Shown: positions 1 through 64,000 of the stretch, one piece after another
How the letters are laid out: every line of letters starts with the position of its first letter
Numbering within the stretch: the stretch's first letter is position 1
Sequence record: NC_049849.1
Reading direction: 5' to 3' (one strand)
DNA: 64,000 nucleotides
Made by a program: the position numbers and the translations under genes
The notes under the pieces: generated by a model
Database searches by the model: none
Told to the model about the DNA's origin: nothing
What the model saw: the letters and a program-made list of their open reading frames with translations, nothing else

Positions 1-5
1 TAATC

Positions 6-1064
6 ATGCAAGCAAAGATTGAATCGGCTTCGATTCAGGATGCGCTCAAGACGGTTCTCCGTCTAGCGGCCCCGGCTTCCGGTAACATCACCCTCGACGT
101 ACAAGACAAAATCTATCTGCGGTCGTTCGGTGAGCTGAATCAGTGCCACGTCAAGCTGCCCGGTACGCCCAAAGGCAAGGCATCGTTTTCGATCCCTGCT
201 ACTACCCTGCAAGATGCAGTCAAGGGTCGCAAGGAAGTCAGCCTCGAGTTCAAGAATACCATGCTGAATATCACGGCTGGTTCTTACAAGGCTGACTTGG
301 CGACCGTTGACGCCATCATGCTCGAAGCTCCGCAATCCGAAGGCAAGCCGGAGGTCGTCAAGATTTCCGGCGAGCAAGCTCAGTGGCTGAAGCAAGCTGT
401 GACCGCAGTGAGTCTCAAGCCTAACGTTATCGTGTCGGCGTTCATGCCGTGCGGTATCAAGCTGACGAAGAAAGGCGCGTATGTCGCTTGTTTCGATTCG
501 ACCCACATGGCATTCATCAAGTCGAAGGAAATCACGGGTGACTGCGAATTCGTGCTGCCGTTGGACACGGTGCAAGCTGTGCTCGATATCTTCGCGCACT
601 CCGACTTCACGATGGAAATCTCGACTTCGAACATCCGCGTTAAGAACAAGGTCGCTCAGGTGATCTTGGCTGTGCCGGAACTCGATCAAGGTCTGCCGAA
701 GCTGACTCAGGTTATCTCGACCTCTGAGGAAGCGATCGCTGCGAAGGGCAAGTCGATTGAAGTACCGCGGCAAGACCTGCTTGCATTCCTCGACAACAGC
801 CGAGCGGTTGCAATCAAGGAACGCGCTGAGATTGAATGCTCGGCGAAGGAAACGAAAGTGCAGTTCGCAATGAAGACTGCGAACGGCAATACCAAGGTCA
901 CTCTGGACTGCAAGGCTAAGGCCGTGTCGTTCAAGGTTGACTTTGAACAGTTTGACGAAGTGGTCCGCAAGTCTGGCGACGCCGTTAGCATCCGCGTGGT
1001 GAATGGTGCTTTCCTTCTTGCTCAGACTCCCAAGACGGTAATGATCGTTGGTTTGAATCAGTAG
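6..1064 (+). CDS. dnaN: DNA polymerase sliding clamp (beta-clamp-like)
   Basis: 352 aa, the size of a beta clamp. Three-domain alternating beta/alpha pattern; 'GIKLTKKGAYVACFDSTHMAF' resembles the DnaN ATDGHRL segment; replication context. Confidence 0.65.
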   Translation: MQAKIESASIQDALKTVLRLAAPASGNITLDVQDKIYLRSFGELNQCHVKLPGTPKGKASFSIPATTLQDAVKGRKEVSLEFKNTMLNITAGSYKADLATVDAIMLEAPQSEGKPEVVKISGEQAQWLKQAVTAVSLKPNVIVSAFMPCGIKLTKKGAYVACFDSTHMAFIKSKEITGDCEFVLPLDTVQAVLDIFAHSDFTMEISTSNIRVKNKVAQVILAVPELDQGLPKLTQVISTSEEAIAAKGKSIEVPRQDLLAFLDNSRAVAIKERAEIECSAKETKVQFAMKTANGNTKVTLDCKAKAVSFKVDFEQFDEVVRKSGDAVSIRVVNGAFLLAQTPKTVMIVGLNQ

Positions 1065-1073
1065 CATACACAA

Positions 1074-1445
1074 ATGATAGTCTCACAGAATCTCGATAGC
1101 GGTTTGTTCTACACGATGGATTGCGGATACCTGTTGCCCCTTCAAGACTTGACGCAGGGGCAAGAGCTCCGCTTTGAGCCTATGGCGGCGAACTCGTCCA
1201 TGCTTGAAATGGAAAAGGTGTTGATCGGTGATCAGGTGGTAGGCATGAACTTCAAGTCGGGGTTCCAGACTGTCAACAAGCATACCTACATCCTGGTAGC
1301 CAGTGCACAAGCGCAGAAGGCAGAGAACTACTCCGTACTCTTTCGTAGTGAAGACGTGGCGGTGTACAACTTCCCGAATCGCGGGTGCCTGGCCATCAGT
1401 ACCAAGTTGTCTCCGATGGTACGTACCTTTGTGAAGGAGCAATGA
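1074..1445 (+). CDS. hypothetical protein
   Basis: 123-aa ORF tightly packed in the operon, phage-like codon usage. Confidence 0.55.
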   Translation: MIVSQNLDSGLFYTMDCGYLLPLQDLTQGQELRFEPMAANSSMLEMEKVLIGDQVVGMNFKSGFQTVNKHTYILVASAQAQKAENYSVLFRSEDVAVYNFPNRGCLAISTKLSPMVRTFVKEQ

Positions 1446-1771
1446 TGTGCAATGACCAAACTGAAAATTACCCGGAACCGCTAGGGCATTTCCAAGAGGG
1501 TCAGTGGTGGATCAACGAGTTGGATGCGTGGGCCAAGCAGCCCGGAACTACCGATGATCAAAAGCGCGCAGTGGCAGTCGTGCATCACATGCTGCGCAGT
1601 GCTAGAGCTTATGAACTAGCGCATCCGAAACAAGACCTGAATCATACTCTTGCTGCCCTGCACCGTGCTCTGTACGTTGACCAGCTTTCGTTGCCAGCGG
1701 AATTGCAATTGACCGAAGAGCAATACTGGAAGCTGGTCGAAGATTACAACCGAGGTGTTAAGGATGAGTGA
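1442..1771 (+). CDS. hypothetical protein
   Basis: ATGA overlap with the upstream stop; start refined to 1442 within ORF 1385..1771. Confidence 0.55.
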   Translation: MMCNDQTENYPEPLGHFQEGQWWINELDAWAKQPGTTDDQKRAVAVVHHMLRSARAYELAHPKQDLNHTLAALHRALYVDQLSLPAELQLTEEQYWKLVEDYNRGVKDE

Positions 1772-2006
1772 TCCTGACAACACCGACCCCGGTCCTATCG
1801 TCAGCAGGCTGTTCAACAAGCACGAGACGCTGGAAGACTTCGCAGAGGAAATCGAGCGGCTGATGCTTGAAGAGCAGAACGATCCTACGCGTACCAAGCC
1901 GTGGACGGTCAGGAGCCGTACTGAAACGGCGGACCGCACCATTACGATCCTGGAAGACCCGAACGACCCCAACATTACAATGCGCATAGAACGCATGGAG
2001 CTCTGA
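1764..2006 (+). CDS. hypothetical protein
   Basis: Acidic 80-aa ORF coupled to both neighbours. Confidence 0.5.
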   Translation: MSDPDNTDPGPIVSRLFNKHETLEDFAEEIERLMLEEQNDPTRTKPWTVRSRTETADRTITILEDPNDPNITMRIERMEL

Positions 2007-2527
2007 TGGCAAGCCTAGTTGAAGTACTCAAGGCCGATCCTGAGTACAAGAAATTCCGGCGCATCTTCAAGACCATTAGTGGTCGCTTGAAGCTCGAGCG
2101 GGATCGCAAGGAAGTTACGGATATGCACTCAAGCCGTGAGATTCATTCGCTCTACGGCAAGGCGCAGTACAATCCGAACAAGCTGTACTCAGCACAAATG
2201 AATGATGCGCGTAATCGTGCGCGCATGACAAAGATTCGTCAGTCGATTGAAGAGCAGTATGATCTGCTGCATCGTGCGACCAAAGCCTTCCGGCAGTATG
2301 CGCTCGCGTACTACAAGGACGAGCTGAAGCCGTACTCGAATCAGCAGCAGCGCATGGCCGTTATCGAACGAGTCATGGTCAAGGCTTTGGACTTGGAGAG
2401 CGAGTGCGAGAACGTCATCAAGCACATCGACCGCTACATTCAAGACTTGGACCAAGCGAGCTACACGTACTCGAATACAACCAAGATTCTCGAACTCCTA
2501 CTGAACAACAAGGGTAAGACCATATGA
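2006..2527 (+). CDS. hypothetical helical protein
   Basis: 173 aa, predicted all-helical/coiled-coil, coupled start/stop. Confidence 0.6.
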   Translation: MASLVEVLKADPEYKKFRRIFKTISGRLKLERDRKEVTDMHSSREIHSLYGKAQYNPNKLYSAQMNDARNRARMTKIRQSIEEQYDLLHRATKAFRQYALAYYKDELKPYSNQQQRMAVIERVMVKALDLESECENVIKHIDRYIQDLDQASYTYSNTTKILELLLNNKGKTI

Positions 2528-2889
2528 GCGACCCCATCGTAATTTGGAAAGCTGGCGAGTCCGTGTTTACTCAAGGTATGATTCTGGATCATGACGTGGT
2601 GATGCCACGCGACAAGTTTGAAGCTATCGAATCCCAGTACACCGTGATTGAAGATGGCGACAACTTCTGGAAGTGGCCAGTGCGTGACTTCCTCGGCATG
2701 CTGTCTCTGGCTGCCAAGTGCAGACTGACGGGCTTGACTGACGATGAAGCTGTAGCAGTTTTCATGCAGTTCCCTGATAGCCTCCATAAGCGGTTCGTAT
2801 GGTTTCATACGCCATCCCGTAAATACGAGGCCAATAAGCACCTACTGAAATGCCAAGCTGAGATTGATGCCTACTCGGTACCAGCATAA
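2524..2889 (+). CDS. hypothetical protein
   Basis: ATGA-coupled 121-aa ORF. Confidence 0.55.
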   Translation: MSDPIVIWKAGESVFTQGMILDHDVVMPRDKFEAIESQYTVIEDGDNFWKWPVRDFLGMLSLAAKCRLTGLTDDEAVAVFMQFPDSLHKRFVWFHTPSRKYEANKHLLKCQAEIDAYSVPA

Positions 2890-2910
2890 CCACACTACTG
2901 GAAGATACAC

Positions 2911-2942
2911 AATGCCCGGCGCCTCGATTGGTCCCGGGCATT
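2911..2942 (+). terminator. stem-loop, possible intrinsic terminator
   Basis: AATGCCCGG ... CCGGGCATT inverted repeat in an intergenic gap, short T tail. Confidence 0.4.
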
Positions 2943-2955
2943 TGTCATTCGTGCA

Positions 2956-4530
2956 ATGGAAAAAATAGTCAAGATTTACAAGCGCGAGGCATTCCTCATC
3001 AAGAGCTCGCAAATCAAGCGAGACGTGCGGGAAGACATAGAACGCAACTTCACCTTCCGGTTCTATGAGCAGAAAGCGTGCGACAAGTGCGAGTTCGTAG
3101 CCGATAGGTTCGACGAGGATACGTGCGGCAGTTGTCCTGCGTATCTCGGCGGCGCCTTGATGGCCAAGAACATCAAGATCAAAGAGAACAAGTTCATTAC
3201 CACGCCGATTGGCAATCGCAAACTCCTAGTCAAGACTCTGGCAGAGCATGGGTACGAGGCCAAGTTCGTTTCCAAGCATCCGAAGAAAGAGGATACGGCG
3301 TTCAAGCGCCCCTTCAAGTTCACGGGTAAGCTGCGTGACTTCCAACCTGCAGCCGTGAGTGCGTTGATCGAAGGTCAACGCGGAGTACTGAAGGCTCGCC
3401 CACGTTCAGGCAAGACCGTTATGTCCACGGCTGCTATCTGCAAGGTCGGCAAGAAGACTTTGATCTTGGCCAGCCAGCACGATTGGTTGGTCGGCTTCTA
3501 TGAAACCTTCTGCGGTTCCAAGACTCAAGACCCATTGACTACAGCGCGGGGGTCTGGCGTCACGGCGGCCGAACGTCGAAAGTACTTCAAGGAGAAGAAG
3601 CGGGCCAACGTTGGCTTCTGCAAGACCTTGGAAGACTTCAAGCGTCATGACGTATGCTTGGCTACGGTGCAGACGTTTCGCAGCGAGGGTGGCCAGAAGC
3701 TGTTGCGCAAGATTCGTGATATGTTCCACGTCCTGGTCATTGACGAAGTACACTACTCGGCCGCTCCGAACTACGCTAAGGCTATCTCCAAGCTGAACGT
3801 CAAATACTGTTGGGGTTTGTCGGGTACTCCGACTCGCAAGGACCAACGGCATTCGATCATGCACAATCTGATTGGTCCGATCTTGTTTGAGCCGAAGATC
3901 GAATCGCTCAGACCTGCAATCGCATTGGTCAAGACAGACTTCACCGATCCGCGCAAACAGGCGCAGTGGTCCAGTCTCGTAAATAAACTAGAATCCGACC
4001 CTAAGCGGTTGAAGCTGATTGCCAAGTGGGCAGTGAAGGACATTGAGAACGGCCACATGGTGCTCCTGCCATTCGCACGTATCAAGGTCATCAAGGCCGT
4101 GGTCATGGCGATCAATAAGATCGCGGGTAAGAAAGTCGCCGAGGAGTTTCACGGCAGCGTTAAGAAGGAAAAGCGTACCGAGCTGATTGAGGCGGCCCGT
4201 AAGTACAAGGTCAAGTGCTTGGTAGGCCAGGCCAAGCTGCTGTCGACCGGCATCAACATCCCCCGCGCATCGTGCATCTATGACGTGACGTTCAGTTCCA
4301 ACAAAGAGAACTGCGAACAGCGCGTGGCGCGTATCCTCACTCCGTACGATGGAAAGCCCACGCCGTTGCTCCGCATCTTTATGGACAACACTGGTGTGCG
4401 GCGCGGATGTTTGCGAACAGAGTTCTGGCAGTGCATCAAGCCCAAGTTCAATCCGATATGGAAGGGCGACGATCAAGAGTTGTTCATCAACTACTTGTCG
4501 AACAAAGATAAGGACATGGAAAAATGGTAA
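2956..4530 (+). CDS. superfamily 2 DNA helicase (UvsW/XPB-like)
   Basis: Q-motif LRDFQ, Walker A ARPRSGKT, DEVH, SGT, LLSTGINIP, QRVARI; N-terminal CxxC...CxxC. Confidence 0.85.
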   Translation: MEKIVKIYKREAFLIKSSQIKRDVREDIERNFTFRFYEQKACDKCEFVADRFDEDTCGSCPAYLGGALMAKNIKIKENKFITTPIGNRKLLVKTLAEHGYEAKFVSKHPKKEDTAFKRPFKFTGKLRDFQPAAVSALIEGQRGVLKARPRSGKTVMSTAAICKVGKKTLILASQHDWLVGFYETFCGSKTQDPLTTARGSGVTAAERRKYFKEKKRANVGFCKTLEDFKRHDVCLATVQTFRSEGGQKLLRKIRDMFHVLVIDEVHYSAAPNYAKAISKLNVKYCWGLSGTPTRKDQRHSIMHNLIGPILFEPKIESLRPAIALVKTDFTDPRKQAQWSSLVNKLESDPKRLKLIAKWAVKDIENGHMVLLPFARIKVIKAVVMAINKIAGKKVAEEFHGSVKKEKRTELIEAARKYKVKCLVGQAKLLSTGINIPRASCIYDVTFSSNKENCEQRVARILTPYDGKPTPLLRIFMDNTGVRRGCLRTEFWQCIKPKFNPIWKGDDQELFINYLSNKDKDMEKW

Positions 4531-5201
4531 CGAAGAAGCAAGACTCCAAGGCTGCGAAGAAAGCAGTCAAGCAAGCGAAGCCCGAGAAGAAGACCGTGAA
4601 GCCTGCAGCGCCTGCGCACGTTGAGCTGCCGACCAAGATCGAAATCAAGACCAAGCACCCTCTGATCCCTGGCTACGTATTCCGGCAAGCTCCCTTCAAG
4701 TGGGACCCGATCATCTTTTCCCTTGAGTCGGAGAAGCTGAAGTCAGCGTTGATCGAACCCGCTGGTCAAGACGAATCGCTTGAGCTGTTCCTGAACAGTC
4801 CGATGGCTCCAATGCTCTACTCGGTGTCCGGTGCTCCTGATGATGCGAAAGCTTTGTACTTCGCAGCGTATCTCATGGCGCATCACATCAAGCACGTGCC
4901 GAACGCTAACCCGGTCTGGCATTCTCTGTATGGCGGCTTCAGCAATCCGCTACTCGACAAGGCGCGGGACGGAAACCTCTTGCCGTCCATGTTGATTCTC
5001 ACGAATCTTACTCCGACCTCTACGGGTTCGAAGCTGGAGAAGGCACGCGATCTGCTGACGCACTTCCAAAACATTCCGCGCATCGTGGTGTCGGCGGGTA
5101 TCGATCCTATCTCTTTCTTCGCCACGTCGCTGCACCTTCCGGTCAACGGCTTTGCATATTTCAGTGAAGCCCTCATCAAGTCACGAGTCGAGATTTACTA
5201 A
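4524..5201 (+). CDS. hypothetical; possible degenerate DnaC/IstB-like helicase loader with Lys/Ala-rich N-terminus
   Basis: Directly upstream of DnaB. Spacing SVSGAPDDAKA / MLILTNL / RIVVSAG mimics an AAA+ core lacking the catalytic residues. Confidence 0.4.
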   Translation: MVTKKQDSKAAKKAVKQAKPEKKTVKPAAPAHVELPTKIEIKTKHPLIPGYVFRQAPFKWDPIIFSLESEKLKSALIEPAGQDESLELFLNSPMAPMLYSVSGAPDDAKALYFAAYLMAHHIKHVPNANPVWHSLYGGFSNPLLDKARDGNLLPSMLILTNLTPTSTGSKLEKARDLLTHFQNIPRIVVSAGIDPISFFATSLHLPVNGFAYFSEALIKSRVEIY

Positions 5202-6551
5202 ATGAGTCGCGTCAAAGTTTCAAGTCCAAGAGTTGAGACCGCTGTACTACGTGGCATGTGCCACAAGGACTTGGCTGTCAGCGGTACTCTAGTGTCCAGC
5301 ATGGATACGTCGTACTTCAGTTCTGAAATCACGACGGAGATTTTTGAGTACATTCGTGAGGCGTTCCATCAAGACGGCAAGAGCCCGCGATACAAAGTCT
5401 TGTTGGAAGACCCCAGCCTAAGCAAGGCTGCTCGGCAGTACCTGCGTGACTCCGAAGGTTCGATTGACTCGAAGAGCGATGCAAAGAAGGCCATCAAGGT
5501 CCTGAGCAAGTATCGTCAAATTCGTGAGATTGCAAACCTCGCACACTACCTGTCTGATTCTATCCAAGAGGATAAGCCGGACATGGAAGAAATGATGGAC
5601 AAGGCAACGCAGATGCTGGCGACGGCACGCGCTACCAAGTCCAGCAAAGATGACTTCGTTCACTTTGGTAAGAAGTCGACTTCGAAAGAACTGGTCAATG
5701 AACTACTCTTCAGCAAGAAGTCTGAACGTGTGATTCCTTCGGGGTTCCAGACGTATGACTCAGTCTCTGGTGGGTTCTTGCGCGGGTCGCTGTTCACCAT
5801 CGGCGGTACGTCGGGTGGCGGTAAGTCGCAGCTGGCATCCTCTATGGCAGTCAGCTTCTGCGAGCGTGGGTTTCGAGTAGTAGTCGTGCCTCTTGAAATG
5901 GGCAAGAGCGACATGCTGGCTCGTATGATGGCCAAGGTCTGCAAATTCGACTCGGGTCGCTTGCTTAAAGAAGACCTGCCCCTCGACATTGCAAAGAAGC
6001 TGGCAAAGAAATTCGCCAAGTGGGAAGCCAAGTGTGCCGAGAATGGCGGACGTTATACGATCTACAAGCCGCCTGGCGATCCGTACATTGAGGATATCTA
6101 CGCCGCGGTAGCTCCCCTCAAAGCCGACGTTCGCGTCATCGACTATATCTCGTTGACCAAAGAGCGCCAAGGCGTTGACCAATGGAAGAAGCTCGGTCAG
6201 GATTCGCGTTACGGCAAGATTGATGCTGAAGCGAATCAATGCGTAAATATCCAGTTGTGTCAGATTAGCGAGGAAGGCAAGGTGAAGTACTCGTCGGCGA
6301 TCAAGGAACACTCCAGTGATGCTTGGTTCTTCGTTGCTACCGATGAGACGAAAGAGCAGGGCATCATTCGCATCACGCAGGAAAAGTCACGTAACGGCAA
6401 TGGCTTCCCGTTCACGCTGGGTATCTCTTATGAGCACTCGGACGTGTACGACTTGGAAGACTGGGACCAGAACCAACCACGCAACGCACTAGGTAACACT
6501 GAAGCTCAAGAGCAAGAGCTCAAAAACTTCAGCAATCAAGCGGACGTTTAA
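5202..6551 (+). CDS. dnaB: replicative DnaB-like helicase
   Basis: Walker A GGTSGGGKS, VPLEM, Walker B VIDYISL, QLCQI, ITQEKSRNG; N-terminal helical domain. Confidence 0.85.
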   Translation: MSRVKVSSPRVETAVLRGMCHKDLAVSGTLVSSMDTSYFSSEITTEIFEYIREAFHQDGKSPRYKVLLEDPSLSKAARQYLRDSEGSIDSKSDAKKAIKVLSKYRQIREIANLAHYLSDSIQEDKPDMEEMMDKATQMLATARATKSSKDDFVHFGKKSTSKELVNELLFSKKSERVIPSGFQTYDSVSGGFLRGSLFTIGGTSGGGKSQLASSMAVSFCERGFRVVVVPLEMGKSDMLARMMAKVCKFDSGRLLKEDLPLDIAKKLAKKFAKWEAKCAENGGRYTIYKPPGDPYIEDIYAAVAPLKADVRVIDYISLTKERQGVDQWKKLGQDSRYGKIDAEANQCVNIQLCQISEEGKVKYSSAIKEHSSDAWFFVATDETKEQGIIRITQEKSRNGNGFPFTLGISYEHSDVYDLEDWDQNQPRNALGNTEAQEQELKNFSNQADV

Positions 6552-9500
6552 ATGCTAGATAAACAGTTCAAGTACAAGATTCCTGACCACGACGAGAAGT
6601 CGTACCAGCTGTCATTGAGTCGCTGTTCCAACTGGAGCAGTGGCAAGGAGCGTACTCTGATCGTATTGCAGACCGTGCCGACTGAGAGTCTGTCGAGCGG
6701 TGTGCTGATGAGCAAAGGCTTGGTGGCGAACACCATCAAGAACTGCATCAACTTCTCGAAGGAGAATGCCAAGAAGCATTACGGTGTCAGCTTCAACAGC
6801 ACGTATGCGGTCGTTAACTTCAACAATCGCAAGCACATGCACCTCAAAGGCCAAGGCCGTCAGGATGCAGAGGTTGAGTTCGGCAAGCGGCTGAAGAGCA
6901 TCATCAAAGACTTGAAGCCGACGCGCATCTTGGTGTCTGGTGATATCGCAGCCGAGCAACTCCTTGCTATTGAAAACCTGGAGTTCAAGCGCGGCTGGAT
7001 TCACGACTACAAGGGCATGACTGTCGTCAATACGCTGGACTTGGATCAGCTGCTGGCGAAGGGCGGTGCTCTTGCAAACCTGCTGGGCTATTGGACGCGT
7101 CACCTTACCAATCTGATGATCGGTAAGAACCCGTTCGATCTGTCGAAGCTCAAGGCTACGGCAATCTATGTAGACACGATTGAGAAGTTTGACCGCATGA
7201 TGGTTCGGTTGAAGAAGGCATCCGAGATTGCCATCGACACTGAAACCAAGAACCTGTCAGTCCTGCATAACAAAATCTATACGATCCAGTTTGCGACTGA
7301 TATCAATCCCGACGAGGGATTCGTGCTGCCGCTATGGCATCCGAAGACTCCCTGGTCGAAAGAAGACCTCAAGTACATTCGCAAGACGCTGCGAGCATTC
7401 CTGTTGAACAAGCATCCGAATGATGCCATGTTTGTGTACTTCAATGGGATGTTTGACTTGCGCATCATGCGTCAGCAGTTCAAGATTCCGATTCTGCGTC
7501 AGCGCACTTGGGAAATCACAGCGGGCGAACACTTGCTCGATGAGAACACCAAGGACTTGAAGAACTGCGGCAAGAAGACGAAGATGAAAGGCTCGGGTTG
7601 CGGCCCTGGCGGTTTGCTGCACACCTATGCACGGTATGGCAACGACCACTACTTGACTGCGGACTTCTCGAAAGAGGAGCGCACGACCACGGGTAACATT
7701 GAACCGTCCGACAAGAACTTCCTGCTGTACGCGGCAACTGACGTTGTGGCATTGCTCGGCATTCGCAAGATGCAGCTCAAGGCAGCGGCCACATACGAAA
7801 TCGAGGGGAAGTCCTACAGGCCGTACTACGAGAAGCACGTCATTCACATGATGGGCTCGACGGCTCACCAGCTGTCGCACCTGATGAATGACGGCTCGTA
7901 CGTTGACACCAAGTACTTGAAGAAGTTGATCGGCAAGGCCTCGCCTCTGCTCAACGAAATCAACAAGGTGCTGGAGAAGATGCGCACGGTGCCGGCCTTC
8001 GTCGATGCCAACGCTCGCATTCTCGCAGCCAATGGCATCAAGGCCAAGTCGCTGTTCGGCGGTCCTGCTCAGTGGGCGTTCGCTCCGTCGAAGACTGCGC
8101 ATCTGCGCGTCCTATTCTTTGACGTGCTGGGGTTGGAATCTGTCGCAGAAACGAAGAGTGGTGCCCCTTCGACCGGCAAGGAATTCCTGAAGCACTACAA
8201 GTCTATTCCTGAAGTCGCGCTGTTCGCTGAATGGCAGAAGATGCAGAAGCTGCTTTCGACCTACGTGAAGGGCTGGGCTCGTCGCATGGGTAAGGACGAA
8301 GACTCATTGACCGATGACTTCATCCGCGCAGGCTATTCGTTCTTCGGCGTGAACACTGGTCGCTTGAACTCGCGTGATCCGAACTTCCAACAGATTCCGT
8401 CGCACGGCGATCTGGCGAAGATCATCAAGCGTCTGTTTATTGCGCCCAAGGGTCGACTCCTCATCCGTTATGACTATTCGGCACACGAAGTACGTGGCTG
8501 GTCGATCATTGCGAAGGACGAGGTACTGGCCAACGCATTCAGGGCAGGTCAGAAGCTGCGTCAGCAATGGATTCAAAGTCCGACTGACGAAGTGAAGAAG
8601 GAACTGAAGCAGAAGGGTGACATTCACATTCAGAACGTGTATCGATTCTGGAAGAAGTGGGTGGGCAAGGACGACCCGATGCGTCAAGCCGTTAAGGCTG
8701 TGGTGTTCGGCGTGCTGTACGGCAAGTCGGCAAAGAGCCTGGGTGTTGATATCGGCGCAGACGAGAAGGAAGCGCAAGCGATCATTGACAAGATGTTCTC
8801 TGAGTTCAAGATGGGTGCTCAGTGGACAAAGAAGATGAAGTCGTTGGCTGAGAACAAGTACTATGTGTACTCGATCATCGGCCGTCGTCGTAATCTCTAC
8901 GCAGGTCTGACTGGTGAGAAGGGAATCATTAGCCAGCAGATTCGTCGCGGGTCTAACGCTCCGATCCAAGGCTTCGCATCTGAAATCGGCATGAAGGCAG
9001 GCCGCATCATCACCGAGTACTACTATGATGACGTGCAAGCGCTGATGCAGAAGTTCGACCCTGACCTTGAGTACGAAGACATGGTGCTGCAAGCTAACCG
9101 CACGGTGCACGATGCGAACTACTACTCGGTGCCGTACTCGATGGTGATTCCATTTATCCACATGCTGCAGCACGGTGCGACGTACGGCGTGGCGCGACGC
9201 ATGGAGAAGGAGTTCGACTTCAAGTTCACGGTCGAGCCTGAAATCGAAATCGAAATCGGCGGACGTGACGACAAGACCTACAAGTGGGACTGGTCGTTGC
9301 CGAACCTGATTGAGTGCATCGAGAAGGCAGTGCATGACACGCACGACCTAGGTCAGCTTGATGGTACGCCGGCCGAGGTGATGGCGAAAATCATGGCTCC
9401 GTATCAAGACTCGAAAACTCGTAAATACCTGCAAGAGAAATATCCCCTGCTTGGTATCACGAAGCTTGAGCCGCAAATCAAATCGGCAGTACCTGACTAT

Positions 9501-9719
9501 CTCAAGCAGTTGGGTACGAAGGTAGATAAGATTTCGGCGCAGGTCGATGACTTGATTAAGCTCAACAAGAAAGCCAAGGACGGAATCTTGAAAGAGAAGG
9601 TCGATGGTAAGAAGGTTGAGCGAGACGTTGGCAAGGAACTGAAGCAGGCTGAAGCTAGTCATGCAGCAGCTCTTGACGATCATCGCAGGTTCAAAGCGTT
9701 GCAAAAGGAAATGGCATAA
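6552..9719 (+). CDS. polA: family A DNA polymerase with 3'-5' exonuclease and N-terminal UDG-like domain
   Basis: ExoI AIDTET, FNGMFDL, YAATD; TGRLNSRDPNFQQIP; motif A YDYSAHEVR; motif B RQAVKAVVFGVLYG; NAPIQG; motif C TVHDA. Confidence 0.92.
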   Translation: MLDKQFKYKIPDHDEKSYQLSLSRCSNWSSGKERTLIVLQTVPTESLSSGVLMSKGLVANTIKNCINFSKENAKKHYGVSFNSTYAVVNFNNRKHMHLKGQGRQDAEVEFGKRLKSIIKDLKPTRILVSGDIAAEQLLAIENLEFKRGWIHDYKGMTVVNTLDLDQLLAKGGALANLLGYWTRHLTNLMIGKNPFDLSKLKATAIYVDTIEKFDRMMVRLKKASEIAIDTETKNLSVLHNKIYTIQFATDINPDEGFVLPLWHPKTPWSKEDLKYIRKTLRAFLLNKHPNDAMFVYFNGMFDLRIMRQQFKIPILRQRTWEITAGEHLLDENTKDLKNCGKKTKMKGSGCGPGGLLHTYARYGNDHYLTADFSKEERTTTGNIEPSDKNFLLYAATDVVALLGIRKMQLKAAATYEIEGKSYRPYYEKHVIHMMGSTAHQLSHLMNDGSYVDTKYLKKLIGKASPLLNEINKVLEKMRTVPAFVDANARILAANGIKAKSLFGGPAQWAFAPSKTAHLRVLFFDVLGLESVAETKSGAPSTGKEFLKHYKSIPEVALFAEWQKMQKLLSTYVKGWARRMGKDEDSLTDDFIRAGYSFFGVNTGRLNSRDPNFQQIPSHGDLAKIIKRLFIAPKGRLLIRYDYSAHEVRGWSIIAKDEVLANAFRAGQKLRQQWIQSPTDEVKKELKQKGDIHIQNVYRFWKKWVGKDDPMRQAVKAVVFGVLYGKSAKSLGVDIGADEKEAQAIIDKMFSEFKMGAQWTKKMKSLAENKYYVYSIIGRRRNLYAGLTGEKGIISQQIRRGSNAPIQGFASEIGMKAGRIITEYYYDDVQALMQKFDPDLEYEDMVLQANRTVHDANYYSVPYSMVIPFIHMLQHGATYGVARRMEKEFDFKFTVEPEIEIEIGGRDDKTYKWDWSLPNLIECIEKAVHDTHDLGQLDGTPAEVMAKIMAPYQDSKTRKYLQEKYPLLGITKLEPQIKSAVPDYLKQLGTKVDKISAQVDDLIKLNKKAKDGILKEKVDGKKVERDVGKELKQAEASHAAALDDHRRFKALQKEMA

Positions 9720-9732
9720 GCCATTCCTCACT

Positions 9733-9764
9733 AGCGGGACTGCCTAAGCGGTGGTCCCGCTTTT
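9733..9764 (+). terminator. rho-independent terminator
   Basis: AGCGGGAC...GTCCCGCT stem followed by a T-run, just after the polA stop. Confidence 0.7.
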
Positions 9765-9780
9765 ACCCATTGAGGTGTTC

Positions 9781-10404
9781 ATGTTTGGCACAATCACCCT
9801 GGCGTCGAATGGCGGCCTGGAAGTTCTACCCATCTTTAAAAACCATCTGAGTGGCACACATAATCCGGGCCGTCAGAATGGAACCTGGGTCCTTGAAACT
9901 TATGACGAGTCGGCAGAGGTCTACCTACCGCAACGTGATAAGCACGTAACGATCTGGTGCAACGATCCCGAGCACTACTTCTGGACTGAGTACTTGCAGT
10001 CCCAAGAAGCGACGAAAGATACGCAACGCGCAAAGCTACAGAAGGTAGCGCGCAACTTGCCTGGAAACATCAACTACGCTGTACTCAATACCGAAGGCGA
10101 CCATGGGTCTATCTCGCTGTTGACTCCTGAGTACAATGGCGCCGCAATCGCCGTTTCGGTCGTCATCAGTCAGCGCTCAGCTCAGTTGCTGTGGTCGATC
10201 AGTGAAGACGAAGACTTGATCGAAAAGCTGCGCGCAAGCGATCCACGCATGTACTCGATCTACAGGTTCCCCGAAGTCCGCGGCGCCATGTTCATCAACA
10301 CTCTGGCCGTGTGCTCGAAGTGGTGGAAGTGGATGCAGACCTTTGAAGGTAATACGTTGAAGTGCTGCAATGCACTCGAGGTCATGCTGTGTAAGGAACG
10401 TTGA
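9781..10404 (+). CDS. hypothetical protein
   Basis: GAGG RBS before ATG 9781; 207 aa. Confidence 0.6.
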   Translation: MFGTITLASNGGLEVLPIFKNHLSGTHNPGRQNGTWVLETYDESAEVYLPQRDKHVTIWCNDPEHYFWTEYLQSQEATKDTQRAKLQKVARNLPGNINYAVLNTEGDHGSISLLTPEYNGAAIAVSVVISQRSAQLLWSISEDEDLIEKLRASDPRMYSIYRFPEVRGAMFINTLAVCSKWWKWMQTFEGNTLKCCNALEVMLCKER

Positions 10405-10405
10405 T

Positions 10406-11395
10406 ATGTCGGACTATCTAGACCGGCAAGACAAGCTGGCATTCGTTCTCGACCAGATGCGTCAGTACTCAGGTGAAGCCAAGCGCCTGTCTGGCTCTAC
10501 GATGATTCTCTGTCCGTTCCATGCGGACGCCACGCCGAGCTGTCGTATCTTTCACGGCTCTGATACGAAGTACCCTGGAGCATTCAAATGCTATGGATGC
10601 CCCGAAGGTGGCGGCTGGAACAAGATCGCCGAGCACATCGGACTGCAGCCGTACAAGCCTGGCAAGCCTACGACGAAATATGCGTTGGGCATCAATCTCG
10701 CGCTAGAGGATGATGAGCCGATTGACGATGCGTACTTCACGACTGAGCTGCCGAAGGGTAAGAAGTGGCGGTCGATCCCCACTAACTTCCTACGCAAAGT
10801 CGGGTGCAAGTTCTATCACTCCGAGAAGTACAACACCAAGTACCTGTTCATGCCAGTCATCGTGAATGGCGAAATGAAAGGCTTTGTGCGCGGGCGTCTC
10901 CGCAAGGAAGAAGGCAAGCCGTCGTATCTGAACTCTAAGACTGCATGGACTGCGACCTACGGGTTCTTTCCGTTTGACTTCGCAATCAAACGCGCAAAGA
11001 AGTACAAGCGCATCGTCTTGGTCGAGGGGCAACGCGATGCTCTGCGGCTTCTCATGATGGGCATTCCGGCCGTGGCTATTCTCGGGTCGCAGTCGTGGAC
11101 AGAGTACAAGGCGCAGCTGCTCGAGCTCTATGGCATTGAAGAATGTGTGCTGCTATTCGACGGCGATCCTGCAGGCATCAAAGCAACGAAGACCGCACTA
11201 ACGTTTCTGAAGCCGCACTACAAGTGCACGGTCATCAAGCTGTGGAAGCTCGAAGGTTCTCCGTATCACGAGTACAAGCAAATCAAGTCGAAGAAAAAGC
11301 GCAAGGCTTTCAAGAGCAAGCTTTGGGACCCGGGCAATTGCCCTGAATGGATTTTAGATCGAATCAAGGAGAAGTACTTTGCTAGCTCTGCTTAA
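10406..11395 (+). CDS. dnaG: DNA primase (DnaG-like, CHC2 zinc finger + TOPRIM)
   Basis: CPFH...CYGC zinc finger; TOPRIM LVEGQRDAL and FDGDPAG; start refined to 10406. Confidence 0.88.
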   Translation: MSDYLDRQDKLAFVLDQMRQYSGEAKRLSGSTMILCPFHADATPSCRIFHGSDTKYPGAFKCYGCPEGGGWNKIAEHIGLQPYKPGKPTTKYALGINLALEDDEPIDDAYFTTELPKGKKWRSIPTNFLRKVGCKFYHSEKYNTKYLFMPVIVNGEMKGFVRGRLRKEEGKPSYLNSKTAWTATYGFFPFDFAIKRAKKYKRIVLVEGQRDALRLLMMGIPAVAILGSQSWTEYKAQLLELYGIEECVLLFDGDPAGIKATKTALTFLKPHYKCTVIKLWKLEGSPYHEYKQIKSKKKRKAFKSKLWDPGNCPEWILDRIKEKYFASSA

Positions 11396-11780
11396 GACAG
11401 GCTGGTCCGCATTCAAAGGATTCTTGCCCAACCCGTGGCTCATCGTCGTGGTGTTCATCGCTTTGTGCACCGTGGGTCTCTACGGCTACCATTCTGGCTC
11501 TACCGCAATGGAAACTGCGAAGAATCTGGAAATCCAGAAAATCGTAAATAGCAGGAACATGGAGCGTGGCGATTGGAATACGCGACTGGCCAATCTGGAA
11601 ATCAAAACGTTTGACCAGTCTCTGTATTTCAAGAACCTGCAAATCACAAGCGCGGTCGAACGCGAGCGTATCGTTACCGAGTATGTGACGAAGTGGAAGA
11701 CTCAGCCGGCCAATCAAGACTGCGGTCTGCCAGCTGATGCGATCAGCGTGCTTAACTCTCTGCAAGAGGTTCGCAAATGA
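11379..11780 (+). CDS. inner-membrane spanin (Rz-like)
   Basis: Single N-terminal TM helix (WLIVVVFIALCTVGLYGY), periplasmic coiled region, C-terminal Cys; coupled to a lipoprotein gene. Confidence 0.7.
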   Translation: MLALLKTGWSAFKGFLPNPWLIVVVFIALCTVGLYGYHSGSTAMETAKNLEIQKIVNSRNMERGDWNTRLANLEIKTFDQSLYFKNLQITSAVERERIVTEYVTKWKTQPANQDCGLPADAISVLNSLQEVRK

Positions 11781-12082
11781 TGCGCCTACGCTTCGCACTG
11801 TTGTCTCTCGTTCTCGTGAACATTGTTCTTTTGGCCGGATGCGCACCCACTCCGCAAAAGCCTGACCAGTCGTTGATCCCAACCAACGAAGTCCGAGTCA
11901 GTCCCGATGCTCTTTTGCAATGTCGTAAATACGAGAAGTTAGAAGTGAGGAAATATACGCCGCCCGAAGTGGTGGAGATAATTTCCGGTCTCTACAATCT
12001 GATTGACGAGTGCTCAGATAAACAAAAAATCCTGTCTGAGTTCGTCAACGGTTTGAATTTGAAAAACGTAAATACCCAGTAG
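11777..12082 (+). CDS. outer-membrane spanin lipoprotein (Rz1-like)
   Basis: Signal peptide with lipobox LAG-C, Pro-rich start, two further Cys. Confidence 0.72.
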   Translation: MMRLRFALLSLVLVNIVLLAGCAPTPQKPDQSLIPTNEVRVSPDALLQCRKYEKLEVRKYTPPEVVEIISGLYNLIDECSDKQKILSEFVNGLNLKNVNTQ

Positions 12083-12131
12083 CCAGATTCCCTTCCCAAC
12101 TCTAGTCTGGTACAGACAATAGGAGAAAGAA

Positions 12132-13061
12132 ATGTCCGAAGCCCAAGTTAACGCCGCCTTTGATGATCTGACCGCCGGTGCCGTTTGGCAACGTGAGAAG
12201 AAAGGCAAGATCATTCAAGTGACGGTGTTGGGTGTCACCAACCTGCATCTGAAAGACGAGCAAGCGGAAAAGAATCCGCCGCAAGTCGTGTTCATCGACT
12301 CGAAGACTCGTATGTGCACCATGAACGTCGATCAGTTCCTGAAGGGTCGTGTGTTCTACAACGTCAACCCGATCGTTGAAAACAACCTCGAGTATCTGCT
12401 GATCGACCGCGGCATCGCCGACGAAGAAGCCGATTCCGAAGAAGACGAAGTTCAAGAACTCGAAGGTGATACTGGTGACGAGCTGCCTGACCTCGACCTG
12501 GGTGAAGACGCTGAAAGCGAAGAGCTGACCGACGGTTCGGTTAACGAAGAGCTGGACGAAGACCCCGTGCCGGTACAGTTCTTCAGCTCCAGCAATTCCA
12601 GCAAGCCCGCTATCGACGGCAGCGTTTTGGCCGCAGCTGTGATTTCCTACACGCAGCGCCCGAGCCCCGCGACCAATGAAATCGTGCATGAGTTCCTGGT
12701 CGATGCCGCGCAACTGAATGCCGAACAGCTCACGCAGTGCTTCAGCACCGCAGCTGCCAACGGTGGTCCGATCTACGGTGCCTTCATTCTCGGCGATGCG
12801 ATGTATCAGTGGGAGCGTTTCCTCGGCGTGTATCCGATGTACAGCGGCGCCGATCTGTTGCTGACCGTCGTCCTGGGTAGCGAAACGAGCTTCAACATTA
12901 CCGAAGTCCCGGCCGCTCCTGCAGTTCAAGTCCAGCCGGCTCCGGTCGCTGTCGAAGCTCCGGTGCAGCAAGCCCAGCAAGCTCCGGCTGAGCCCGAAGC
13001 TGAAATCCAAGTTGCTCAGTCGCCCAGCGCCGCTGCGGTAGCCGCGCAAATCGTTCAGTAA
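12132..13061 (+). CDS. hypothetical acidic protein
   Basis: AGGAG RBS, 309 aa, acidic linker and Ala/Pro/Gln tail, followed by a terminator. Confidence 0.7.
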   Translation: MSEAQVNAAFDDLTAGAVWQREKKGKIIQVTVLGVTNLHLKDEQAEKNPPQVVFIDSKTRMCTMNVDQFLKGRVFYNVNPIVENNLEYLLIDRGIADEEADSEEDEVQELEGDTGDELPDLDLGEDAESEELTDGSVNEELDEDPVPVQFFSSSNSSKPAIDGSVLAAAVISYTQRPSPATNEIVHEFLVDAAQLNAEQLTQCFSTAAANGGPIYGAFILGDAMYQWERFLGVYPMYSGADLLLTVVLGSETSFNITEVPAAPAVQVQPAPVAVEAPVQQAQQAPAEPEAEIQVAQSPSAAAVAAQIVQ

Positions 13062-13068
13062 TCTTTCG

Positions 13069-13098
13069 AGGGGCAGGCATTAACGTGTCTGCCCCTTT
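13069..13098 (+). terminator. rho-independent terminator
   Basis: AGGGGCAGGCAT-TAAC-GTGTCTGCCCCT stem-loop plus TT. Confidence 0.65.
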
Positions 13099-13104
13099 AC
13101 TCAT

Positions 13105-14109
13105 ATGCAAATCAAAACTTCCGATTACGTACTGGTTAAGCAGGCTAACGGCAAGCCGTTCCTGTTGAAGGCCGAGAAGGTAACGAGCGAAACGGTGACG
13201 GGTGTGGTGGTCAAGAACTGTCACATTCCCGGAAAGAAGCAAGTGCTGGACGTGCCGCGCAGTGACTGCTTTGCCAACATGGGTGACGAACCTGAGCCAG
13301 GCAAAGCCTACGGCGTAGACCTCGAAGTCTATCGTGGTCGCAAGGATCATCACGAGTTTGGTATTCAGAACTTCTTCTACAAGCCGAAGAAGGATGTTAC
13401 CAAGCAGTACCTCAAGATGTTGGACGTTGCCAGCAAGAAGCTGAAGGCCGCAGGCTTCGGCAAGATGCTGAACGACGAAATCATTTGGGAACTGTACAAG
13501 CACAAGGGTCAGAAGTGGGCAGGCTTCTACTACCCACGCAAGGGCGACACGATCCCGCCGCGCATCAAGCTGTACTTGGAAATCAACGGCGGTGTCGCCA
13601 AAGACTACATCGGTTACGTCTACCACGAGTTCGGGCATCACCTGCACAGCGCGTACCTGATGGAAAACACCAAGATGGACGCCAGGTGGATTCAGCTGTT
13701 CAATACGTCAGTCAAGGTCGTGAACATCAACAAGTCGCTGTGCGAGCAACTGCTGCAGGCTCTGCTTGATGGCGAAACTCGACCGTCCAAGTTCAAAGGC
13801 GACATTGAAGACGACGAGCTGAAGCTCGCGTATCAGTGGGTGCTGCGTACGATCCAGCAGAATCACGCAATTTCAGTACGCGAGCTCGACCGGTTGTTTG
13901 AAGCAGACTTCAAGTCCGATATCGAAGCGCTGTGGCCGAAGCATCACATCCGCAAGAAAGACTTGGAGCCCATCGTCTCCGACTACGCAACGACGAATTA
14001 CCGAGAGCTGTTTGCCGAGAGCTTCCGCATGTATATGGAAGGCATCAAGCTCCCGAAGAATGTTCATTCGCTGCTCGAGAAGACGCTCACCTACATCAAG
14101 AATCTGTAG
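13105..14109 (+). CDS. zincin metallopeptidase-like protein (anthrax lethal factor/PPEP-like)
   Basis: HEFGH zinc motif and downstream YATTNYRELFAESF third-ligand motif. Confidence 0.6.
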   Translation: MQIKTSDYVLVKQANGKPFLLKAEKVTSETVTGVVVKNCHIPGKKQVLDVPRSDCFANMGDEPEPGKAYGVDLEVYRGRKDHHEFGIQNFFYKPKKDVTKQYLKMLDVASKKLKAAGFGKMLNDEIIWELYKHKGQKWAGFYYPRKGDTIPPRIKLYLEINGGVAKDYIGYVYHEFGHHLHSAYLMENTKMDARWIQLFNTSVKVVNINKSLCEQLLQALLDGETRPSKFKGDIEDDELKLAYQWVLRTIQQNHAISVRELDRLFEADFKSDIEALWPKHHIRKKDLEPIVSDYATTNYRELFAESFRMYMEGIKLPKNVHSLLEKTLTYIKNL

Positions 14110-14110
14110 C

Positions 14111-14452
14111 ATGGCAGAAAACATCCTAGAGTATCTCTTTCAGACCAACATTGATGGCTTGCAGGAATCAGCGGGCTTTACGCTGAGGCAACAGGATGCT
14201 GATCTGTTGCGTCAGTTTTTCTTTATGGGCGCTTATAACGCAATCATGCTGCAGCGTACAGGGCTCAAAGGTCTGAACGCGGCAAAGCCCGACGAAGTAG
14301 CGTGCTACACGCAGAACCAAATGCTCGGTGAAATCTTTGACGTGATAGGTACTGAGGAAGGCATGGATGATGAGTACGAAGACGAAGAGCAAGACTCCGA
14401 CGAAGACGACGAAGAGCAAGAAGCCATTCCGCCAAACCGGAACCTACACTAA
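14111..14452 (+). CDS. hypothetical protein with acidic C-terminus
   Basis: Start refined to 14111, right after the upstream stop. Confidence 0.55.
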   Translation: MAENILEYLFQTNIDGLQESAGFTLRQQDADLLRQFFFMGAYNAIMLQRTGLKGLNAAKPDEVACYTQNQMLGEIFDVIGTEEGMDDEYEDEEQDSDEDDEEQEAIPPNRNLH

Positions 14453-14735
14453 GATCAAGCAGTCGTATCCGGCTACGTCGATCTGCAAGCGGTTGAAGTT
14501 CGGCGAGACTTCGATCAAAGGTATCAGGCCTGACGGGTCTGTTATCAAGATCAAGCTCAAGGACTTCATCATGGCTAAGCGCTCAGAGGACGGCGGCACT
14601 ATCATGGTGACGTATACGGTACGCTCGGATCAAGGCATGTATCTCGAGTTCGTTAAGCACATGAACGACGATATCAGCCAATACCGCCAGGGTACGACCT
14701 TGGTCTACATATCACGCAAGAGGGTAAAAGAATGA
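14367..14735 (+). CDS. hypothetical protein
   Basis: GAGGAAGG upstream; overlaps the previous gene by 86 nt, so the start is uncertain. Confidence 0.45.
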   Translation: MMSTKTKSKTPTKTTKSKKPFRQTGTYTKIKQSYPATSICKRLKFGETSIKGIRPDGSVIKIKLKDFIMAKRSEDGGTIMVTYTVRSDQGMYLEFVKHMNDDISQYRQGTTLVYISRKRVKE

Positions 14736-15301
14736 TTGTCAAACTTTTGGAACTGCTGCATATCTCGCACGAAGAATTTCTGCAGCGCTCGTGTTATACC
14801 GAAGCCGAGTTCAACAGCTGGGGTGAAATCAACGTGCCTCGCCAGGCGTATGTCATCGCAAATCTGATTGCTGCAAATCGCAACCTACAGCAAGCACAAC
14901 GTACGGTGATTCATATCGCAGCCGGCGACGAGAACTGGACGCCTTCGAGTGAAGAGCAGCAACAGTTGGCACGTGACTTCTTCAAGGCGATGAACGAGGG
15001 TACCCCCTTCACCACGCGTAACGGAGTCAAGGTCACGCCTGTGCAAGTCGGCGTCGTGAACAATCTGATTGTCGAACCGCGTGGTGATGAAGACACGCAA
15101 TACGGCAGTGAAGCAGAGCGCGCCATGGGTGGCACGGCGGGTGCCGGAACAGTCATCACTGCGGGCGACGAAACCTGGCAGCCAACGCAAGAGCAGCTCG
15201 AGCAACTCGTGAAAGAGTTCAAGGAAGCCGAGTACGATCCCAACGGCGGCTGGGTCCGTAAGCCGTACACTGTCATCAGCGACAAGAGCAACAACCCATG
15301 A
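14732..15301 (+). CDS. hypothetical protein, possible N-terminal HTH plus duplicated motif
   Basis: Internal repeat AGDENWTPSSEEQQQLARDF / AGDETWQPTQEQLEQLVKEF. Confidence 0.6.
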   Translation: MIVKLLELLHISHEEFLQRSCYTEAEFNSWGEINVPRQAYVIANLIAANRNLQQAQRTVIHIAAGDENWTPSSEEQQQLARDFFKAMNEGTPFTTRNGVKVTPVQVGVVNNLIVEPRGDEDTQYGSEAERAMGGTAGAGTVITAGDETWQPTQEQLEQLVKEFKEAEYDPNGGWVRKPYTVISDKSNNP

Positions 15302-16278
15302 AGCAATACCTTGACACCGTAGAATTCGTCATTGCCAACGGAGTACGGCAGTCTAACCGTACCGGCATCGACACCATTGCATTCCCTGGCGCTTCCATGC
15401 GCTTCGATCTGCGCGATGGGTTTCCTGCAGTCACGACCAAGAAGCTAGCCTTCAAGTCCGTCATCGGCGAAGGCATTGGGTTCTTGCGTGGCGTTGAGTC
15501 AGCCAAGGACTTCCGAGACCTCGGCTGCCAAGTCTGGAATCAGAACGCCAACGAGAATCAGCAGTGGTTGGACAATCCGTACCGCAAGGGTGAAGATGAC
15601 CTCGGCCCGGTCTACGGTTCGCAGTGGCGTCGCTGGAAAGGCACGAAGAAAATCTCGCGCTTTGACAAGAAAGCGAGTCGAGCGGCTATGGACTCGGGTT
15701 GGGAAATGGCTGGCGCCGATATCGCGGCTGAGGACGATCACCACTACTTCTTCTACGAGAAGGAAATCGACCAACTGCAGATGTGCTTGGACAAGCTGCG
15801 CAACAACCCGACCGATCGCCGCATTCTGTTCCACGGCTGGAACCCCGCGGTACTCGATCAAGTCGCACTCCCGGCATGCCATCTGCTGTATCAGTTTCTG
15901 CCGAACGTCGCACAGCGTGAGTTGTCCATGACTTGCTATATTCGTAGCAACGACTTGTTCCTCGGTGCACCGTTCAACATTGCAGAAGCTGCCTGGCTCC
16001 TGTCGTTGTTTGCTCGACTGTCTGGATTCACTCCGCGTTACTTGCAAATCTTTATCGGTGACGCACACGTATACGTCAACCACCTCGACGCATTCAAGCT
16101 TCAGCGCTCGCGTGAAGTCTACGCATCGCCGAAGCTGCAAATCTCTGATGAAGTTCCGACGCATACGCATCCGGCTGCTGAGAGCATTGACGAAGTAGCC
16201 AACCTCATTCGCCCCGAGCATTTCACTCTGGTCGACTATCTCCATCACGATCCCATCAAAGCCGACATGGCTGTTTAA
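15298..16278 (+). CDS. thyA: thymidylate synthase
   Basis: DLGPVYGSQWR, DRRILFHGWNP, ALPACHLLYQF, YIRSNDLFLGAPFNIA. Confidence 0.95.
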   Translation: MKQYLDTVEFVIANGVRQSNRTGIDTIAFPGASMRFDLRDGFPAVTTKKLAFKSVIGEGIGFLRGVESAKDFRDLGCQVWNQNANENQQWLDNPYRKGEDDLGPVYGSQWRRWKGTKKISRFDKKASRAAMDSGWEMAGADIAAEDDHHYFFYEKEIDQLQMCLDKLRNNPTDRRILFHGWNPAVLDQVALPACHLLYQFLPNVAQRELSMTCYIRSNDLFLGAPFNIAEAAWLLSLFARLSGFTPRYLQIFIGDAHVYVNHLDAFKLQRSREVYASPKLQISDEVPTHTHPAAESIDEVANLIRPEHFTLVDYLHHDPIKADMAV

Positions 16279-16290
16279 CTGAGAGCACTA

Positions 16291-16566
16291 ATGCAACCCT
16301 TTCACGACTTCGTACTCATCAAGATCATCGACACCACGACCAAGAGCGCAGGCGGTCTGTACATCGCTCAGCAATCCCGTTCGCCGTACAAGCGCGGTGA
16401 AGTGGTCAATCTCGGCCCGGGTGCTGTGAACTTCAACGGCGTCACCATTCCCATGCAGTCGCAGATTGGCGACGAAGTGGTTTTCAGCTCGGACGTTGAA
16501 ACCTTTACCGAGAACGGCGAAGAGTACACGCTCATCAAAGACGCCTTCATCCTGGCCAAGGTGTAA
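16291..16566 (+). CDS. groES: co-chaperonin GroES (Cpn10)
   Basis: PFHDFVLIK, mobile loop TKSAGGLYI, GEVVNLGPG, GDEVVF, GEEYTLI. Confidence 0.9.
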   Translation: MQPFHDFVLIKIIDTTTKSAGGLYIAQQSRSPYKRGEVVNLGPGAVNFNGVTIPMQSQIGDEVVFSSDVETFTENGEEYTLIKDAFILAKV

Positions 16567-16569
16567 GTC

Positions 16570-16914
16570 ATGATTGTCGGCCTCGACTTTGACGAAACCT
16601 ATACCCGCGATCCTGAAACCTGGGATAAGGTGATTGCGGTTCTCCGCGCAGCACGCCACACGGTCTACTGCGTGACCATGCGTTACCCAGGCCTGGAAGA
16701 GTCGCTCGAAGTATCGTCGCAGCTCAACGGCAAGGTCGACGCGTGCTTCTTCACCGGCCGCAAAGGCAAGCGCGACTTCATGTATGCACAAGGCATCAAC
16801 GTGCATGTGTGGATCGACGATATGCCCGACGCCATCATCATGGACTTTCACCCGCACAAGGTGAGCGAATCTGAAGGCCAAGGCCTGTGGGTTCCGGGTA
16901 GCTCTGCAACGTAA
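16570..16914 (+). CDS. HAD-family phosphatase
   Basis: Motif I LDFDET, motif II VTMR, motif IV WIDD. Confidence 0.7.
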   Translation: MIVGLDFDETYTRDPETWDKVIAVLRAARHTVYCVTMRYPGLEESLEVSSQLNGKVDACFFTGRKGKRDFMYAQGINVHVWIDDMPDAIIMDFHPHKVSESEGQGLWVPGSSAT

Positions 16915-16924
16915 TAGCGCAATA

Positions 16925-16933
16925 TCGTAAATA
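16925..16933 (+). promoter_or_regulatory. TCGTAAATA motif (candidate phage promoter) upstream of the deazaguanine cluster
   Basis: One of 16 exact copies on the + strand; intergenic; followed by a hairpin (16935-16961) and the queD RBS. Confidence 0.6.
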
Positions 16934-16934
16934 C

Positions 16935-16961
16935 AGGGATGTGGACTAGCTCCACGTCCCT
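16935..16961 (+). other. stem-loop (terminator or 5' stabilising hairpin)
   Basis: AGGGATGTGGA-CTAGC-TCCACGTCCCT. Confidence 0.5.
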
Positions 16962-16981
16962 ACTCACTTTTAAGGATTATC

Positions 16982-17428
16982 ATGGTCTGGCAATCTACCA
17001 AAACGTACGGTCATGAAGTTGGACTGAGCTGCGCATTCCGACAATGGCGCGCTCACTCGCATTGCCGTTTCGTTCATGGGTACGCACTGGCATTCAAGTT
17101 CGTCTTCGAGACTGAAGAGCTGGACAGCACGAACTGGGCAGTGGACTTCGGCGGCCTCAAGTCGTTGAAGCAAATGCTGCAAGACACGTTTGACCACAAG
17201 ACTGTTGTTGCCGAAGACGATCCCGAACTCGAATGGTTCAAGGAAGCAGAGAAGCGTGGCATCCTCGAACTGGTGGTACTGCCGCATGGTGGCTGCGAGA
17301 AGTTTGCAGAGTTCACGTATGAAGCCGCTGAGCAGTGGCTCAAGGATGCGGGCTTCAGTCCTCGTTGCCGACTGGTCTCTGTTGAAGTCTCCGAGCACGG
17401 CGCCAACTCCGCAATCTTCAAGCGTTAA
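16982..17428 (+). CDS. queD: 6-carboxy-5,6,7,8-tetrahydropterin synthase
   Basis: HSHCRFVHGY, VDFGGLK, FDHKT; T-fold size; Que cluster context. Confidence 0.9.
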   Translation: MVWQSTKTYGHEVGLSCAFRQWRAHSHCRFVHGYALAFKFVFETEELDSTNWAVDFGGLKSLKQMLQDTFDHKTVVAEDDPELEWFKEAEKRGILELVVLPHGGCEKFAEFTYEAAEQWLKDAGFSPRCRLVSVEVSEHGANSAIFKR

Positions 17429-17430
17429 TT

Positions 17431-18033
17431 ATGAAACCAATCATTCTTCTGTACGGTGGTGGCATCGACTCGACTACGCTACTGGCGCACCTGTCTAAGC
17501 ACCGTCGAGTATATGCAATGTTCTTTGCCTACGGTCAGAAGGCCGAAGCGTTGGAGCGCGAAGCCTGCAAGTATTTCTGCGAACGCTACCACGCTGAGTT
17601 CGTTGAAGTCAAGCTGCCCATTTCGGAACTCGCGGACTCCGCGATCCTGAACGGCGGTGCTCTGGCTGACAATCCCGCTATCAACATTGTTGATGGTCGC
17701 AACCTGACGTTCATTACCTTGGCTTCGATGTTCGCGGCCAAGGTAGACGTGACTGAGATTGCTGTAGGCTTCCATGTTGAGCCGGTAGCGCGCCCCTTCC
17801 CGGATGCGAGCCCCGAGTTCCTGGATGCAGTTAACACGATGCTGCCGCAAGCCTTCGTACACAAAGCTCAAGTCGTTGCTCCTTTCAAGGACATGACCCG
17901 CGCTGAAATCTTCCGATACGCGGATTCGATGGACTCAGAAATTCTGGCCCAAGCACATACGTGCTATGAAGACGTACCCGGTGGTTGCGGCAAGTGCAGC
18001 CACTGCCTAATCAAAGCAGAACTAACGGAGTAA
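17431..18033 (+). CDS. queC: 7-cyano-7-deazaguanine synthase
   Basis: PP-loop GGGIDS, FAYGQ, VDGRN, YPD-like FPDAS, zinc cluster TCY...CGKCSHC. Confidence 0.88.
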   Translation: MKPIILLYGGGIDSTTLLAHLSKHRRVYAMFFAYGQKAEALEREACKYFCERYHAEFVEVKLPISELADSAILNGGALADNPAINIVDGRNLTFITLASMFAAKVDVTEIAVGFHVEPVARPFPDASPEFLDAVNTMLPQAFVHKAQVVAPFKDMTRAEIFRYADSMDSEILAQAHTCYEDVPGGCGKCSHCLIKAELTE

Positions 18034-18036
18034 TCC

Positions 18037-19317
18037 ATGTGTGGCATCATCCTCGCAGCCGGTCCCAAGTATCTGTCCGGCGGATACATGAGCACTCAAC
18101 TGAGCCATCGTGGTCCTGACGCAGACACCGCAGGCGTGAACGGCAACGTATTCATTGCGCATCGTCGCTTGGCTATCGTTGACACTACATCGCTGAATGC
18201 TCAACAGCCACGATTTAAAGCGCAGCAGTACGCTTGCGTTTTCAACGGCGAGCTTTTCAACTACAAGAAACTGACGTGTGGTTCCGAGATTGAGCTGATT
18301 TCGGAACTGCTGTATGCTGGGCACGATCTGAGTCAGATACTCAATGGCTACTACGCCGTCGCCATGCACGATATCTCCCGCAATCGCATCACCCTGGCTC
18401 GCGATATCTTTGGCGTCATGCCTTTGTTCTATGCGAAGTACGAGGGTTCCTTCTTTGTCGCGTCTGAGCGCAAGGCAATGTATGCGCTGGTTCCCGAAGA
18501 CAAGATCAAGCCGGTGCCTGCTAACACTCGCATCGACTACTGCTTGAAGACTCGAAAGCTCACGTTCACCAAGTACACGCAGCCTTGGACGTTCAATCTG
18601 CCGGGCGTCATCTACGGCCCGTACGAAAGCCACACGGCTCAAGTCTTTCTCAATGCAGTGCGCGAAGTTGCACAGCATAGCGATAACGGATTCTCGGTTG
18701 CTCTATCCGGCGGCCTGGATTCGTCGTTGGTTCTGGCAGCGTGCCGTGGCTTGGGTCTGACGCCCACCGCGATTCTCACGACGTACATTGCAGAGACCGA
18801 AACCGAAGAAATGCGCAGCGCCAAGGCTCTGGTCAAGCACTTCAAGTGGGAGCATCTGCATAAGCTCATCAAACTCGAAGAGCCCGACTACGACCTGCGA
18901 CACTGGATCGAAACGCCGCCGAATCCGATTCGTGATTTTGCGTATCGTCGTCATGCTGCAGTTGCCAAGCACAGTCCGAGCAAAGTGATCCTGTGCGGTG
19001 AAGGTGCTGATGAGCTAGGCCTCGGCTATCCTCTAAATGGCGAGTTCAATACCCCGCTCGCACGATACATGAAGAAGGTTTCGCTGTTGAAGTCTCAAGC
19101 TACAATGACGCTCGATCGCGTTAACACGGCTGGTATGCAGTACTCGAAAGAATATCGCGTGCCGTTCCTACATATCCCATTTGTGCAGCACGCGTTGACT
19201 GTCGACCAAGTCGGCAAGACGCACTTCCGCAAGATGGCAACGTATCTTGGGATTCCTGACGGCATCCTACCGAATAACAAATACTCCGATGAAGAACGCA
19301 TCGGTCGAGCCCAATGA
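18037..19317 (+). CDS. asparagine synthetase B-like glutamine amidotransferase
   Basis: N-terminal Ntn nucleophile MCGI, HRGPD, HRRLAIVD, FNGELFN, ARDIFG; PP-loop SGGLDSS; GEGADEL. Confidence 0.85.
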   Translation: MCGIILAAGPKYLSGGYMSTQLSHRGPDADTAGVNGNVFIAHRRLAIVDTTSLNAQQPRFKAQQYACVFNGELFNYKKLTCGSEIELISELLYAGHDLSQILNGYYAVAMHDISRNRITLARDIFGVMPLFYAKYEGSFFVASERKAMYALVPEDKIKPVPANTRIDYCLKTRKLTFTKYTQPWTFNLPGVIYGPYESHTAQVFLNAVREVAQHSDNGFSVALSGGLDSSLVLAACRGLGLTPTAILTTYIAETETEEMRSAKALVKHFKWEHLHKLIKLEEPDYDLRHWIETPPNPIRDFAYRRHAAVAKHSPSKVILCGEGADELGLGYPLNGEFNTPLARYMKKVSLLKSQATMTLDRVNTAGMQYSKEYRVPFLHIPFVQHALTVDQVGKTHFRKMATYLGIPDGILPNNKYSDEERIGRAQ

Positions 19318-20735
19318 AAAACAAGAAACAAGTAGCGACTGTCGAGCATGTTGGCTACGACTTGATGCCCGCCGCTGTAGACTTCTTTGATACTTTTGAG
19401 AGTGTCGGAGTCAAGTACGGCAACAACAAGCAGAGCAAGTGGTGGACTCGCGATCTGCGCGATGGTGTCCATGTCTTCTATCTGCCGGATCGTACGCTCT
19501 ACCGTGGACGTGCCGGAGCGACTCAGTCGTGCATTGCCAGTGTTGAAGTCGATGAGTTCCTTGAGTACTCGTTGCTGAGCAATCCCGAGCTGTACTCTAG
19601 CTGGGGCCTGCGCTACGCAATGATTAGCCCGCCACATATGGGGTTCAAGCCGGCTCCGGTACGCAATCCGCATATCCGTTTGTTCGCGGACTCGGGTGGC
19701 TTCCAGATTCGCCAAGGCGTCACCGACTTCATTGATCCCAATACTCTGGTCGACTTCTACAACAAGACGACTGACATTGGTATCGGCCTTGACGTTCCTA
19801 TGCACCCGTTGCTGTATCCGAAGATGCTGCAGCGCATGGCGCATGTTACCTGCATGAACGGCGAGTACATCAAGAAGCAACTGAACCCTGGCGTCATGCT
19901 GTACGATCTGAACCACGGCATGGACTTGGTCGACCGCAAGGCTTTCCTCGACGTGACCGAAAAGTACGAGCCGCTCGATGGTATCTCGCTGGCTGGTACG
20001 TCGAGCAATGCGCGTGGTGAGTACGGCGTGTCTGCGCACATCGTTAACGGCGTGGTTGGTATCGCATATGTCCTGGCTCGTTCTGCCAAGCGTTATCGCA
20101 CGGCTCACATCCTGGGCACCACGACTCCGTTCTATATGTTCGTGTTCAACGTCATGACTCGCGGCAAGTTCTTTCCGCATATCACATCTGATAGTTCGAC
20201 GTACGCGCAAGCGGCAATCATGAATACGCACTTGATGGGCATCCCCGGCATCAACATGCTGCGACGGAATCCGATGCCGAAGACTGATCTGTCGACTCTG
20301 CCATGCAGCTGCCCTATCTGCCACATGACGAAGTACACGCAGTCGTACGTAATCAACAATCGGTCAAACATGATTCACAGCATCTGGTACTACGTTCAGA
20401 TGATGCGCTACACGGAGCACTTGGCTGACGAGTTCCTGGCAGGCCGTACCAAGGACTTGGAAATCCTGAAGGTGCTCGGACCCTCGACGTTTAGCCCTGT
20501 CCACATGAAGGGTACGATGCGATTCCTACGCGACCTGATCGAGCACGGCTACAACAAGGCTTATGCGAACAGCAAGGACTTCATTCACTCGATGCTGGGT
20601 AAGAAGACCACGACCAATCTCTTTGGTGGCGAGCGTTCGGCTGGAGTCTTACACGGTGATGCCGAACGTACGGACCGCATTCTCACCAGCTACGAAACGT
20701 ACCATAAGAAGACCGGAGTGAAGAAGCGCAAATGA
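19314..20735 (+). CDS. TGT/DpdA-family guanine transglycosylase
   Basis: ADSGGFQ, LDVP, HILG, SDSSTY (nucleophilic Asp), zinc site CSCPIC...H; lies inside the Que cluster. Confidence 0.8.
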   Translation: MKNKKQVATVEHVGYDLMPAAVDFFDTFESVGVKYGNNKQSKWWTRDLRDGVHVFYLPDRTLYRGRAGATQSCIASVEVDEFLEYSLLSNPELYSSWGLRYAMISPPHMGFKPAPVRNPHIRLFADSGGFQIRQGVTDFIDPNTLVDFYNKTTDIGIGLDVPMHPLLYPKMLQRMAHVTCMNGEYIKKQLNPGVMLYDLNHGMDLVDRKAFLDVTEKYEPLDGISLAGTSSNARGEYGVSAHIVNGVVGIAYVLARSAKRYRTAHILGTTTPFYMFVFNVMTRGKFFPHITSDSSTYAQAAIMNTHLMGIPGINMLRRNPMPKTDLSTLPCSCPICHMTKYTQSYVINNRSNMIHSIWYYVQMMRYTEHLADEFLAGRTKDLEILKVLGPSTFSPVHMKGTMRFLRDLIEHGYNKAYANSKDFIHSMLGKKTTTNLFGGERSAGVLHGDAERTDRILTSYETYHKKTGVKKRK

Positions 20736-21337
20736 AAGTAGAAATCAAAACGTTTGAAAACGTGTGGGGCTGCGCTGTATTCAACGCCGAGCTGCATCGG
20801 AAGATGAAGCATCATCATTTGGTGGTCGGCGTCGATACGCTATTCAGTTCCAAATACAAGCCGGTCAAAGGCAAGACCACAATCGTCATCGACAACTTTG
20901 CACGTCTGCGCAGTAGCGGCGTTCCTATCATCGGGTACGAAAAGTCTCCGACGCAGACCTGGGTGAAAGTTAAAGCTAGCTGGAAGAAGCCGAAGCCCAA
21001 CAAGCCCGAGATTAAGAAGCCGGTGTATCTGGCAGGCGAACTCAAGGTGCTGCTCCCTACGGTTCCGCTGATGCTCGAGTATCAAGCCGCCGTGACCTTG
21101 GAGCAGATGGAAGCTCTGGCCGAGAAGTACAGAGCTGAAATCGACAAGCCTAAGAAAGGCTCACACAAGTGGTTGCGTCGTTCGGTCAACAGCACGCTCA
21201 AGGTCCTGGCGCCTGAGAAGTATGACCCCAAGTTTAAAGAGAAGGCCGCAGCTGCTCCTAAGTCCAAGCTTGGTGCCAAGGCGAAGAAAGCGAAAGACGT
21301 AAATACAGAAGTCGCTAAGAGGAAGGGCAAGAAATGA
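20732..21337 (+). CDS. hypothetical Lys-rich protein within the Que cluster
   Basis: Coupled ATGA overlaps on both sides. Confidence 0.6.
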   Translation: MKVEIKTFENVWGCAVFNAELHRKMKHHHLVVGVDTLFSSKYKPVKGKTTIVIDNFARLRSSGVPIIGYEKSPTQTWVKVKASWKKPKPNKPEIKKPVYLAGELKVLLPTVPLMLEYQAAVTLEQMEALAEKYRAEIDKPKKGSHKWLRRSVNSTLKVLAPEKYDPKFKEKAAAAPKSKLGAKAKKAKDVNTEVAKRKGKK

Positions 21338-22182
21338 AAGACGTGATTGTCATTCAAAACGTCGACCGAGTAATTCGACCTAAGGACTATGAAACCCTCG
21401 GCGAGAAGATTCGAGTAACGTCGATCTTCCGTACGATTCAAGGCGAAGGTCCGTATACCGGATATCCTTCGGTCTTCGTTCGACTGTCGGGCTGCAACTT
21501 CGGTAACAAGGCAGAGGACTCCGCGTGCCGTTGGTGTGATACAGCCTTCCAGTTCGATCAAGGCTATGATTACACGGCAGAAGAACTCCTGGCTGCAGTG
21601 CAGAATCAGCCTGACTTCCACGCCTCTGACGTTGTAGTCATCACTGGTGGTGAGCCGACGCTGCAACACAATCTGCTGAAGTTCATGAAGCTGTGCCATG
21701 AGAACGACCTGTCTATGCAGATTGAGACCAACGGCACACAGCCCTCGTTCTACCAGCAGATAGAAGAGCTTGATGAAGAAGGAACCCTGCCTTATACTTT
21801 TGTAGCGAAGGGTACAGGTGTCTTGCACGTCGTGAGTCCCAAAGCGATTTACAAGGCCGGCAAGATTCCGCAACCTAGTCAGCATGTCCTGAAGGCTACC
21901 GCGTGTCTCAAGTTCGTCGTGTCATCTGATCCTGAGAGCCCGCATCACGAAGTGCCCGAGTGGTCGCGTAGTGCCCGCAACAAGTTCCGAAGCATACCCG
22001 TGTATGTTTCGCCCATGGCCGTTTACAAGCGAGCGTACGCTGGTGAAGTCTCATCCATTTGGGACCGAGACCTCATCGACCAAGAGCGCACGGCAGCTAA
22101 CTACGCGTATGCTGCACAGTACGCGATGGCTAATGGTTTCCTGCTATCACTCCAAACTCACTTGTTCACGTCGATACCATGA
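21334..22182 (+). CDS. queE: 7-carboxy-7-deazaguanine synthase (radical SAM)
   Basis: IFRTIQGEG, VFVRLSGC, CX10CX2C cluster motif, VITGGEP, IETNGT, SPK, LSLQTH. Confidence 0.9.
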   Translation: MKDVIVIQNVDRVIRPKDYETLGEKIRVTSIFRTIQGEGPYTGYPSVFVRLSGCNFGNKAEDSACRWCDTAFQFDQGYDYTAEELLAAVQNQPDFHASDVVVITGGEPTLQHNLLKFMKLCHENDLSMQIETNGTQPSFYQQIEELDEEGTLPYTFVAKGTGVLHVVSPKAIYKAGKIPQPSQHVLKATACLKFVVSSDPESPHHEVPEWSRSARNKFRSIPVYVSPMAVYKRAYAGEVSSIWDRDLIDQERTAANYAYAAQYAMANGFLLSLQTHLFTSIP

Positions 22183-22538
22183 ACAACCCCAATCCCTCCG
22201 TTGACGATATATTGTACCTTCTTCGTCGTGGCATCAACGGCGAGGTTGCCGTCACTTACAAAGACTACCCCTTATTCAAGGGACCGAGCCAGTTCATAAC
22301 GTACTTCGGTAACTGCACTGTCGTGTTTTTCGATGACGGCGGCGGATGCCTGAAGTATGTAGAGAGCGCAAGCGACGCGCACGGCAACGTCGCTGTGTAC
22401 TCCGATTGGCACAACGCTTGGCTCGAAGCTAACAAAGACGAAGAAGACGATTGGTTCCGCGATCCCATCGAACTGCTGAGCGACGCTGAATACATTGAAC
22501 TGCTGGACGTGCTCCAGCGCGCAACAAAGAAGGACTGA
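22179..22538 (+). CDS. hypothetical protein
   Basis: Coupled 119-aa ORF. Confidence 0.55.
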   Translation: MNNPNPSVDDILYLLRRGINGEVAVTYKDYPLFKGPSQFITYFGNCTVVFFDDGGGCLKYVESASDAHGNVAVYSDWHNAWLEANKDEEDDWFRDPIELLSDAEYIELLDVLQRATKKD

Positions 22539-22540
22539 AC

Positions 22541-23200
22541 ATGACTTACACTACCGATCACAAGACTGGCCTCGACGTTCGAGCACATCTGATTGAGCAA
22601 GGCGTAGAGACGCCGTTCACTCCGAAGAAGATTGACCAGACGCGCTTGCAAGTTCTGTTTGCAGAGCTGCACCGCGAGGTCGGTCTCGACTTGGCAGACG
22701 ATTCGATCGCTGAGACTCCGCGCCGCCTGGCCAAGCTGTACTCCACGCAAGAGTACTTCCGCGGTCTCGACTACGCGAACTTCCCGAAGGCCACGGTCGT
22801 GGACAACAAGATGGGCTACGACGAAATGGTGGTTGAGCGCAACATCATCGTCAACAGCCTTTGTGAGCATCACTGGCTGCCCATCATTGGCGGCGCTTTC
22901 GTCGCGTACATTCCCGAGAAGAAAGTCATCGGTCTGTCGAAGCTCAATCGCCTCGTTGACTTCTTCTGCCGACGCCCGCAGATTCAAGAGCGCCTGGTAG
23001 AGCAAATCTATCACGCTCTGTCGTTCCTGCTGGAGACTAAGAACGTCGCAGTCGTGATTGAAGCAGAGCATATGTGCGTCAAGACGCGTGGCGTTGAAGA
23101 TGCGTGCTCTGACACCGTGACTTCGAAGCTCGGCGGCAAGTTCCGCGATCCCGCTCTGCGTGCTGAGTTCCTTACTCTTGCCAAAGGACTGCGTGGATGA
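22541..23200 (+). CDS. folE: GTP cyclohydrolase I
   Basis: ETPRRLAK, SLCEHHWLP, VIGLSKLNR, RRPQIQERL, EAEHMC. Confidence 0.95.
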   Translation: MTYTTDHKTGLDVRAHLIEQGVETPFTPKKIDQTRLQVLFAELHREVGLDLADDSIAETPRRLAKLYSTQEYFRGLDYANFPKATVVDNKMGYDEMVVERNIIVNSLCEHHWLPIIGGAFVAYIPEKKVIGLSKLNRLVDFFCRRPQIQERLVEQIYHALSFLLETKNVAVVIEAEHMCVKTRGVEDACSDTVTSKLGGKFRDPALRAEFLTLAKGLRG

Positions 23201-23442
23201 AACGCCGCGACGATTTAGATAAAGTAATCAAGACTCTTTGCGATGGAAACCGGAGATTCAGTTTCGCGTTCACTCGCAACGTTGCGCAGATTCGCGCAGG
23301 TCTTGATCTTGCAGAGGACAAGCGCCCACGCCCGGTAACGGATGAAGAGCTGCTTAACTCGGTGCTTGAGCTATCACTCGAAGCCTCTGCCTATCTCGCC
23401 GCACAAGGCTTCGTCTATTACGAAGGACACAACAGTGACTGA
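23197..23442 (+). CDS. hypothetical protein
   Basis: Coupled 81-aa ORF. Confidence 0.45.
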   Translation: MKRRDDLDKVIKTLCDGNRRFSFAFTRNVAQIRAGLDLAEDKRPRPVTDEELLNSVLELSLEASAYLAAQGFVYYEGHNSD

Positions 23443-23582
23443 TGAAATGCGGGGCACGTTGCTCCTGTGGGTATCCAATCGTGGCCGGGTGAAACAGCCA
23501 GTGCCTAAACCAGTCGTCTCGGAAGCCCTGTGGCGCCTAGCTTTCAGCGGACAAAATTTAATAGTCCAAGGAGGTACACACG

Positions 23583-24002
23583 ATGCTAACATTCCCGCAA
23601 ATCATCAAGCGCACCACGAAAGATCGAATCGCCAGCGCAAAGTACGTAAAGATTCTCAAGACCAAGTCCGGCTATGACCAGCTAGGTCGGGGGTACATTG
23701 CAGCGCAAACCATGAGCACTCACGAGTTCGATTACTCGACGGGTAAGTGGTATCCTGCAAAGAACAAACCGATGTATCTGACCAAGGCAGTCTTCTTTGA
23801 CAACAAGCTGCACTGCCTTGTGTCTTGCAGCTGCCCTGACTTCCCCTATCGCTGGGAGTATGCACTGACGGCAAAAGACGCATCGGAGATTGAGTACTCT
23901 GACGGTTCTGCTCCGAACATCACCAACCCCACGCTCAGGCCCGGCGCCTGCAAGCATCTGGTTCGCTTGTATCTGCGTATTCAAAACAAGCTCAAGAAAT
24001 GA
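23583..24002 (+). CDS. SWIM zinc-finger protein
   Basis: GGAGG RBS; CSCPDF...CKH motif. Confidence 0.7.
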   Translation: MLTFPQIIKRTTKDRIASAKYVKILKTKSGYDQLGRGYIAAQTMSTHEFDYSTGKWYPAKNKPMYLTKAVFFDNKLHCLVSCSCPDFPYRWEYALTAKDASEIEYSDGSAPNITNPTLRPGACKHLVRLYLRIQNKLKK

Positions 24003-24289
24003 CAGTCGATATCAAAAACCTCAAAGCCGCTATCAAGGGACTACCCACTGAGCAGACGGACGTTAACCCGGTCGAGTCCGGTACGACTGTTCACGCGATG
24101 AAGCCTGACTACGAGCGCCACAACAATCCGCCTCAGGAGCAGCAGCGCAAGTCGTCGGTCAACATTGGGTGGATCACGGGCGGCATCAACACTGCACCGC
24201 AGCACAATGCCTCCCAGTATCTCGGCAACCTCACTGAAGCCGACAAGGCCCACCAACGCCTAGTCGAACACTTGAAGAACAAACAGTAA
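23999..24289 (+). CDS. hypothetical protein
   Basis: Coupled 96-aa ORF. Confidence 0.5.
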   Translation: MTVDIKNLKAAIKGLPTEQTDVNPVESGTTVHAMKPDYERHNNPPQEQQRKSSVNIGWITGGINTAPQHNASQYLGNLTEADKAHQRLVEHLKNKQ

Positions 24290-24290
24290 C

Positions 24291-25253
24291 ATGGCTAAGT
24301 ATCAGCACTCCGAAACATTCAGGGCACTGAAGTCTACCAAGGAAGAAATCGAAGGCAATCTCACCAGTGCACAGTATCTACAGACGCTGGACTACTTTCT
24401 GTGGAGTGCGCTGAATCCCATCGCGGCGGAGTGTCCTGATTTCTTCTACTCGATGATCGCCAAGTTCGTGAGTCTGCAAACGACGAAACCGAATACGAAG
24501 TTCACGAGTGGGGACAAGAAGCAGCTGCCGCTCATCTTGTTCAATGCCTTGATAAACAAGAACGCAGAGAAGCGATTCGAGTCTATTAAAAAGATGTATT
24601 GGAATCGCGGGCTACTCTTTGGTCTGATCCTGACCTTTCAGAAGCTGACCAACGAGTACCAAGCTCTGCACTCAGTCTTCAACGATGTTGACTTGACCAC
24701 TCGAGTCAATCGTATGCGTCAGATTGAGAAATCAGTCGGCGCGAAGAACCCAGCGTATCTCTACGCAACGATTCAGCAAGTGGCCTACTGGGACTCGAAG
24801 GCTCGCTGGTTCAAGTCGTTGATCGTACAGAAGTTCACGCGTATGGCGATGCTGCAAGCACAGCAGACCTACAAGGACTTCGACCACAAGGTTCCGCTGG
24901 ATGATGTATCACACGTCTACATGATGGTAGTCAACAAAGCCATTGATCGCTGTAACTCCAACATGGGAGTGATCACGACCTTTGTTCAGAATTGGTTGCC
25001 TACGGCTCGAGCAATCGTGCAGCAGATGGCATCCAAGTCTACCGATGAGTCATGGGACGAGCTGGCAGAAACCCTGGGTGACAGTTTAGAGCTCGGTGCT
25101 ACAATGCCGAACACTGACTCTGAAACCCTGCAGCAAATCTCTTACCTCGCACGACTGGCCGATCCACAAGGCTTGGTGCGTACCCACTTGCAAATCCCTC
25201 AATGGGTAGCGGCCAAATACCGCGCCCGCCTTCTCAATCTTGCTAAAGAGTAA
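24291..25253 (+). CDS. divergent sigma70-family factor (RpoD-like non-conserved region + region 2, no region 4)
   Basis: RMRQIEKSVG...KARWFKSLIVQKFTRMAMLQA...LDDV...NKAIDR...MGVITTFVQNWL aligns by eye with RpoD KLQQIEEETG...KARRAKKEMVEANLRLVISIA...LDLI...MKAVDKF...GYKFSTYATWWI. Confidence 0.6.
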   Translation: MAKYQHSETFRALKSTKEEIEGNLTSAQYLQTLDYFLWSALNPIAAECPDFFYSMIAKFVSLQTTKPNTKFTSGDKKQLPLILFNALINKNAEKRFESIKKMYWNRGLLFGLILTFQKLTNEYQALHSVFNDVDLTTRVNRMRQIEKSVGAKNPAYLYATIQQVAYWDSKARWFKSLIVQKFTRMAMLQAQQTYKDFDHKVPLDDVSHVYMMVVNKAIDRCNSNMGVITTFVQNWLPTARAIVQQMASKSTDESWDELAETLGDSLELGATMPNTDSETLQQISYLARLADPQGLVRTHLQIPQWVAAKYRARLLNLAKE

Positions 25254-25254
25254 A

Positions 25255-25983
25255 ATGAAAAACATTCGTGAACTGTTGGCCCTGCAGTACGCTACCAATG
25301 ACAAGCTGGCCCCTGGCTGGCTCGAACGCTCGGACGTGGACTTCTATTCCGCGATCCGCGATGAAGCAGGTGAACTAGCTGTCTCCGCAGGTTGGAAGCC
25401 GTGGTGGTCGAAGGCTGAGTCGAAGCTGGACCGCGACAACTGCAAGGTCGAAGTCGTTGACCTGCTGCACTTCCATATGTCGGCAGTGCTGCGTGAATGC
25501 TTCGAGCAGGAAGGCGACGAGCTGGAAGACCTGAGCGATGAAGCGCTGAAGCGTGAACTCATCGAGTCGGCCGCCGACAATTTCGAGTACGCCAACTACT
25601 CGAGCATCAACCCGGATCGTACGGACGTTCAGGCTGTCAATGACTACCTGGGTGACGTGCTGTGCATGGGCGCTATCTCTTCGGTCCCTCAGTTGATGGC
25701 TCTGGCTGAACGCTTTGGCATGATTGAGGCTGAGTTCGGTCTGCGCTACATCGCAAAGAATGCACTCAACAACTTCCGCAAGGCTCACAACTACAAGGGC
25801 GATATCGAAGGCATGCCTGCGTATCGCAAGATGTGGTTCGACGGCCAACAGGAAGACAACTACTACGTGACCGCGTATCTGAACAAGCAAGTCGAGAACG
25901 GTAAGACTCCGACCTATCAGCAGTTCTATGACGCAATGGAAGCCATGTATGTCGGAAATTACGACCCTACTCAATTTGCTTGA
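25255..25983 (+). CDS. dimeric (all-alpha) dUTPase
   Basis: AIRDEAGEL, WKPWW, VEVVDLLHF, YIAKNALNNFR. Confidence 0.8.
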   Translation: MKNIRELLALQYATNDKLAPGWLERSDVDFYSAIRDEAGELAVSAGWKPWWSKAESKLDRDNCKVEVVDLLHFHMSAVLRECFEQEGDELEDLSDEALKRELIESAADNFEYANYSSINPDRTDVQAVNDYLGDVLCMGAISSVPQLMALAERFGMIEAEFGLRYIAKNALNNFRKAHNYKGDIEGMPAYRKMWFDGQQEDNYYVTAYLNKQVENGKTPTYQQFYDAMEAMYVGNYDPTQFA

Positions 25984-26269
25984 TCGGCAAGTCAACACTG
26001 ACTACGTTGAAGGCCTTGAGCGCGCAGTCCAGACCAGCGATGCAATCAGGGCTGCTGTAGCCGACGGCTTAGACGTTGCGCAAGTCATGACTCAACACCT
26101 CGCGCGGCACACGCAGCACAAGGCGCAGAGTCTGCAAGCTGTTATTGAGACAACCCTGCTTGCACTCCAAGCACTGCAGGGTCTTGATGACTCGAATCAG
26201 AAAATCGTAAATAAGATCGTCGATGCACTAACGACTTCTATTGGTGCATCCAAACTGAGGAATAACTAA
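25949..26269 (+). CDS. hypothetical protein
   Basis: Helical 106-aa ORF; start refined. Confidence 0.5.
   Translation: MSEITTLLNLLDRQVNTDYVEGLERAVQTSDAIRAAVADGLDVAQVMTQHLARHTQHKAQSLQAVIETTLLALQALQGLDDSNQKIVNKIVDALTTSIGASKLRNN
26205..26213 (+). promoter_or_regulatory. TCGTAAATA motif upstream of the SSB gene
   Basis: Exact motif about 57 nt before ATG 26270. Confidence 0.55.
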
Positions 26270-27784
26270 ATGGCAAAGCAGAAAGGTACTGACCTCGACG
26301 GTTACAAGTCGGGCCGCAGCAATGACGACCGCAAGCGTCCTGAAGATATCGTTGACGTACTGAAGGTACCCGACAACGGTGACAAGTGGACCACGGTTCG
26401 TATGATTGGCATCCTCGCCACGTACGCTGGCTACTGGGTCACGACGACGAAGAAGGACGGCAAGGAAGGCACGTTCTACACGCCCAGCCCTTCGTACGAT
26501 CCCGAGTCGCAAGAGTTCGACCGTTCCAAGTATGACCCGTGGCTCGACGCAGCGGATCGTTTGAACACGCAAGATCGCCGAGTCATCAGCCCGCGCCGTG
26601 TGGCATACTCGAACGTCATTGTGCGCGCTGAGCAAAAGAAGGCGCCGAAGAAGAAGCCGAAGCCGACCAAGGCCGAGTTGAAGTCGGGCTTCAAGGATAA
26701 GGAATCGGAAACCTGGACGCCGGTCCGCGTTATGGCGTTCCCTTCGTCGTTGATGAACAAGATCATCAAGTTCAAGAACGCCAACATGGTCGAGACCAAG
26801 AAAGGCGAGAAGGGCTACCATGTCAACGATCCGAAGTACGGCTGCGATATCCGTATCTCCTACGACTCGAAGGCTTCCGGTACTGACAAGTACTCGGTGT
26901 TGATGGCTGATCGCAAGCCCATCACCGAAGAAGAATCCGAATACCTGCTGTACGATATCTCCGAACTGCAAACGGTGCCGGACGAAGCAGAGGTGAAGCG
27001 CGACTTCGAATCGTGGGCCAAGCGTAACGGCATCAAGCTCGGCAAGAACAAGTCGAAGGATGATGACGACGAAGAAGACGATATCGACGAGGACGAAGAC
27101 GACCTCGATGATGACGACGAGCCGAAGTCGAAAAAGAAGGGCAAGGGCAAGGGCAAGGCCGACAAGAAGTCGAAGGGCAAGAAGAAGTCCAAGTCTGATG
27201 ACGACGAAGACGAAGACGAGGATGAAGATGACCTCGACGACGAAGACGACGAAGACGAGGATGACGACGAACCCAAGTCGAAAAAGAAGGGTAAAGGCAA
27301 GCCCGCCAAGTCCAAGAAGTCGAAGGATGATGATGATGACGACGAAGACGAGGATGAAGATGAAGATGAAGATGACGACGATGATTCGGATGACGATGAT
27401 GAGGATGACTCTGACTCGGATGATGAAGACGATGACGACGATGACTCGGATGATGACGAGGACGATGATGAAGATGAGGATGACGACGACGAGCCCAAGT
27501 CGAAGAAGTCCAAGTCTAAGTCGAAAGGTAAACCCGCCAAGGGTAAGAAGAAGTCCAAGTCTGATGATGATGACGAAGACGATGATGACCTAGACGACGA
27601 TGACTCCGATGATGAGGACGAAGACGACGACGAAGATGAGGACGATGAGCCCAAGTCGAAGAAGTCGAAGAAAGCCAAGTCGAAGAGTAAGGAAAAGTCC
27701 AGCAAGAAGGGCAAGAAGTCGAAGGGTAAGAAGAAGTCCAAGTCGGATGATGACGAAGACGAAGACGACGACATTCCTTTCTAA
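26270..27784 (+). CDS. single-stranded DNA-binding protein (T4 gp32-like core) with long charge-block tail ending DDDIPF
   Basis: Core motifs TTVRMIG, YSNVIVR, VMAFPSSLMNKI, NDPKYGCDI resemble gp32; the C-terminal DDDIPF is identical to the bacterial SSB tip; gene lies upstream of recA. Confidence 0.7.
   Translation: MAKQKGTDLDGYKSGRSNDDRKRPEDIVDVLKVPDNGDKWTTVRMIGILATYAGYWVTTTKKDGKEGTFYTPSPSYDPESQEFDRSKYDPWLDAADRLNTQDRRVISPRRVAYSNVIVRAEQKKAPKKKPKPTKAELKSGFKDKESETWTPVRVMAFPSSLMNKIIKFKNANMVETKKGEKGYHVNDPKYGCDIRISYDSKASGTDKYSVLMADRKPITEEESEYLLYDISELQTVPDEAEVKRDFESWAKRNGIKLGKNKSKDDDDEEDDIDEDEDDLDDDDEPKSKKKGKGKGKADKKSKGKKKSKSDDDEDEDEDEDDLDDEDDEDEDDDEPKSKKKGKGKPAKSKKSKDDDDDDEDEDEDEDEDDDDDSDDDDEDDSDSDDEDDDDDDSDDDEDDDEDEDDDDEPKSKKSKSKSKGKPAKGKKKSKSDDDDEDDDDLDDDDSDDEDEDDDEDEDDEPKSKKSKKAKSKSKEKSSKKGKKSKGKKKSKSDDDEDEDDDIPF
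27050..27781 (+). repeat. intragenic low-complexity repeat: alternating Asp/Glu and EPKSKK-led Lys blocks
   Basis: Four GA(G/A)CC(C/G)AAGTCGAA(A/G)AAG units separated by GAY/GAR runs. Confidence 0.85.
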
Positions 27785-27809
27785 GCAGTCGTAGGTAATC
27801 CATAACTCG

Positions 27810-27851
27810 AGGGAGCCCCTTTACTCAAGGGCGCTCCCTTCGTTCGTTTTC
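27810..27851 (+). terminator. rho-independent terminator
   Basis: AGGGAGC-CCCTT / AAGGG-C-GCTCCCT stem followed by a T-rich tail. Confidence 0.6.
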
Positions 27852-27865
27852 AGGAAAATTTTTGC

Positions 27866-29467
27866 ATGGCAAAGAAAGAGAAAGACGCAAAAGCAAAGAA
27901 GACCAAGGTCAAGGCTGACGACAAGGAACTGAAGAAAGCCAAGAAGGCGGTCAAGGCTGTGATTGACGACGCTGAGAAGAAAACCAAGAAAGCCCTGAAG
28001 GCTGCAAAGGCAAAGAAGTCGAAGTCGCGGTCCGATGATGACGAAGTAGATGACGACGGCGACGAAGCTTCTGGTGAAGCGGGGTTCGATCCCTACGCGC
28101 ATATGAACTCCGACCTGGATGAAATCGAACGCCAGGTACAAGTTACATCGGGTCTCGAAGAAGACGCATTCCCCATGTCCACGGGTCTGCTGATGAAAGA
28201 CTTGATGCTGGGTGGTGGCATTCGCCCCGGCATGTACACGACTGCAGGTGGCGAGCAATCGACCAAGACCACTTCGGTTATCAACGACTTCGCGGCTGCT
28301 ACCCTCGCTGGTGTGCCGATCAAGTCGTGGTGGGACTACGAAGGTTCGACGGTCAACAGCCATCCGTACGTTGAGTCGATCATGCGAGCCAACGGCATCA
28401 AGAAAACGGCGCGTGATTTGTTTGGTGTGCGTGACTCTGCTACTGGCAAGTACATCGTCACTCCGATTATCCGTTTCCAAACGGAGTCGATTCTCGAAAA
28501 GTTCTTTGACTACTTTCACGGTATGCTCAAGCGTCTGCCGAACAAGCGACTGCTGGCGGGCAAGTGGTGGTACATCTATGAGGACTCGAAAGAGAACCAG
28601 AAGAAGTACGGCGAGTTCGCTTCAAAGAAGATGCCCAAGATGTACGGCAAGGGCATCTACATTCCTGTACCGAACGACGATGGGTCGCTGCAAGCTGTGG
28701 TCGGCGTTGACTCGTATCCGGCAATGAATCCTCTGCTGAACGATGAGGACGAGGCCAACGAAGGTCTGGCTCTGAATGCCCGTCGATTCTCCAAGCTGCT
28801 GCCCCGCGTGAAGGGCCTGCTGGTACAAAAGCGCGTGGCACTCCTCGGCGTGAATCAGTTGCGTGATATCCCGATGGCTCGATACGGTCCGACTCAGATG
28901 GAACCCGGCGGCAAGGCTTTGCAGTTCAACTCGGACGTGCGCCTCTGGAATTCCAGCCGTGCCCTGTCTGGTGTGCCGTACGGCAATCCGAAGGGTGAAG
29001 GCAAATTTGAGTTTGAAGATTCGATCACCGGCGAAGGCAAAGATCGCTACCGCTACATTCATCAGAAGATGGTGAAGAATAAGCTGAGTCAGGAAATCCC
29101 CGAAGTGTGGTATCGCCTGTGGGTCGAAGACGTGAACGGCGAAGCGCAGGGGTATGACCCGGTGTGGGATACGATCTACTACTTGTTTGTCACGGGTCAG
29201 GTCTCGGGTAAGCGTCATGCCATGACGTTGAACTTGGAGAAGCTCGGCGCAGCCAAGAAGTCTACGAGCTGGAAGGAACTCAAGCTGTGGGTTCTCGGTA
29301 GCAAGGACGACAAGAAAAAGATCAGTGAGCGCTTGGGCTACAAGCCAATGGACCTTCGCAAGTTCTGCTTCTCGCAGATGAAGAAGGGCACGAGCAAGGA
29401 GTTGTACTTTGCCCAACAAAATAAAAACGCGAAAAACAAGGATTCATCCGACGATTCGGAAGACTGA
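27866..29467 (+). CDS. recA: RecA/UvsX-like recombinase with Lys-rich N-terminal extension
   Basis: STGLLMKDLMLGGGIRPG, variant P-loop GEQSTKTT, VGVDSYPAM, GVNQLR, PGGKALQFNSDVRL. Confidence 0.85.
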   Translation: MAKKEKDAKAKKTKVKADDKELKKAKKAVKAVIDDAEKKTKKALKAAKAKKSKSRSDDDEVDDDGDEASGEAGFDPYAHMNSDLDEIERQVQVTSGLEEDAFPMSTGLLMKDLMLGGGIRPGMYTTAGGEQSTKTTSVINDFAAATLAGVPIKSWWDYEGSTVNSHPYVESIMRANGIKKTARDLFGVRDSATGKYIVTPIIRFQTESILEKFFDYFHGMLKRLPNKRLLAGKWWYIYEDSKENQKKYGEFASKKMPKMYGKGIYIPVPNDDGSLQAVVGVDSYPAMNPLLNDEDEANEGLALNARRFSKLLPRVKGLLVQKRVALLGVNQLRDIPMARYGPTQMEPGGKALQFNSDVRLWNSSRALSGVPYGNPKGEGKFEFEDSITGEGKDRYRYIHQKMVKNKLSQEIPEVWYRLWVEDVNGEAQGYDPVWDTIYYLFVTGQVSGKRHAMTLNLEKLGAAKKSTSWKELKLWVLGSKDDKKKISERLGYKPMDLRKFCFSQMKKGTSKELYFAQQNKNAKNKDSSDDSED

Positions 29468-30110
29468 ATCCCGTGAGGTGAATCTTCACGAGTTGCTCTC
29501 GGAACCAGCTACTCTGGTATCGGAGTTCGAGCCCCTGCCAAAGAGAAAGGTGAAGCCGAGATTCAAATCGGCTTTCTTCTTTCGGCTGGGCGACAAACAC
29601 GATGCAGAGCGTAAGCGTAGGGCCGAACTGAAACCCGCAGTTATCCAAGTGGCTAACGAAGCTGTGGTGGTCAGGTCGGAGTCCTACAAAGACGAGCTGG
29701 GTCCGCGAGTAGACAATGAAGCGAGCTCGGTCAGAGAATTTCTTCTGACCGAGTTTGCGATCAAGAGTACAGCGGCGGATACAGGAATGCTGCAGGCTGT
29801 TGAGGTACTGAAGAATGTCTCCGGGTCCGAAGTAGAGGAATCTATTCAGCGTCGCTTTGAACAGCTACGGCACAAGGCGATGACGATTCGACTAGCTCGG
29901 TACCTGGCTGATCACTTCGGCCTTGAAGAGTCTGACGTTGACCTGCTGCTCGATGCAGTTACGCCCCCTAAGCCAGCGAATATCATATTCCCTAGCCTAT
30001 CAGAAGTAACGCCGGACTCTCCGGTCGGTGCAGCAAATGAAAAATCAAGATCAGCTACTAAGTCTGTTTCCAGGCCTGGTGCCAAGCGACTTCGTACCCC
30101 AGCAAAGTAA
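29409..30110 (+). CDS. hypothetical protein upstream of terL
   Basis: 233-aa ORF overlapping both neighbours; start uncertain. Confidence 0.45.
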   Translation: MPNKIKTRKTRIHPTIRKTESREVNLHELLSEPATLVSEFEPLPKRKVKPRFKSAFFFRLGDKHDAERKRRAELKPAVIQVANEAVVVRSESYKDELGPRVDNEASSVREFLLTEFAIKSTAADTGMLQAVEVLKNVSGSEVEESIQRRFEQLRHKAMTIRLARYLADHFGLEESDVDLLLDAVTPPKPANIIFPSLSEVTPDSPVGAANEKSRSATKSVSRPGAKRLRTPAK

Positions 30111-32145
30111 AAAGAAGAAAAAGAAGAAGCGCGACTTAACCGAGGCCGAACGCATCGCTGAAGAGGTTGCAGAAGCTCAAGCTAAAGCAAAAGCCTTTGA
30201 TGACGAGCATGGCACGGACTTCGATATCGTGAAGCTCATGGACGAGGCAGTCGACCCATTGACCGGCACCTTGCGTGACCTCAAGATCGACGACCGGGAC
30301 TTGCCAGTGGCTAAGAACTACTGGGACTGGAGCTTCAACTTCGTAGGCGGCTCGACGCAGCCTTGGTCGCGTCAGATGTGGGCAATGCTGAAGTTCTTCG
30401 GCGAGATATGCCCAGTCTGCTCTGACAAGAAATGGTTCCGTGATGTGATGAACGTGCCGAAGGATTACCCGAGCAAGGACCTGCCCGAGCGACTGGTCAT
30501 GCTTGAGTACGGCGTGTGCCCCAAATGCAAACGGCATCGTCGGCAGCTGATTAAGAAAGGCCGCATGAACGACTACACTGAGTACGTTGGCGTGTGGGGT
30601 CAGCGGTCAGGCAAATCCGTTACTGCAGTGAACGCGGCTGGATATCACGGCCATCGATTTCTCAAGTTCCCAAAGCTGCCGGGTCTCACTCCTGGTATGG
30701 CCGAGGCAACGAACTTGACTGCGACGTTTACGGCACCGACTGCAGGACAGGCTTCAGCCGTTCTGTGGGAACCGTTCCTGAACGTTGTAGAGGAGTGCAA
30801 GTGGTATCAAGACTACTTCAAACTCCTAGACCACTACGGCAACAAGTATGGCATCGAGCTATACGCAAAGAAGAAAGAGTTCATCAAGTTCTTCAATAAG
30901 AAGATTCACTTTCAGCTTGCGAGTCCGAACAAGACTACACTCCGGGGTGCTACACGTATCCTAGGTTTGATCGACGAGCTGGGCCTGTTTCGCATTCCTG
31001 ATTCAGAGGACGGCGAAGACGACAAGGAACGCGCCAACGCTGACGAAGCACACAAGTCGCTAACCAACTCGTTGCTGACGATGCAGAACTCATACAAAGA
31101 ACTGTTGAGCCGTGGATTCTTCCATTGCCCTAACGGTTTGATGATGAGCGTTTCATCGCCCTTCAGTGACCGAGACAAGGTCATGCGGCTGCTGGCTGAA
31201 GCAGAAGGCGACATTGGTTCGAAGCTCATCTTTGGTACGCAGCTTGCGACGTGGGAAGTCAACCCGAACATTGAGAAGACTGACCCCATCATTGCTCTGG
31301 CCTACGAGAAGAATCCCGATAAGGCCGACCGTGACTTTGGTGCACGGCCACCGCGCATTGAGTCTCCGTTCATTCACGTTAACACTGTGAAAGAGGGAAT
31401 CTTCGTCGGCACGAAGAACACGCACGAACTCGAGCATGCCATTCAAGGCGGCAAGCTTTACGGTACGTTGCGTCGTGTGGCGAATACGGGTGCTGCTACT
31501 CTAATGTCTCTGGACGCTGGCGAAGTCAACAACTCATTCTCTATGACGTTGTTTACGCTGGACACCAAGACGATGAAGCCTGCGCTTCAGACTCTGGTCG
31601 AGGTAATGCCGCGTGAGGGATATCGCATCGACCACAACCTGGTGTACGAGAACATCATTCTGCCGCTGGCTAAAGAATGCAACTCGCACGTCATCATTGC
31701 GGACCGATGGAACTCGCTAGATATCCTGAGCCGGCTGACTGCTGACTTGACCTGGGACCCTATCGTGCAACAGATTACGCCGCGTCGTAAGGACTTCGAT
31801 GCAGTGCGCACAATGCTAGAGAACGACGGTATCACATGCCCGTTGCCAGAGATTCCATTGCACTCGTTCATCAACAAGTCGGTGGAAGACTATCGGCAGT
31901 TTTTCGTAAATAAGCCGATAGCACATTTGGCGCATCAGATGACGACGATTCGAGACGACGGACCCGGCAAGTGCCCAGTCAAAGGCCACCGATATACCGA
32001 CGACTCGTTCCGTGCATTCGCGCTAGGTGCGGCACGCATTCACACTCCCAAGTTTGTGGAGAAGCTGCAAAAGGCAATGACCTTAAAGAGTCGAGGCCCG
32101 ATGCCCGCAGCAGTCTACATATCAAGAGGCGGAATTCGCAGGTGA
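30028..32145 (+). CDS. terL: terminase large subunit
   Basis: Walker A WGQRSGKS, Walker B GLIDELG, SVSSP coupling motif, RNase H-like nuclease SLDAG...ADRWN...DDSF; N-terminal CPVC...CPKC. The start may be 30037. Confidence 0.82.
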   Translation: MQQMKNQDQLLSLFPGLVPSDFVPQQSKKKKKKKRDLTEAERIAEEVAEAQAKAKAFDDEHGTDFDIVKLMDEAVDPLTGTLRDLKIDDRDLPVAKNYWDWSFNFVGGSTQPWSRQMWAMLKFFGEICPVCSDKKWFRDVMNVPKDYPSKDLPERLVMLEYGVCPKCKRHRRQLIKKGRMNDYTEYVGVWGQRSGKSVTAVNAAGYHGHRFLKFPKLPGLTPGMAEATNLTATFTAPTAGQASAVLWEPFLNVVEECKWYQDYFKLLDHYGNKYGIELYAKKKEFIKFFNKKIHFQLASPNKTTLRGATRILGLIDELGLFRIPDSEDGEDDKERANADEAHKSLTNSLLTMQNSYKELLSRGFFHCPNGLMMSVSSPFSDRDKVMRLLAEAEGDIGSKLIFGTQLATWEVNPNIEKTDPIIALAYEKNPDKADRDFGARPPRIESPFIHVNTVKEGIFVGTKNTHELEHAIQGGKLYGTLRRVANTGAATLMSLDAGEVNNSFSMTLFTLDTKTMKPALQTLVEVMPREGYRIDHNLVYENIILPLAKECNSHVIIADRWNSLDILSRLTADLTWDPIVQQITPRRKDFDAVRTMLENDGITCPLPEIPLHSFINKSVEDYRQFFVNKPIAHLAHQMTTIRDDGPGKCPVKGHRYTDDSFRAFALGAARIHTPKFVEKLQKAMTLKSRGPMPAAVYISRGGIRR

Positions 32146-32148
32146 CAT

Positions 32149-33192
32149 ATGTTTGAAGCAGTATCAGTAGGTGACATGCACTTTGACGGCGCCTGGGCGA
32201 ACATGGTCGAGAACCACGCTCAGATGCTGGTCAATGAAATCCGCCGCGGTCCGGTCAAGTACGCAACGACCAAGGGCATTCGCCATATCATCCTCAAGGG
32301 TGACGTGTGCAATAAGCCCAGGCTTTCGTACGAGTCGTACCTGGCCTTGCTCAAGCTGTTTCTGAAATACTCAAAGCTCGAGTGGCATTTGATCCCCGGC
32401 AATCACGAAATGTTTAGCGTCGATCCCACGGTCGGTCATTCGCTAGATATCTTCAAGCCGTTGATTAAAGAGGGGCTGCTTCCTAACGTCCATGTGTATG
32501 ACACAGTGACCGATGTAGAGATTGATGGTGCAGCCTTGCGCTTCCTGCCATGGCCGCATCAGAAGTTCTCTAAGTCACGACTGAACATTGCACACGTTGA
32601 AGTGCGCGGTGCCAAGTCTGACTCAGGCAAAGTCTTTGACAAGGCCAAGAATGAATCGGATGCCGTGGCTATTGTTGGTCACCTGCATACGCCACACACT
32701 GTACGCAATACGCACTACGGTGGTACGATCATTCAGCAGAGCTTTGGTGAGAAGGCAAAGAAGGGATTCCTTCACGTTCAGTGGAACGGGCCCGATGACT
32801 ATGAGATTGACTATGTGCCGCATGTGCCCGAGTACAGTCTGCATACCATTGTGGTCGAATCGAAGAAAGACCTGAAGCGCATTCCGACGGACACCAAGAA
32901 GCTGGTACGGTTGGTGATAGAGAATGGCGCCGACGTGGATAACACCATGTGGGCCGGATTCTCAAACGTCATCAAGACCACGCCGTTCAAGTCGCAGGCC
33001 GATCTACAGGCCGTGCTTGATTCCGAAATGACCGATGGCAGTAGTTTGTCGATCAACACCGATGACTACTTTAAGGCTTGGCTCCAGCTCAAACAGCTTG
33101 ACGCCAAGGACGAGAAACGAATTATCAAGAGACGCTATAGGGCTATCAATGGGAGCAACCTGTATAGTAATCAAACGCGAGCTAGTAGTTAG
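32149..33192 (+). CDS. SbcD/Mre11/gp47-like metallophosphoesterase nuclease
   Basis: GDMH, GDVC, GNHE, AHVE, GHLH motifs. Confidence 0.82.
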   Translation: MFEAVSVGDMHFDGAWANMVENHAQMLVNEIRRGPVKYATTKGIRHIILKGDVCNKPRLSYESYLALLKLFLKYSKLEWHLIPGNHEMFSVDPTVGHSLDIFKPLIKEGLLPNVHVYDTVTDVEIDGAALRFLPWPHQKFSKSRLNIAHVEVRGAKSDSGKVFDKAKNESDAVAIVGHLHTPHTVRNTHYGGTIIQQSFGEKAKKGFLHVQWNGPDDYEIDYVPHVPEYSLHTIVVESKKDLKRIPTDTKKLVRLVIENGADVDNTMWAGFSNVIKTTPFKSQADLQAVLDSEMTDGSSLSINTDDYFKAWLQLKQLDAKDEKRIIKRRYRAINGSNLYSNQTRASS

Positions 33193-33376
33193 CCAATGCC
33201 CACTCCCTGACGGTGCTTGCTTCTTCAAGCATCGTGAAAACGGATTTTGTAAATATACAGAGACAGACGGCATGACTGTAAACCAGTTGGCCGACCTTGT
33301 TGGTACGACCCGAATAGACGAGGCACAGTACCAATCAATTCAAACCAATATCAGATCAAAGATGGAAAACCTATGA
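33149..33376 (+). CDS. small Cys-rich / HTH-like protein
   Basis: C..CPL...C...C followed by MTVNQLADLVG; start uncertain. Confidence 0.35.
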   Translation: MGATCIVIKRELVVSQCPLPDGACFFKHRENGFCKYTETDGMTVNQLADLVGTTRIDEAQYQSIQTNIRSKMENL

Positions 33377-34050
33377 AAGAACTTACTCTCTCCGAAATCC
33401 TGGCCTTTCCCGCGAACTCTCCGCTGTGGGTGTTGAACACGACCAACAGCTCCGAAGTCGCGCAAGCAGGCGAACTGCTGATCCCGGTCCCGCGTCGTCA
33501 TGGCAACGGCTCCGACGTTATCGCGGTGCCGATGAGCTGGCTGCCGTATGACTTGACGATGGACGCCGAACGCGAACTGATCGTCAATGCCTCCGAGTTC
33601 CGCAAGGCGCTGCACAATGGAAACCTGGTCGTGATCCCGCAAGAGGAAGCCGACAAGCTGCTGGGGGATTCGGAAGCTCGCGGTGAACGCAAGCGCCTGC
33701 TGGACAAGAAGCGTCAGATCGACATTGCACATGCCAAGGCTATCAGCGGTGGCGACAAGGAAGAGTCGGGCAAGCCGGCTACCAATCCTGAACGTGCGAA
33801 GCGTGACCCCAATCTCGGACCGAACGAAATTCAACCGGGCATCACTCACCAATTCAAGGCATGGGTTGAGCGTCTGAATCTCCTGGCCGATGACTCGGTC
33901 AAGTCCGAAATCCGCCTGCGTCGCAATTTCACATTCAAGGAACTGCGCTTCGCCATGGCCGGCTTGAACAACAAGCCGCAAGCTCAAAACGCCCTGCAAG
34001 ATATCCTCCACGCCAAGAAGGCGAAGAAGGCCGCGAAGGGCGGGAAGTAA
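33373..34050 (+). CDS. hypothetical protein
   Basis: 225 aa, strong codon bias, followed by a terminator. Confidence 0.65.
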   Translation: MKELTLSEILAFPANSPLWVLNTTNSSEVAQAGELLIPVPRRHGNGSDVIAVPMSWLPYDLTMDAERELIVNASEFRKALHNGNLVVIPQEEADKLLGDSEARGERKRLLDKKRQIDIAHAKAISGGDKEESGKPATNPERAKRDPNLGPNEIQPGITHQFKAWVERLNLLADDSVKSEIRLRRNFTFKELRFAMAGLNNKPQAQNALQDILHAKKAKKAAKGGK

Positions 34051-34076
34051 TAACGCGACCTGACAAAGGTCAAAAT

Positions 34077-34109
34077 CCCAGTGTTGTATTTTCGCAACAC
34101 TGGGTTTTT
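34077..34109 (+). terminator. rho-independent terminator
   Basis: CCCAGTGTTG / CAACACTGGG stem plus TTTTT. Confidence 0.75.
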
Positions 34110-34123
34110 CCATTTGTAAGACG

Positions 34124-34132
34124 TGATAAAAT
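34124..34132 (+). promoter_or_regulatory. possible extended -10 sigma70 promoter (TGnTAAAAT)
   Basis: TGATAAAAT ahead of the small-gene cluster; no good -35. Confidence 0.35.
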
Positions 34133-34181
34133 TCCTATGCGGGATAATCCGTCCCGGATTCTGTGAAAGTGAGAAACGAAA

Positions 34182-34433
34182 ATGTTGATTACAAACGAGC
34201 GCGCTTTGGCAATCCTCGCAATGTGCGATGCAGCATTGAACGCGGGCCTAAGCGTTATCAAAGCGGCTTTTCCGGGCGATGACGGAATCACGGTAGAGGT
34301 CAGCTGGGCTTCTGATGCGGGACACGGAAGCATTCACGTCAGCGCAGTCAGCCGGCGTGGCGTTCGCGTGGCGCGTCCGGGTACTGGGGACTTCCGAGTG
34401 CCGCAATTCCGCGCAAAGTTCACTGAGCAGTAA
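34182..34433 (+). CDS. small hypothetical (early-type)
   Basis: A-rich leader, 83 aa. Confidence 0.55.
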   Translation: MLITNERALAILAMCDAALNAGLSVIKAAFPGDDGITVEVSWASDAGHGSIHVSAVSRRGVRVARPGTGDFRVPQFRAKFTEQ

Positions 34434-34444
34434 GAGCAGTACTC

Positions 34445-34460
34445 GAGGGCTCCGGCCCTC
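34445..34460 (+). repeat. GAGGGC-TCCG-GCCCTC hairpin, copy 1
   Basis: Identical 16-mer at 34762. Confidence 0.75.
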
Positions 34461-34491
34461 GTTTGCAAATGTTCGATAAGGAAAAATCGAA

Positions 34492-34749
34492 ATGTTGATT
34501 AAACGGACGCAGGCATCCGCATTCGCCGGAATGGTAGCCGCGGTGGCGAAACAGAAAGACAGCGGCAACGTTGTCCAGGTGCAATACGCGCATCCTGACG
34601 GGTTTGATGTTGAACTCCGATGGGTCGACTCTAGCGCGTGTCATGGCGGCGTGGTACGCGTCGTTGTGTCTGACGAGAACGTTCAGTGGCAGCATCCAGA
34701 ATGCGGATTCGTTCCACTCGACGTATTCAAGCATCGCTATCAAGTCTAG
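34492..34749 (+). CDS. small hypothetical (early-type)
   Basis: AAGGAAAAATCGAAATG leader. Confidence 0.6.
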   Translation: MLIKRTQASAFAGMVAAVAKQKDSGNVVQVQYAHPDGFDVELRWVDSSACHGGVVRVVVSDENVQWQHPECGFVPLDVFKHRYQV

Positions 34750-34761
34750 TACGCAGTGACC

Positions 34762-34777
34762 GAGGGCTCCGGCCCTC
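34762..34777 (+). repeat. GAGGGC-TCCG-GCCCTC hairpin, copy 2
   Basis: Identical to 34445; followed by a T-run. Confidence 0.75.
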
Positions 34778-34824
34778 TTTTTAACACTTCAATTCACGCA
34801 AACCCACGATTAGGAAAAATCGAA

Positions 34825-35286
34825 ATGTTCACCATCAAAAACGCAGACACCGAAATCGCTTATGGCGTCGTTCGCATGAGCAAGATTCAGTTCGAGGCGG
34901 TCAAGGAATTCATGCACTCGCAATCAAACATCGTGAAGTTCCCTGGCTTGGTCACGTTGGTCGCTCAAGGTTCGGGTTACTATCGACTGCTGCCGAACTT
35001 CGGTGACCCCAAGTCGACCGAGCGCGTCAAGGGTGCCATGAAACTCATCGGCCGCGCCATCAAGGACTTTCAGGCTGACGTTGCGGCGGACATTCGCCGG
35101 GTGCAACATATGAAGACGACCGGCGCGCAGACCGTTGCCTATGTCGGCGACAAGAACTGGAACACGGGCAACTACCAAACCGTGCATCGCCCGGCTGCGC
35201 ATCAGCCGAAGAAGCCGCGGCCGATTGTGCAAACGGACATTAACAAGCTGGCATCACGCTTTCGCGTTAAAGGGGTATACGCATGA
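34825..35286 (+). CDS. hypothetical protein
   Basis: AGGAAAAATCGAAATG leader; start refined. Confidence 0.6.
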   Translation: MFTIKNADTEIAYGVVRMSKIQFEAVKEFMHSQSNIVKFPGLVTLVAQGSGYYRLLPNFGDPKSTERVKGAMKLIGRAIKDFQADVAADIRRVQHMKTTGAQTVAYVGDKNWNTGNYQTVHRPAAHQPKKPRPIVQTDINKLASRFRVKGVYA

Positions 35287-35795
35287 ATACGTACACTTTG
35301 GTTCTACTTCTCGTTTCTCTCATCACTGCCTTCTGGCAAGGCATGCGCCGAAAGAGCATCGAGCGCTACGCCAATCGAATGCGGGAGCGCAACAGTATTC
35401 TGCAATGTCAGCTGGACTCGTTGAAAGAATCTTATGTCGTGCGCAGTTCGCAACGGCGCGAGCGTGAGCTTTGTTCCATTGTGACGTGCTTTCATAGTAT
35501 GCACATGCTGGACAAGGATTACCCGAACAGTCAGCTGCACCTGGATGTGAAAGACGCATTGAGCGGAGCACGTCTGGCAAACTTTGAGCATGACGGTATT
35601 CAAGGCACTTGCTACTACAGCGCCGAGCGCGATATGTGGGAAGGTCGCGTACTGCTCGAAGATGAAAACCTGCAGTACTACGCGCTGACTATCGAAGGCG
35701 CAGAGAAAGAATTTCACGGAAAACTAGGGGCACGAGAACATGACCTCAAGAAAGAAGCTGATCGCGGAGCGGGATCGTCAACGGAAGAAGCTTGA
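35283..35795 (+). CDS. hypothetical membrane-anchored protein
   Basis: N-terminal hydrophobic helix. Confidence 0.5.
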   Translation: MNTYTLVLLLVSLITAFWQGMRRKSIERYANRMRERNSILQCQLDSLKESYVVRSSQRRERELCSIVTCFHSMHMLDKDYPNSQLHLDVKDALSGARLANFEHDGIQGTCYYSAERDMWEGRVLLEDENLQYYALTIEGAEKEFHGKLGAREHDLKKEADRGAGSSTEEA

Positions 35796-36168
35796 CGCCG
35801 AACGCGAACAGGCAGCGCTGCAAGCAAACTATGAGCGCCTGGCTACTATGTCGGGCGGCTTTGCTAGAGGCGGCGCTGCCAAGACCGGCTTGAAAGACAA
35901 GCAAAAGAGGTTTGATGCGGCTGCACGTTTCGGAGTACGCTATTCAGAAGATGAAGGCGTAAAGATGAAAGCGCAGCCTTCGGTACCCAAAGTAAAAGCA
36001 GCACCGCAGTACGAATCCCATATGCTCGAGCGTGAGCATGAAGCCTTGGAGCAGACACGCAAACTCAAAGCGCGCGTCGGCATCGCGGGCAACAAGATGG
36101 GCCTTCAATACCTTACCGACTCTGACCTCGAAGACGAGAAGAAGGGTCTGCTACGCCGTCGTTCATAA
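35740..36168 (+). CDS. hypothetical basic protein
   Basis: 142-aa ORF. Confidence 0.5.
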   Translation: MTSRKKLIAERDRQRKKLDAEREQAALQANYERLATMSGGFARGGAAKTGLKDKQKRFDAAARFGVRYSEDEGVKMKAQPSVPKVKAAPQYESHMLEREHEALEQTRKLKARVGIAGNKMGLQYLTDSDLEDEKKGLLRRRS

Positions 36169-36183
36169 CTAGGAAATCTGACA

Positions 36184-37455
36184 ATGGAAAAGTCAACTCG
36201 CATCAATTGGTCTGTCGAAGAACAGAACCTGGTCGCTGGTCGTTTGTTTGTTCTGTGGAATGTTACCGGCGACAAGCCGACGATGAACCGGCTGTTGGAT
36301 CAAGCACAACGAGAAGTGCTGCCATCCAATCGTTGGCGCAATACGTTGTCTCCCAGCTCGTGCCTTAACGTCATGGCCCGATTCAACAAGCTTGCGGGGT
36401 TCCCCGTGGGCAAAGATCACTCGTCGCGCAAGCGCGTTATGAGCTACGCTTGGACGAAGGAAGAGTGCGAAGTGGTCGCGGACTTCGCTTGCGAAATCAT
36501 AACCAGCGATGGTCTGACGATCATCGGGGCAATCAATCAAGCTCAGTCGATCCTGGGCAAGACCAACAAGAAAGTCATTCGGCAAGCCAACGACGTGCGC
36601 TCCTATGCAGAGCATATGGCTCCGGTGTTCATCAAGCGCGGCTTTGGAAAAGAATGGCAGACGGTTGCCGACGTGCTGAACCCTGACCGCGATCCACTGT
36701 CGGAGCGCAAGGCAGTCGAAAACTGGCCGGGTGTGCGAAGTGAGCCTATTGAAGTACGGACGTTGCCGCCGGTCGAAGATGAGACGGTGCTTGCTCATCC
36801 GGGTGAGCCTCTGCCGGTCAATCAAATGCCGGAATCCATCGAGGCTCCGAAGCCTGCTCAAGTCAATCAAGACTTGGTCATGGCGATGGTGGAAGCGATG
36901 CGCCCGCAATTCGATGCGCTGGTGAAGAATGCAGCCAAAGCTGCGTTTATGCAGTTGACTGCGAGCGTGCCAGCGCTTATGGATGAAATGTTCCAGGAAC
37001 TTGCTGGCTCTCCCGGCATTGCCGTTGCGCGAATTCCGAACACTCCGGCAGCCGAGTCTTCACCAGCGAAAAAGCGTGGGCGTCCGCGTGGAATTGCGAA
37101 CAAGCCGAAGCCGGTCTACGAAGGCCCGACCAAAGCTCCTGACATTTCTACGGTCGAACGTCAGGACGTAGTGATTGCAGGATTCCGCGGCGCACATCTG
37201 TCTCCCATTTGGGATTACTTGGAACTGCGCTATGTCGAAGACAGCCGCGAACTCCTGCATGAAGTCGACACGAATACCATTCTCATCCATATGACGGATG
37301 GCAGCTTCACGGTGACGAAGGAAGCACGCGATGCAGCCGGTACCTATCACGCATGCCGCATGCCGGTTCACAATCTGAAGACCCTGTTGACCCGTCTGAA
37401 CAATGGCGCAGCGCTCGAAGCTGCCAAGAAGTCTGTCCGCACGTTCTCTGAATAA
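36184..37455 (+). CDS. putative DNA-binding protein: two Myb-like W[ST]xEE repeats and an AT-hook
   Basis: WSVEEQNLV...QAQ, WTKEECEVV...QAQ, KKRGRPRG. Confidence 0.6.
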   Translation: MEKSTRINWSVEEQNLVAGRLFVLWNVTGDKPTMNRLLDQAQREVLPSNRWRNTLSPSSCLNVMARFNKLAGFPVGKDHSSRKRVMSYAWTKEECEVVADFACEIITSDGLTIIGAINQAQSILGKTNKKVIRQANDVRSYAEHMAPVFIKRGFGKEWQTVADVLNPDRDPLSERKAVENWPGVRSEPIEVRTLPPVEDETVLAHPGEPLPVNQMPESIEAPKPAQVNQDLVMAMVEAMRPQFDALVKNAAKAAFMQLTASVPALMDEMFQELAGSPGIAVARIPNTPAAESSPAKKRGRPRGIANKPKPVYEGPTKAPDISTVERQDVVIAGFRGAHLSPIWDYLELRYVEDSRELLHEVDTNTILIHMTDGSFTVTKEARDAAGTYHACRMPVHNLKTLLTRLNNGAALEAAKKSVRTFSE

Positions 37456-37465
37456 GGAAACTGAA

Positions 37466-37717
37466 ATGCCGATTCTTCAAGGTCCCAGCGTTCCCGGTAC
37501 TGGTTACAAGCCTGTCATTGGCTTTCGGTACATGGTGGCAATCTCTGAAGGTCAGAAGACCGTGGCGTTTCCGGTCCGCAACCCCGAACCTGCTATCTCA
37601 ATCTACAAGAAGCCGAAGCTGAATCTGATTCTCTCGGTCAAGGTGCTGGTCAACAGCCTCGCATACGCAGCTCTGGTGGCTGTCATCGGCTTCTCTATTT
37701 TTAAGGCATTCGCATAA
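37466..37717 (+). CDS. small membrane protein
   Basis: AAGGAAA RBS; C-terminal TM helix. Confidence 0.55.
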   Translation: MPILQGPSVPGTGYKPVIGFRYMVAISEGQKTVAFPVRNPEPAISIYKKPKLNLILSVKVLVNSLAYAALVAVIGFSIFKAFA

Positions 37718-37974
37718 TGGCAAAACCTATTCCTGAAATCGGCGGCTTGATTGCTCTTCAGTCGAATCTGATTGAGCACATGGGCGCAAACCAGACGCCG
37801 GTCTATCGTGTGCGCTACAACAAGGACACCGACACCTGGGAAGCTGTGGTCGGCTCGCGTGGCGGATTCCTGCTGTTCCTGAATTCGCAACCGGAGCCTG
37901 AGCACAACTTTCTCCGCGTTTCTTCAATCATCAAGACGGGCAATGGCGCATGGGCCGATCCAGTAACGATCTAA
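37717..37974 (+). CDS. hypothetical protein
   Basis: TAATG coupling. Confidence 0.55.
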   Translation: MAKPIPEIGGLIALQSNLIEHMGANQTPVYRVRYNKDTDTWEAVVGSRGGFLLFLNSQPEPEHNFLRVSSIIKTGNGAWADPVTI

Positions 37975-38621
37975 ATCTTCACTCCAGTCCAAGCCTCGCT
38001 CATCTGTCCGAGTACGAGTATCAGAAGGCAATGTGCCTGCGTGAACGTTCGAAGTACACGAAAGCCATTGCCACTACGACTGCGGTGTTGCGTAAGTACG
38101 AGCAGCCGCACGAAGATGCGCTCAAGACCATCAAGGAACTGCGTACGCAAATCCGCGAGAACACGAAGGGTATGCCTACCGATCCGTTCGAGGACACGCT
38201 GTACATGGGCATGGCAGCGTCTCAGCGTGAGACTGATGCAGCGAAGGCAATCTGCAAAGGCCTGTACAAGGTGCTGGCGCAGAAGCTCCACCCGGACAAG
38301 GGCGGCGATCCTGAATTGTTCGCAGAGATTCACCAAGCCTACAAGCAGTACGATATCGACTTCTTGCGCATACAGTACACGCTGCTGGAGTCTGAGTCGA
38401 GCTTGAACTGGAAAATCTCTGAAGGCGTTGCCTTCTGGCACGCGCAGTGGGAGCGTGCCGCGCAGGACTTCAAAATCCTGCAAGAGTCAAAGTGGTTCAC
38501 GGTCGTGCGGTTCCATATGACTGGACAGCAGGCTTTGGCCGAGAAAGCTATGGCCGAAACTCTCAAACATCGAATCTTTGAACTCCGCTCCGAGTTCAAT
38601 CACCTGGTGACGAAGAAATGA
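37950..38621 (+). CDS. J-domain (DnaJ-like) protein
   Basis: YKVLAQKLHPDKGGDPELFAEIHQAY with the HPD triad; start uncertain. Confidence 0.75.
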   Translation: MGRSSNDLNLHSSPSLAHLSEYEYQKAMCLRERSKYTKAIATTTAVLRKYEQPHEDALKTIKELRTQIRENTKGMPTDPFEDTLYMGMAASQRETDAAKAICKGLYKVLAQKLHPDKGGDPELFAEIHQAYKQYDIDFLRIQYTLLESESSLNWKISEGVAFWHAQWERAAQDFKILQESKWFTVVRFHMTGQQALAEKAMAETLKHRIFELRSEFNHLVTKK

Positions 38622-38650
38622 AAGCGAAAGGAATGAAAGCGAAAGGAATG
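38618..38650 (+). repeat. 15-bp tandem duplication ATGAAAGCGAAAGGA x2 + ATG
   Basis: Seen directly at the gene start; gives three in-frame ATGs. Confidence 0.8.
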
Positions 38651-40348
38651 ACCGAGTACCGCATCGAGGTTCGCAACGATCCAGAGTGCTACTATATCAA
38701 ATCGCAAAGCCTGAACGCGCTGATCGAAGAACTGCAGCACGAAAGCCATGTGCATGGATTCACGCTGGAAGAAATCACGCGCATCACTCACGCGGGCAAC
38801 GACATCACGCTGTGGCCTGTGAACACCAAGGCCGAGCAGAAGACCGTGAAGAAGCCCCGCGCTAAGAAAGCAAAGAATTCCACGGGCAAAGCCTTTCAAG
38901 TCTACACAGGCTCGGAAGAAATTCTCACGTTCTACTTCGACTCAATAGAAGCGATGGTCGAGACGCTGGCAGAGTCTGAAGGTATCCGTATGGAAGCGCC
39001 GGAGCGCAGCATCCACATTCACGATGTGGATCACATCACGGAAAAAGACACGGGCACTGTGGTCTGGAAGTATGAAGACCTGTGCCATACTTTGCGGTAC
39101 GTCACAGGTGTCAAGACTTACGATCTGGTGACGTACAATACGCTGCCCCGCCTTCTCAAGGTACTCAGTACCAGCGGCTACGAGGCGATACACGCAGTAG
39201 TCACCCCGGAAAACACGGCTTGGATCAAGAACAAGGGCAAGATCGTGTGGAAGAATAACTCTTTGACGAAGACTCAACAGAAAGCAATGAAGAAGGCCAA
39301 GCCCAAAGCTGTGAAGTCGCCGAAGCTCCAACAATTCCAGGTGCATCTGAACTACGCCGACGAAGTTCTGGATTACTCTTTCAAAGACTCAGCCAGTCTG
39401 CTGAAGTACCTCAAGGCTCCGGACTCCGACTTGGACTTCTCTCTGGAAGATATCAAGTACATCACGCTCGCAGATTCGGATGAAGTGATCTGGAAGCCTA
39501 GTGCTCCAAAGGCTGCCAAGCCCAAGGCAAAGAAGGAAGCCCCGACTCACATTTTGTACTACCATGATGCGTTGGCCGTGCATCGTGAAGTCAAGGGCGT
39601 AGCGATTCAAGCTACTCTGAAGTCGATTCTCAGCGACATTGAAACGCACGGCGTGCTGATGATCCACGGCCACACCATCCATATGTCGGGCCTGCTGTGG
39701 GTCGAAGCCGAAGACACTGGTGAAGTCGTGTGGGGCGCACGGCCTGAAAATCCGCCGGTGCGAAAGCTGGAGCCGCACGAAGAAGAGTACTATGTATATC
39801 ACTACAACGACAATGGCGACCTCCAGTCGGAGTACACCAAAGAGTCGTTGGCCGTTTTGCTTGCTCGCATCGGAGGTACCGACGCCCTCACCGTTGGGCA
39901 GAAGCTGATCGAAGTGCGCAATATCTCGCATGTCGGAGAAGTTGTCAGCGGCAAAACTGTGTGGACGAATCGCGTTCAGAACTTCACCATCCACACGGAA
40001 GCTGGCGACAACTTCGTGATTCAGAAGTACTCGTTGAAAGAATTGCTGCAAGAGCTGCGCAGCGAGCGGGGTCTGGATTACTGCGTATACACGTACTGGA
40101 TCAGCGAAATTCAAATGATCTGCGCCGAGGACGGTAAGGTGCTGTGGAAGGCTGAGCCGATGACTGCAGAGAATCAAGTGCCGGTCTCGAAGGAATCAAT
40201 GGCCATGACTGACGCAGCACTCGGTATCGTGCGCTTGCCGTCGATTGCGCTCTACACGGAAACCTATACGCTGTTGAAGAAACGCGCAGACGAAGCAGGC
40301 ATGATTATGACCGCGTACATCAGACAGGTGTTGGAAAAAGCCAAGTAA
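38618..40348 (+). CDS. multi-repeat protein with a C-terminal ribbon-helix-helix-like domain
   Basis: About 7 degenerate ~65-70-aa modules ending (D/E)xGxV[VIL]W; C-terminus SIALYTETYTLLKKRADEAGMIMTAYIRQVL. Confidence 0.65.
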   Translation: MKAKGMKAKGMTEYRIEVRNDPECYYIKSQSLNALIEELQHESHVHGFTLEEITRITHAGNDITLWPVNTKAEQKTVKKPRAKKAKNSTGKAFQVYTGSEEILTFYFDSIEAMVETLAESEGIRMEAPERSIHIHDVDHITEKDTGTVVWKYEDLCHTLRYVTGVKTYDLVTYNTLPRLLKVLSTSGYEAIHAVVTPENTAWIKNKGKIVWKNNSLTKTQQKAMKKAKPKAVKSPKLQQFQVHLNYADEVLDYSFKDSASLLKYLKAPDSDLDFSLEDIKYITLADSDEVIWKPSAPKAAKPKAKKEAPTHILYYHDALAVHREVKGVAIQATLKSILSDIETHGVLMIHGHTIHMSGLLWVEAEDTGEVVWGARPENPPVRKLEPHEEEYYVYHYNDNGDLQSEYTKESLAVLLARIGGTDALTVGQKLIEVRNISHVGEVVSGKTVWTNRVQNFTIHTEAGDNFVIQKYSLKELLQELRSERGLDYCVYTYWISEIQMICAEDGKVLWKAEPMTAENQVPVSKESMAMTDAALGIVRLPSIALYTETYTLLKKRADEAGMIMTAYIRQVLEKAK

Positions 40349-40357
40349 TCGTAAATA
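40349..40357 (+). promoter_or_regulatory. TCGTAAATA motif
   Basis: Intergenic, 24 nt before ATG 40381. Confidence 0.6.
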
Positions 40358-40380
40358 TCAATTTCACAAGGCGCATTTGA

Positions 40381-40683
40381 ATGAATCCCAACACCAAGCT
40401 CAGTCTGCCGATAATTGAGTTGTATGTTGCACAGTTCACGTACACGGTACTCCCTTCGGGGCGCGCTATCGTGTGCGAGGCTACGTTGAACAACGGCCAC
40501 TGCGTTCACGGCATTGCCAATGTGATCGACATTGAAAACTTCGATCAAGCGGCCGGTGAAAGCGCTGCAAAGCGTAAGGCGCTGGACGCAGTCGCCGAGT
40601 ACGCGGCCTACGACATGCAGACGCAGATTAGCCGCATCCGCATGGGTGTGACGCCTGATACCCTGGGCGTTCTGAAGAAGTAA
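40381..40683 (+). CDS. N4 gp49/Sf6 gp66-family protein, Tad1-like (candidate anti-Thoeris/CBASS sponge)
   Basis: IVCEATLNNGHCVHG...DIENFDQAAGESAAKRKAL...Y matches the family pattern C.L.NGF.V.G.S...D..NFD..IG...A. Confidence 0.55.
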   Translation: MNPNTKLSLPIIELYVAQFTYTVLPSGRAIVCEATLNNGHCVHGIANVIDIENFDQAAGESAAKRKALDAVAEYAAYDMQTQISRIRMGVTPDTLGVLKK

Positions 40684-40688
40684 CACAC

Positions 40689-40763
40689 GGGCCTGTAGCT
40701 CAAGGGTAGAGCAGTCGACTCATAATCGGTTGGTTGCGGGTTCGAACCCCGCCGGGCCTACCA
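40689..40763 (+). tRNA. tRNA-Ile2 (anticodon CAT, lysidine type; Met not excluded)
   Basis: Full cloverleaf, anticodon loop CTCATAA, TTCGAAC T-loop, encoded CCA; anticodon arm resembles bacterial ileX. Confidence 0.88.
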
Positions 40764-40783
40764 AACATACACAAGGAACAGTG

Positions 40784-41161
40784 ATGCTTTTAACTGGCAA
40801 GACCGTAGACGGCAAGGACGTGGAGTGGAACGTACTGGGTGTGCAGAAGCATGCCCTGTACAAAGCATGGCTGCGTTGCAAGGATGAGAACTCGATCATC
40901 TACGTGTGGACGGAAATGCAGAAGGATCGCAAGCCCTTCTTTCGTTTCAATGCTGAAGTAGCTCTGCTCTACTGCCCTGGTGACTACAAGCTGGCAGCGA
41001 CATTCGAAGTGGACGGCTACAAGATTCATGTGCTGAAGAAGCAGAGCGTGCCGATCCCTTACATGCGCGTCAAAGAGGAGCAAGACAAGGGCGCACCAAG
41101 ATCAAGCAGTGGTTCAATCGCATTGAGCGTATCGAGTCCGACGACAAGGAGTAACCCGTGA
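40784..41161 (+). CDS. hypothetical protein
   Basis: AAGGA RBS; start refined. Confidence 0.55.
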   Translation: MLLTGKTVDGKDVEWNVLGVQKHALYKAWLRCKDENSIIYVWTEMQKDRKPFFRFNAEVALLYCPGDYKLAATFEVDGYKIHVLKKQSVPIPYMRVKEEQDKGAPRSSSGSIALSVSSPTTRSNP

Positions 41162-41376
41162 GCGAGACCACGCAAGAAGCCCTCAAGAAAGTCATGGAGC
41201 ATATGCAATCTCTCAGCAGTGAAGAGCTTCATGCTCAGCTGGCTGAGTACTCGAACGACCCGATGACTTTGGCTTTTAAAGAAGCCGGCGAGTTCATGGA
41301 GTGGCTCAACGAGAAAGCCGAGGCTGATCCTGAGTTCCGGGAAAAGCTGCGTTTGCTATCTGCGCAATCGGAGTGA
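41158..41376 (+). CDS. hypothetical protein
   Basis: GGAG RBS, GTG start. Confidence 0.5.
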   Translation: MSETTQEALKKVMEHMQSLSSEELHAQLAEYSNDPMTLAFKEAGEFMEWLNEKAEADPEFREKLRLLSAQSE

Positions 41377-41466
41377 GAAATGATCTACTGGGTTAAGCAC
41401 GGCGTCATGACGATGCCGCACTGGATAATGCACTGATATCCTGTCGGTGCCAGTGCGGCCAAGGAT

Positions 41467-41739
41467 ATGGCCGTGCGAGAATCAAACAAAGCAGTACGAA
41501 TGGCAGAAAATGCCCGCATCAAAAACAAGCGCAAACGCTACTGGGGTGGAGATAACGACCCGCGCCGTGCAGGCAAAGCGTATCAAACCCCCAAGGCTTG
41601 CGCTTGTTGGATGTGCCAAAACCCTAGGCGTTCTTATACGGACGACACTCCGCGTGGTATGACCCACCAGGAAGCGTCTGACCATGAGTTCGCAAATCTC
41701 TTTACTGGATATCTTGATGACCGTGATTCAAACGAATGA
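41467..41739 (+). CDS. hypothetical basic protein
   Basis: AAGGA RBS; CACWMC motif. Confidence 0.5.
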   Translation: MAVRESNKAVRMAENARIKNKRKRYWGGDNDPRRAGKAYQTPKACACWMCQNPRRSYTDDTPRGMTHQEASDHEFANLFTGYLDDRDSNE

Positions 41740-42055
41740 AGCCGCTTTTGGCGGCGACGTTCTGACTCAAAACATTCCTGTGGTCGTTCGCTTCAGCGCT
41801 CCGTGGTGTGGCCCCTGCCGCAGCTACGCGCCGATGTTCGACAAGGCAGCTACTGAGCTGCAAGGCAAGGTCCGTTTTGTTCTCGTCGAAGCCGACGACA
41901 ATCCGGGTCTGACGCAGCAATTCAATGTGCGCGGCCTGCCGACCACGCTGTTCTTCAGCCAGGGTGAAGTCAAGGCTGCAGTCACCGGCGTCATGACTTC
42001 GCTGCAGCTCAACGAGCGCCTGGCTCGTGAGTTTCCCGAAATCGTAAATACCTGA
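41717..42055 (+). CDS. trxA: thioredoxin
   Basis: FSAPWCGPC active site, cis-Pro loop RGLPT. Confidence 0.92.
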   Translation: MTVIQTNEAAFGGDVLTQNIPVVVRFSAPWCGPCRSYAPMFDKAATELQGKVRFVLVEADDNPGLTQQFNVRGLPTTLFFSQGEVKAAVTGVMTSLQLNERLAREFPEIVNT

Positions 42056-42078
42056 CACGACAACAATACGAGGTCCCC

Positions 42079-42306
42079 GTGTACGAAGGCAAACAGTTAT
42101 CGAAAGTTCCTTTTGATGAAGTCCAACTCGGGGACTTCGTTCAGTCCCACGCTACGCGCAACATCGGAGTCATTACCGCAAAGATTCCGAAAGAGCGCGC
42201 ACGGCTCGCAGAGGACGGCGAGTTGATTATCAAGTGGGAATCGAATCGTCAGTCGTGGGCGTATCACTACCATTTTGATCGCGTTACCTACAGAGGACAC
42301 AAATGA
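42079..42306 (+). CDS. hypothetical protein
   Basis: GAGG RBS, GTG start. Confidence 0.5.
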   Translation: MYEGKQLSKVPFDEVQLGDFVQSHATRNIGVITAKIPKERARLAEDGELIIKWESNRQSWAYHYHFDRVTYRGHK

Positions 42307-42518
42307 GCAGTCCCAATCAAGTCTTGCTTGACCGGTATCAGGAACTCCACAACATGATGGTGCTAGTCACTGCTCAAATTCAGAAGGCTGACATTGACTG
42401 GCGGCATCTTGCGGCAGCAGGCATTACGGTGGTCGCAGTTTCGCAATTGCGCAAGGCCGAACCTACGTTGTCGCTCGGCCAGGCACTTGAAAAGGTGCGC
42501 GCTTTTCAGAAATCGTAA
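42303..42518 (+). CDS. hypothetical protein
   Basis: Coupled 71-aa ORF. Confidence 0.5.
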   Translation: MSSPNQVLLDRYQELHNMMVLVTAQIQKADIDWRHLAAAGITVVAVSQLRKAEPTLSLGQALEKVRAFQKS

Positions 42519-42521
42519 ATA
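42513..42521 (+). promoter_or_regulatory. TCGTAAATA motif upstream of tRNA-Arg
   Basis: Exact motif 20 nt before the tRNA. Confidence 0.6.
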
Positions 42522-42540
42522 CATCAAGTAGCAAACATGA

Positions 42541-42617
42541 GTCGCGTTAGCTCAGTGGATTAGAGCAACAGCCTTCTAAGCTGTGGGTCATTGGTTCGAA
42601 TCCAATACGCGATGCCA
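42541..42617 (+). tRNA. tRNA-Arg (anticodon TCT)
   Basis: Full cloverleaf GTCGCGT/ACGCGAT, anticodon loop CTTCTAA, TTCGAAT, CCA end. Confidence 0.93.
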
Positions 42618-42641
42618 ACAATCTCAATTTCAGAGACCTGA

Positions 42642-42887
42642 ATGAACGAACTTAATCTGGTTCAGAAGCGCATCGCCAAAGTCATCGCTGACTATGCCGG
42701 CATCGCCGAAGAGCACATTTCGGCTGATGCAGACTTCGAAGCGTTTGATCTTGATAGCCTTGATGAGGTCGAAATCATCATGGAAGTCGAAGATGAGTTC
42801 ATGATTGAAATTCCCGACGACGAGCTGAGCAACGTTCGCACGATTGCGCAGCTGGCCGATATTGTTTCTGCAAAGGAATATTCGTAA
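42642..42887 (+). CDS. acpP: acyl carrier protein
   Basis: Acidic 81 aa; DLDSLDEVEIIMEVEDEFMIEIPD with the phosphopantetheine Ser. Confidence 0.9.
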   Translation: MNELNLVQKRIAKVIADYAGIAEEHISADADFEAFDLDSLDEVEIIMEVEDEFMIEIPDDELSNVRTIAQLADIVSAKEYS

Positions 42888-43190
42888 ATGGAAAGAATGC
42901 CGGAGCTCTCCGAGAACGCAGCACTCCTGATCGCTAGTTTAGAGGCTTCGGTGCTGTATCGTGCCAGTATCGCGGATGCACAAAGTTTCGATGGCACCCG
43001 CGCTACTGATTTCGTAAATAAAGACAGACGGGCTTTGATAAAGTACGTTGCGGCTCTCGAAACCCAAGCAGCGAAGCAGGCAAATCCTGATGCGCAGATT
43101 GCGAAGATGAAAGAGCAACTCAAGAAGCTGCGTAAGAAAAACAAAGAGCTACGTGCAGTAGCACCCGGACGTTCATACATTCTCAAATAG
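42888..43190 (+). CDS. hypothetical coiled-coil protein
   Basis: TAAATG coupling. Confidence 0.5.
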   Translation: MERMPELSENAALLIASLEASVLYRASIADAQSFDGTRATDFVNKDRRALIKYVAALETQAAKQANPDAQIAKMKEQLKKLRKKNKELRAVAPGRSYILK

Positions 43191-43204
43191 GACTTACCCT
43201 ACCC

Positions 43205-44011
43205 ATGAAGAAAGCAAAGAAAGACCCCGGCGCTCTGCTGAAGAAAAAGAAGAAGGCAGCCGCCGAAGTCGAAACCACGACCAAGAAAAAGAAGGTCGAT
43301 GGCAAGGCCGACAAGGCAGTGAAGATCAAGAAGTCGGTTGATGACGCCAAGAAGCTGAAGAAGGCCGAGAAGGTTACCAAGGGTAATCCTGAAGGCAAGA
43401 AGAGCAAGGCCGACAAGGGATTGACTCCTCTGCAAAAGGCGCAGCTGGCGAAGAAGAATGGTACGGCCAAGCCGAAGGCCAAGCGCAAGCCGTTGCCTAC
43501 GTGGAAGGCTCCCTCTGATCTGAAGCGCTACGCATTCGAGATTCGCTTCACGACCGAGAAGGACGGCATGCCTGGTTCGACCATCAAGGTCACGCGCTAT
43601 CAAGGCAAGATCGAAGCAGACAAGGACCCGCGTAAGATGTGGGACCTGGCGACCTACGATCCGCAAACGGTCATCGGTATCGCAGCACGTCTGTCTCTGA
43701 CGCTGTTCCATGCAACGGGCAAGCCTTCGAGCAAGGGCGTTCCGTCGCGTCTGCAAGGCAAGACTGAGTACATCTTGCACGGCGCCGTCGGCCCGACCAA
43801 GGAAGGCAAGATCAAGGCTGCAATCGCCAAGGTCTTCGTCGAGCAAGCGAACAAAAAGGGTAAGGTCGTTCTGGTCGAACTCGACAAGAAAGATTACCAG
43901 ACCAAAAAGATTCGCAAGGTCAACAAGTACTTTGCGGGTGCATTCGCCAACGTGATCGCCGAAGCTCCGAAGCATGAGCGCAAGCGTCGCAAGGAAGCGG
44001 ACGACGAATAA
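43205..44011 (+). CDS. hypothetical protein with Lys-rich N-terminal third
   Basis: 268 aa, strong codon bias. Confidence 0.7.
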   Translation: MKKAKKDPGALLKKKKKAAAEVETTTKKKKVDGKADKAVKIKKSVDDAKKLKKAEKVTKGNPEGKKSKADKGLTPLQKAQLAKKNGTAKPKAKRKPLPTWKAPSDLKRYAFEIRFTTEKDGMPGSTIKVTRYQGKIEADKDPRKMWDLATYDPQTVIGIAARLSLTLFHATGKPSSKGVPSRLQGKTEYILHGAVGPTKEGKIKAAIAKVFVEQANKKGKVVLVELDKKDYQTKKIRKVNKYFAGAFANVIAEAPKHERKRRKEADDE

Positions 44012-44340
44012 TGCTCAGCAGCGTTCAAATCCTCTACCTGATTACGGGGCACACCGTCATCGCCAAGGTTAGCGAAGCCTACAAGACTTCTGCTATCCTC
44101 GGCGGCGACAAGCAGGTTGATCCTGACAGCATCACGCTGGAACGTCCTGTGCAAGTCACTCTGGTTCCGCATCAAGGTCAAACGATCCCGATGCCGCAGC
44201 CCTTCGGTGGTCTGTTGACCGCAGCGACGGCACGCGAAGAGTTCCAGATTTTGCGGTCTCATGTGGTTGTGTCTGTTGATGCACCCAAGGAAGTCGAAGA
44301 CCTGCATATGGAGTGGACTTCGAAAATCGCTATGCGGTAA
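44011..44340 (+). CDS. hypothetical, possible Sm/LSm-like beta-barrel
   Basis: ILYLITGHTVIAKV...ITLERPV...ILRSHVV pattern. Confidence 0.45.
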   Translation: MLSSVQILYLITGHTVIAKVSEAYKTSAILGGDKQVDPDSITLERPVQVTLVPHQGQTIPMPQPFGGLLTAATAREEFQILRSHVVVSVDAPKEVEDLHMEWTSKIAMR

Positions 44341-44356
44341 TTCCTGAAATCCAAAA

Positions 44357-44445
44357 TCGTAAATAGTAGGGTAAGCAGGGAAGTCTGCAGTCTTCCCTGT
44401 AGTACAGAATAAGTTTGCGAGTTCTGAATTCAGAAATCGTAAATA
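44357..44445 (+). promoter_or_regulatory. tandem TCGTAAATA motifs with a hairpin and a 14-bp palindrome
   Basis: Motifs at 44357 and 44437; CAGGGAAG/CTTCCCTG hairpin 44376-44399; TTCTGAATTCAGAA 44422-44435. Confidence 0.65.
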
Positions 44446-44515
44446 CATGGACAAGCGATGACCGTGAGCTTTGAATCGGTCGCATCATCCCAAACCTATA
44501 GGACAGAAACACATC

Positions 44516-45403
44516 ATGGCAAAGAACGCAAAGGCAGCAGGCAAGAAGGCGGCTGGTAAGAAGGCCGCTGGCAAGAAGCAAGTCGAGAAGAAGGTCACGA
44601 AGGCTGCTGGCAAGAAGGGCCCGGCCCCCAAGAAGCAAGCTGCGAAGAAGACGGTTGCCAAGAAGACCGTAGCCAAGAAGACGGCAGCGAAGACCCCGAA
44701 GGCTGCCAAGGCTCCACGTGGTGCGAAGGGTGGCAAGCAAGCTGTGGCAGCGTCGCAAGTTCAAGTCAACAACGGCATGCTGATGGTTCAGGTCGTCAAG
44801 AGCATCGTTGGCGACAAGATCAAGGTCACGGCCGAGTACTTCGAAGTCGACGGCGTGAAGATTCCGCGCGCTCTGGTCATCGCAGTTGCCGGCAAGGAAG
44901 TGATCTATCGCGCTTCGATCAACCTGGGCACGATTCAAGACGCCAAGACGATCAAGGGCAATCTGGTCTACACGACTGAACTGGGTCAGGTCATGATTCT
45001 GGATTCGTCGGTCGCTTCCATCGTGATCGGCAACGGTGCAGCCGCCGGTGGTGAAGCCGAAGTCGAAGAGTCGGACAGCGAAGAGTCGGATACCGAAGAC
45101 GGTGACGACGAGTCGGACAGCGACGATGAAGACGAAGCTGATTCGGATGATGAAGATTCGGACGAAGACGACGAAGACTCGGATGACGAGGACTCCGACG
45201 AAGACGACGAAGATTCTGATGATGAAGATTCGGACGAAGACTCCGATGACGAGGACGACGAAGACTCGGACGAGGATGATGAGGATTCCGACGACGAAGA
45301 CGAAGACTCCGACGACGAAGACTCGGATGATGAAGACGACGAAGACGACGAAGATTCGGACGATGACGAAGAAGACTTCGACGACGAAGATGACGACGAG
45401 TAA
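44516..45403 (+). CDS. polyampholyte protein: histone-like K/A N-terminus, small beta core, ~100-aa Asp/Glu/Ser tail
   Basis: AKAAGKKAAGKK..., then DSDDEDSDEDDE repeats; start refined to 44516. Confidence 0.8.
   Translation: MAKNAKAAGKKAAGKKAAGKKQVEKKVTKAAGKKGPAPKKQAAKKTVAKKTVAKKTAAKTPKAAKAPRGAKGGKQAVAASQVQVNNGMLMVQVVKSIVGDKIKVTAEYFEVDGVKIPRALVIAVAGKEVIYRASINLGTIQDAKTIKGNLVYTTELGQVMILDSSVASIVIGNGAAAGGEAEVEESDSEESDTEDGDDESDSDDEDEADSDDEDSDEDDEDSDDEDSDEDDEDSDDEDSDEDSDDEDDEDSDEDDEDSDDEDEDSDDEDSDDEDDEDDEDSDDDEEDFDDEDDDE
45060..45400 (+). repeat. intragenic acidic tandem repeats (DSDDE/DSDEDDE)
   Basis: Recurrent GA(T/C)TC(G/C)GA(T/C)GA(T/C)GAA units. Confidence 0.85.
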
Positions 45404-45413
45404 GCAGTAAGGT

Positions 45414-45447
45414 AAAAGGTTGACGGGTTAAAATCCGTCAACCTTTT
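45414..45447 (+). terminator. rho-independent terminator (bidirectional-looking)
   Basis: AAAAGGTTGACGG / CCGTCAACCTTTT perfect 13-bp stem. Confidence 0.8.
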
Positions 45448-45463
45448 CGTCATTGAGGAAACT

Positions 45464-45754
45464 ATGGATTCCGAAAAAGACCATTTGGCGTTGTACAGTC
45501 ACGACTGCTTGTCGTGCGGGCACCTGGTTCAAGGCGCGCCGACCAAGCACACGAAGTGCCACGCTACCAAGGGTAACAAGCTCTGTCCTGCCAACGACGT
45601 GGTGATAGTCATTACCGGCAAGATCGACCAGTTGGTTGCCAAACTCAAGAAGGCGCGTAAAGCAAAAGACGCGCAGGCAGAAGCCAAGCTGTGGTCCAAG
45701 GTTGTCAAGGAACCGGCCGCAGTACAGCAGCGTATCTACGACCTGCTGGCATAA
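45464..45754 (+). CDS. small Cys-rich protein
   Basis: CLSC...C...C; GAGG RBS. Confidence 0.6.
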   Translation: MDSEKDHLALYSHDCLSCGHLVQGAPTKHTKCHATKGNKLCPANDVVIVITGKIDQLVAKLKKARKAKDAQAEAKLWSKVVKEPAAVQQRIYDLLA

Positions 45755-45766
45755 CAGGAGCGTTAA

Positions 45767-46441
45767 TTGGAAAAAGCAGATATCGGACTTATCAAGTATC
45801 GGCAGTGGTTGATCCCGGCTGGTGGCAAGTCCTATCAGAAGCTGGTTGACCTTGGCTTCCCGATTACTCGGATTCACGAAGACAGCCAAGAGCTTCTGAG
45901 CTACGCCCTAAAGAAAAAGGGTATGACCGCAAAGGTCACGAAGTTTCAAAAGGTCCTGTCCAAGTTTCAGGACGAAGTGTGCGAATGGTGGATGAGTCGT
46001 GATCCTGAACGCCGCGAGTGCCGGTTCGAAAAGAAGGCCTGGGTGTTCAAGACCACGAAGAAAAGCGCGAGCGTCAAAGGCTTGAAGGACGCAGAGCGCC
46101 TGAAAAGCAAGCTCGAAGACTTTCTGCGACGCTGGGGTTTCATCGCAACAGCAACGGTATCCGAAGCGCACGGTCTGGTGAAGGTGCAATGCGCTATCGC
46201 ATTCTCCGAGAAGCCTCCGGTCATCACGGTCAAGGACACGCCGAACGAAGCGCCGCGCAAAATCCTGCAATTCGGATTCACGCGGTTTGTGTCGTGGACG
46301 ATTCACGGCAAGTTCCATTGGCGGTTGGAAACGCAGACTGGAACCGAGTGGGTGTTCTTGAAAGAGGGCAGCTGCCTGGTCACCGAAGTGTGCGATCCTA
46401 CCGAGCATCTTAAGTCTCTCATGGAGGTCTTCAATGTCTAA
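45767..46441 (+). CDS. hypothetical protein
   Basis: AGGAG RBS, TTG start. Confidence 0.55.
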   Translation: MEKADIGLIKYRQWLIPAGGKSYQKLVDLGFPITRIHEDSQELLSYALKKKGMTAKVTKFQKVLSKFQDEVCEWWMSRDPERRECRFEKKAWVFKTTKKSASVKGLKDAERLKSKLEDFLRRWGFIATATVSEAHGLVKVQCAIAFSEKPPVITVKDTPNEAPRKILQFGFTRFVSWTIHGKFHWRLETQTGTEWVFLKEGSCLVTEVCDPTEHLKSLMEVFNV

Positions 46442-46643
46442 CGAAGCGAAGCCTGACGAAGACGTGCCCGGCAAGGGTTGGATGTGCTACGAGTCGCCGG
46501 AGATTGTGGGCATCGTTCACTCCAAGCTTTCCGGTACAGGCAAGACTGAGGTGTCTGTCTACAATCGGAACACTGGCGAAACGCGATACGTTGAACATGG
46601 CAGCGCCGAGTGGCACGAGAAAATGCGCGCCTTGGGCGGCTAA
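46434..46643 (+). CDS. hypothetical protein
   Basis: GGAGG RBS. Confidence 0.55.
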   Translation: MSNEAKPDEDVPGKGWMCYESPEIVGIVHSKLSGTGKTEVSVYNRNTGETRYVEHGSAEWHEKMRALGG

Positions 46644-46659
46644 CTAACGAAGGAATCTA

Positions 46660-48678
46660 ATGGCAAGGAAATCAGCCAAGCAAGAGGGCTTCGTCATTGC
46701 AGAGGGGTTGGATGGTATCCGTCTCAATCCCGCAATGTACCTCGGGGCACGCGGCCCTCATATGGTGCATCGCTGCATCAAAGAAGCCTTCGATAACTCC
46801 TACGACGAGCACGTAGCAGGTCGCAATGACACCATTGAGGTTGTCATGGACTTGGACCGCAATCTGTACGCGGTGGCCGATAAAGCGGGCGGCATCCCGA
46901 CCGACTACAAGAAGTTGCAGGACGGTACGAAAGAAACGATCATGACGGCTGCGTTCACGCGAGCGCACGCCGGTGGCAAGTTCAACGACAAGTCGTACAA
47001 GACTTCGGCAGGCACCCACGGCGTGGGCGTTGCAGCAGTCAATGCGGTGTGTGAGAAGATGGTCGTTTTCTCGAACTACAATGACAAGCTGGTCCGTCAG
47101 GAGTTCTCTAAGGGCAAGATCATCGGCAAGAAAGACCCGGTCGGTGTGAAGGCGATTGACAAGGACTTCCAAGGCTTGCTGTTGGAGAAGACTTCGAAGT
47201 ACGGCACCATCGTTTTCTTCGTGCCCGATCAAGAAATCGTTTCGGTCGATGCAGCGCGTGGCAAAGAGCTGCCGAAGAAGTACGAGAAGGCTGTGGCTGA
47301 GCCTGCATGGATTGGCAACTGGCTGCGCAACATTGCTGACCTGTACCCCGGATTGATTATCAAGTATTCGATCATGAAGAAGGGTCAGCGCAAGGACTTC
47401 ACCTTCCTGAACAAGAAAGGTATCGAAGTCATCCCGCGCAAGATGGCAGAGAAGAATGAGTTGGGTCTGATGGCGAAGCCGATGACTCACAAGTCGGACT
47501 TCATCACGTTGTCGATTCAGTGGTCCGATCATACTGATACCGATATGTTCCTGTCGTTTGTGAACGCAAGCCCGACCATCGAGCACGGCACACATATGCA
47601 AGGCTTGCGTGACGCGATGTTCCAGGCGGTCAAGCCGTTCGCGCCGACACCGAAGAAGAATCAGAAGGGTTCGGGGTTCTCGGGCAACGATCTGCTGATT
47701 GGTCTGCTCGGTATGTTTGAATGGCGTATGCACGGTGCCACGTACACGTCGCAGATTAAGGACAAGCTGGACTCCAAGGTCGACCGCGAAGTCTACAATG
47801 AACTCCTGCCGGTCTTCGAAGCCTACTTCAAGAAAAACCCTGGCGTCCCGAAGACGTTGGTCAAGCGAGCACTTGTCGTAAATAAAGGACGTGAAGAGCT
47901 GGCACGTACGGTCAAGCAGTTGGCTGATGTGAAGAAGACGCAGCGCGGTTCGGTGCTCCCGCCCAGCTTGGCTGTTGCAGAGAAGGCGGACCCGCGTCGG
48001 CGTGAGCTGTTCATTGTTGAAGGCGACTCGGCAGCGAAGACTGCGATTGATGCACGGAACTCTGACTACCAAGAGGTGTTGGCAGCAGGCGGTAAGCCTC
48101 TGAACGTGCTGAAGGCTACGCTCCCGCAAATCCTGAAGCATGAAGGCATTCAAGAGCTCATCATTTCGCTGGGCGCTGATATGAAGACCTTCAACCCGAA
48201 GGACGAGAAGCCGCAGATTTCGAGCGAGGGGTTGCGTGCCGCGCACATCATTCTGCTGGTCGATCCGGACCCCGACGGTGGACACATTGCAGTTCTCTAT
48301 CTCGCAGCGATCTATCGTTTGCTGCCAGGTCTGTTGAAGCAGGGGCGTGTGTGGTGCGTCGATGCTCCTCTGTTCGCGGGGCTGAAAGACGGCACCGTCT
48401 ACGGCGCACCAACGCTGGATGACTGCGTCAAGAAGCTGCCGAAGGGCATGACTGCAAAGGACGTGGTCCGCATCAAGGGCTGGGGTGAAGTCGATGAGAA
48501 CTGGCTGGAGCCTCTGGCGTTCGATCCAAAGAAGCGCCGACTGATCCAGATTAATCCGTTTGCTGACGCCGAGAAGGAAAAGTATTTCCGCAACATCGTT
48601 GCAGAAGATGCCAGCTACCGCCGACAACTCCTAGGTTTGGGTGACGATGATGCTCAAGAAGAAAGTCAAGAAAGTTAA
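46660..48678 (+). CDS. gyrB: type IIA topoisomerase subunit B (GyrB/ParE-like)
   Basis: EAFDNSYDE, DKAGGIP, HAGGKF, GTHGVG, ELFIVEGDSA, GGKPLN, DPDPDGGHI. Confidence 0.93.
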   Translation: MARKSAKQEGFVIAEGLDGIRLNPAMYLGARGPHMVHRCIKEAFDNSYDEHVAGRNDTIEVVMDLDRNLYAVADKAGGIPTDYKKLQDGTKETIMTAAFTRAHAGGKFNDKSYKTSAGTHGVGVAAVNAVCEKMVVFSNYNDKLVRQEFSKGKIIGKKDPVGVKAIDKDFQGLLLEKTSKYGTIVFFVPDQEIVSVDAARGKELPKKYEKAVAEPAWIGNWLRNIADLYPGLIIKYSIMKKGQRKDFTFLNKKGIEVIPRKMAEKNELGLMAKPMTHKSDFITLSIQWSDHTDTDMFLSFVNASPTIEHGTHMQGLRDAMFQAVKPFAPTPKKNQKGSGFSGNDLLIGLLGMFEWRMHGATYTSQIKDKLDSKVDREVYNELLPVFEAYFKKNPGVPKTLVKRALVVNKGREELARTVKQLADVKKTQRGSVLPPSLAVAEKADPRRRELFIVEGDSAAKTAIDARNSDYQEVLAAGGKPLNVLKATLPQILKHEGIQELIISLGADMKTFNPKDEKPQISSEGLRAAHIILLVDPDPDGGHIAVLYLAAIYRLLPGLLKQGRVWCVDAPLFAGLKDGTVYGAPTLDDCVKKLPKGMTAKDVVRIKGWGEVDENWLEPLAFDPKKRRLIQINPFADAEKEKYFRNIVAEDASYRRQLLGLGDDDAQEESQES

Positions 48679-50263
48679 GAAGGCCACCGGCCTACGGATG
48701 AGCGCAGTAGATGCGACTGAGGTTACAGTCAACGTTGACAAGATGCTCGCGGCCAACGTCGATAAGATCGCGGCTGATGAGTTCGCAGCACGTGCACTTC
48801 GGACTTACGGTTCGTACGTGGTCGAGGATCGCGCAATCCCTGACTACCGCGATGGGTTGAAGCCCAGTCACCGTGCGATCATTTGGGCGTTGGACGGCAT
48901 CAACCTGCGTCCGAATGCCAAGCACAAGAAGTCGGCACGGGCCGTCGGCGATGCAATGGGCAAGTTCCATCCGCACGGCGACTCTGGTCTATATACCGCA
49001 ATGGAAACGCTGGTCAATACGATCCCGCCATCCATTGACGGTCAAGGCAACTGGGGCACGCCGATCAACATGGCGGCAGCGCAGCGGTACACCGAGGCCA
49101 AGATGAGCAAGTTCACTCACTTGTTCCTGTTGGACAAAGAGTACCTGCAAGTCGTGCCGAAGGTTCAGAACTATTCGGGTGATGAAGTCTGGCCGGTCTA
49201 TCTGCCTGCGTTGCTTCCCTACATTCTGTTCAACGGGGGCACTCCGCCTCCCGCGTATGGCGTGAAGGCAGGCAATCCGTCGTTCAGTTTCGACTCGGTG
49301 TCGAAGATCGTTACCGCAATGCTGCGTGGCGAGAAGTACGACGCCAAGCGACTGTCGAAGGAACTGCAGCTGTTCCACAACTTCGGATGCGAGCCGGTCA
49401 TCACGAAGGATGAGTACTTGCAGTTCATGGCGACTGGCAAGGGTTCAGTGAAGTATCGTGGCGTCGTGAACACTGATCCGAAAAAGAAGATCATTCACAT
49501 CACGACGTTTGTACCGAACGGGTTTGCATCGACCAACGGCATTGAGAAAGCGCTGAACAACATTGCCGAACTGAAGGGCGTCAAGCGTGCGTTCTCCAAG
49601 CAAGGTAAGAAGTCGCCAGGCTCTGGTCCGTACGGCGCGCTGTACGTGATTGAATGTCAGAAGTCGATCAAGGACTCCGAGTTTCAAAAGATCGTCGAGA
49701 AGGTCAAGCAGCAAGTCACCAACTCGGTGCCGTATCGACTGGGCGTGACGGTTCGTTCCAAGACTGAAGAAACCGAATTCAAGTATCTGAACTTCGTGCA
49801 GTTCTTCCAGGCATGGGTGAACTATCGAGTGAAGCTTGAGGTGCGGCTCATCAAGCACTTGATCGCCAAGGTGGAGCGTGAGCTCTACATCAATCGCGTG
49901 TATCTCTACGCGGTTGAGCACATGAAGGAAATTCTTGCGGCGTTGCCCAAGGTGTTGGTCAAGGATGATCCGAACACTGCACTGAGCAAGGCACTCAAGA
50001 TTCCGCTCGAAGATGCGACCATCATCCTCGACCGAAAGGTACGACAACTCGCAAAGCTGGAAGCCGCGGCGCTGAAGGCAAAGATCAAGGAGCTAGAGAC
50101 CGAACTCAAGACCCTAAAGACTGACTTGAAGAAGCCCGGAGAACGCGCAGCACGCGATACAGAGCAGCGCGTGGCGTCGTATCTGAAGGCACCGGACTCC
50201 ACGAACTCGGGTATCCCGGTTGTTGTAAAAACGCAACAAACGAAGAAAATCAAGAAATCGTAA
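48641..50263 (+). CDS. gyrA: type IIA topoisomerase subunit A (GyrA/ParC-like, no C-terminal pinwheel)
   Basis: RAIPDYRDGLKP, KKSARAVG, HPHGD, catalytic AAQRYTE; the start may be 48647 or 48650. Confidence 0.92.
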   Translation: MTMMLKKKVKKVKKATGLRMSAVDATEVTVNVDKMLAANVDKIAADEFAARALRTYGSYVVEDRAIPDYRDGLKPSHRAIIWALDGINLRPNAKHKKSARAVGDAMGKFHPHGDSGLYTAMETLVNTIPPSIDGQGNWGTPINMAAAQRYTEAKMSKFTHLFLLDKEYLQVVPKVQNYSGDEVWPVYLPALLPYILFNGGTPPPAYGVKAGNPSFSFDSVSKIVTAMLRGEKYDAKRLSKELQLFHNFGCEPVITKDEYLQFMATGKGSVKYRGVVNTDPKKKIIHITTFVPNGFASTNGIEKALNNIAELKGVKRAFSKQGKKSPGSGPYGALYVIECQKSIKDSEFQKIVEKVKQQVTNSVPYRLGVTVRSKTEETEFKYLNFVQFFQAWVNYRVKLEVRLIKHLIAKVERELYINRVYLYAVEHMKEILAALPKVLVKDDPNTALSKALKIPLEDATIILDRKVRQLAKLEAAALKAKIKELETELKTLKTDLKKPGERAARDTEQRVASYLKAPDSTNSGIPVVVKTQQTKKIKKS

Positions 50264-50273
50264 ATCGTAAATA
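50258..50273 (+). promoter_or_regulatory. overlapping double TCGTAAAT(A) motif upstream of the histone-like gene
   Basis: TCGTAAATCGTAAATA at the gyrA stop. Confidence 0.6.
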
Positions 50274-50402
50274 TCCTGTATAATCGTCATGCGCAGTTTG
50301 CGACATTTTGAAACGCAAATTCCGCATGGCACAATTTCATTTCGTTCAATCGAACGAATCTATCCCGCGAATCATTCGCACCTTCCCTCTAGGAAAAATA
50401 AA

Positions 50403-50864
50403 ATGTCGAACATCGTTAAGCAAGTCGCCGAAGTCACGAAAGCTGCCAAGGCTCTGGAAAAGCAACTGAAGGCCGCTACCAAGCGCGCCGACAAGGCTGA
50501 GAAGACTGTCGAGAAGCTGGAAGCAAAGCTCGAAGGCAAGAGCGGCAAGGCTGCGAAGAAGACCAAGGCCGAAAAGCCCGCGAAGGCTGCCAAGGTCAAG
50601 AAGGAAAAGGCCGAGAAGCCCGCCAAGGCCAAGAAGGAAAAGGCTGGCAAGGCTGAGAAGGTTGCCAAGAAGGAAAAGGTCGCCAAGGTCAAGAAGGCTG
50701 ACAAGGCCGCGAAGCCTGCGAAGGGTGACAAGAAGGCCAAGGCTGACAAGGCCGGTAAGGCTGAGAAGGCGAACAAGAAGGCCGACAAGGCAGCCAAGGC
50801 TGGCAAGAAGGAAAAGAAGTCCAAGAAGAACGATGATGACGACTCGTTCACGCTGGGCAACTAA
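50403..50864 (+). CDS. histone H1-like Lys/Ala-rich protein with N-terminal coiled coil
   Basis: Repeated EKPAKA/KAGKAEK units; AGGAAAA RBS; start refined. Confidence 0.75.
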   Translation: MSNIVKQVAEVTKAAKALEKQLKAATKRADKAEKTVEKLEAKLEGKSGKAAKKTKAEKPAKAAKVKKEKAEKPAKAKKEKAGKAEKVAKKEKVAKVKKADKAAKPAKGDKKAKADKAGKAEKANKKADKAAKAGKKEKKSKKNDDDDSFTLGN

Positions 50865-50870
50865 GTAAAC

Positions 50871-50904
50871 AAGGGGTGGAGGCGATAGAGTCTCCACCCT
50901 TTTT
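50871..50904 (+). terminator. rho-independent terminator
   Basis: GGGTGGAG / CTCCACCC stem plus TTTTT. Confidence 0.75.
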
Positions 50905-50926
50905 GTCATTTAACGAGGACGCGCCA

Positions 50927-51895
50927 ATGAGCAAACGTGAAATTTCCAACTTTGACAAACTCCAAGCGAAGCAGGGTCTTGCTGCTAAGAACCTTTCGCA
51001 GATGAGCAAGATTTCTGACTACGGCACGAGCACCGAGACCGAAGACAAGTTCCTGGCTGCTAATCGTACGAAGGCAGAAGCCACGTTGACCAAGCTGCGC
51101 AAGACCCGCGCATTCGTTCAGGCAACTCTTACCAAGGTATCGACATTGCCTCTGCTGGAAAGCAAGCATGAGCGCATGATCGTCCTGTCCGGCGTTCACA
51201 AGAAACTGGAAGCCGCACGAGCACAACCGCTACCCACTTCGGTGCGTGGCAAGTTCAATATGTTCTGCAATGAAGTCGCGAGTTTGAAGGACGGTGTGTT
51301 TTCGGAAATCGTGGACAAGCGCGAAATGACAGTACTCGGTGGAACCGAACTGCTGGCTACCATCGACAACTCGATCAGCCGGCAAGAAGCGCGCCTGCAA
51401 CAAGCCGATGTGACTGCCGCGTCTGAGCATGACACCGAGAAGGCGTACCAACGAGCCGCAGAAATCATCAACAACAATCGCAAGGAAGCAGATCGTCTTG
51501 ATTCGATCAAGAACCGTGAGTTCGTCGTGGCTCGTGCGCCCATCGTTGCGATGACTCAAACCCCGCTGTCGGTTGCAAAGCTGAAGCACGCAGGCATTGC
51601 GGCTGAGGACGTTTCGGGATATCCGATGGTTCGCAACCAGTTGGTCCTGGGTATCAACAAGGAAGCGCTGGAAAGCCCGACCTCGAAGCGCAAGATGAAA
51701 CCCGAAGACGCTGCAGCCGAACTGCTGAAGTCGATCAGCGCTTCCATGAATGAGAAGGTTCAGTTCGTCACCGAGAAGCCGTACCCGTACAAAGGTGCGC
51801 TGTGGTACTGGATCGGAACCACGTACGAAATCAATGCACTGATGAAGGCTGCCGGCGGACGCTTGGTGATGAATCGCTGGGGCTTTGCATTCTAA
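50927..51895 (+). CDS. hypothetical protein
   Basis: GAGG RBS; 322 aa; start refined. Confidence 0.65.
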   Translation: MSKREISNFDKLQAKQGLAAKNLSQMSKISDYGTSTETEDKFLAANRTKAEATLTKLRKTRAFVQATLTKVSTLPLLESKHERMIVLSGVHKKLEAARAQPLPTSVRGKFNMFCNEVASLKDGVFSEIVDKREMTVLGGTELLATIDNSISRQEARLQQADVTAASEHDTEKAYQRAAEIINNNRKEADRLDSIKNREFVVARAPIVAMTQTPLSVAKLKHAGIAAEDVSGYPMVRNQLVLGINKEALESPTSKRKMKPEDAAAELLKSISASMNEKVQFVTEKPYPYKGALWYWIGTTYEINALMKAAGGRLVMNRWGFAF

Positions 51896-51905
51896 GGGGT
51901 ACGGC

Positions 51906-52433
51906 ATGGTATTGAATCATTTGTTTGTCACTCCTACAGTCGAGACGCTGAAGCACCTTACGGACATGATGGCCGCAACGCCCATCCACGGCCTCGATCT
52001 TTCGAACTTGCGTGTCACCCTGTTCATCAGCCCGGATGAAATCGAAGCCGAGCCCACCAAGGTGTACAGCGCTACTCCGGGATCGTTGGTGCTGCAGCAT
52101 GATGCAGAAGTTGATGGAACGTCGTTGGTCATGCCTCTCGCCAGTGACTCCATGTATATGGCGAATCGTCAGCTTCAGGAAGGCGGCACCGAGCCCGCAT
52201 TTTTTGGTGGTTGGTATCTCCCGTACATGAAGCTGGTACGAGCACTGCCTCCTATGCGCCGCAACATCCGTGCTTGGATCAACTCCATCAGCACGACGCT
52301 GTACACGTATCAAGAGCCTCTGTATTTCACGAATGAACAAGTCGTGGCAGAGGAGTTCACTGCAATCCCCGACTATTACTACATGGTCGATACGATGCGC
52401 GCTGCCGGTATCGAAACGAAGAATATGCTATGA
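51906..52433 (+). CDS. 2H-phosphoesterase-fold protein (T4 57B/Acb1-like), catalytic histidines apparently lost
   Basis: LRVTL and YLPYMKL at the positions of the two HxT motifs; DGTSLVMPLAS segment is similar to 57B DGSVLVLVLDS. Confidence 0.5.
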   Translation: MVLNHLFVTPTVETLKHLTDMMAATPIHGLDLSNLRVTLFISPDEIEAEPTKVYSATPGSLVLQHDAEVDGTSLVMPLASDSMYMANRQLQEGGTEPAFFGGWYLPYMKLVRALPPMRRNIRAWINSISTTLYTYQEPLYFTNEQVVAEEFTAIPDYYYMVDTMRAAGIETKNML

Positions 52434-52900
52434 TCTTCGCCACGATCACGCTCCCACATTGCTGGGTGTGCGGCGCACGCTTTAATGACCTGCCGGACAA
52501 TCCGGGTAGCGCGATGCGAGAAGAGCATCACGTCGTACCAAGGGCAGCCGGTGGGGCAGACGGTCCAACCGTGAGCCTGTGTGAGACACATCACCAGATG
52601 CTCCACAAAGTTTCAGCTGGTAAGGAACCCCGGCGCTATTTATTCCACCCATTGATTCAGGCATTACCCAGCAAAGAGCAGCAACAAAAGGTCGTCTATT
52701 TGGCCACCGTTGCACACAACGCCTTCGCTGCTACCAAGGACGATCCCAACAAGAAGCGCAGAGTTGAGGTCGGGCTTGATGCACAAACTCAGCAGATGCT
52801 AGACCAGCTGCGAGCGATCTACAAGAAAGGTAACGAGGCACTGCTCAAGCACGCCTTGGCCGAACTACACAAGCGCCATTTCCTAAAGAGGACACAATGA
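52430..52900 (+). CDS. HNH endonuclease
   Basis: CWVC...EEHHVVPRAAGG...SLCETHHQMLH. Confidence 0.8.
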   Translation: MIFATITLPHCWVCGARFNDLPDNPGSAMREEHHVVPRAAGGADGPTVSLCETHHQMLHKVSAGKEPRRYLFHPLIQALPSKEQQQKVVYLATVAHNAFAATKDDPNKKRRVEVGLDAQTQQMLDQLRAIYKKGNEALLKHALAELHKRHFLKRTQ

Positions 52901-53622
52901 AAGAGCAAGAAGTGCAGGTTGAAGAAACTAACGCCGTCAAGGCAAAGAAAGATGCGCCCCGCTGCTCGGAGTGCATCCACTTCAAGAACCACGCACTGAA
53001 GGGCAACAAGATGGTATGCTCAAAGCTGGGCATCCGTGGATTCGCCGAAGCACCGAAGGGTTGCTACACGCCAGATGTTACCAAGCTGTGCGGGAACTCC
53101 GATCAGTTCATTCAGCTGGCCGCTCTGTTGTCGTCCTACACGCCCGCAGAGAAACGCATCGTTGCCGCTCTGCTGCGTCAGCGTAAGAACGACTTGAAGT
53201 TCGGGCAGAAGTTGTACTTCCGCGCAGTCGGCGGCGACTATCTCTCGAACTACCTTTCCGGTTTCTATCTCTCGCGCACACGCTCGAAGGAAATCATTCT
53301 GTGCGGTGATGCGGATCGACGTAAGCGCGGCCACATGGTCACGGCTATCTTTCAAGATACGTTCGAACTCATGACGGCCAAGGAATGGAAGATCAAGCGT
53401 GCCGCATTGATCGACGCCAATCGCATCGAAGACCCGAAGCAGCCGCTGCGTAAGTTCAAGCCGCAGCAGACGAAGGAAGTTCAGGCGCTGATGAACTACC
53501 AGCCGCCGACGTTGGATACCGAACAGTCATTCCTGGACGCGCACTCCGAGAAGCGTAGCAAGGGCGGTAAGAAGAAAGCAGAGCTCACGTCGTTCAAGGT
53601 TCGCAAGGGTGGTGCTAGTTGA
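52897..53622 (+). CDS. hypothetical zinc-binding protein
   Basis: CSECIHF...C...C. Confidence 0.6.
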   Translation: MKEQEVQVEETNAVKAKKDAPRCSECIHFKNHALKGNKMVCSKLGIRGFAEAPKGCYTPDVTKLCGNSDQFIQLAALLSSYTPAEKRIVAALLRQRKNDLKFGQKLYFRAVGGDYLSNYLSGFYLSRTRSKEIILCGDADRRKRGHMVTAIFQDTFELMTAKEWKIKRAALIDANRIEDPKQPLRKFKPQQTKEVQALMNYQPPTLDTEQSFLDAHSEKRSKGGKKKAELTSFKVRKGGAS

Positions 53623-53623
53623 T

Positions 53624-53893
53624 ATGGCATATGATCCAAGACCGGACACCATGGAGTTTATGCAGCAAGTGCGGGCGTTGGAGGCGCAGCAGAAGTATCT
53701 GAGTCCGTCGCAGGCGGGCTTTCCAGCAGTAACAAGAAGCAAGACTCAAGGAACCGAGTCGTTGATTGTCATCGAGCGACGTATGTACGGCTGCTCCGAC
53801 TGGCATCCATTTCATTCCACACATAGCAGTAAAGATGCAGAACGCATCCTCGGCAGCAACAACTCAACCTTTGAGTACAGGTTAAGAGAATGA
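53624..53893 (+). CDS. hypothetical protein
   Basis: Coupled small ORF. Confidence 0.45.
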   Translation: MAYDPRPDTMEFMQQVRALEAQQKYLSPSQAGFPAVTRSKTQGTESLIVIERRMYGCSDWHPFHSTHSSKDAERILGSNNSTFEYRLRE

Positions 53894-54816
53894 AGCTACA
53901 TGAAAAGCTGGGCATCACACCAAAAGAGTTGGTGTCCAGTTTCGATTACCTCTTTAGGTTCATCGACAATAAGACGTTCAAGGCCCAGGTGAACGACGGC
54001 TTTAACGTTAAGAAGCGCATTGATGCTTGCGGCTACATGCTGAAGAACTGCAAGCTCTATGCCTATGCGTGGCACTGCCACAAGCAGGGTCTCATCACCC
54101 GGCCGAAGGCAGCAGAGTTCGAAATCGAAGAATGCGACGTTGCAATGCTACGCAAGCTCGACCTGTCGCGCATACCGGCTCACTTCCAACCCTTCGCGTT
54201 GCGTGAGTTCGATGCGTACCTAGCAGAATTTCTCACGTCATCAGACTTGAGTTCGGTGCTAGGCAAGTTCATTACGAAGAAGATGACTTTTCTCATCAAG
54301 TCGTATGGACAGACCCGCGAAGCATTGAAGTCGGCAATGGTCGAGGCAGCGATCTATAACATCTATCGCTGCTTCCCCTACTACGATTCATACCTTCACT
54401 TCTGCAACATTGGAAAAGGGGCGTCAGAGAAATACGGACATTCTCTCATCAAGCATTTCACGGCAAAGAAGAATCAAGTTCTGCAAAAGAACGCGGACGG
54501 CACGCACGAATCGCGCATGGTCCCGATCGCTGCAGTAGAACATATGCTCGAGTCTCCGAATGAGACTAAGCAGACAATTAAAGATGTGCTCGAAGGCATC
54601 AAGCTCAAGCCTCGAGTGCGTTTGTTTTTCCAACTCATGGCTGGCGAGCACGACCAAGGCTTTTCCGAATATCTTGGCGTGAACAACTCGGACGCGGCCG
54701 ACACCATGAAGTATTCGCACTACCGAGCTAGGGTACAGAAATATCTCGGCGTGACGCATACTCAAGTCAACAACCTCTTGGAACGTTTAAGGAACAAAGT
54801 AAATGGCAATGCCTAA
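53890..54816 (+). CDS. putative sigma-like/HTH transcription factor
   Basis: Region-2-like helix run (KFITKK...TREALKSAMVEAA) and region-4-like C-terminus (QKYLGVTHTQVNNLLERLRNK). Confidence 0.45.
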   Translation: MKLHEKLGITPKELVSSFDYLFRFIDNKTFKAQVNDGFNVKKRIDACGYMLKNCKLYAYAWHCHKQGLITRPKAAEFEIEECDVAMLRKLDLSRIPAHFQPFALREFDAYLAEFLTSSDLSSVLGKFITKKMTFLIKSYGQTREALKSAMVEAAIYNIYRCFPYYDSYLHFCNIGKGASEKYGHSLIKHFTAKKNQVLQKNADGTHESRMVPIAAVEHMLESPNETKQTIKDVLEGIKLKPRVRLFFQLMAGEHDQGFSEYLGVNNSDAADTMKYSHYRARVQKYLGVTHTQVNNLLERLRNKVNGNA

Positions 54817-55228
54817 CACCCGTGAGTGCTCTGGTGGTATCGTTCTCCGTCAGAAGCGTGGTGAGCTGCGTGTACTGATGGTCAAGTCCACACGCAACAA
54901 GAAGTGGACATTCCCGAAAGGCGGAATGGAGCCTGAGCTTTCGGCGACCGAAAACGCGGTCAAAGAAATCTTTGAAGAGGCTGGGGTTGTTGTCTGCCCC
55001 GATCAGATGGTTGGCCGCTATGACTATGTAAAAGACGGCACATTGCAAATGGTGTATCTGTTCCTCATGCGTCCAGTGCTGCAGGTTGATGATTACCCGG
55101 AAGCGTTGATCCGCCGCCGCAAGTGGATGCGCATTGATGCGGCGTGCGCTTCTTTGTGCGATACGCAATCGGCGCTGTTGCAGCGCGCTGTGAACTCTTA
55201 TGAGAATCCATTCGGCGCGGCGCTCTAA
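54803..55228 (+). CDS. Nudix hydrolase
   Basis: WTFPKGGMEPELSATENAVKEIFEEAGV Nudix box. Confidence 0.88.
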   Translation: MAMPNTRECSGGIVLRQKRGELRVLMVKSTRNKKWTFPKGGMEPELSATENAVKEIFEEAGVVVCPDQMVGRYDYVKDGTLQMVYLFLMRPVLQVDDYPEALIRRRKWMRIDAACASLCDTQSALLQRAVNSYENPFGAAL

Positions 55229-55238
55229 AGAAAGCTGA

Positions 55239-55306
55239 GCGCGGCGTGTTCGGTACATTGGTACACGGTTTTCGTTTCGCCTCATGTACCGAACAGCGCG
55301 CCGCGC
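55239..55306. repeat. long inverted repeat (8+12 bp stem, 3-nt bulge, 25-nt loop)
   Basis: GCGCGGCG-TGTTCGGTACAT ... ATGTACCGAACA-GCG-CGCCGCGC. Confidence 0.8.
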
Positions 55307-55321
55307 TTGCGAAGATTTTTC

Positions 55322-55351
55322 TTGCACGTTTTTATTGAGCGCCCCTATAAT
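55322..55351 (+). promoter_or_regulatory. host sigma70-type early promoter
   Basis: TTGCAC-N18-TATAAT with an upstream T-tract. Confidence 0.7.
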
Positions 55352-55392
55352 TGTTTTGTTCGCAATGAAGCGAACATCAAACAAGGAACAAA

Positions 55393-55623
55393 ATGCAAAA
55401 CGAAAATGCGCGCAACGTGATTTTGAACATCGCACGTACGGCGAATGTTCGCTATGACGGACGAGACGAAGATGGCAACGAATGCTTCCTCGTCGGATTC
55501 GTAGAATTGGCATCTGTCATCGCCCTGCTCGAAGCTTCGGGCTATGGATACGCGGATATCGAAATTGATCTGCAGCAGCCGATCAGCGGCGGCGTATATC
55601 TCCGCGTGTACGTCGAAGGATAG
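55393..55623 (+). CDS. early hypothetical protein
   Basis: AAGGA RBS; first gene after the promoter. Confidence 0.6.
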   Translation: MQNENARNVILNIARTANVRYDGRDEDGNECFLVGFVELASVIALLEASGYGYADIEIDLQQPISGGVYLRVYVEG

Positions 55624-55826
55624 CCTGTAAAATCAGGACGCACGGGCGACGTTTTCGGACGTGCGCCCGCGTGTCATTTCTGCGACGTCAGAAAATTGAC
55701 GGTTGCCGGTTTCTCTCGGCCTGGAGCGGTGTTGTATCTACGCAACACCGGTCTTTACAGTCGGTTTTCGTGATATCATATCTACATGGGGAATCGGTCC
55801 CCGAAATCTGAAAAGGAACATTCAGA

Positions 55827-56150
55827 ATGCAACGCGTCCAAATGATCTACACGGCAGGCACGGAAACGGAACAGTGGGAGCAAGATATCCTGCGCATCAT
55901 TTCCGAGAACGTCAAAATCGAGCTGTCCCTCTACGTGCATATGATGCAAGGAAACGGGATGCCGATCACGAAGGTTCAGGCGCAGGCGATCAACGCGGCG
56001 CTCGTGAATGCGAATCTCGAATTCACGACGTTTCAAGATGACGACGTAATCCGCAATTTCTATCACGCGCCGAAGAGCCCGCTGTCTCTGTATCTCACGT
56101 CCGACGATATCGCATCCGATGATTGGACGGTCGGATTCAACGAAGGTTGA
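55827..56150 (+). CDS. early hypothetical protein, paralog A
   Basis: QAQAINAAL and D.W.xGF shared with the next gene. Confidence 0.7.
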   Translation: MQRVQMIYTAGTETEQWEQDILRIISENVKIELSLYVHMMQGNGMPITKVQAQAINAALVNANLEFTTFQDDDVIRNFYHAPKSPLSLYLTSDDIASDDWTVGFNEG

Positions 56151-56177
56151 ACGCACGGCAGGACAACGCAAGACACT

Positions 56178-56193
56178 GAGCCCTTCGGGGCTC
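56178..56193 (+). other. GAGCCC-TTCG-GGGCTC tetraloop hairpin
   Basis: Intergenic; related hairpins at 56612, 34445 and 34762. Confidence 0.65.
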
Positions 56194-56235
56194 GTTTGTA
56201 TTTCTCAATTCGGATTTTTGATAAAGGAAAATATC

Positions 56236-56589
56236 ATGGCATCGCAAACGAAAATCATCATCGGCGCAAAAATGGAACTGTACGACTGGGCGGCCGACAT
56301 GCTCCGCGTCATCGCAGAGAACGTTGCCCACAATGTTGAGCTGACGTTGAATGTCCGCAACATGGGATCGAGCGATGGCGAGTTCATCAGCAAGCTGCAA
56401 GCCCAGGCGATCAACGCAGCGCTCATCACGCGGTACGCATTTGAAGATGAGGACGACCCCGAATGCGGAATCGCTCAACGCAGTTTCTTCGCAGACAACG
56501 GCGTGGGTTGCGGCATCTACATCTTCAGCGAAGATGGCTATGACACCGACGAATGGTGCATCGGATTCTTCGGCGATTCGGACGAGTAA
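56236..56589 (+). CDS. early hypothetical protein, paralog B
   Basis: AAGGAAAA RBS; paralog of 55827..56150. Confidence 0.7.
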   Translation: MASQTKIIIGAKMELYDWAADMLRVIAENVAHNVELTLNVRNMGSSDGEFISKLQAQAINAALITRYAFEDEDDPECGIAQRSFFADNGVGCGIYIFSEDGYDTDEWCIGFFGDSDE

Positions 56590-56653
56590 CACCCGGTAGC
56601 AAAATCACCCAGCCCTTCGGGGCATTTTCAACGTTAGACAAGGAGCAGTCAAC

Positions 56654-56956
56654 ATGAAAGCCAACGCCAAGCAAGCTAAGAAGGTTCTCCGCGCCATCGG
56701 TATCGACGCAACCGCGACCTGGTCGCAGCACGGTCGCCTTCTGATGGAAACGGAAACCCTGAGCATGAAAGCCATTCGTGCGAAAGCTCAGGAGCTGAAG
56801 GACGTTCTCGGATTCAAAGATGTATTCGATCAAACGAACTGGGGCGCCAAGCAGGTCGTTGTTAAGAGCGGGCATCGCGCCGTCGTGTTCACGCGCTACA
56901 ACGGGTGCCCTGCAATGCACATCGAATTTCAAGACGGCGCAGCGCTCGTCTTCTAA
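56654..56956 (+). CDS. early hypothetical protein
   Basis: AAGGAG RBS. Confidence 0.6.
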   Translation: MKANAKQAKKVLRAIGIDATATWSQHGRLLMETETLSMKAIRAKAQELKDVLGFKDVFDQTNWGAKQVVVKSGHRAVVFTRYNGCPAMHIEFQDGAALVF

Positions 56957-56995
56957 TCAATCAGCAACAGAAATCTCTGACAAGGAAAAGTCATC

Positions 56996-57553
56996 ATGAA
57001 CGCAACTTCCAAGCTCGTCGCTCTCACCCAAGCACTCGCACACGTCGGACAGCTGAAAGGGCAGCTCGAAGACATTGCCGACGAATGCGGCGTGGATTCA
57101 GAGGCGCTGTCCCAGGCATTGCAGGACTTCTACAACGCGGTAGTCGACAAGAAGCAGCAGGCGCGTGCCGCGTCTATCGAATCGGTCAAGGCGCTGAAGT
57201 CGTTGTCTGAGACGGGCACCAATCGCCAAGCCGGTCCGCGTGCCAAGAAGCGCCGCATTGATGAGAACGTGTCCGCGAATCTTGCGGAAGCAATCAAGAC
57301 GTTCAAGGCACATACCACATACATTCGTATGTATCGAGCGCCTCTGCAATCGAACAAATACGGCATCGGCAATGTCCGTGTGAAGTTCTACGGCGCTTAT
57401 ATCAATCAGGTTTCACTAGTCGGCAAGCTCGCAAAGCTGGGATTCAAGATGGTGACCCAAGCGAACGTCGAAAACTTTCAATGCGCCAGCCTCATGTTGG
57501 TAGCCAAGTCGTTCAAAACGGCTGACACGGGCTGGATCGCAATCACGAAGTAA
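56996..57553 (+). CDS. early hypothetical protein
   Basis: AAGGAAAA RBS. Confidence 0.6.
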   Translation: MNATSKLVALTQALAHVGQLKGQLEDIADECGVDSEALSQALQDFYNAVVDKKQQARAASIESVKALKSLSETGTNRQAGPRAKKRRIDENVSANLAEAIKTFKAHTTYIRMYRAPLQSNKYGIGNVRVKFYGAYINQVSLVGKLAKLGFKMVTQANVENFQCASLMLVAKSFKTADTGWIAITK

Positions 57554-57602
57554 GCCGCACATTCCGGCCTCTAGTACAACCCTTACAAGCTACACAAGAA
57601 TC

Positions 57603-58091
57603 ATGGCACGCTACCAATCGAAACTCACGCTCGCAGGTACCAAGCTCATCATCGCGGGTCTTCAATTGAAGATCAAGCAGGAGCCGAAAAAGAAAGTCGA
57701 TCTGCAAATTTCGGAAAAGACGATGAAGCAGATTGTTGACGTACCCGAAGGTAAGCTGCGCCGCCAGCTGCTCAAGATGTTCAAGCAGTCGGTGGCGATG
57801 TATCGCCCGAAGCACCAAGGCATCATTGTCGAGATTCGCCATGACCATGTTCGCGTGGCAGAGGTGATCACCGAAGCAGCGCGTGAAGCTCTGTTGTCTA
57901 TGGAGTGGAAGGGTAAACGTCAATCGACGGATACGGCGGAACATTGCCGCATCGCCGATGCGATGGACACGATTAAGGCGTACAATCTGTACCCCGAGCT
58001 GAAGTGCGGTTGCTGCGGCAAGGTCGCCGATAAGCGTAGCCTGTTGGCATTTAACGGAATCTGCGGACGCCAAGCGTGCCGCGCAAACTAA
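57603..58091 (+). CDS. hypothetical protein with C-terminal zinc ribbon
   Basis: CGCC...C...C. Confidence 0.6.
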   Translation: MARYQSKLTLAGTKLIIAGLQLKIKQEPKKKVDLQISEKTMKQIVDVPEGKLRRQLLKMFKQSVAMYRPKHQGIIVEIRHDHVRVAEVITEAAREALLSMEWKGKRQSTDTAEHCRIADAMDTIKAYNLYPELKCGCCGKVADKRSLLAFNGICGRQACRAN

Positions 58092-58102
58092 GGAGCACTA
58101 CA

Positions 58103-58375
58103 ATGCAAATCACCAAGGTTGAGTTTTCGGTTGCGGCGGGCAAGTACGACCTGGACGAGAAGAACTACAAATACTGCGACACGTTCAAGTCGTTCGACGA
58201 AGCGCAGGAAGCGGCCAAGACGTGCGCGGGCTACCACTTTATCGAAGTGGAAATGTACGAGTACTGGGAGGCGGGTGGCGCTGAATACATGCGCCGCACC
58301 GACATGGACAACGGCGAACAGCGACGCTTCTACAAGAAAGGCGTTATCTGGATCGCGGACGGGGAGCTGGAATGA
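58103..58375 (+). CDS. hypothetical protein
   Basis: AAGGAG RBS; start refined. Confidence 0.6.
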   Translation: MQITKVEFSVAAGKYDLDEKNYKYCDTFKSFDEAQEAAKTCAGYHFIEVEMYEYWEAGGAEYMRRTDMDNGEQRRFYKKGVIWIADGELE

Positions 58376-59010
58376 TGCGCGCATTGATCGCAGTAGTTAT
58401 GGCGCTCGCGGGGGCTTCGGCCCTTGCGGGTCCTGGGCAAGATTGCCAATTCGTCATGAGCGGCGACATGCTGGTGCCGCTTTGCAAAGCGGCTGAGCCG
58501 AAGTACAACGACAACTACCAGGTGCCGAAATTCAGCCTGCGTATGTCCTACAACGACTACGCGTGGTGGAAGGTACAGATGGTGACAGCGGTCGACGTTG
58601 CGAGCCCGTCGCGTCGTATGCAACTCATTCAAGAGTTCGACCGCAACGTTCGAGCGTGGGACACTCAAATGAATCGTGAGTTGCAGGCGATCAACGACAA
58701 GATCGAATCGAAGCCCGCGATGCAAGAGTGCCGCAAGGCAGTACAGGACATGGCGCGCATCGTTGATATGCGCGATAGCTTGAAGGCGCCAGGCGACGTT
58801 GTAGAAGTTCTAGGTGCTGGCAAGAATGATGCGCAGCGCGTGGTGCTTGCACGTCAGACAACGTTGGCATTCAACGAGCATTACGCCAACAAGTATTCTC
58901 TGGTGAACGCCATGAATACGTCATGCGACATGCACGGCAACGCTCGTGTCGCCGTTGACTATCTCATTCAAGGCGTTCAGAACTATATCCCCACAAAGGT
59001 AATCAAATGA
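58372..59010 (+). CDS. predicted exported protein
   Basis: Signal peptide MMRALIAVVMALAGASALA; four Cys. Confidence 0.6.
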   Translation: MMRALIAVVMALAGASALAGPGQDCQFVMSGDMLVPLCKAAEPKYNDNYQVPKFSLRMSYNDYAWWKVQMVTAVDVASPSRRMQLIQEFDRNVRAWDTQMNRELQAINDKIESKPAMQECRKAVQDMARIVDMRDSLKAPGDVVEVLGAGKNDAQRVVLARQTTLAFNEHYANKYSLVNAMNTSCDMHGNARVAVDYLIQGVQNYIPTKVIK

Positions 59011-59213
59011 AGAAGCAAGACACCGGATTGGTTGTAATCGACTTTCGCAACCCCAACTTCTTTGAGTGGGGCGCGAACTGGGCACGTATGGGCGAGCCGG
59101 AATCCGAAGTCCATCGCCTGATGGATGAGCAGTGGGAATACGAGCAGTACTCGACCGAAGACCGTGACGAGTTCTGGCGCGGCTACCACGCTACCAAGGA
59201 GCAGCAAGCATGA
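59007..59213 (+). CDS. hypothetical protein
   Basis: Coupled small ORF. Confidence 0.5.
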   Translation: MKKQDTGLVVIDFRNPNFFEWGANWARMGEPESEVHRLMDEQWEYEQYSTEDRDEFWRGYHATKEQQA

Positions 59214-59482
59214 CGGAACAACAACTGCAGGCCCTGACCGAAAAGCAAGATCGCATCTACCACAAGACGATTCAGCGCACGGCAGAGATTGCCGCGATTC
59301 AAGGACACATCACGTACTGGCAGACAGTGCTGATGACTGGAGCGTACCGCGACATGAACACTTTCCACCTCAATGGTGATCCCCTTTCCGACAAGGAAAA
59401 ACGCGATAAAGCGCTCGGCATCATTCAAAATCACGTAGACCGGCTACAGGGTATCTCGGACTACGAACTCGGCTGCATCTAA
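59210..59482 (+). CDS. hypothetical protein
   Basis: AAGGAG RBS, coupled. Confidence 0.55.
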   Translation: MTEQQLQALTEKQDRIYHKTIQRTAEIAAIQGHITYWQTVLMTGAYRDMNTFHLNGDPLSDKEKRDKALGIIQNHVDRLQGISDYELGCI

Positions 59483-59512
59483 AACAAGAAATCGACTGAC
59501 AAGGAAAAGTCA

Positions 59513-60094
59513 ATGAAGGCCCAACTCATCTTTCGCCGCTTCGCATTGGTCGCTATCGGAGCGTTCACCGCATTCTGTTTCATCCAACATGATCGCGCAG
59601 TCAAGACGCCGAGTGCTCCGTATGAATGGTTGACCAAGCTCAATCAGGTGCAGAAGTATCCGGTGGCTGATATCGAACTCGCCGCCGAGCAGCTGTACTC
59701 GATGGAAGACTTGCAGTGCCTGGCCAAGAACGTCTTTCATGAAGCCGGCGTTGAAACGGACAACGGCAAAATTGCCGTCGCGCAAGTCACGCTCAATCGC
59801 GTGGCTGCTGGTCGCTGGGGCGATTCGATTTGCGACGTGGTGTACAGCCCCGCGCAGTTCAGCTGGACGCTCCAGCCGCACAAGGTCAAAGAGGAACCGA
59901 AAGGTGAGCTGTGGGAATCGTCGTTGCAAGCCGCTGTGCGCGTCCTGCAAGGCGAGCGCAACGATGAGTTGGCCGAGTCCCTGTTCTATTACAACCCGGA
60001 CAAGGTCCGCAGAACTCCAGCTTGGGCCAGCAAGAAGTACATGATTGGCAAGGTCGACTCTCACATTTTCTTTACACAGGATCGCAAGAAATGA
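59513..60094 (+). CDS. SleB/CwlJ-like cell wall hydrolase (Hydrolase_2) with N-terminal anchor
   Basis: CLAKNVFHEA...AVAQVTLNRV...ICDVVY..AQFSW; LFYYNP; W. Confidence 0.85.
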   Translation: MKAQLIFRRFALVAIGAFTAFCFIQHDRAVKTPSAPYEWLTKLNQVQKYPVADIELAAEQLYSMEDLQCLAKNVFHEAGVETDNGKIAVAQVTLNRVAAGRWGDSICDVVYSPAQFSWTLQPHKVKEEPKGELWESSLQAAVRVLQGERNDELAESLFYYNPDKVRRTPAWASKKYMIGKVDSHIFFTQDRKK

Positions 60095-60447
60095 GTGCTC
60101 TTACGAAATTGAAAGAGGTTCGTCAGCTTCTGGCAGAGCCAAGTGCCTGGCGCCAGGACAACTATGCGGGCTTCCGTCAGGAGGACGGAACAATCTCCGC
60201 CTGCTCGACCGAATCGCCGAACGCCAACTGCTTCTGCATTCTTGGTGCACTGATTCGCGTAGGCGTTGAGGACGGCACCGCGAAGGACGCAGTCATAACC
60301 CAAGCGATCCGGTTCGGTATTGATATTTTGTACCCGCAGTACTGCACGATATCGGAATTCAACGACGCGCCTGGCCGTACGCACAAAGAAGTACTTGAAG
60401 TGCTCGACGTTGCAGAGCAGCGCCTTCAGGTACTCGGAATCATCTGA
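60091..60447 (+). CDS. paralog family member 1 (C[FW]C[IM]LGA / FNDxPxRTH; DUF6197-like)
   Basis: Motifs shared with three downstream genes; start refined. Confidence 0.75.
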   Translation: MSALTKLKEVRQLLAEPSAWRQDNYAGFRQEDGTISACSTESPNANCFCILGALIRVGVEDGTAKDAVITQAIRFGIDILYPQYCTISEFNDAPGRTHKEVLEVLDVAEQRLQVLGII

Positions 60448-60465
60448 CATTAAGGAACAGCAGAT

Positions 60466-60780
60466 ATGAACAAGCAGTCATTTCTGAGCCGCTTCGGCTT
60501 CTCTTTGCTTATGTGTGTTTTGGTTGGCACTGCCAGCGTGGTCGGCATCGCGGTAACCGACGCAAAAGCCAAACCCAAGGAGGACGCCAAGCCCTATCTT
60601 GGTACGCACGTCGGAAACGTGGGCTACTCCAGCATTGAACTGTGGACGGCGCAGCTTCCCGACGGAACCAACTGCGTTGTCACCATCAACGCGTCCAAAA
60701 ATCACGGCCTCGTCCACAAGACGGCCAAGGACCCTGGCGTTTCCTGCGACTTCTCGCAATCTCTCAAGGTTCAACAATGA
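60466..60780 (+). CDS. membrane-anchored hypothetical protein
   Basis: N-terminal TM helix; AAGGA RBS. Confidence 0.55.
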   Translation: MNKQSFLSRFGFSLLMCVLVGTASVVGIAVTDAKAKPKEDAKPYLGTHVGNVGYSSIELWTAQLPDGTNCVVTINASKNHGLVHKTAKDPGVSCDFSQSLKVQQ

Positions 60781-61139
60781 AGAGCACACTCGAACACCTC
60801 AAGGCGGCCCGCGCCGTTCTCGCCGAGCCTATCAACTGGCACCAAGGTGACTTCGCAGCCCATCGCGCAGAAGATGGTACGATCACGCCGACGGATTCCG
60901 AACACCTGCAAGGACGCGCACCCAACTGCTGGTGCATCCTCGGCGCGTTGCGTAAAACCGATAAGTACGACAACGGCGAAGCGGATCAAGCGTTGCGCGC
61001 CGCTATGTTTGAGCTCTTCGGCACACGCAAAATCGTGGCGTTCAACGATCAGCCGGGGCGTACGCACAAAGATGTACTCGCCGTGTTTGATCGCGCCATC
61101 GCCCATGAACAACAATGGCAGCAAGGACAACAGCAATGA
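60777..61139 (+). CDS. paralog family member 2
   Basis: WHQG, NCWCILGAL, FNDQPGRTH; start refined. Confidence 0.75.
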   Translation: MKSTLEHLKAARAVLAEPINWHQGDFAAHRAEDGTITPTDSEHLQGRAPNCWCILGALRKTDKYDNGEADQALRAAMFELFGTRKIVAFNDQPGRTHKDVLAVFDRAIAHEQQWQQGQQQ

Positions 61140-61492
61140 CTGACAAGACCCCACTAGAAGTTCTGAAAGACATACGCGAGACCTTGAGCGACCCTGAGCA
61201 TTGGCGCCAGGGCGACTATCAAGGGCATCGCATCGGCGGCGTGACATTCGATCTATGCCATGCAGCCGTTCAAGGTCGCGCACCCAACTGCTGGTGCATC
61301 CTCGGTGCCATGTTGAAGAGCACCTATGTGCGCGGCTTGGTGGTCGAAAAGAAACTTGAGCAAGCAGTCAATCACTTCCACCCGCGCTTCAACTCAGTCG
61401 CGGCCTTCAACGATGAGCCCGGTCGGACGCACGAAGAGGTACTGCAAGTGATTGACTACGCCATTCAACGTGAGCAGGAGCAAGCGCAATGA
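61136..61492 (+). CDS. paralog family member 3
   Basis: WRQG, NCWCILGAM, FNDEPGRTH. Confidence 0.75.
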   Translation: MTDKTPLEVLKDIRETLSDPEHWRQGDYQGHRIGGVTFDLCHAAVQGRAPNCWCILGAMLKSTYVRGLVVEKKLEQAVNHFHPRFNSVAAFNDEPGRTHEEVLQVIDYAIQREQEQAQ

Positions 61493-61881
61493 GCAAGACC
61501 ACACTAGAAATTCTGAAGGAAGCGCGTCAGCTTCTGGAAAAGCCTGAGTCGTGGATCAAGGGCTACTATGCAGCCAAGCGCGAGTCTGATGGTCGCATCC
61601 AGGTCCTCATCAGCGAAGAAATCGACGGCGGAAAAGGCGTGGTCGTCCGGGCAGTAGGAGGCACTGATCCTCGTGCTGATTGCTTCTGCATGTTGGGCGC
61701 GTTGCAACGTGCAGGTGCGTTGGAGCGCAACAGCGAAGCCGAAGCCGTGCTGCGTGACGCCATCAAGATCAAGATCGGTTTTCACGATCAGGTACATTCG
61801 TTCAACGACTCGCCGCAGCGTACACACGACGAAGTACTGGCAGTGTTCGATATCGCAATTCAACAGGAGCAGCTGAAATGA
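61489..61881 (+). CDS. paralog family member 4
   Basis: WIKG, DCFCMLGAL, FNDSPQRTH. Confidence 0.75.
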   Translation: MSKTTLEILKEARQLLEKPESWIKGYYAAKRESDGRIQVLISEEIDGGKGVVVRAVGGTDPRADCFCMLGALQRAGALERNSEAEAVLRDAIKIKIGFHDQVHSFNDSPQRTHDEVLAVFDIAIQQEQLK

Positions 61882-62090
61882 GTTTCAAACTTGTAGTTCG
61901 CATCGAAGTTCAGAACGAAGAAGGCGAAGTCGTTGATGCGCGTGGTTACGCGACGCATCCGAAAATGAAAGGCTGGTCGCCGTTGCAGACCACGAAGCAG
62001 ATGCGTGAGTTCGCGCACATCGGAAACGCGCATGAGGCCATGAACCACATGCACAAGGTCGTCGGCGCAGTTGCCGATATCATCGGTTAA
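61878..62090 (+). CDS. hypothetical protein
   Basis: AGGAG RBS, coupled. Confidence 0.5.
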   Translation: MSFKLVVRIEVQNEEGEVVDARGYATHPKMKGWSPLQTTKQMREFAHIGNAHEAMNHMHKVVGAVADIIG

Positions 62091-62137
62091 GCAGTACCCA
62101 ATCCAACCTCACAACATCAACAAGGACAACATACATC

Positions 62138-62896
62138 ATGGCAAACAAGAACCGCGGTGCTCGTGCTCAGGACTTCAAGCAGGGCCGTACCATGTACCTT
62201 GCGTACTTCGGCGAACTGCAAGTCGTTCACATCCTCGGCCGGCCTTACAACCGAGGTGGCGGCTCGATCATGAGCGCAGTCGACGTTATGAAGGTCGACT
62301 ACAAAGGCCGCTATGAGAGGGACACTCTGTTCCTCGGTGATCGCGGCGTGCCGGGTTTCGCATACGATCAGCGCCCGAATGAAATCTTTCTGTCGCGTGG
62401 GGCGTGCGAGCGCAACCTCGAACGTATCAAGGAGTACCGCGATGAGTTGTGCACTCGAATCTCAAACGACATGCCCCTATCGTGGATGGATTATCCCGAC
62501 TACGACGACTGGCATGAGCCGTCGCCCGACGAGCAGGTACGGAATGTCCTGAGCCGCATGGCAAGTGTCGGCACGCGTGAAGGCTACTTGCACGAAGTGC
62601 CCGAGCGCCTCTATGAAAACTTCACCATGAGCGATCACAGTACCACGTACGTCTGCCGCAAGCTCGAGTCTGACTGCATCGCCATTGACTACAAGCGCGA
62701 CGACGCCACGGGTGACTGCAAAGACGTGCATGAGTTCTACACGTTGCAGAAAGGTATGTGGCGTCGAATTCTCGAAGGCCGTTTCCATGATCGCAAAAGC
62801 CCGACGGCCTCGAAAGACTTCTGCAAGTTCCCGGTCGCGCACGAAATCAACGAGCTGCTGAAAGGCCTCGTCACCTACGCAATGGAGAGGAACTAA
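62138..62896 (+). CDS. hypothetical protein
   Basis: AAGGA RBS; 252 aa. Confidence 0.6.
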   Translation: MANKNRGARAQDFKQGRTMYLAYFGELQVVHILGRPYNRGGGSIMSAVDVMKVDYKGRYERDTLFLGDRGVPGFAYDQRPNEIFLSRGACERNLERIKEYRDELCTRISNDMPLSWMDYPDYDDWHEPSPDEQVRNVLSRMASVGTREGYLHEVPERLYENFTMSDHSTTYVCRKLESDCIAIDYKRDDATGDCKDVHEFYTLQKGMWRRILEGRFHDRKSPTASKDFCKFPVAHEINELLKGLVTYAMERN

Positions 62897-62897
62897 C

Positions 62898-63257
62898 ATG
62901 CCGTATCGCAATATGACTTCTCACAACATTGCAGTCGACGCAATCGAGCAGGCGCTGCGGCACTTGATCCAGTCGCAACGCGGATTCACGTTCGACTTCA
63001 AGAACGGCAACGGCTTGCAGATCAAGCGGCAGCTTTCGCACTACGCGCAGTTCAAGCCTGGGTACGAAGTGATTGTGCAGTTCCTCGAACATCGTGCCGA
63101 TGACGGGTGCTACGTCGTGTGCGCAGTCGAGCACTTCTCGTTGGCGAATCAGGAGTCGGCCATCGAGGCGTTCATGACGCGACTGATGGGGCCGAATCCA
63201 CACCGCGCTACCGACCTCGGTCAATCGGTCGAGTCCTTCTTCGTGAGGAAAGAATGA
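62898..63257 (+). CDS. hypothetical protein
   Basis: GAGG RBS. Confidence 0.55.
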   Translation: MPYRNMTSHNIAVDAIEQALRHLIQSQRGFTFDFKNGNGLQIKRQLSHYAQFKPGYEVIVQFLEHRADDGCYVVCAVEHFSLANQESAIEAFMTRLMGPNPHRATDLGQSVESFFVRKE

Positions 63258-63535
63258 GCAGTCGGCCCAACTGGAGCGGTGTCCGCGTGCTGGTAACGCC
63301 TACGGAACGCCTGAATCACTACTCCAAGGTCGCGGTAGCATTGCAGGATGCAAGCGACGCCCTTGGTAAGGCAATCGCCATGTGCAGTGATTCGTGCGGC
63401 GATTCTATCCACGGTACGGACTGGGGCACCTACAGAAAGATGGTGACCACCAAACTTCGCGTTGAAGAATTACATCGTAAATACAGGGAGCGCGCAGAGC
63501 GTGCCCTGAAGAAACAACATCAACAAGGAAAGTAA
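63254..63535 (+). CDS. hypothetical protein
   Basis: Coupled; start refined. Confidence 0.5.
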   Translation: MSSRPNWSGVRVLVTPTERLNHYSKVAVALQDASDALGKAIAMCSDSCGDSIHGTDWGTYRKMVTTKLRVEELHRKYRERAERALKKQHQQGK

Positions 63536-64000
63536 ATGAAGCTCCGCATTGGTCAATTCGACGCCAACGAGGCCATCACGCATAACCTGCGCACGCTGGC
63601 AGCGTTTGGTACAACGACTCGCAAAATTCGCAGAGGCTTGCAATTTGCATCGGCGCCGCTCGACCAAGTAGGCACGGTCACGCTTGTACTGCTGGACAAT
63701 CAGCAAGCCACGGAGTATCAGTGGCGCAAGGCTCGCGAGTCGGCCGTCAAGTTCCTCAAGGCTCTCAGCGACGAACTCGGGTCGCTGCTGCAGTGGGTGG
63801 GAATGCCCGCGCCGACTCCTGATTCGCAATGGTATGAACGCGAAGCCGAGGCGCGTGTACGAGTGCAGTTCACGTCGGACAAGCCGCAGCGTCAGCTGGA
63901 GCTGATGGTCACCCCCATGACCACGGACTTCGTAGAGACCGCTACGATGGCTCAGCTGGTAACGTACGTGTACATGACGCTGAACGTTGCGCATGAGTTC
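63536..64000 (+). CDS. hypothetical protein, 3'-truncated by the window end
   Basis: AAGGAAAG RBS; frame open from ATG 63536 to the end (155 codons); absent from the ORF track. Confidence 0.55.
   Translation, partial: MKLRIGQFDANEAITHNLRTLAAFGTTTRKIRRGLQFASAPLDQVGTVTLVLLDNQQATEYQWRKARESAVKFLKALSDELGSLLQWVGMPAPTPDSQWYEREAEARVRVQFTSDKPQRQLELMVTPMTTDFVETATMAQLVTYVYMTLNVAHEF

Follow-up and report, generated by a model that had tools for sequence, protein, structure and literature searches.

A charged gene set beside the phage topoisomerase

The window analyzed here, a stretch of 64,000 nucleotides, corresponds to bases 1-64000 of Achromobacter phage Motura, a jumbo phage of 221 kb, and is identical to MN094788.1 with the same coordinates. 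Three plus-strand open reading frames singled out by a first-pass annotation are present as it described them, and all three are annotated as hypothetical proteins in the MN094788.1 record: gp43205 (QDH83469; 43205..44011), gp44516 (QDH83471; 44516..45403) and gp50403 (QDH83477; 50403..50864). Across the 96 CDSs of the window, the mean fraction of lysine is 0.078 (sd 0.048) and that of aspartate plus glutamate is 0.133 (sd 0.049). Among these 96 proteins, gp50403 is the richest in lysine and gp43205 the second richest, and gp44516 ties with the SSB at the top for aspartate plus glutamate.

gp43205 has 268 residues, of which 23% are lysine. Residues 1-70 form a K-rich disordered arm; beyond it lie a short helix that is conserved (75-84) and, at about 100-250, a basic alpha/beta domain. 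The C-terminal end is basic and then acidic (RKRRKEADDE). The net charge of residues 1-100 is +26, which bears out the K-rich arm proposed earlier for this protein. Eight members of the family were found. The core is modeled by AlphaFold2 with a pLDDT of 85-93, and no match to the PDB was obtained, by fold or by sequence.

gp44516, with 295 residues, is a polyampholyte built of three parts. The first is a K/A arm (44516-44755; residues 1-80) containing 26 K and 24 A, with a net charge of +26; the second is a core (about 44756-45040; residues 81-175) with a net charge of +1; and the third is a D/E/S tail (45041-45400; residues 176-295) of 61 D, 32 E and 17 S, with a net charge of -93. The protein as a whole carries -66. 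AlphaFold2 predicts that the core is an all-beta fold of ~90 residues and nine strands, with a pLDDT >90 across residues 85-172. No PDB match was found for gp44516, the best 50 Foldseek structures all having E >0.2, and no DNA-binding fold was recognized in its core or in that of gp43205; for both proteins, Foldseek was queried with full-length models, and the disordered arms in these may have lowered sensitivity. The arms are indeed modeled as disordered, as had been claimed, with pLDDT values mostly of 35-57.

Searching 1.84 billion representatives at E<=1e-3 returned 22 hits for gp44516, four of which were discarded as spurious repeat-domain matches. An acidic tail of 45-145 residues is found in every aligned family member, with a net charge of -27 to -93, and an acidic-hydrophobic tip ends 16 of the 17 relatives retrieved (and was seen in further loci too); the Motura tail has an acidic end with a Phe at -8. 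An N-terminal arm of 38-101 residues is present in 16 of 18 members, two of which are weakly basic in this segment (net +2 and +7), and the two near-armless relatives carry K-rich modules inside the tail instead. Thus, by alignment, the family is constant in its beta core, acidic tail and tip, and variable in the length and charge of its K/A arm. The earlier description of a histone and an acidic chaperone joined in one chain therefore holds for the existence of arm and tail, but the "histone" is compositional only and the arm is variable. Since every full-length member is net negative, gp44516 would be unable to condense DNA alone.

gp50403 has 153 residues (K 35%, A 23%, net +31). It begins with a conserved segment (residues 1-45) that is presumably helical, continues with a K/A/E low-complexity region (residues 46-140, net +29) made of imperfect repeats with TRF periods of 9-45, and closes with an acidic-aromatic tip, DDDDSFTLGN. 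Its H1-like orthologues likewise have an acidic tip that terminates in hydrophobic or aromatic residues. phrog_38087 is the sole family matched, with no match in Pfam or NCBIfam. The protein had been called H1-like with KPAKA repeats; it is K/A-rich, but the exact KPAKA occurs only twice, and no H1-type family model was reached.

Motura and its closest relative, L008, share ~91% identity in the gp44516 core and in the gp50403 C-tip. In the arms, identity is 62-74% and indels are frequent, with composition retained, which fits selection acting on charge and not on sequence. Judging from these alignments, selection in the gene set appears to preserve charge over sequence.

The order gp43205-like, polyampholyte, Zn-ribbon, gp45767-like, topo II B and topo II A was observed at 13 distinct phage or metagenome loci, spanning Moturavirus, Mieseafarmvirus, Sarumanvirus, BCSR5 and metagenomic contigs of 30-230 kb. 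The gp43205-like gene is the first of the cassette in the 13 loci, the gp44516 family is present in 12 of them, and a 96-residue Cys/His-rich protein, a putative Zn-ribbon (45464..45754, plus strand) with no Pfam family above cut-off, is present in 11. The gp45767 family protein (45767..46441, plus strand), for which Pfam, PHROG and NCBIfam gave no match, is conserved immediately 5' of the type II topoisomerase (46660..50263, plus strand). The topoisomerase, identified by annotation and by Pfam families on orthologues, comprises a large subunit (46660-48678) and an A subunit (48647-50263). In Motura, a 109-residue ORF (44011..44340, plus strand) also lies between the gp43205 and polyampholyte genes; it is kept in L008 and weakly matches phrog_527, a family without functional annotation.

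Following the cassette, an H1-like gene and a gp50876-like gene form a pair in 7 of the 13 loci, with the latter always 3' of the former. The pair is absent from the fetched part of the other six, so what was taken as one suite may consist of two separable modules. For the Motura gp50876-family protein, the annotated GTG start at 50876 falls within a terminator hairpin, making the ATG at 50927 likelier (50927..51895, plus strand). Synteny in the 13 loci supports the suite to the extent that the charged proteins are genuine and conserved across the lineage; shared timing, and not shared function, could explain the synteny with topo II.

Charged arms are found on other Motura proteins as well. 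RecA is K-rich over residues 1-55, with an acidic patch next; gp4524, the neighbor of the DnaB-like helicase, has a K-rich N-terminal arm; both ends of topo II A are K-rich, as is the C-terminal end of a Que-cluster ORF (20732-21337). The SSB contains a block-polyampholyte linker of ~250 residues, in which acidic and basic stretches alternate, and its last six residues are those of the E. coli SSB-Ct peptide. Composition thus agrees with the arms listed by the first-pass annotation for RecA, the DnaB-adjacent protein, GyrA (here topo II A) and the Que-cluster ORF, and with the charge blocks it noted in the SSB.

Promoter-like motifs and terminators

TCGTAAATA occurs 16 times in the window, always on the plus strand, against 0.15 copies expected, and 27 times forward and twice in reverse in 213 kb of Motura. 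It is limited to the non-structural arms, where it is also found 5' of the SSB gene and of one tRNA. This distribution marks it as a promoter-like motif that is strand-specific and belongs to the non-structural arms. A different motif, AATTTCAT(A), is carried by structural genes, and in the Lu11 record ACTGTAAATA-like sites are labeled "putative middle/late promoter". Group 2 jumbo phages encode no RNA polymerase, but they have genes for sigma factors and for a gp33 orthologue (PMC7824862), which fits the existence of phage-specific promoter classes. phiRSL1 does not grow in rifampicin (PMC5468394). Pfam gives no support to the single "RNAP alpha" annotation of the window (24291-25253).

Doubled motifs had been reported ahead of both the polyampholyte and the H1-like gene. 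Two copies of TCGTAAATA do precede gp44516, one at 44357..44365 (plus strand), which a 9-bp hairpin follows at about 44375-44400, and one at 44437..44445 (plus strand), 71 nt 5' of the start codon. In contrast, the site before gp50403 (50255..50273, plus strand) consists of one full copy (50265-50273) and an overlapping 7-base partial duplicate. In L008, the motif equivalent to the copy at 44357 sits 11 nt 5' of a tRNA-Leu(TAA), which it would drive, and no tRNA is found at this site in Motura; the doubling thus does not amount to two promoters for one gene. The copy at 44437..44445 is, from its position, the likely promoter of gp44516. A GTAAATA core is found at the equivalent site upstream of gp44516 in L008, BCSR5, BcepSauron and L016, and GTAAATA-core motifs lie 5' of both the gp44516-type and the H1-like genes in five relatives.

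The H1-like gene of Motura is preceded by both TCGTAAATA and AATTTCAT. Its 5' leader (50274..50402, plus strand) is structured, with a fold of -37.4 kcal/mol (z -6.0), and holds AATTTCAT at 50333-50340 (plus strand), a type otherwise found 5' of structural genes. The presence of this structural-gene motif, kept in L008, makes a late or packaged role possible for the H1-like protein.

Both genes end in strong intrinsic terminators, as had been claimed. The one 3' of gp44516 (45414..45455, plus strand) has a perfect 15-bp stem and a T-rich run (-24.6 kcal/mol, z -5.8), and equivalent hairpins are present in L008, BCSR5, BcepSauron and L016. The one 3' of gp50403 (50871..50902, plus strand) has a 13-bp stem and a T run (-24.1 kcal/mol, z -5.5).

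Resemblance to known proteins

At E<=0.1, no Pfam linker-histone domain (H1/H5) was found in gp50403, gp44516 or gp43205, and gp50403 has no folded domain of the size of the H1/H5 winged helix. The gp44516 N-terminal arm falls below the cut-offs of Pfam HC2 (PF07382; 21.3 bits against 40), NF038052 (15.8 against 135) and NF038053, the equivalog model for Burkholderiales histone H1-like DNA-binding protein (15.5 against 80). No hit to the Hc1/Hc2 models (PF07432, PF07382, NF038052) or to NF038053 was obtained for gp50403. On these scores, the likeness to H1, Hc1, Hc2 and the Burkholderiales H1-like proteins is compositional only. Like the chlamydial Hc1/Hc2 and NF038053 proteins, gp50403 and the gp44516 arm are K/A-rich and strongly positive, with imperfect short repeats, and the expected action, non-specific electrostatic binding to DNA, is alike. 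Unlike those families as scored, gp50403 starts with a conserved segment and ends in an acidic-aromatic tip.

HMGB1, nucleoplasmin/NPM1 and prothymosin-alpha with H1 are eukaryotic cases in which acidic tracts are combined with basic regions. Like gp44516, they combine a small folded module with a basic segment and a long acidic tract, and the proposed logic, in which the acidic tract competes with DNA for basic partners, is similar. However, their domain order differs from that of gp44516, and neither homology nor a Pfam match was found. HMG-box and nucleoplasmin folds were both absent from the best 50 PDB matches of gp44516 (all E >0.2), and with nucleoplasmin/NPM, whose core is an eight-stranded beta-sandwich pentamer, gp44516 shares acidic tracts only.

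The closest parallel to the tip is E. coli SSB-Ct, which also combines a disordered linker, an acidic tip and hydrophobic or aromatic last residues, as in 16 of 17 gp44516 relatives (PMC10164576, PMC7584906), and whose acidic tip with a terminal Phe is read by basic pockets of partner proteins (PMC10164576). However, the gp44516-family tail is far longer and almost pure D/E, and that of Motura has its Phe eight residues in from an acidic end. No SSB-type OB-fold was among the Foldseek matches of gp44516, for which the query model included the disordered arms, and hhalign gave a probability of 0.2% for the gp44516 core against the N-terminal domain of the Motura SSB.

Moraphages are likewise large phages with a basic H1-like protein; these proteins were assigned to PF07432, and the authors suggested a possible aid to genome compaction for packaging (PMC12619734). 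In contrast, gp50403 matches no Pfam family, and neither a linkage to topo II nor an acidic partner was described for the moraphages (PMC12619734).

Possible roles of the charged proteins

The clade may bear on how shell-less large phages organize, replicate and protect genomes of >200 kb inside the cell, with a compact, conserved and easily recognized gene set that is linked to the topoisomerase. New beyond the first-pass annotation are the conserved cassette, the polyampholyte family with its beta core and the two motif classes. The three proteins were characterized by composition, predicted disorder, conservation, synteny with topo II, promoter-motif class and terminators, and we infer DNA binding, an interaction between tail and arms, and any topoisomerase-linked role. 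The reading that we favor, with a probability of roughly 0.45, is that all three are intracellular, nucleic-acid-associated accessories of the replication, recombination and DNA-topology module, mainly charge-driven and probably not parts of the virion. Their location in the replication/topology arm, together with the motif class of that arm, argues against a purely virion-internal role.

Under this accessory reading, gp50403 would act as a non-specific polycationic DNA coat or charge neutralizer, an analogue and not a homologue of bacterial H1-like proteins, made with the replication genes and probably late as well. The working part of gp44516 would be its neutral beta core, possibly an oligomerization or docking module, bearing the polyanionic tail and tip. 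By resembling DNA, the tail may compete for polycationic surfaces or chaperone them, for which the acidic tails of SSB and of HMGB/nucleoplasmin type offer a parallel. It could engage the H1-like protein, the basic blocks of the SSB linker, or the K-rich arms carried by gp43205, RecA and topo II A. The basic arm of gp44516 could tether the protein to DNA or fold back onto the tail. gp43205 would be a basic DNA- or RNA-binding protein of new fold. Should these proteins indeed coat or buffer DNA, they would provide a simple bacterial-virus model of the polycation-polyanion interplay that controls eukaryotic chromatin; even otherwise, two folds without a solved relative and two promoter-like motif classes are defined in a poorly studied phage group.

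It is unlikely that these are instead packaged internal proteins, with gp50403 and perhaps gp43205 neutralizing the charge of head DNA or being injected and gp44516 serving as an acidic scaffold or chaperone. The AATTTCAT copy at 50333, the moraphage proposal and the genome's investment in polycations, with genes for homospermidine and glutathionylspermidine synthases outside the window (PMC9992855), are consistent with packaging. However, all three genes map to the replication arm, at a distance of ~60 kb from the head genes and beside topo II in 13 loci, and their main upstream motif is of the non-structural class. Moreover, the H1-like genes of BCSR5 and BcepSauron carry the GTAAATA-type motif only, and gp44516, at -66, would be odd cargo beside DNA.

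A DNA-mimic decoy is similarly improbable. Here, the gp44516 tail would strip or block host DNA-binding proteins (the abundant Burkholderiales H1-like nucleoid proteins or defense nucleases) or regulate the adjacent topoisomerase, with the phage H1-like protein then taking the place of the host ones on DNA. The universal acidic tail, the net negative charge of all full-length members and the tight linkage of the gene to topo II and the Zn-ribbon protein are in keeping with this. A suitable host family exists, as the NCBIfam equivalog model indicates, and the hosts of the isolated members (Achromobacter, Burkholderia and Ralstonia) are all Burkholderiales, metagenomic relatives being outside that count. 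Against a decoy, Pfam, PHROG and PDB searches revealed no similarity to known DNA-mimic proteins, the tail is predicted to be disordered and not a rigid mimic, and the motif-based expression class is that of the replication genes and not of the earliest genes.

Phage chromatin, in which the charged disordered blocks of gp44516, gp50403, gp43205, SSB and RecA coacervate with DNA into a shell-less replication compartment, is a conjecture that we regard as equally doubtful. Charge is segregated within the chains (+26/+1/-93 in gp44516, alternating blocks in the SSB), similar arms occur on several replication proteins, and E. coli SSB phase-separates via its linker and tip (PMC7584906). The clade also lies outside the nucleus-shell lineage and lacks a phage RNA polymerase (PMC5468394; 10.64898/2026.10.21.760668), a recent preprint placing it far from nucleus-forming phages (10.64898/2026.10.21.760668). 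The words condensate, histone and phase separation are absent from a 2026 jumbo-phage review, suggesting that the idea is unexplored and not rejected. However, this argument is purely compositional, and many charged disordered proteins form no compartment; in addition, the basic arm of gp44516 differs among members in length and charge, with two of them almost lacking it, and the H1-like gene is missing from the fetched part of six of the 13 loci. Less probable still is the full version for this nucleus-less jumbo clade, in which replicating DNA would be organized by a polycationic H1-like coat, an acid-tailed counter-protein of new beta fold and charge-block extensions on the SSB, RecA and topoisomerase, all assembling into a condensate-like replication body with no shell; if true, this would be the phage equivalent of chromatin and its chaperone.

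Three charged proteins beside the phage topoisomerase

The interval 43000–51000 is 100% identical, with unchanged coordinates, to Achromobacter phage Motura MN094788.1 (221,431 bp, genus Moturavirus). The three genes of interest, named here by start coordinate as gp43205 (43205..44011), gp44516 (44516..45403, the polyampholyte) and gp50403 (50403..50864, the H1-like protein), are each annotated as "hypothetical protein", and they flank both subunits of the phage type II topoisomerase, shortly before and shortly after. Their translations agree with the first-pass annotation, which had described a suite of histone-like and polyampholytic disordered proteins. For gp50403 (153 aa; K 35%, A 23%; net charge +31), the reported KPAKA repeats hold as K/A richness, but the exact pentapeptide occurs only twice and the repeats are imperfect, with periods of 9–45 bases. 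The lysine-rich arm described for gp43205 (268 aa; K 23%) is present, residues 1–100 carrying a net charge of +26. In gp44516 (295 aa), a K/A arm (residues 1–80, net +26) is indeed joined, through a near-neutral middle (residues 81–175, net +1), to a D/E/S tail (residues 176–295, net −93). Of all 96 annotated window proteins, gp50403 and gp43205 rank as the top two in lysine richness, and gp44516 and SSB (the protein that binds single-stranded DNA) as the top two in acidic residues. The charged extensions noted on RecA, the neighbor of the DnaB-like helicase, the topoisomerase A subunit and the Que-cluster ORF were confirmed, as were the charge blocks of SSB. The initial observation holds, and it extends to a conserved gene cassette.

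Membership of a histone family was not borne out. None of the three proteins passes the curated models for linker histones, chlamydial Hc1/Hc2 or the Burkholderiales H1-like protein, and "histone-like" is therefore a compositional analogy. Earlier work has described H1-like proteins in other large phages and speculated along similar lines (PMC12619734). Histones, condensates and phase separation go unmentioned in a 2026 review on jumbo phages. The literature searched yielded no tripartite acid-tailed protein that has a new beta core and is encoded beside a phage topoisomerase.

To define the gp44516 family, its middle part was scanned against 1.84 billion representative proteins, giving 22 matches at E<=1e-3. 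Four are repetitive giant bacterial proteins; because of their repeat domains (Ig-like, FIVAR and similar), they were set aside as spurious. The remaining 18 proteins are small. Of these, 17 were aligned with Motura gp44516; the last, P0030 (187 aa), has no acidic tail and is apparently cut short. The 17 aligned relatives follow a common plan of basic arm, ~85-residue core and acidic tail. With this alignment, AlphaFold2 predicts a nine-stranded, all-beta core (pLDDT >90 at residues 85–172) between arms of pLDDT about 44–57. A PDB sequence search with the core returned no match at E<=10, and Foldseek against solved structures, with the full-length model as query, returned nothing below E 0.2 (best E 0.24). 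A word-indexed search with the core found nothing, having missed even the query itself. No stretch of the alignment is conserved enough for an alignment-based search for further loci.

Every aligned member has an acidic tail (net −27 to −93), all full-length members are net negative, and an acidic-hydrophobic C-terminal tip is seen in 16 of the 17 retrieved relatives; Motura gp44516 itself ends in acidic residues, its Phe being eight residues from the C-terminus. Basic arms differ in both length and charge across the family. Among the members that appear armless, one has a mis-called start and the other two have repeated K-rich modules within the tail. Identity between Motura and its closest relative is 91% in the core and 62–68% in the arm and tail, where indels are many. 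Charge is kept more than sequence.

Two pairs of ORFs in different frames were seen. The phiRSL1 homologue is annotated as ORF328 and ORF329 in different frames, with the basic arm on one ORF and the core and acidic tail on the other; the split is a single frameshift or sequencing error. In Motura, two overlapping annotated ORFs in different frames at 14111–14735, the first ending in an acidic tail and the second beginning with a basic arm, might be one frameshifted gene or an annotation artefact. A 121-aa Motura protein suggested by BFVD as a possible paralogue, assumed to be the 121-aa ORF at 14370–14735, was rejected (hhalign probability 0.2%).

Eight relatives of gp43205 were found in a collection of 5.8 billion proteins. 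The basic arm of gp43205 is variable; the protein further has a conserved short helix, an alpha/beta domain (about residues 100–250; pLDDT of the prediction 85–93) and a conserved basic-then-acidic end. A PDB sequence search with the gp43205 profile gave no match at E<=10, and the Foldseek matches, all platform-like and of low TM (MHC-like, RNA ligase; TM 0.2–0.38, rmsd about 9 A), were taken as chance. Comparison of the gp44516 and gp43205 families revealed no relation. The sole family match of gp50403 is phrog_38087, which has no assigned function. Its orthologues have in common an N-terminal segment, a K/A-rich region and a C-terminal tip that is acidic and then F/Y plus aliphatic; a word-indexed search with the N-terminal segment found nothing, the query itself included.

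Conservation of the cassette

The gp43205 profile served to search viral contigs, and every ORF in the loci retrieved was scored against profiles for the individual cassette genes. Thirteen distinct loci have the order gp43205-like, polyampholyte, Zn-ribbon, gp45767-like, topo II B, topo II A, with the polyampholyte detected in 12 of them. In 7 of the 13, topo II A is followed by an H1-like gene, which always has a gp50876-family gene downstream. Two genes always lie between the polyampholyte gene and topo II (45464–46441 in Motura), encoding a Cys/His-rich protein of ~100 aa and a protein of ~225–270 aa; these may be topoisomerase accessory factors. Just upstream of the cassette, 42642–42887 encodes a small acidic protein. 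Its orthologue in a relative has the Pfam domain PP-binding (acyl-carrier), an unusual find beside replication genes.

The topo II neighborhoods of PaBG and Lu11 have the topoisomerase in common with these loci but not the cassette. BFVD lists weak structural matches to the gp44516 core in PaBG and Alexandra, and tblastn at E<=10 found no homologue in either.

Promoter-like motifs, leader and terminators

The window contains 16 copies of a strand-specific motif, TCGTAAATA, every one on the plus strand, where 0.15 would be expected. A count over 213 kb of the genome gives 27 copies forward and 2 reverse, the motif being restricted to the two non-structural arms, and 33 of 36 forward TAAATA hexamers fall within CGTAAATA. 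Copies lie 30–160 nt upstream of the SSB gene, a tRNA-Arg gene and several further genes, and closely similar sites in the record of the related phage Lu11 are annotated as "putative middle/late promoter". Genes of the structural arm have a distinct short motif, AATTTCAT(A): over the same 213 kb, 8 of 10 copies lie 20–60 nt upstream of structural-arm genes in the correct orientation (for example, on the minus strand at record coordinates 116600, 123747, 154535, 177785, 189615 and 193504). One gene of BcepSauron is also preceded by this motif. A scan for sigma-70-type promoters gave no more sites than shuffled sequence, and the T4 late-promoter octamer had 0 matches. Two phage-specific promoter classes are plausible, since group 2 jumbo phages, including Motura, lack their own RNA polymerase but have genes for sigma factors and for an orthologue of gp33 (PMC7824862). 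The ORF at 24291–25253 bears the annotation "DNA-directed RNA polymerase subunit alpha"; it matches no Pfam family at E<=0.01, and this name therefore looks unsupported.

The first-pass annotation had placed doubled motifs upstream of both the polyampholyte and the H1-like genes. Two TCGTAAATA copies do precede gp44516, but gp50403 has a single full copy, together with one AATTTCAT copy in a structured leader. Even for gp44516, only the second copy belongs to the gene, because the first one drives, in the closest relative, a tRNA-Leu absent from Motura. The slot between the two copies holds only a hairpin in Motura (44366–44436) and tRNA-Leu(TAA) in the relative (L008, 11090–11174), which points to the loss or gain of a phage tRNA.

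Only two copies of AATTTCAT(A) lie on the plus strand in 213 kb, one of them inside the leader of the H1-like gene (50333–50340). By its motifs, gp50403 may thus be transcribed with the replication genes and also late. The leader (50274–50402; −37.4 kcal/mol, z −6.0) folds much more stably than shuffled sequence, is partly kept in the relative, and could serve to control translation or stability; it matches no Rfam family. A sub-threshold Rfam match to PrrB/RsmZ over the acidic-tail repeats (22.4 bits vs 44) was taken as chance.

Strong terminators after gp44516 and gp50403 were found as described. The layout of promoter-like motif, single gene and hairpin repeats in L008, BCSR5, BcepSauron and a 116-kb metagenomic contig, a pattern that would fit strong, independent expression. 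For the next gene, the annotated start, a GTG at 50876, falls within the terminator hairpin at 50871–50902, and an ATG at 50927 agrees better with the orthologues.

Readings of the charged proteins

Position, synteny and promoter class tie gp43205, gp44516 and gp50403 to DNA replication and topology rather than to the virion; a version in which they are packaged proteins is unlikely. The safest mechanistic reading of gp50403 and gp44516 is electrostatic, and it remains tentative (probability roughly 0.45). Under this reading, gp50403 would be a polycationic coat protein partnering the acid-tailed gp44516, whose tail would compete with DNA for basic surfaces or chaperone such surfaces. That the gp44516 tail instead serves as a DNA mimic or decoy seems doubtful.

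A known parallel for the tail is offered by SSB, which recruits partners through an acidic tip with a terminal Phe (PMC10164576); the gp44516 tip appears similar to it in logic. The annotated Motura SSB (26270–27784) has no Pfam match. Its last six residues are those of the E. coli SSB tip, and the protein may therefore recruit host partners of SSB. In its linker of about 250 residues, acidic runs alternate with K/S/G-rich blocks. For E. coli SSB, phase separation through the linker and the tip is known (PMC7584906). The chromatin or condensate system that the first-pass annotation proposed is an attractive conjecture from these sequences, and we regard its condensate version as rather improbable.

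Beyond the window, the Motura record encodes homospermidine synthase and glutathionylspermidine synthase (74267–77092). Small polycations made by the phage would fit a general investment in DNA charge management.

Follow-up and report, generated by a model that had tools for sequence, protein, structure and literature searches.

Achromobacter phage Motura carries an array of four old, diverged paralogs of the protein family DUF6197, located in a replaceable accessory slot of its genome. We consider, with a probability of about 45%, that these are stably kept paralogs that may serve as sub-specialised ligand-binding or catalytic modules acting together in host takeover or counter-defence.

Gene organization of the array locus

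The window analysed here is a stretch of 64,000 nt of NC_049849.1, the sequence of the jumbo (giant) phage Motura, whose genome is 221 kb in size. A first-pass annotation of the window had described four genes of about 120 codons starting at 60091, 60777, 61136 and 61489; the ORF list confirmed all four on the plus strand, and they are designated paralogs A to D below. All four carry the label "hypothetical protein" in GenBank record MN094788.1. The genes of the locus are as follows:

59513..60094, + strand, SleB-like cell-wall hydrolase, left flank (Pfam PF07486, Hydrolase_2, E 6.7e-23)
60091..60447, + strand, DUF6197 paralog A, 118 aa (PF19698, E 4.2e-17, 62.9 bits)
60466..60780, + strand, unrelated 104-aa ORF inside the array (no Pfam match; weak match to PHROG 3641, E 0.0076)
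60777..61139, + strand, DUF6197 paralog B, 120 aa (PF19698, E 6.1e-22, 78.5 bits)
61136..61492, + strand, DUF6197 paralog C, 118 aa (PF19698, E 6e-18, 65.6 bits)
61489..61881, + strand, DUF6197 paralog D, 130 aa (PF19698, E 3.3e-20, 72.9 bits)
61878..62090, + strand, 70-aa ORF, last gene in the variable slot (ORF list, annotation)
62138..62896, + strand, 252-aa protein, right flank (weakly Phage_g100-like, PF23772, E 4e-4, below cut-off)

The stop codon of the hydrolase gene overlaps the start codon of paralog A, the stop of paralog B and the start of paralog C overlap by 4 bases, and the starts of paralog D and of the 70-aa ORF likewise overlap the stops of the genes preceding them. The hydrolase has a hydrophobic N-terminus and is labelled cell wall hydrolase or endolysin in the record. 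The 104-aa ORF has no DUF6197 match; its N-terminal hydrophobic stretch of about 21 residues, read from the sequence as FGFSLLMCVLVGTASVVGIAV, suggests a membrane-anchored or exported product, in agreement with the earlier description of an unrelated membrane-protein gene interrupting the array. Scanning of the region from 57 to 64 kb found no sigma-70-like promoter sites, and terminator-like sites were no commoner there than the background rate.

The four genes are members of DUF6197

The four proteins had been described as DUF6197-like, and all are indeed members of the family: they match Pfam PF19698 with 62.9-78.5 bits against a gathering cut-off of 24.6 (E 4e-17 to 6e-22), the matches extending from model positions 1-9 to 110-111 of the 111-position model, and all four also match PHROG 762. 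The agreement with both profiles is far beyond chance. A six-frame PF19698 scan of the whole Motura genome gave five matches, all above the cut-off. The fifth is a more diverged copy of 151 aa located outside the window (genome positions ~101,826-102,281), in which the Cys spacing and the His position are shifted and the middle segment is longer than typical. The four copies of the window are mutually closer than to any other sequence found.

Among the motifs proposed in the first-pass annotation, C[FW]C[IM]LGA and FNDxPxRTH were found in all four proteins (as CFCILGA and FNDAPGRTH in paralog A), but W-x-x-G is present in three of the four, paralog A having W-R-Q-D instead. With residues numbered according to paralog B, the second copy, the alignment has W21, C53, G56-A57, N90-D91, H97 and D105 in every copy of the window. 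The Motura copies share with other members of PF19698 and PHROG 762 a length of ~110 aa and the conserved W, C-x-x-G-A, F-N-D and T-H positions. Compared with typical members, paralog D has a somewhat longer beta-hairpin loop, into which 13 residues are inserted, and the fifth copy a somewhat longer middle segment; otherwise the Motura copies are of the same kind.

Age and origin of the copies

Pairwise identity between the copies is 37-46% at the amino-acid level and 48-56% at the nucleotide level. Synonymous differences (pS) amount to 0.60-0.82 versus 0.39-0.46 for non-synonymous differences (pN), and dS is at least 1.2 or not computable. The array copies are old, with synonymous sites at or near saturation, and are under constraint. 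The gene accordion suggested in the first-pass annotation is not supported by these values: with such nucleotide identity and synonymous saturation the copies are not recent amplification units, and a recent arms-race amplification of the array is without support. A gene accordion of the poxvirus type resembles the Motura array in having tandem copies of one gene whose number varies between viruses, but its copies are near-identical and recent, whereas those of Motura are old and diverged. Four public DNA runs contained near-identical phage contigs of 150-455 bp only, none with a joint, and these say nothing on copy number.

A tree in which the four copies were constrained to one clade was better than the free-search tree by 12.95 log-likelihood units (p-AU 0.58), and the first tree had also grouped them as a clade, with support of 65. 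Single origin is the best topology found, and the four copies most likely arose by duplication inside the Motura lineage, as judged from these phylogenies.

Jumbo phages often carry paralog arrays, and the genes might accordingly be redundant or decaying duplicates without separate roles. We give almost no credence to this reading, since all four frames are intact and keep every residue conserved across the family, the copies have diverged far less at non-synonymous than at synonymous sites in spite of their great age, and the start/stop overlaps are as in a translationally coupled operon.

Conserved residues and variable segments

Comparison of 130 diverse family members revealed that Cys53 and Asp91 are invariant, and that Trp21, Asn90, His97, Gly56-Ala57 and Asp105 are each kept in at least 90%. 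The first cysteine of the CxC motif, Cys51, is kept in 80% of the members and replaced by Ser in 12%. The Cys, His and Asp that had been singled out earlier as conserved all rank among the most conserved residues of the family. Position 97 has Lys or Gln in place of His in each of the three copies of Myxococcus phage Mx1, as it does in several fused domains, and the Cys and/or the His is missing from some fusions; thus not every domain can share one chemistry. A strict Cys2-His-Asp metal site is weakened as a candidate by the 80% conservation of Cys51 and by the Lys or Gln at position 97 in the Mx1 copies. Part of the conservation of Cys, Asn-Asp and Gly-Ala could have a structural basis.

The Motura copies keep the conserved polar residues and differ mainly in the hairpin loop at residues 35-48 and in residues 59-88, where mean pairwise identity is 19% and 14%, respectively, versus 72-83% in the motif segments. 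The hypervariable middle loops noted at first can be recognised in these two segments, but they are not specific to the array: the same positions vary across the whole family, and variability among the paralogs tracks that of the family (Spearman -0.69, p 4e-16).

Predicted fold and structural comparison

The AlphaFold2 model of paralog B (m28fe0ca9a452) has a pLDDT of 94.5 and a pTM of 0.87. The model of a two-domain fusion has a pTM of 0.85, which predicts a fixed mutual orientation of the two domains. A Foldseek search against the PDB gave no match at E <= 0.001, profile-based sequence searches of the PDB gave no match, searches of PADLOC and NCBIfam gave no useful match, and nothing usable came from the ESM Atlas after exclusion of DUF6197; the matches in BFVD were all uncharacterised proteins. 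No sequence or structure relative of DUF6197 with known function was found in the PDB, BFVD and ESM Atlas searches, and, on the basis of the predicted models, these searches show that a solved structural relative is lacking among PDB structures.

The best VIA-align match of both models was the C-terminal anticodon-binding domain of the GluRS type (2cfo, 6brl), with Z of 5.9 for the single-domain and 6.6 for the two-domain model, over 86-92 residues at an rmsd of 3.2-3.3 and 9-13% identity; with this tool, scores under 8 (under ~13 when the model is helical) can arise from nothing more than a shared arrangement, and the match, lying below the stated noise level, was rejected as evidence and is a lead only. 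The bacterial GluRS C-terminal domain has no counterpart for the beta-hairpin of DUF6197, and DUF6197 proteins are mildly acidic (median pI 5.6), unlike RNA binders.

The array occupies a replaceable slot

The closest relative with a longer sequence is G002, a 29-kb fragment of a related phage, which is collinear with the 31.4-60.09 kb region of Motura and has proteins that are 73-91% identical. The left-flank hydrolase is 73% identical in G002 (tblastx), and the right-flank protein at 62138..62896 matches L037:10659-11420 of G002 with 32% identity over ~210 of 252 residues (E 3e-18). Between the same flanking genes, G002 has one 109-aa Zn-ribbon-like gene versus six genes in Motura, although DUF6197 genes may be present elsewhere in the genome from which this fragment derives. 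The 70-aa ORF that ends the Motura slot has no Pfam match and no counterpart in G002. The single unrelated gene between the same flanks in G002 shows that the array fills an accessory, replaceable slot, bounded by the cell-wall hydrolase gene and the g100-like gene. Phage PaBG, a relative which shares replication genes with Motura, has no DUF6197.

Distribution, copy number and fusions of DUF6197

The family comprises 14,031 clusters at 50% identity (E <= 1e-3) and is overwhelmingly phage-borne, in phages of Pseudomonadota, Actinomycetota, Myxococcota and Cyanobacteria. As it is too diverged for BLAST, copy number was determined by HMM scans. Of 14 phage genomes or contigs with DUF6197 that were examined, at least 10 carry more than one copy, and in each of these a minimum of two are adjacent; the numbers, which come from single records in a sample biased to BLAST-findable phages, are six in WXIN, three each in Mx1, BUCT-ZZ01, RHph_I1_18 and Milchi, and two each in pf16 and RAS14. 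Comparison of copy number between related phages had been proposed as a check; across the phages scanned here, the number varies widely, from 0 to 6. Metagenome contigs with three overlapping DUF6197 genes were also found. With tblastn against 50,697 phage records, copy B found only Motura, Mx1 and WXIN, while a central member of the family found 17 records; a word-based protein search with copy B returned the query itself only. Pattern scans with the paralog alignment gave one locus in IMG/VR and none in a collection of genome contigs.

Two- and three-domain DUF6197 fusions exist, and tree support is strong for independent local duplications: 100/96 for the Mx1 clade, 100/100 for the WXIN pair and 98/88 for the two domains of a single fusion. 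These data show that multiple copies are the common state of DUF6197, and that tandem multiplication and fusion arose several times independently. In the literature searched, PF19698 and PHROG 762 are not named and a jumbo-phage survey does not discuss DUF6197, which is mentioned in one paper, PMC10586128: Gordonia cluster A15 phages carry more than one copy per genome (Nebulosus gp47 and gp72), and sister phages have a two-domain tandem fusion (PMC10586128). These differ from Motura in being 52-kb temperate siphoviruses of an actinobacterial host, and their copies are dispersed, one of them beside DNA polymerase I, whereas those of Motura form a four-gene run (PMC10586128).

Single-copy and fused members are placed in the early regions of T7-like, N4-like and P22-like phages. 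The early regions of T7-like and N4-like phages are the usual place of anti-defence genes, and this position, the dominance of phages in the family, the variation in copy number, the replaceable slot of the array and the location of the variable segments between conserved motifs would all fit the model put forward in the first-pass annotation, in which an arms race diversified the paralogs and each inhibits a different host defence component through its variable loops. We regard this model as unlikely. The copies are old rather than recently amplified, their loops are no more variable than elsewhere in DUF6197, and neither sequence nor fold matched a characterised anti-defence protein in the PDB and BFVD searches. 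Moreover, the same polar residues are kept in phages whose hosts span four bacterial phyla or more, for which a universal ligand is a better fit than fast-evolving protein targets. SUKH and other polyimmunity loci likewise encode small proteins in tandem diverged paralogs with occasional multi-domain fusions, also in viruses. The Motura array is similar in its small tandem diverged paralogs and in the fusions of its family, but has no sequence or fold relation to those proteins, and the invariant Cys and Asp of DUF6197 are unlike simple binding scaffolds.

Gene neighbourhood and possible function

DUF6197 arrays adjoin NAMPT plus NMNAT or NadM-Nudix genes in phage Mx1 and Synechococcus phage BUCT-ZZ01, and in a 134-kb contig the neighbour of an array is ThyX. 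Other members are near glutaredoxin and DprA-like genes, and in Gordonia A15 phages one copy adjoins DNA polymerase I (PMC10586128). Such neighbours, and an invariant Cys and Asn-Asp that would suit catalysis or nucleotide recognition, raise the possibility that DUF6197 domains are small enzymes, or accessory factors, in the metabolism of nucleotides, NAD or DNA, in the service of phage replication and not of host conflict. This role is likewise unlikely: NAMPT and NMNAT genes were not found in the Motura genome, PaBG shares replication genes yet is without DUF6197, G002 has another gene in the slot, and the neighbour genes vary from phage to phage.

The two arrays beside NAD-reconstitution genes would also be consistent with homo- or hetero-oligomers like Tad1, Tad2 or Acb2, the pockets of which would trap an immune signal derived from a nucleotide. 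Small size and a mildly acidic character (median pI 5.6) would suit such a sponge, and the occurrence of tandem and fused domains suggests that several domains of this kind assemble. PDB sequence and fold searches and BFVD, however, gave no similarity to Tad1, Tad2 or Acb2, and the known sponges do not usually have an invariant cysteine, so that we consider this explanation to be very unlikely.

The preferred reading is that of old, sub-specialised paralogs. Each domain would act as a small module for ligand binding or catalysis with a putative Cys/Asn-Asp site at its centre, and its target, a metabolite or cofactor or else a universal macromolecule, would be conserved across bacterial phyla. 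The paralogs would be sub-specialised versions working side by side, possibly as hetero-oligomers. They would act in the pre-late phase of infection, early timing in Motura being suggested by gene context, and their role would be directed at the host, in takeover or counter-defence.

A bolder form of this reading, which we consider a long shot, is that DUF6197 represents a new fold class of counter-defence or host-takeover module, in which the Cys/Asn-Asp site acts on some universal molecule derived from a nucleotide, by binding or modifying it, and tandem paralogs form a hetero-oligomer. This molecule may be NAD-related, as two unrelated phages have arrays next to genes of NAD salvage. A hetero-oligomer of tandem paralogs, if true, would explain the frequent duplication and fusion.

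Significance

As DUF6197 had been catalogued before, the finding at the level of the window is modest. The family is nevertheless one of the larger phage protein families lacking a known function, and the phages that carry it have hosts from at least four bacterial phyla. To what was known, the present analysis adds that multiplication and fusion are usual in DUF6197, that the array in Motura occupies a replaceable slot, and that arrays sometimes adjoin NAD salvage genes. The five Motura copies are a natural variant panel, and the confident predicted fold and the sharply defined invariant Cys and Asp make the family a well-defined target for structure determination, biochemistry and anti-defence screens.

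Organization of the array

Achromobacter phage Motura (MN094788.1), whose bases 1-64000 make up the window, is a jumbo phage of the genus Moturavirus with a genome of 221,431 bp, isolated on Achromobacter animicus, and its annotation gives every gene concerned here as hypothetical. The four paralogous genes noticed in the first-pass annotation were confirmed as ORFs, as was the unrelated gene interrupting them:

59513-60094, cell-wall hydrolase gene, upstream end of the coupled run
60091-60447, + strand, DUF6197 copy A, 118 codons
60466-60780, interrupting ORF between copies A and B, 104 codons, hydrophobic N-terminus
60777-61139, + strand, DUF6197 copy B, 120 codons
61136-61492, + strand, DUF6197 copy C, 118 codons
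61489-61881, + strand, DUF6197 copy D, 130 codons
61878-62090, 70-codon ORF, downstream end of the coupled run

The interrupting ORF matched no family. The aligned copies share 37-46% amino-acid identity and are invariant at 28 positions, among them those of C[FW]C[IM]LGA and FNDxPxRTH; these two motifs were present in all four copies as first described, whereas the third, W-x-x-G, was kept in three, copy A having W-R-Q-D. The genes from 59513 to 62090 are joined by successive 4-base stop/start overlaps, with one 18-base gap as the sole exception, and no promoter-like sites were found across 57-64 kb; this run appears to form a single translationally coupled unit. The hydrolase is SleB-like (Hydrolase_2), has a hydrophobic N-terminal segment, and is placed among replication-region genes, not within a lysis cassette. 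In public reads, matches to the array were confined to short contigs: they cover 60200-60559, 61081-61232 and 61609-61896 at 96-100% identity and come from soil and groundwater metagenome runs and a 2025 run, so Motura-like phages exist in independent samples.

Family membership and a fifth copy

All four copies matched Pfam PF19698 (DUF6197) with 62.9-78.5 bits against a cut-off of 24.6, in agreement with the resemblance seen at first pass. They also matched PHROG 762, which has no assigned function. Scanning the full genome in six frames revealed a fifth copy of 151 aa at about 101,826-102,281 (1498-1953 of the extracted locus L006). Its middle segment carries a 30-residue insertion, its Cys spacing is CxxC instead of CxC and its His is displaced; it groups apart from copies A-D. 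A profile of the five copies, searched against 1.84 billion cluster representatives, matched 14,031 proteins at E <= 1e-3, of which 1,504 also reached E <= 1e-10. The ESM Atlas clusters and BFVD structural neighbours were mostly viral and all uncharacterised, and PADLOC, NCBIfam and PDB sequence searches gave no matches. The sole literature mention found was the genome announcement of Gordonia phage Nebulosus, which notes that each genome has two copies and that sister phages carry a two-domain fusion (PMC10586128). The array consists of additional members of an already catalogued but uncharacterised family.

Age and origin of the copies

Gene-accordion diversification, as first proposed, was not supported in the strict sense: nucleotide identity among copies A-D is only 48-56%, and synonymous differences are saturated (proportion 0.60-0.82) against lower non-synonymous ones (0.39-0.46), which indicates that the copies are old and constrained by purifying selection. 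That they are functionless duplicates is highly improbable. A first tree grouped the four copies together, though weakly (support 65), and a second did not resolve them; a tree constraining them to one clade lay 12.95 log-likelihood units above the free search (p-AU 0.58). The best topology found thus has them arise once within the lineage, which is not proof of a single origin. The variable segments (residues 35-48 and 59-88, copy B numbering throughout) are flanked by conserved motifs. Variability among the copies follows the family-wide pattern (Spearman -0.69, p 4e-16), so the hypervariable loops ascribed to the array are a trait of the family.

A replaceable slot

IMGVR_UViG_3300017540_000016, a 29.4-kb IMG/VR fragment of a Motura relative (topoisomerase 84% identical), runs collinear with Motura between 31.4 kb and the end of the hydrolase gene at 60,091, and downstream carries a homolog of the g100-like gene at 62138-62896 (32% identity, E 3e-18). 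Between these flanks it has one 109-codon Zn-ribbon-like gene (10239-10568 of its extracted locus, L037) at the position where Motura has six genes, and no DUF6197 gene was found in the whole fragment. Since a single gene replaces six between shared flanks, gene order indicates that the hydrolase/g100-like interval is a cargo hotspot and the array accessory cargo at a variable position.

Copy number and fusions

Copy number, which the first-pass annotation had expected to differ between phages, was counted by HMM scans of single phage records and varies from 0 in PaBG to 6 in WXIN.

DUF6197 copies in phages of the census
PaBG: 0 (closest complete phage relative found; topoisomerase 61% identical)
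Xanthomonas phage X1: 1
Caulobacter phage Lullwater: 1
One IMG/VR genome: 1
Pseudomonas phage pf16: 2, adjacent
Stenotrophomonas phage RAS14: 2, adjacent
Alcaligenes phage vB_Af_QDWS595: 1 clear and 2 weak, the weak pair adjoining the clear one
Myxococcus phage Mx1: 3, adjacent
Synechococcus phage BUCT-ZZ01: 3, adjacent
Rhizobium phage RHph_I1_18: 3 (2 adjacent + 1)
Pseudomonas phage Milchi: 3 (2 adjacent + 1)
Motura: 5 (4 + 1)
Mycobacterium phage WXIN: 6 (3 + 2 + 1)

Two or more copies were present in at least 10 of 14 DUF6197-bearing phage genomes or contigs, a fraction that is indicative only, the sample being small and biased to BLAST-detectable genomes; as far as it goes, it points to multiple copies as the usual state. 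In QDWS595 (gp66-gp68, L039:762-1845) the two weak genes scored E 5e-5 and 1.4e-4, under the cut-off, which suggests that arrays can diverge past recognition by the Pfam model.

A run of three overlapping DUF6197 genes occurs on each of two metagenome contigs; two-domain proteins are many, and one three-domain protein was found. Sister relations were strongly supported for the Mx1 triplet (100/96), a WXIN pair (100/100) and the paired domains of one fused protein (98/88); thus local duplications were repeated and independent. In a two-domain model (pTM 0.85) one continuous helix joins the domains, which would hold them in a fixed mutual orientation. The recurrence of such tandem and fused forms argues for joint action by several domains of the same kind. 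As a rival explanation of the copies, an oligomeric signal sponge is quite improbable. A metagenomic protein of 990 aa (P0007) has eight near-identical DUF6197-like repeats without the CxC motif, and may be a genuine repeat protein or an assembly artefact.

Neighbouring genes

No one neighbour gene recurs in every DUF6197 setting. Members occupy the early regions of T7-like phages, and in an N4-like phage the neighbours are an RNAP1 subunit and a DprA-like gene. Further settings are a P22-like early region with Rad52 and the vicinity of an integrase in a probable prophage. A T4 Y00F-like gene (PF26820) is directly upstream in two unrelated metagenomic phage contigs (L024:3273-3671 and L026:9612-9998), and a SleB-like hydrolase adjoins the family in both Motura and Xanthomonas phage X1 (hydrolases 30% identical). 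Three-gene arrays directly adjoin NAD salvage genes (NAMPT plus NMNAT or NadM-Nudix) in Mx1 (L008:4001-5065) and BUCT-ZZ01 (L030:2998-3985), whose hosts are unrelated, and an array in a 134-kb contig adjoins ThyX. No NAMPT or NMNAT gene was found in the Motura genome. We consider it unlikely that the copies serve nucleotide or NAD metabolism in an auxiliary role.

Conserved residues and predicted structure

In a set of 130 diverse members with a single domain, Cys53 and Asp91 alone were invariant, while Leu8, Arg12, Pro18, Trp21, Ala27, Ala49, Gly56, Ala57, Asn90, His97, Asp105 and Ile108 were each conserved in at least 90%. The first Cys of CxC is kept in only 80% (Ser in 12%), Lys or Gln replaces His97 in each of the three Mx1 copies, and His or Cys is lost in several domains of fused proteins. 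A strict Cys2-His-Asp metal site, one form that the Cys/His/Asp pocket proposed at first pass could take, is therefore not a family-wide feature. In a metagenomic protein of 382 aa (P0198), a degenerate C-terminal DUF6197 domain without the invariant Cys and the His is joined to an ImmA/IrrE-type peptidase domain (PF06114).

The AlphaFold2 model of copy B, built with a 130-sequence alignment, was confident (pLDDT 94.5, pTM 0.87) and runs from an N-terminal helix through a beta-hairpin and three shorter helices to a long C-terminal helix. In it Cys53 directly precedes a helix, Asn90-Asp91 closes a short helix and His97 opens the last one, a placement that would suit a site built from helix ends. 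Foldseek gave no PDB match at E <= 0.001, and in an exhaustive VIA-align search the best Z was 5.9 for copy B and 6.6 for a second model, within the chance range of the method's own calibration for helical models; the predicted fold thus has no solved relative detectable by either program. The best match of both models, the C-terminal helical domain of bacterial GluRS, was kept as a lead only, and the mild acidity of the family (median pI 5.6) also counted against the likeness.

Interpretation

The data show an old, constrained paralog set of an abundant phage domain, retained in an accessory slot. Conservation of the same polar residues across phages of very different hosts favours a target common to all bacteria, and argues for a small molecule, cofactor or universal macromolecule as candidate rather than lineage-specific defence proteins. 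The first-pass model of one paralog per defence target, with which this conservation sits poorly, is unlikely. Our preferred reading (probability about 0.45) is that each of copies A-D may be a sub-specialised ligand-binding or catalytic module, and that the four would operate side by side in host takeover or counter-defence. Rather than a demonstrated new mechanism, the finding provides a family-level pattern and testable hypotheses.
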